A stretch of 15,476 nt of DNA, from positions 1-15,476 of the forward strand of contig JBNKTL010000066.1 in assembly GCA_050298055.1 (NCBI GenBank), read 5' to 3'. Source of the stretch: Spirochaetota bacterium. GTDB lineage: Bacteria > Spirochaetota > UBA4802 > UBA5550. Below the pieces are notes generated by a model, which saw only the letters and a program-made list of their open reading frames with translations, made no database searches and had not been told where the DNA came from. This document shows, one piece after another, positions 1 through 15,476 of the stretch (the first letter of the stretch is position 1; every line of letters starts with the position of its first letter). The translations under genes and the position numbers were made by a program.

Positions 1-101
1 ATGTCTATGAGTCTTTCTAAAGAATCTTCTCCAAAATGCTTTCCGGGATACACTGTTAAAAAATATCCCTGGTCTTGCTCTATCTCCTTGTATCGTGCCA
101 T
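1..101 (-). CDS. Probable IS1182-family transposase, N-terminal fragment (runs off the window edge)
   Basis: Not in the ORF track. Manual translation from the ATG at 101 gives MARYKEIEQDQGYFLTVYPGKHFGEDSLERLID..., open to the edge, with an AAGG 7 nt upstream of the ATG. From recall, the MARYK-x5-QG-x-F...LID start resembles IS1182-family transposase N-termini. Only 33 codons are visible. Confidence 0.55.
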   Translation of the reverse strand, partial: MARYKEIEQDQGYFLTVYPGKHFGEDSLERLID

Positions 102-178
102 CAAATAACCTTATAATTTATTAGTAATGATATACCAAGTCATCATAATTCCCCTTATCTGTCAATTAATCGACAGAC
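1..178 (-). mobile_element. Putative left end of an IS1182-like insertion sequence
   Basis: The transposase-like start at 101 is preceded on the minus strand by GTCTGTCGATTAATTGACAGA (178->158), which resembles the CTGTCGATT-type termini I recall for this family. The sequence switches abruptly into a truncated palindromic repeat at 179. The partner IR lies outside the window. Confidence 0.45.
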
Positions 179-247
179 AACCCCTGAGGGGGCGTAAGAT
201 TCTCATCCGAACACTCTCTTGTGCCCCCTTTGGGGGTTAGGGGGCTC
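179..247. repeat. GC-rich REP-like palindromic repeat (imperfect long hairpin), left arm truncated
   Basis: AACCCCTGAGGGGGCGTAAGA (179-199) pairs imperfectly with TCTTGTGCCCCCTTTGGGGGTT (217-238). Each arm is itself a CCCC-N3-GGGG mini-hairpin. The right arm continues AGGGGGCTC (239-247) without a partner. Confidence 0.55.
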
Positions 248-392
248 TTCCTCTTCTTATGTATTTCTGTGTCTTTCCAGTTAAATTTTTTTCTTGACGT
301 TAACAGCATATACTGTTTCTGTTAATTTATTGAACCTTGAAGTGATTTATTGCCGATTAAATTAATTCCCGATATTTTAAACGTATAGAAGA

Positions 393-1715
393 ATGGATGT
401 ATACTTAAAAACTAAGACACGATATTCTCTCAGTATTAAGGTAATGATAATATATGTACTTCTTGCCTCATTCAATACTGTCTTCTTTATATCTATCATA
501 TTTGAGAACCAGGTTGACCTGATAACCGATAATGCCACCCTTAAAGCTGAAAAACTTGTAAACTCTCTTGTTTACAATATGGAACTGAAAGCCGGTCCGG
601 TTTTTCAGGAGAAGAAAAGCAGGAGCGAGATCATTAACAGCATTTCCGGGATTATTTCGCCTCTTGTGAAGAAGTATGTCCTGTTTTCAGAAAGCGGAGA
701 AAAACTCTATTCGTCGGGGGGGACATTTCAGCTTCCGAAAACCCATGTGCAGAATGTCAAACGGGCACTTGCCGGAAAGGAATTTACCGGGAAACAGTAC
801 CACCTGGTAATCGATGAAAAGTCGGAAATGATGCATTTCTATATTCCCCTGGAGACAGAGGGGGACATGAATTTTCTTGTCTACCTCCCTTTTAATCTTC
901 AAAAGGTCGGAAACAGGTTGAACCAGCTTTACCGGCAGGGGACCCTGGTGTTTGTGGTATCAATTATTTTCCACCTTGTTTTTGCATTGATCCTGTTCAA
1001 GGTTATTGTTAATCCCATCCAGCAGCTTAACAACGGAAGTATGAAACTGTCCGAAGGGGACCTGTCGTACCGGGTGCCCATAAATCGCAATGATGAGCTT
1101 GGTTCACTTGCCCAGTCGTTCAATTTTATGGCCGATTCAATCCAGGACAAGATGGACACCCTTGAAGTCCAGATGAACACCATCAATGAAGCCAGAAAAA
1201 AAATGGAGGAGATGGCCACAACCGATGAACTCACGGGGCTTTATAACCGGAGGTTTATGTTCAGGATGCTGGATGAAGAACTCAGCAGAAGTATCAGAAA
1301 GGATTATAATCTCTCCTTTATTATGATCGATATTGATCACTTTAAGCGGTTTAACGATACGCACGGGCACCAGGTTGGAGACCTTGTTCTGAAAGAAACA
1401 GCAAATGAGATCAAGAACACATGCAGGGTCATCGATGTTGTAGCCCGTTACGGTGGAGAGGAGATTGCCGTGATTGCTCCCGATTGTCCCATCGATGCAC
1501 TTAAAGAATTCTGTGAAAGGATCAGGAAGGCTATTGAAAAAAACAGAATCAGCACACCCGAAGGTGACCTCTCGGTGACTGTGAGCATAGGAGCAACCAG
1601 TTTTGATAAGGTGCTGCTGGATACGATCGGTGACAGCAACCGGCTCATCCTTTTTGCGGATATAGCACTTTATCGTGCAAAGGAGAGGGGGCGGAACCGG
1701 GTTGAGCTTGGATAG
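393..1715 (+). CDS. Membrane-bound sensor diguanylate cyclase (TM - extracytoplasmic domain - TM - HAMP - coiled coil - GGDEF)
   Basis: 440 aa. Two hydrophobic segments; HAMP signature (NPIQQL...GDLSYRVPINRNDELGSLAQSFNFM); DELTGLYNRR; MIDIDHFKRFNDTHGHQVGD; RVID I-site; RYGGEEI active-site motif; C-terminal ADIALYRAKERGRNRV. Confidence 0.95.
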   Translation: MDVYLKTKTRYSLSIKVMIIYVLLASFNTVFFISIIFENQVDLITDNATLKAEKLVNSLVYNMELKAGPVFQEKKSRSEIINSISGIISPLVKKYVLFSESGEKLYSSGGTFQLPKTHVQNVKRALAGKEFTGKQYHLVIDEKSEMMHFYIPLETEGDMNFLVYLPFNLQKVGNRLNQLYRQGTLVFVVSIIFHLVFALILFKVIVNPIQQLNNGSMKLSEGDLSYRVPINRNDELGSLAQSFNFMADSIQDKMDTLEVQMNTINEARKKMEEMATTDELTGLYNRRFMFRMLDEELSRSIRKDYNLSFIMIDIDHFKRFNDTHGHQVGDLVLKETANEIKNTCRVIDVVARYGGEEIAVIAPDCPIDALKEFCERIRKAIEKNRISTPEGDLSVTVSIGATSFDKVLLDTIGDSNRLILFADIALYRAKERGRNRVELG

Positions 1716-1724
1716 GGCAGGATC

Positions 1725-3026
1725 ATGAATATCAGGATTCAGATAACATTAATGCTCTTCTCGGTGGTACTGCTTTTTTCCTTTTTTAAGTTCGTTAATG
1801 ATACAAATGTTGAGATTCGTCTTAATGAACTTACATCCTATTTCCATAATATCGATGTCATGGAGAATAATACGGATGATATTGTCCTGGTGGCGCGCTA
1901 TAACCTGCATAAAAAAATTTACGAAGAAAAGATATCCCGGGAGTCCGCAGATACCCTGGAACACCGCCTTCAACTTCTCAGTGACAGCAGGATTGCAGAC
2001 GTCGGCCAGGGAAAGAGAGATACGGGTATGATGAAGGCGATGTCAATCAGTCTTATTAATTTAAATAGAATGGTCATGGGCAAACCCCCCATCCGGAAGA
2101 TAAAAAAACAGAAAGATCCCCTGAAGCTTATTGACGAAGCATACTATTTTGAAAAGAACTATATCTTCAAAAAAGCCATTGAGATATACCGGAGGGTCCT
2201 GATTGAAAGTAAAATAAGCAGGGCTATTACCGCAAGGGTTCTCCTTCATCTTGGATACAGCTCGGCGCTTGTGGGGGCACATAAGAATGCTGAAAATTAT
2301 TATGAAAGGATCATCAAGGAATACAGCAGCGATAATATTGCCATAACAGCTTCAATACTTTTAAAATATCTCAGGGGATTCGAAAAGGAAACGAAAAGGA
2401 TTAAGAAGTCAGGTATCGGGTCTCTTGAAAAGGGTGAAAAGCTTTACAGCCTGCAGGCGTATGATGATGCTCTGAGCATACTGAAAACAATGGAACTGAA
2501 GGCGGCCCCGGGCCAGGTTTCGCGAATAAAATACTATAAGGCGCAATGCTACAGCGGGATTGGTGAACAGGGAAAGGCGGCGGAAATTCATATGGATATT
2601 ATTGCAACCAATCCCGGGTCAAAGTTTGCCCGTCTTTCTAACAGGAGTCTTTTCCTCATTGGAAACAGGATAGGAGGCGAAAACCGTTTGAAGCGGGCAT
2701 CGGTAAAACTGAACCGGGTGATAAAGGACCCTGTTTTCGATAAAATGCTCAAAACAGAAAAGATATATGCGGTGGATGAGAAAAATCACCAGGTACCTGC
2801 TGATAAAATTATAGTCTCACCTGAAGTCCTGAAAAAGGTGGATGAAGTGTTATTGGTCAAAAAGAGCAGTTACACGGGAAAAAATGTCAAAGTCGAAACC
2901 ATGGATGAAAATGTTTTCACAGGGACTGTCATGTCGGAAAAGAACAATATGTTCAGTATCAGGACTTCTATCGGGGTGATTGATATTCATAAGAACAAGA
3001 TATCCAGTATTCAAATAGTGAAATAG
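1725..3026 (+). CDS. Membrane-anchored tetratricopeptide-repeat protein with a small C-terminal beta domain
   Basis: 433 aa, 9 bp after the DGC stop. N-terminal hydrophobic segment; TPR-like helices (AYYFEKNYIFKKAIEIY, LLHLGYSSALVGAHKNAENYY, YYKAQCYSGIGEQGKAAEIH); beta-rich C-terminus. Confidence 0.8.
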   Translation: MNIRIQITLMLFSVVLLFSFFKFVNDTNVEIRLNELTSYFHNIDVMENNTDDIVLVARYNLHKKIYEEKISRESADTLEHRLQLLSDSRIADVGQGKRDTGMMKAMSISLINLNRMVMGKPPIRKIKKQKDPLKLIDEAYYFEKNYIFKKAIEIYRRVLIESKISRAITARVLLHLGYSSALVGAHKNAENYYERIIKEYSSDNIAITASILLKYLRGFEKETKRIKKSGIGSLEKGEKLYSLQAYDDALSILKTMELKAAPGQVSRIKYYKAQCYSGIGEQGKAAEIHMDIIATNPGSKFARLSNRSLFLIGNRIGGENRLKRASVKLNRVIKDPVFDKMLKTEKIYAVDEKNHQVPADKIIVSPEVLKKVDEVLLVKKSSYTGKNVKVETMDENVFTGTVMSEKNNMFSIRTSIGVIDIHKNKISSIQIVK

Positions 3027-3031
3027 AGTTA

Positions 3032-3943
3032 TTACTCAACAAGGTTCCTGACCAGTCCGGAAAGAGAATTGGCTTTTATCTCATCCAGATAATGGTACCT
3101 GCCGTTTATAGACTCCGCAAGCTCCCGCAATCTGCCGAGACGAACAAAGTTTTTCTCCGTATCAATGAGGAGAGATTCTATACCAAGGTCTCTTATCATT
3201 TCAGCAATTTGTTTTACTTCGGTATATGGCTCAAGCTGTGGATTGATACTCACATTGGCCTTTCCGTCAGATATTAACACGAGTAAGGGTTTGATCTTAT
3301 TATTCTTTTTTAATTCCTTTCGCACCAGGTTAAGGCCTTTAAGCAAACCGTGTGAGAGAGGGGTCTTTCCCCCTGTTGGCATAATTTCCAGCCTTTTGTG
3401 TGCTAGTTCAACACTCGATGTGGGTTCAAGTAAAACTTCCGCTTTTTTTCCCCGAAAAGCAATAAGTCCAACCCTGTCTCTTTTTTGATATGCGTCAACA
3501 AGGAGTGACATCACGGCTCCCTTTGTCTCAACCATTCTCTGCTGCGCGCCCATTGATCCGGAAGAATCCACAATAAAGAGAATTGTATTCCCGATTTTTT
3601 TTTCTCTGACTTTTTCCCGAATATCTTCATTTTTCACGGCAATGGCCATACCGTTTTTGTCCCTGTATACCTGGTGGGGCGCTGCCGCTCTCAATGTAGC
3701 ATCAAAGGCCAGATCGGTAACTTTTCCCCCGGGGACTCTGAAACCGGCATATCTCCCTGTTTTATGAGAACTCCGGGCTTTGCTTCTTTTTCCGAAACCC
3801 TCCCGCTGTCTCCTCTCTGTTTCCGGGGTTATTTTTTTTACTTTAAACTGAGAACCTGTGTGAAAGATCTTTTCCGGTGCGGCCCTCTGTTCGTCTTCCC
3901 GGGTATTTTCATCATCTCCCGTTTCATGGTCTTCGGCATTCAT
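3032..3943 (-). CDS. chlD: vWA (integrin-I) domain half of the ChlD/BchD-type chelatase medium subunit, probably expressed as a -1 frameshift fusion with the upstream ATPase
   Basis: 303 aa ORF. Acidic linker start ([10 protein letters not shown]), [20 protein letters not shown] motif [27 protein letters not shown] and ISDGKANV are all typical of the ChlD/BchD C-terminal half. No SD-like sequence precedes the ATG at 3943. Confidence 0.88.
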
Positions 3944-4986
3944 ATTTTGAGTTTTTTTTTATGTTTTTCGATTGTTTCCTGAAGCTTCTCCTTCTCAATT
4001 CCCGGGTCCTGGAAGGGTCTTTTTCTCATCCTGTGGCCAATCACCAGTTCGGCTGCTTCCTGTACGTCGTCAGGTGTAATCTCCCTGCGAAGGTGAAACG
4101 CCGCAATGGTCATGGCTGTTTTCAGCATGAATAAATCCGCCCTGTGCCCGTCAACTGCCGTCTCAATGGCAATTGACACAATAAGCTGAAATATTTCATT
4201 ATTGTAAGTCACTTCCGGGAGCAGTTTTCTTGCTTCCTGTATCCTTGCAGACAGCTCTTTCTCCTTTTCACTCCATTCATTAACAAATTCTGATTGTCCG
4301 TTTTCGTATTGAAGGCCGCGTTCAAGAATCTGTATTCGTTTATCCGGATCACTGATCCCTTCAATATTAACACAGAGTCCGAACCTGTCCAGAAGCTGGG
4401 GTCTCAGGTCCCCCTCTTCAGGATTCATTGTCCCGATGAGAATAAAACGGGCCGGATGAGAAAATGAGATACTTTCTCTCTGAATGTAATTGACACCCAT
4501 TGCGGCGGCATCCAGAAGGACATCCACAAGATGGTCATCGAGGAGATTGATCTCATCCACGTAAAGGATTCCCCTGTTTACCCGGGCAAGAATTCCCGGT
4601 TCAAAATTCTTTTCACCCTTTTTTATTGCATGTTCAATATCAAGAGTACCTATGACCCTGTCCTCTGTGGCTCCCAGAGGCAGATCTACGACTTCAATAT
4701 TTGCGTCCTTAATCGGCAGCTTTTCTCCATTTTTACTTTTTTCTTTGCAATGACTGCACATTTCATTTATGTTATGGGGATCGCATTTATAGACACAATC
4801 TTCAACAACCTGGATCTTCGGCAAAAGGTTCGCGAGGGCCCTTACCGCGGTAGATTTTGCGGTACCCTTTTCCCCCTGTATTAACACACCCCCGATCTTC
4901 TGGTTGATCGCATTCAGTATAAGCGACTTTTTCATCCTTTCCTGGTCCACTATTGCTGTAAAAGGAAATAGCGCGTTTTTATTCAT
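3940..4986 (-). CDS. chlI: ChlI/BchI-type AAA+ ATPase, chelatase small subunit (also the N-terminal half of the predicted fusion)
   Basis: 348 aa. FPFTAIVDQ start, Walker [24 protein letters not shown], Walker [30 protein letters not shown]. Strong SD AAGGAG at 4999-4994. Confidence 0.93.
3952..3960 (-). other. Candidate programmed -1 frameshift / transcriptional slippage site (A9; A_AAA_AAA heptamer)
   Basis: Minus strand reads CAT AAA AAA AAA CTC AAA ATA TGA in frame 0. The -1 frame reads TAA AAA AAA ACT CAA AAT ATG AAT..., continuous with the vWA ORF. Confidence 0.72.
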
Positions 4987-5037
4987 GAAAATTCTCCTTA
5001 AATTCTTCTGTGTTGAAAATAAAAATATTTAATATAT

Positions 5038-5302
5038 CTACTCAGCTATAGAGTGAAATATAGTTATTTTAATAAATTAATGTCATTCCCGCGGAATCGG
5101 GAATCTACGTTTTTCAATAAAATGGATCCCGGAAGAAACAGGACGCTTCGCATGGCAGGTTTTATTGAGCCGTCCTGGCACGTACCTGCAGACAAACATC
5201 CTGTTTGCTCTCGGATTTGACATGGACGTCAAAAATCCGACCTCTTCGCTTCGCTTCGGCCGGGATGACAGACTTATTAGTTGCTTTGCAAGAGCTGAGT
5301 AG
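5038..5302. mobile_element. Putative MITE-like element bounded by 10-bp perfect inverted repeats
   Basis: CTACTCAGCT (5038-5047) and AGCTGAGTAG (5293-5302) are exact reverse complements flanking a non-coding, hairpin-rich interior. Confidence 0.4.
5081..5270. repeat. REP-like GTCAT(T)CCCG...CGGGATGAC palindromic element with extra nested hairpins
   Basis: Ends are TGTCATTCCCG (5081-5091) and CGGGATGACA (5261-5270). Left hairpin ATTCCCG/CGGGAAT (5085-5104). Right stem ATCCCGG (5126-5132)/CCGGGAT (5260-5266) encloses further stems. It forms a GC-rich island within an AT-rich intergenic region. Confidence 0.7.
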
Positions 5303-5361
5303 TTACTGTTCAACATTAAAAATATTTTGTAACTTCTGTTTTTTATATTATTGCACATCAC

Positions 5362-6303
5362 CTATTTCACCTTCCATAATGTTGAGAGAAAAAGAACCGC
5401 GGCAATGATAAATACAATATTTGACCCAATAGAAATCAGGAGGATTTTTGTCCCCAGTTTTTTCCCGTATATTCCAATATGTGACGGTATGAGAAATCTC
5501 AGCTTTTGAATGACACCCAGAATACTTCCCGTGAGAAGGCTGAGGATAATACCCTCGGGAGTGATCAGTTTTTCATGAAGGAGGTTTCCCGCTATGGTAT
5601 ACGCGGCGATATTATTAACCGATTGGGCGGCGATTATCGGTACTCCCCGGGAGGGTAACGGAAAATAACGGGGGATGACCTCAAAATAAGCCGAAAGCTT
5701 TGTCACGAAACCGGAATCCATAAGCAGAAATAGCAGTATGGTTACCGGAACCATGATTCGCAGAATACCGTAAGAAAGCTTCATGCTTTTTTTCAGGCAG
5801 GGGCCAAGGGCCTCTTTAAATTCTCCTTTTTCCCCGGAAGGATAATTATCATGGTGTTCCGGCGCCCGGTTGAGTATCATTCTTCCGATAATAAGGAATG
5901 TCCCTGTCTTTAAAAAACCGAGTGTTACATTAATAATAAAGTAGATCATTCCTGTTGCGTGAAGTACCGGGAGAATAACAGGAAGGGTGACCCTCCAGTG
6001 CATCAGGCTGATGGGAAATGAATTGACCAGAACGGCAATGATCAGCTCTTTTTCCGTTATCTCTCTGTTCTTATAAAATCCGAAGAGCATTGAATTTGCC
6101 GCCATGGGGGACGCGAAGGCGCTTAAAAACGCGAGACCGCATCCCGCGTTTAAATTGCTGAAATCAGTTACGGGCCTTGTAAACCGTGACAACCTGCCCG
6201 TTAAATTCAGATGCGTCAGTAACTCAGCGATAAAAACACCGAATAACACGAAGGGAATGATTTTCACTATATAGACAAGTGAACTGATGAGTGAATGATA
6301 CAT
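5362..6303 (-). CDS. Polytopic membrane protein, probably nucleoside-recognition Gate-domain family
   Basis: 313 aa with about 8 hydrophobic segments in two similar halves (RFTRPVTDFSNL...AFLSAFASPMAANSMLFGFYKNREITEKE versus YFEVIPRYFPLP...PIIAAQSVNNIAAYTIAGNLLHEKLITPEG). The family assignment is from recall of Gate-domain proteins. Confidence 0.65.
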   Translation of the reverse strand: MYHSLISSLVYIVKIIPFVLFGVFIAELLTHLNLTGRLSRFTRPVTDFSNLNAGCGLAFLSAFASPMAANSMLFGFYKNREITEKELIIAVLVNSFPISLMHWRVTLPVILPVLHATGMIYFIINVTLGFLKTGTFLIIGRMILNRAPEHHDNYPSGEKGEFKEALGPCLKKSMKLSYGILRIMVPVTILLFLLMDSGFVTKLSAYFEVIPRYFPLPSRGVPIIAAQSVNNIAAYTIAGNLLHEKLITPEGIILSLLTGSILGVIQKLRFLIPSHIGIYGKKLGTKILLISIGSNIVFIIAAVLFLSTLWKVK

Positions 6304-6318
6304 TGATTTTTCCCGGCT

Positions 6319-7965
6319 TTATTGTGTAATCTTCGCTTTCCAGAGATTCATGCACAAATTCCATCCCAGGGGCATGGGTTCAAAACCGCGAAGTTTTTTC
6401 CGGTTCCAGGCGACTATGCTGAAAGACTCAAAATATAAAGGCATGACGTTACTCTCATAGATAATCTGCTGTGTTTTCTCATGGGCCTTTTCCCTCTGCG
6501 AGGGAATGTTCGAATAGAGATACTGATAAAAATATTCATCCAGTTGGGGATTATTGTAAAGGTTAAGCCACGATTTGTTCCTCGTGTAATAAAACATATG
6601 GTATCTCATCTGTGGCCAGAATGCCATCTGGAAGCGGTTCTTTACAAGGCCGTTCACATGGGCCCCCAGTTCGAGCATCCGGAGCTTAATGTCAAAACCG
6701 ACCTCCTTGAGTTGTGCCTGTATGATCTCCCCGATGATTTTATAATGAGGATCAAAATAATTCAGTGAAAGAGTGACCGATAACTCTTTCCCCTTCTTTT
6801 CACGTATCCCGTTGTTGTCCCTGTCTTCCCAGCCGGCTTTTTTGAGAAGACGTTTCGCTTTGGAAATATCGCTTGCTGTTCTTTCTATATTCTGATTATA
6901 AAGGGGATGACTTTCCGGAATAGGACCATGAATGCAGCGGGCTGTTTCGTGTATGATCCTGTTGATGGCTTTCATATCAACGGCATGCTTGACCGCTTTT
7001 CTTACACCGGGATCGTTGAATGGGGGCTTTCTGTAATTGAGGACAAGATAGCTGAGAGAAGGATCGATATCAGCGGGTTTTTTTACCGCAAAACCGCTTT
7101 TTCTGAGCATGATAACATTCTCACGGGATATCTTATCAAAATGATCGATACCCGTCATATCGATGTCCCCGGCTTCAAGGGCCAGGGAGCGGGTCTGGGG
7201 ATCGGGTATTACCTTAAATATTAATTCCGGTATCCCGGCCTTTCCCTGCCAGTGGTATTGATTTGATTTCAGGGTAATATGCCGGGTCCTCACATGCTCT
7301 CCTATCTTGTAGGGGCCTGTTCCGATAAAACCCGTTACCCGCTCGTCTTTTGAGGGCTTCAGGATGGGGCTGATATGTGTTGCAGCAAGATCATCTAAAA
7401 AAAGCGTATAGGGCCTTTTAAGGATAAAGGTAAGAGTGTGATCATCAATAATCTTTATTGTTTTTATGGGACTCCAACGGGGAAGGAGTTTATTGAAACT
7501 GAAATCCCCGTATTTGGATTTTCCCTTTCTCCCTTTTGTTCCGGCGTTTGCATTATATATCTTTCTGTTCACAGGACGATTTCTCTTTTTCTTATTTTGA
7601 CGCGCCTTTTCCCTGTAGGTGAAAGATTCCTTTACGCAACGGCTTGTTAATGCCGTTCCATCTGAAAATTTGATCCCCTTTTTAATTGTGAATGTGTAAG
7701 ACAACCCGTTTTTGCTCTTTTCCCATTTTTCCGCGAGAGAGGGGATAAAACTGCCTTTTTTGTCCCGGGTTACGAGAGTCTGAAAGATCAGGCAGTTAAA
7801 TCCCTTGTGGGACCACACGTCGGAAACACGCCAGTCCCGGGAAATCCCTACAACAAGTTTTTCCGGATTCCCGAAATCATTTTTTTTACACTGGAGCAGT
7901 GAGAAGAAAAGAAGAGCTGTCATCCCAAAACGGATTATTCTTCCTGCTGTCATTTTATTTATCAT
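6319..7965 (-). CDS. ABC transporter substrate-binding lipoprotein, family 5 (NikA/DppA/OppA-like)
   Basis: SBP_bac_5 signatures PSLAEKWEKSKNGLSYTFTIKKGIKFSDGT, IGTGPYK, PFNDPGVRKAVKHAVD and IQAQLKEVG; signal peptide ending FSLLQ-C. I moved the start from 7977 to the ATG at 7965 because it has GGAG 6 nt upstream and an ATGA overlap with the preceding stop. Confidence 0.9.
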   Translation of the reverse strand: MINKMTAGRIIRFGMTALLFFSLLQCKKNDFGNPEKLVVGISRDWRVSDVWSHKGFNCLIFQTLVTRDKKGSFIPSLAEKWEKSKNGLSYTFTIKKGIKFSDGTALTSRCVKESFTYREKARQNKKKRNRPVNRKIYNANAGTKGRKGKSKYGDFSFNKLLPRWSPIKTIKIIDDHTLTFILKRPYTLFLDDLAATHISPILKPSKDERVTGFIGTGPYKIGEHVRTRHITLKSNQYHWQGKAGIPELIFKVIPDPQTRSLALEAGDIDMTGIDHFDKISRENVIMLRKSGFAVKKPADIDPSLSYLVLNYRKPPFNDPGVRKAVKHAVDMKAINRIIHETARCIHGPIPESHPLYNQNIERTASDISKAKRLLKKAGWEDRDNNGIREKKGKELSVTLSLNYFDPHYKIIGEIIQAQLKEVGFDIKLRMLELGAHVNGLVKNRFQMAFWPQMRYHMFYYTRNKSWLNLYNNPQLDEYFYQYLYSNIPSQREKAHEKTQQIIYESNVMPLYFESFSIVAWNRKKLRGFEPMPLGWNLCMNLWKAKITQ

Positions 7966-8735
7966 GCCGTTCTCCATTTAAAAGTTTCGTATTCAATCAG
8001 CTTTTTTGTATATTCGTCTTTTGGCGCCGAAAAGAGACCTTCAACGGGGCCCTGTTCCAGAATCCTGCCGCTTCGCATAACGGCAACCCTGCCGCAAAAA
8101 TTCCGTATGACTTCAATGTCATGGGAGATGAATATGATCGTGGTTTTGTATTTTTCCCGGATTTCCTTTAAAAGCGAGATAACCTGGGCCTGTACGGAGA
8201 CGTCAAGGGCGGCTGTGGGCTCGTCGGCTATAATGAGTTCAGGGTTCAGCGTCAGTATTCTCGCGATAACCGCCCTCTGGTTCTCACCCCCGCTTACCTC
8301 GTGGGGATATCGCTCCGGAACATCCGGCCTCAGCCCCACAATGTCCCTGTATTTTTTTAAGATAATTTCCGTGTCCTGTTTTTTTATTTTTTTATAATAC
8401 CGGAGGGGTTCAAGGATGCTGTCGCCTATCTTCATGCGGGGATTGAGGGACTCCTGCGGGTTCTGCCATATTATCTGGAGCCGCGGTCTTATCTTCTTCA
8501 GTTCCCTTCCGGAGGCTTTTAAAATATCATGCCCGTTTAAAAGAATAGTGCCCTCATCAGGGGGCAGGAGCCCAATGATCAGTTTTGCCAGGGTCGTTTT
8601 TCCGCATCCGCTTTCCCCCGTTAAACCGAAAATCTCGCCGTTGTTTACCGTGAGATCAACTCCGTCAACCGCCTTGATCAGACGGTCCTTTGTTATGTAA
8701 TATTTTTTCAGGCCGGATATTTTAATCATCTGCAT
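7962..8735 (-). CDS. ABC transporter ATP-binding subunit (DppF/OppF/NikE-like)
   Basis: 257 aa. Walker A GESGCGKT, Q-loop WQNPQESLNPR, signature VSGGENQR, Walker B IIADEPTAALD, H-loop ISHD. Confidence 0.93.
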   Translation of the reverse strand: MQMIKISGLKKYYITKDRLIKAVDGVDLTVNNGEIFGLTGESGCGKTTLAKLIIGLLPPDEGTILLNGHDILKASGRELKKIRPRLQIIWQNPQESLNPRMKIGDSILEPLRYYKKIKKQDTEIILKKYRDIVGLRPDVPERYPHEVSGGENQRAVIARILTLNPELIIADEPTAALDVSVQAQVISLLKEIREKYKTTIIFISHDIEVIRNFCGRVAVMRSGRILEQGPVEGLFSAPKDEYTKKLIEYETFKWRTA

Positions 8736-9657
8736 GGCACCTCGCGTAATGGTCCTGGTATCGTTCTTTCATTGCCGGATGTTCCTTTTCGCACTTCTTT
8801 ACCTGTTCTTCGCATCGCGCGTAAAACCTGCACCCCGCGGGTACATCAATAAGGCTGGCGGAGCGGCCTGCTATGGGTTTCATCCCGTTGCCGGGCAGCG
8901 CGGCGACCAGGGCCCGGGAATAGGGATGGACCGGGTGAGAGAGAAAATTTTGCCCGGGACAGTTTTCAACTATTTCACCGGCATACATAACGGCAATCCT
9001 GTGGCAGAGATGATGGGCCAGCTTAAGGTTATGGGTAATAAAGATCAACGCGATACCCAGTTCTCCGCATAGGGATTCCAGGAGTTCAGAGATATACCGT
9101 TGAAGGCCCGTATCAAGTCCCTTTGAAGGCTCATCGGCTATGAGCAGAGAGGGTCTGCCGATAATTCCCATGGCAATCATGATCCTTGTGAGCTCTCCGC
9201 CGCTTAATTGAAAAGGGTAGCTCTTTAAAATTCTGTCCGGATCATGAAAACCGCAGAGTTCCAGTGTTTCCCGGGCGTGAGCCCGGGCGTTTTCCCGGTT
9301 TGTTTTTTTTATTTTTATGGCGGCTTCGCATAACTGCCTTTCTGTTGTATAAACGGGATTGAGAGATAGCAGGGGGTTCTGGAAGATCATCCCTATTTCA
9401 TTGCCCCGTATAATTCTCATTTCACAGGCGTCACATTTAAGGATGTCCCGTCCGTTAAAGAATATTTCACCCCGGATGACGCAGTTTTGGGGAAGAAGGC
9501 GCATGAGAGACAATCCCAGGATGGTTTTCCCCGATCCGGATTCTCCCACAACAGCGATTTTGTCCCCCTGCCTGACTTCAAGATTTACTCCGTTAACGGC
9601 TTTGACCTCCCCGTTTTTTGTTTTAAAAGAGGTGGTAATATTTCTCAGCGATAACAT
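8722..9657 (-). CDS. ABC transporter ATP-binding subunit (DppD/OppD/NikD-like) with C-terminal HPY/Cys extension
   Basis: 311 aa. GESGSGKT, FQNPLLSLNP, LSGGELTR, LIADEPSKGLD, ITHN, HPVHPYS, and C-terminal CRFYARC-x6-C...C. Confidence 0.93.
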   Translation of the reverse strand: MLSLRNITTSFKTKNGEVKAVNGVNLEVRQGDKIAVVGESGSGKTILGLSLMRLLPQNCVIRGEIFFNGRDILKCDACEMRIIRGNEIGMIFQNPLLSLNPVYTTERQLCEAAIKIKKTNRENARAHARETLELCGFHDPDRILKSYPFQLSGGELTRIMIAMGIIGRPSLLIADEPSKGLDTGLQRYISELLESLCGELGIALIFITHNLKLAHHLCHRIAVMYAGEIVENCPGQNFLSHPVHPYSRALVAALPGNGMKPIAGRSASLIDVPAGCRFYARCEEQVKKCEKEHPAMKERYQDHYARCHADD

Positions 9658-9663
9658 GACCCG

Positions 9664-10506
9664 TTACAATTCCTCCGGGTGGATTCCCGTTTTATGGCGC
9701 GGGTCCAGAATATTCCTTAAGCCTTCCCCGAACAGGTTAAAACCGAGTACCGTGATCATGATGGCGATCCCGGGAAAGACCGTAAGGTGGGGAGCGGTCC
9801 GCATATAGGTCCTCCCTTCGTTGAGCATCATGCCCCAGTCGGCGGAAGGGGGCTGCGCTCCCAGTCCGAGAAAACTGAAAGCGGAAACAATAAGGATCGT
9901 AAAGCCGGTGGACATGGACGCCAGGGTAATAACCGGCGCCACGGCATTGGGCAGCAGGTATTTTTTGAAAATATAGACACGGGAAAATCCCAGGACCCTG
10001 GCGGCGGCAATGTACTCCTTTTCCTTTACGGACAAAATGCTTCCCCGGATAACCCGGGCGAATTCAGTCCAGCCCAGAACAATCAGTGCGGCCATTATGC
10101 TGGCGGGTCCCGGAGAGAGAACAGTGGCAATGACAATGGCAAGGACCAGTGAGGGTAATGCCATGGCAATTTCAATGAGCTTTGATATAAACATGTCCGT
10201 CAAACCGCCGAAATAACCCGCAGCGGTCCCGAGAACTGTGCCGATCCCGGTTTGCACCGCCACCACGACAAAAGCTATTGAGAGTGAAAGGCGTGTTCCG
10301 TAAATAATTCTGCTTAACACGCATCTTCCCAGGTAATCGCAGCCAAGGGGAAATTGCGGACCGGGACCTGACCCGGCAAGGTCCAGGTGCTGGCTGTAGG
10401 GATCATTGGGCGCGATAAGGGGAGAGAGCAGGGCAATGGCTATTAGTATGAAAATGATAATGACCCCGGTGAGCGCCGTTTTGTTATGGAATATCTCTTT
10501 TATCAT
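9664..10506 (-). CDS. ABC transporter permease (DppC/OppC/NikC-like)
   Basis: 280 aa. PLGCDYLGRCVLSRIIYGTRLSL, EAA-loop EYIAAARVLG, SFLGLGAQPPSADWGMML, FNLFGEGLRNILDPR. AGGTG SD upstream. Confidence 0.93.
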   Translation of the reverse strand: MIKEIFHNKTALTGVIIIFILIAIALLSPLIAPNDPYSQHLDLAGSGPGPQFPLGCDYLGRCVLSRIIYGTRLSLSIAFVVVAVQTGIGTVLGTAAGYFGGLTDMFISKLIEIAMALPSLVLAIVIATVLSPGPASIMAALIVLGWTEFARVIRGSILSVKEKEYIAAARVLGFSRVYIFKKYLLPNAVAPVITLASMSTGFTILIVSAFSFLGLGAQPPSADWGMMLNEGRTYMRTAPHLTVFPGIAIMITVLGFNLFGEGLRNILDPRHKTGIHPEEL

Positions 10507-10522
10507 TATTCACCTGTTTCCT

Positions 10523-11461
10523 CTAAGTATTATCAAACCTGATCCTGGGATCAAGATAGACATAGGAGATGTCCACAAGGAGATTTATCAGGACAAAAAC
10601 CGCGGCTATCATCATTACACAGGCCTGGATCACCGGGTAGTCCCGGGCAAAGCAGGAGTCAACAACCAGTTTGCCGATCCCCTCCCAGGCGAAAATTGTC
10701 TCGATGATCACGGCAACCTGAAATATCCGGGCAAACTTTAAACCGGTATAGGTCACCACGGGAAGAAGGGCGTTCCTTACGGCGTGGAAGAGAATGATAT
10801 ATCCCTCTTTAAGTCCCTTGGAACGGGCGGTCCTGATATAATCCTGCTCCAGCTCTTCCAGCACGCATGTTCGCACAAGCCGTGTTGTAAAGGCGGCCAT
10901 GGATACCGCCAGGGTCATACAGGGAAGAATAAAATGCCGGATGCTTCCCTGTCCGAATACGGGAAGGAGCCCCAGTTTCACGGAAAAAAGGAGTATCAGG
11001 AGAAGAGCCAACCAGTAATTGGGGAAGGATATCAGGACAAGTGTCCCCCACATGACCGACCTGTCGAAGAGTGAACCCTTTTTGACCGCTGAAACCACCC
11101 CGAGGACCATTGAAAGAAGAAGTGAAAGGAGCAGGGATATTGTCCCCAGCTTTAGTGTAACGGGAAGCCGGATAAGTATTTCCGAGATGACCGGCTGGTC
11201 GGTGCGGACGGATATCCCGAAATCGCCCTCCAGAATATGGCCGAGCCAGATCATATACTGCTGAGAGACGGGAGCATTCAGCCCCATCTCTTTGCCGATC
11301 CACCGGATCTGTTCCGGGGTGACTTCGTTGCCGTACCGGGCCATTGCCATGACCACCGCGGGGTCTCCCGGTGCCAGGCGAATAAGGGAAAATGAGATAA
11401 TAGAGACGGCGAGCATCACAATGATCACGGATATGATATTTTTTATGATGTATCTACTCAT
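10523..11461 (-). CDS. ABC transporter permease (DppB/OppB/NikB-like)
   Basis: 312 aa. LAPGDPA, GDFGIS, QDYIRTARSKGL, ETIFAWEGIG, RDYPVIQA, YVYLDPRIR. Overlaps the cobN end by 8 bp. Confidence 0.93.
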   Translation of the reverse strand: MSRYIIKNIISVIIVMLAVSIISFSLIRLAPGDPAVVMAMARYGNEVTPEQIRWIGKEMGLNAPVSQQYMIWLGHILEGDFGISVRTDQPVISEILIRLPVTLKLGTISLLLSLLLSMVLGVVSAVKKGSLFDRSVMWGTLVLISFPNYWLALLLILLFSVKLGLLPVFGQGSIRHFILPCMTLAVSMAAFTTRLVRTCVLEELEQDYIRTARSKGLKEGYIILFHAVRNALLPVVTYTGLKFARIFQVAVIIETIFAWEGIGKLVVDSCFARDYPVIQACVMMIAAVFVLINLLVDISYVYLDPRIRFDNT

Positions 11462-14400
11462 CTGAATGTTTATCTCTTATGATCTTTACAACATCGATGT
11501 TTCCCCCCTGGATATTGCCCGAGAAGTCATCTGTGTCTTCCTCCAGCCAGCTTTCAATATCCAGGTAGGCCTTTTTAAGATCGTTGAGAATGTCCGGGTC
11601 CGGTTTCCAGAGGTTTCTCTGTTCCGCTTCCAGGAGTCGGCGTGTCATGCTTTCGAGGGCCCACTTGTTGTTCTCCTGGAACCATTCCTTCATTTCCCCG
11701 TCCAGGACAAATGTTTCGGCTATGGAGTCGAAGACCCGGTCCTCAACAAGTTTTGTTGTGGCCTGCCATCCGTAGAGATGATAGACCCTGTCGGAGATCA
11801 CGGCGGCCCCTTTGTAGCCGTGCCTTTTTTTGCTCTCGATCCATTTGGGATTGAGTATCCGTGTGCGGGCCACCCTCTCAAGCTCCTCTTTCATGTCCCG
11901 TATCTGCGGCCTGTCAGGGTCGTGGGTATCGCCGAAGTATGACTTGACTTCATGGCCCGAGGTCTCTTTGACGGCAATGGCAAATCCCCCGCCGCTTCCG
12001 AATATATGGCAGCATTCGAGAATATCGTATTCATCGGAATCCCATTTGTCGTATGTGATCTCTATCCGCTTGAGATTCGCCGTCAGTTCGTCCTTTGCGG
12101 GTGACCCGAAGGTCCCCTTGCCGTAGGCGTAACCGCATGTGTCGATGAAAATATCAGACAGGTCCTTATCTTCCTCCCACGCGGAAGCCGCAATGGCCGT
12201 ATTGACGCCGTAGTCATAAACCCCGGGGGCGGCCGTAAAGATCCTGTAGGTGGAAAGCCTTCTCGCCTCATCATCGCCGGGGGTGCTTCCCAGTTCATTC
12301 ATACGCTCCGATGTATGTTTCCGGATGAAATTCATATCTTCCGGCTCGTGGAGAAAGGCCACAAGCTGTACCGCTTCGTCAACAAGCTCAAAGGCGTTGG
12401 GCATGCCGTCTCTCAGCATATTGGAAAGCTGGACGGTGCAGTCCACCCGGGGACGTTTCAGCTCTTCCAGGGGTATGATATCAAGCCCCGTGACCCGTGA
12501 CCCGTCCCATTTCGGACGGACGCCCAGGGTGTAAAGGATCTGGGAGAGCAGTTCGCCGTCGGCCCGGAAGGTGTCGAAAAACCTGAAGACGAACCCGATG
12601 GTCTCGGGGTAATTGTCATGTTCATGGAGATACTTATGAAAGAACTTCTCCGCCAGTTTTATCCCCACCTGCCACGCGGCGGGCGTTGGTATCTTCCAGG
12701 GATCAACCGAATAGAAGTTCCTTCCCGTGGGGAGGGTTTCGATTTTTCCCCGGGCAAGGGCCCCCGAGGCCCCCGGGGGGATGAATTCCCCGTGAAAGCC
12801 GCGGATGAGGTTGTCTGTTTCGTCTGTTGTTTGCTCGATCTTCGGAAGAATGTTGAGCCCGTACTCTATTGTTTTCTGAAATTGTTTGAGAGATTTTTCC
12901 GCGAGTATAAAGGAATCAAGTTTATAGTTCTCTACGATGACGGAGGCCGCGGTTTTTTCAAGGAGAGTGTCCGTGAGTTTGTCTTGGGCCAGGATCTTAT
13001 TAACCAGCTCTTTCCCGGTATCAATGCTTAAACTCAGCGCCTTCCCGTGGGTCATCCCCAGTTTTTCGTTGAAAGTATCGGGATCCTTCAGGACATGGTC
13101 ATAGTCCAGTTCCACTGCTTCCAGTATACAGCGTCGGATTGAGGGAACTTCCTCCGTATCGAACCTCAGGATTGAAACAAGCATGTCCACCAACTGCCCG
13201 TTTTCGGGGACCCTGCTGAAAATATGGAGCCCGTCCCGGATCATGGTCTCCCTGATCATGCTCATCTGCCCGTGCAGGTGTTCCACAAAGTCTTTGAACC
13301 GGGGAAAATCGTCTCTGTTCATTGTGAAACCGGCATTCACCGATTTTTCGTCAATTATGCTTTCCAGTATTTTCAGCCTGCCCTTATCGTCGTTGCTTTC
13401 GGCCCTCATATATTCTTCAATGGGGTCCTCAAGATCTTCCAGAGCGCCGTAGATCCCGGAGTCGGACATCACCGGGTGAAGATGATCGACGATTACCGCG
13501 TATCCCCTTCGTTTTGCTATGCTTCCTTCCATGGGGTTGCTCACCACGTAGATGTAGAGATGGGGCAGGGCGCCCACAAGAAATTCGGAATAGCAGGAAG
13601 CGGATAATGCCACCCTTTTTCCGGGCAGAAGCTCTATGTTGCCGTGTGTTCCCACATGAAGCAGGGCATCTGCCCCGAAACCCCTTTCTATCCATTTATA
13701 GAAGGCAATATATTGATGGGGGGGAGGTATTTCAGGATCGTGAAGTATTTTACACACATGGCCGCTGCACTCCGCCCCCGCGCATCCCCTTTTGGGCTGT
13801 ATGCCGATAAAGAGGTTGCCGTTACGAAGCCCGGTGACGGTTATCCTGCCGTTATGAAGGGCAAGGCTTGAGGCCTCAACGCTTCCCGGCTCCAGACCTT
13901 CGTCATCAAAAGGATTTCCCCATGAGGAAAAAACTTTCTCCCTGGCGTCAGGAGGCAGATCGTCCACCCATGCCCTGTAAGACCCAAGTTCAACAAAATC
14001 GGCGGCGCCTCCCTTCTTTATAATCTCATCCAGGGAGGTCCACCGGAACTCGCTTATGGCCTTCTTTTCCATGATGATGTCAATGAGCTCTTTCCCGTCA
14101 CGGGGGACCCAGTCCAGGGTATAGCCTTCATCCTTCAGGCGCTTCATTAAAAGCGCCGCGCTCTCCAGTGTGTCCAACCCGAACCCGGCGCCCACGGTTG
14201 CTTCCACACCGCTTTTACAGGGTGAGTTCAAAAGGACCATGGCGATCTTTTTTTCGGCGTTCTCCTTTTCCCTGAGTGAGATCCATTTCTTTATTCTCTT
14301 AATGACCAGTTGGACCTGTTCGTCAATGGGATTGGGGATATGCATAACGGCCCCGGTAACGGGGTCGAACTCCTCTTCCGAGGTGCCCACAAGAATGGGG

Positions 14401-15353
14401 TCCGTGATACCGTCAAATTCCGGCATGCTGACCCGGATAATAAGCTGGGGAACAGTCAGTCCGTCGGGATTGCTTCGCCATTCATCCTCCGACTGCATGC
14501 TGCTCATGATAAAAAGGGCGGGTACATTCAATTTTCTGAGAATATCCACCTCTTCATGGTTAATATCCCCGGACTTCCGTTCCCGGACGGTCCTCAGAAA
14601 AAAATACGCGTCAATGAAAAGGGCGTCAATGACCGGTTCTCCCTCAATAAAGAAAAATTCTTCAATTGACCTGTCATCACCCCGGTACCCGAATTTATTG
14701 TTAAAGACCGGGATGACATTGAGCCCGTTCTTTTCGGCTTCCCGGATGACCGCATCAATCACGGGGAGGCCGTTTTCGATCCAGTATGTCCGGGAGAAGA
14801 GGATGCCGATTGTCTTCACGCCCTTTTTGCCGTAATGCTTTAAATATTCGCCGGTGCTGTCAAAGGAATGTTTAAAATCGGGGTGGTAAATTCCGCACTG
14901 GGGCGACTCTTCGGGAGGTCCCGGTTCTTCCAGTATTGTACCGGCGAGCTTGCTGCAAAAGAGAAGAAGATGTCTGATATTTTCCCTGCCGCCGTTTTTG
15001 TAATACTCCCAGATTATTTTCAGCTCCCCTGGCCCAATGTTTCCCAGAGACGCGCATTCCGGTGAGAGGGGGATTATGGGGGCTTTCGTCTTCTCCTTGA
15101 GTTCGCCCAGCAGCTGGTGAAGCATTTCATAGGCTGATGGGGCCAGGACCAGGATACAGTCAGCTTCCTTCTCCATCCATGACAGGCTGCTTCCGTCAAT
15201 GTCTGCTGTTGCCTGGTCCGTGGTCATGGCGTTTTCGATCCGGATAGAAATATCGTAGCCCTGTTTCCGGATCTCTTGAACCGCTTCCGCGAAGGACTTT
15301 ATCATCAGGCCCCGCGCGGGTCCGAAAGGTGCAAATACCGCTCCAATATTCAT
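11454..15353 (-). CDS. cobN: CobN/ChlH-family (class I) chelatase large subunit
   Basis: 1299 aa. MPEFDG, PPPHQYIAFYKW, HVGTHGNIELLPGK, NPMEGSIAKRRG, IRDGLH, LPTGRNFYS, LKRPRVD, LNPKWIE and RLLEAEQRNLW are conserved CobN/ChlH motifs. Confidence 0.93.
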   Translation of the reverse strand: MNIGAVFAPFGPARGLMIKSFAEAVQEIRKQGYDISIRIENAMTTDQATADIDGSSLSWMEKEADCILVLAPSAYEMLHQLLGELKEKTKAPIIPLSPECASLGNIGPGELKIIWEYYKNGGRENIRHLLLFCSKLAGTILEEPGPPEESPQCGIYHPDFKHSFDSTGEYLKHYGKKGVKTIGILFSRTYWIENGLPVIDAVIREAEKNGLNVIPVFNNKFGYRGDDRSIEEFFFIEGEPVIDALFIDAYFFLRTVRERKSGDINHEEVDILRKLNVPALFIMSSMQSEDEWRSNPDGLTVPQLIIRVSMPEFDGITDPILVGTSEEEFDPVTGAVMHIPNPIDEQVQLVIKRIKKWISLREKENAEKKIAMVLLNSPCKSGVEATVGAGFGLDTLESAALLMKRLKDEGYTLDWVPRDGKELIDIIMEKKAISEFRWTSLDEIIKKGGAADFVELGSYRAWVDDLPPDAREKVFSSWGNPFDDEGLEPGSVEASSLALHNGRITVTGLRNGNLFIGIQPKRGCAGAECSGHVCKILHDPEIPPPHQYIAFYKWIERGFGADALLHVGTHGNIELLPGKRVALSASCYSEFLVGALPHLYIYVVSNPMEGSIAKRRGYAVIVDHLHPVMSDSGIYGALEDLEDPIEEYMRAESNDDKGRLKILESIIDEKSVNAGFTMNRDDFPRFKDFVEHLHGQMSMIRETMIRDGLHIFSRVPENGQLVDMLVSILRFDTEEVPSIRRCILEAVELDYDHVLKDPDTFNEKLGMTHGKALSLSIDTGKELVNKILAQDKLTDTLLEKTAASVIVENYKLDSFILAEKSLKQFQKTIEYGLNILPKIEQTTDETDNLIRGFHGEFIPPGASGALARGKIETLPTGRNFYSVDPWKIPTPAAWQVGIKLAEKFFHKYLHEHDNYPETIGFVFRFFDTFRADGELLSQILYTLGVRPKWDGSRVTGLDIIPLEELKRPRVDCTVQLSNMLRDGMPNAFELVDEAVQLVAFLHEPEDMNFIRKHTSERMNELGSTPGDDEARRLSTYRIFTAAPGVYDYGVNTAIAASAWEEDKDLSDIFIDTCGYAYGKGTFGSPAKDELTANLKRIEITYDKWDSDEYDILECCHIFGSGGGFAIAVKETSGHEVKSYFGDTHDPDRPQIRDMKEELERVARTRILNPKWIESKKRHGYKGAAVISDRVYHLYGWQATTKLVEDRVFDSIAETFVLDGEMKEWFQENNKWALESMTRRLLEAEQRNLWKPDPDILNDLKKAYLDIESWLEEDTDDFSGNIQGGNIDVVKIIRDKHSDE

Positions 15354-15476
15354 TTCTTATATACTTATTCCTTTGATTGTTTCTGTTCCGGGTATTGCCC
15401 GCAGTAATATGAAAAACGCATCTTGAGTAAAAAAATTACTTGTTGAATTCATCAAATCATTATGAAATATAATGTT

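Follow-up and report, generated by a model that had tools for sequence, protein, structure and literature searches.

A conserved poly-A frame break in a chlD-type chelatase gene of a Spirochaetota bacterium and its CobN-like neighbor

Anatomy of the frame break

Does a frame break at a run of nine A residues allow one chelatase gene of a spirochete to encode two subunits, or is it an assembly error, the boundary between two genes, or a sign of decay? The question is raised by a locus in a draft genome (G000) of a Spirochaetota bacterium. The window is the whole stretch of DNA that was analyzed (15,476 nucleotides), and the entire feature lies on its minus strand (Table 1). An earlier note on this DNA had placed a -1 break at A9 between an ATPase ORF and a vWA ORF. 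We recomputed the frames, stops, and product lengths (348 and 651 aa), and they agree. The 348-aa ORF ends in CAT AAA AAA AAA CTC AAA ATA TGA; the TGA occupies 3942-3940 and is overlapped by an ATG at 3943. In the -1 frame, a TAA at 3961-3959 blocks reading from upstream; from 3958 onward no stop occurs until the one at 3034-3032.

Table 1. Coordinates of the frame break, its gene cluster, and in-frame relatives. Positions without a locus prefix are those of the window.
Feature	Position	Strand	Remarks
A9 slippery tract	3952..3960	-	AAA AAA AAA in the 0 frame; candidate recoding site; A9-A11 in 14/14 frameshifted homologs
0-frame ORF, ChlI-like AAA+ subunit, 348 aa	3940..4986	-	Walker A GEKGTAKS, Walker B LYVDE, DRF, HRMR
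-1 frame, acidic linker and vWA	3032..3958	-	MIDAS DSSGS; C-terminal half of the putative 651-aa ChlD-like product
ATGA stop/start overlap	3940..3943	-	found in 1/14 frameshifted homologs
Second A9, within the vWA coding frame	3595..3603	-	not conserved
A8 run, within the vWA coding frame	3832..3839	-	not conserved
Gate-domain membrane protein	5362..6303	-	adjoins cobN also in G001 and G016
Nickel/peptide-type ABC importer	6319..11461	-	two permease-like and two ATPase-like ORFs, substrate-binding protein
Cys-rich CobN-like large subunit, 1299 aa	11454..15353	-	PF02514; NF004646 over cut-off
In-frame chlD with A9-A10 at the recoding site	L043:9764-11740 (G001)		
In-frame chlD with A9-A10 at the recoding site	L069:5992-7977		
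In-frame chlD with A9-A10 at the recoding site	L092:3447-5531		

The unshifted product has a computed mass of 39.3 kDa. With one A added, or with a -1 shift, the product would be 651 aa long (73.2 kDa, computed), and the junction is identical for an added A and a ribosomal -1 shift (...HKKK-TQN...). With the halves scored separately against TIGR02442 (641 positions, cut-off 779), the 348-aa ORF covers positions 1-335 with 505 bits and the linker-vWA ORF covers positions 362-641 with 302 bits. The motor motifs of class I chelatases (Walker A/B, arginine finger, and MIDAS) are all intact in the two frames. Under standard decoding, a ribosome would meet the stop three codons past the A9 and release the 348-aa ChlI-like ATPase. 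A gain of one base at the A9 would open the linker and vWA frame and yield the 651-aa ChlD-like subunit. Jointly, the two subunits would act as the motor that drives the CobN-like protein encoded in the same cluster. Judged from its sequence, the locus is very probably one chlD-type gene that gives two subunits through a recoding site at the A9, and the frameshift is very likely to take place at that tract. Slippage at the other A9 or the A8, both within the vWA frame, would shorten the long subunit.

The break sits at a homopolymer, and G000 (4.7 Mb, 98% complete) is a draft of 199 contigs, both of which would suit a homopolymer assembly error within a single gene. However, among four runs compared as DNA contigs, one contig of X1 spans the whole stretch (3 substitutions, no gap) and one of X2 crosses the tract (4 substitutions, no gap), and both keep A9. 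These two assemblies belong to one study, X1 is possibly the source sample, and contigs drop rare variants; X3 and X4 do not reach the tract. Other NCBI contigs also have entries for the 348-aa and 303-aa split products, and independent orthologs that carry the same break (see below) already contradict an error. The A9 of the earlier note is thus genuine rather than a misassembled A10, and an assembly error is practically out of the question.

A second alternative is a pair of separate genes, a chlI and a stand-alone linker-vWA gene that starts at 3943 through ATGA coupling, with the latter protein made either alone or as a third product. The overlap exists, and gene callers predict the 303-aa protein. 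But an ORF from 3943 would begin inside an unstructured linker, the two halves are fused in thousands of relatives, and a start codon in that frame <=~30 nt from the stop was found in 1/14 frameshifted homologs, namely in the window. Any TGA that follows an A makes ATGA, so chance suffices for the overlap, which is probably incidental. As a conserved design, ATGA coupling is ruled out by the same count, and an independent start at 3943 is not what the frameshifted genes share, in line with the earlier note. We regard two separate genes as very unlikely, and we give the same low weight to some re-initiation at 3943 in the source species.

The single-gene reading also fits the content of the source genome, which encodes FlaA and so is probably that of a spirochete. 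The chlI/chlD-like genes of G000 number one, and so do its cobN genes; both are in the window. As the earlier note had proposed, no separate chlI or full-length chlD was found elsewhere in this 98%-complete genome, a count that rests on chlI/chlD-like matches, with a divergent cobS-type gene lying outside the family search.

Conservation of the break and its exceptions

The close ortholog set comprises eight genomes with one ortholog each (62-66% identity, window included). In seven of the eight, the frame breaks by -1 at one shared codon, with A9 or A10 there. At the KHKKK/SKKK codons, the break occurs with A9 in G000, G005, and G115 and with A10 in G016, G058, G072, and G120; the ortholog of G001 is in frame, with A10. 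The tract is kept even where AAG outnumbers AAA among Lys codons (9 AAA to 24 AAG in G005; 10 to 20 in G072). On these alignments, conservation of the poly-A break exceeds chance.

A wider sample was drawn from the class (122 genomes, 14 with a match at E <= 1e-80) and from other sources. The locus set holds 101 loci, of which 79 came from a metagenome scan, 5 from a genome-contig scan, and 17 from the class; the metagenome scan was taken as far as its top 80 hits, out of at least 575. Of 140 AAA+ rows, we left out 10 that were cut by contig ends and 2 duplicates. Fourteen genes are frameshifted, all by -1, with A9 in seven, A10 in six, and A11 in one. The poly-A and frame break that the earlier note expected in orthologs are therefore kept in 7/8 close orthologs and, as A9-A11, in 14/14 frameshifted genes. 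No chlI neighbor was seen in the fetched loci of these 14. Counted over related sequences rather than independent draws, a run of A9 or longer at this place was present in 0/40 in-frame chlD genes with a chlI neighbor, 0/51 stand-alone chlI genes, and 3/23 in-frame chlD genes without a chlI neighbor. The genome-contig scan with the vWA half yielded only five distant in-frame loci, and sampling 401 genomes across the phylum brought in a single further match at the cut-off from outside the class.

Two cases stand apart. G056 has a frameshifted chlD (A10, further downstream), a short in-frame chlD elsewhere, and several cobN matches (L025/C50, L009/C11). This second, in-frame chlD shows that the absence of any further subunit gene is a rule with exceptions. 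At L034:6900-7921, a stand-alone chlI is split across two frames near residue 105.

The three in-frame genes that keep the tract (Table 1) are nested among frameshifted ones. A quick IQ-TREE analysis of 123 AAA+ domains places the window in a clade of 10 (SH-aLRT 97) made up of 8 frameshifted genes and 2 in-frame, tract-keeping genes (L043, which is that of G001, and L069). A second clade of 6 (SH-aLRT 87) joins the in-frame L092 to 5 frameshifted genes. In all three in-frame genes, stops lie in both other frames within 1-11 codons. No further chlI match was found in G001. The chlD protein of G001 is present in an NCBI assembly and in a Logan assembly, and that of L069 on seven contigs; the G+C content of L069 is 27%, and such A runs are likely by chance there. 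KHK(K) is the natural end of the AAA+ helix in full-length relatives, and KKK is found nearby at the protein level in 17/119 of them. A protein-level KKK was for this reason rejected as a mark of hidden recoding.

The nested in-frame genes, with their A9-A10, are what DNA-level phase variation or a decaying gene would produce, with A9 as off and A10 as on. But the -1 break is seen with A9 and with A10, so that it is the frame offset, not the run length, that is conserved. The catalytic motifs and long open frames are also kept in both halves, and no length variant appears in the X1 or X2 contigs, which drop rare variants. Phase variation or decay is highly improbable.

Recoding of this kind is already known. 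The earlier note had stated that frameshifted chlD genes at poly-A sites are a described device; this matches PMC3711429 and PMC9227772, and the locus is a member of the published fs-chlD device. PMC3711429 describes a cluster of 23 chelatase genes with -1 shifts and reports that chelatase cassettes with 11, 9, and 7 A's shift at 63, 40, and 10% in E. coli. PMC9227772 counts 169 fs-chlD genes in 167 genomes, Spirochaeta thermophila included, and proposes a model of cobN with fs-chlD. A 2016 review raised the question of whether these recoded chelatases might act on a different cation (PMC5009743). As in published fs-chlD, the AAA+ and vWA halves here are adjacent and in order, with one -1 frameshift at poly-A between them, and are annotated as two genes; an A-rich site (A_AAA_AAR/poly-A) is conserved at the break, there is no separate chlI, and there is a cobN partner. 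Unlike the published cases, the locus combines fs-chlD and cobN without a corrin-ring pathway, which corresponds neither to stage 1 (no large subunit) nor to stage 8 (aerobic B12 route) in the published description. The CobN-ChlID cobaltochelatase of stage 8 shares the CobN-family large subunit, but its corrin-ring pathway was not found here, in draft genomes. Antonov 2020 is reportedly further work on frameshifted chlD.

The dnaX gene of Thermus thermophilus is a second known system in which a nine-A run, with stops nearby, yields a short and a long subunit of a single AAA+ complex (PMC5009743, PMC3711429). Its long form is in frame, whereas the long ChlD-like form here would need a slip. The dnaX layout is that of the in-frame relatives L043, L069, and L092. 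These may be a dnaX-like reversal in which a slip gives the short form; a slipped allele is equally possible.

Polymerase or ribosome

Since the protein is the same for a ribosomal -1 shift and an added A, RNA alone can tell them apart. We lean toward a shift that is mostly RNA polymerase adding an A. As in programmed transcriptional slippage of the dnaX type, an uninterrupted run of at least nine A's is present in 14/14 frameshifted genes, and the tract is never shorter. Bacterial RNA polymerase slips efficiently at runs of nine A/T (PMC5009743).

Tandem -1 slippage of the ribosome on A_AAA_AAA, the published route for fs-chlD, could yield the same two products; this is a serious possibility, though somewhat short of an even one. 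The heptamer is in phase in 14/14 frameshifted genes, the 0-frame stop is near (median 4 codons), and fs-chlD is treated as ribosomal in PMC9227772 and PMC5009743. The A7 cassette cited above still shifts, at 10% (PMC3711429), but a 7- or 8-A site is used by 0/14 of our genes. Stimulatory 3' structures are described for fs-chlD in PMC9227772, where they are usual, not universal. At this locus one is absent: no stable 3' hairpin in the window rose above shuffles (z -0.4 to +0.8), and none was conserved among 17 homologs (z -1.6 to +1.4). Nor was a consistent upstream SD stimulator found in the window's clade; the upstream SD in the window is weak (-4.0 kcal/mol with the 7-base anti-SD core).

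The heptamer is also widespread in ordinary genes of G000. A simple calling rule gave 1833 ORFs >= 300 aa, in which the in-phase heptamers A_AAA_AAA and A_AAA_AAG number 698 and 505. Relative to a codon-shuffled expectation, sense A6-A8 runs in these ORFs are at 1.4x and A9 runs at 0.53x; A10 occurs once vs 35 expected, and A11+ is absent vs 22 expected. Similarly, KKK is coded AAA AAA AAA in 19 of 618 cases vs 104 expected. With A10+ rare, A9 depleted, and the heptamer common, G000 shuns exactly the lengths kept at the site. This genome-wide avoidance of A9+ but not of the heptamer leans toward polymerase slippage, although replication slippage would equally produce avoidance of long A runs. 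The A9 and A8 in the vWA frame and the A9+ runs in 52 places in other long ORFs of G000 are tolerated, so slippage there is not very high, or context matters. A nearby stop in the third frame is expected under polymerase slippage. The distance to that stop has a median of 3 codons vs 6-7.5, a marginal difference (p 0.045-0.18) among kin that are not independent.

The CobN-like protein and its metal

In the window, cobN is followed by genes for a nickel/peptide-type ABC importer and a Gate protein, and then by the chelatase gene. The CobN-like protein scores 1631 over the NF004646 cut-off of 1468, falls just under that of TIGR02257 (820.8 vs 822.05), and is below the cut-off of TIGR02025. A Cys-rich motif, QPKRGCxGxxCxGxVCKILHD, and a CC pair are found in the CobN of 8/8 orthologs. 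The binding protein of the importer matches PF00496, and its top NCBIfam match is the nickel protein NikA, below cut-off; the other four importer ORFs were assigned from translations and by tblastn to ABC ATPases. In seven relatives, cobN lies within ~4 kb of the chlD gene. The loci of relatives, in the part of the neighbors scanned, encode a TonB receptor, a FecCD importer, and often an ABC-2 exporter and ExbB. A three-subunit enzyme of CobN and both recoded subunits, as the earlier note had proposed, is plausible.

Other elements of the window are a REP-like palindromic repeat at 5076-5160, between the Gate and chelatase genes, with 14 blastn hits in G000 (self included). On the plus strand, 393-3026 encodes a HAMP-GGDEF diguanylate cyclase and, after it, a 433-aa protein that has no Pfam match; the gene of the latter converges on the vWA stop with a gap of five bases.

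Genes for B12 ring synthesis were sought in the eight cluster-bearing genomes. Neither cbiC nor cobH was found in any of them (0/8; drafts, 82-98% complete), and cobQ was found in one, G000. In G000, cbiD and cbiK were not found, and there is one tetrapyrrole methylase. No Rfam riboswitch matched in the window or in 11 loci.

A NikR gene is present in 6/8 genomes, and G000 has NiFe hydrogenases. Measured against a consensus from another phylum (deltaproteobacterial; PMC545781), NikR-type boxes upstream of the cluster are clear in 2/8 and degenerate in 3/8 (G016, G115, G005). In G058, a perfect GTGTTAC-N14-GTAACAC lies 75 nt ahead of the cluster. G000 has a perfect palindrome, GTATTAC-N13-GTAATAC, at C66:15702-15728, beyond the window and ~380 nt before cobN; it is one of two such palindromes in G000, and a short N run separates it from cobN. 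No box was seen upstream in G001, G120, and G072, where start codons were guessed. Elsewhere in G000, an exact GTGTTAC-N13-GTAACAC box (C49:37664-37690; L137:9665) precedes an operon for a TonB receptor, DUF4198, a 4Fe-4S protein, HGD-D, a BcrAD/BadFG ATPase, and TonB. The promoter region of this operon shares a TTGACA-containing stretch with the region upstream of cobN.

Given the Cys-rich CobN, the importers, the NikR-type boxes, and the lack of a cbiC match in 8/8 genomes, the CobN here probably does not serve as a B12 cobaltochelatase. From the same gene content, we see about an even chance that the enzyme takes an imported chelate of nickel (or cobalt) as its substrate rather than serving B12 ring synthesis. 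A cobaltochelatase could instead salvage imported metal-free or incomplete corrin and feed cobQ-cobD-cobC. G000 does have cobQ with cobD-like and cobC-like neighbors and no ring pathway that we found, and its CobN is over the NF004646 cut-off. But cobQ was not found in the other seven genomes with the cluster, and the cluster has NikR-type boxes instead of a B12 riboswitch. Such a role in corrin salvage is unlikely. The cobQ, cobD-like, and cobC-like genes (L050, G000:C20:45040-49500) would be those of late-step corrinoid salvage; a link of the cluster to this salvage was rejected, as cobQ does not co-occur with it among the eight genomes.

A further comparison is offered by the class I chelatases CobNST/ChlHID and by the Hmu/Btu de-chelatase operon with HmuS (PMC12583661). 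These likewise have a CobN-family large subunit, and a further likeness is that a TonB receptor, an ABC importer, and ExbB flank CobN in relatives. HmuS is described without ATP-driven I/D partners, whereas the CobN here has a Cys-rich motif and NikR-type boxes. Neither an in-frame, dnaX-like chlD nor a NikR-controlled CobN was found in the literature covered (titles and abstract openings of papers outside subscription).

It is the enzyme served, apparently linked to nickel and not to B12 synthesis, that is unusual here, rather than the recoding. Interest remains in a test of the slippage mechanism, in a partner that probably has no B12 role, and in the reversed form, should it exist. In annotation terms, the locus would be no pseudogene, and the 303-aa "vWA protein" would not count as a gene of its own. 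For recoding, a clade that has no hairpin and always at least nine A's would be a clean test case of transcription versus translation. One rather doubtful picture would join these threads: polymerase slippage may set the small:medium ratio of a NikR-controlled, Cys-rich CobN nickel (de)chelatase in bacteria unable to build corrin, in a device that flips to a dnaX-like form (G001, L069, L092). If this is true, a ChlI subunit also lies concealed in some in-frame chlD genes that look ordinary. For metal biology, the locus would put a recoded chelatase next to importers and NikR-type boxes in a set of genomes that yielded no corrin-ring gene.
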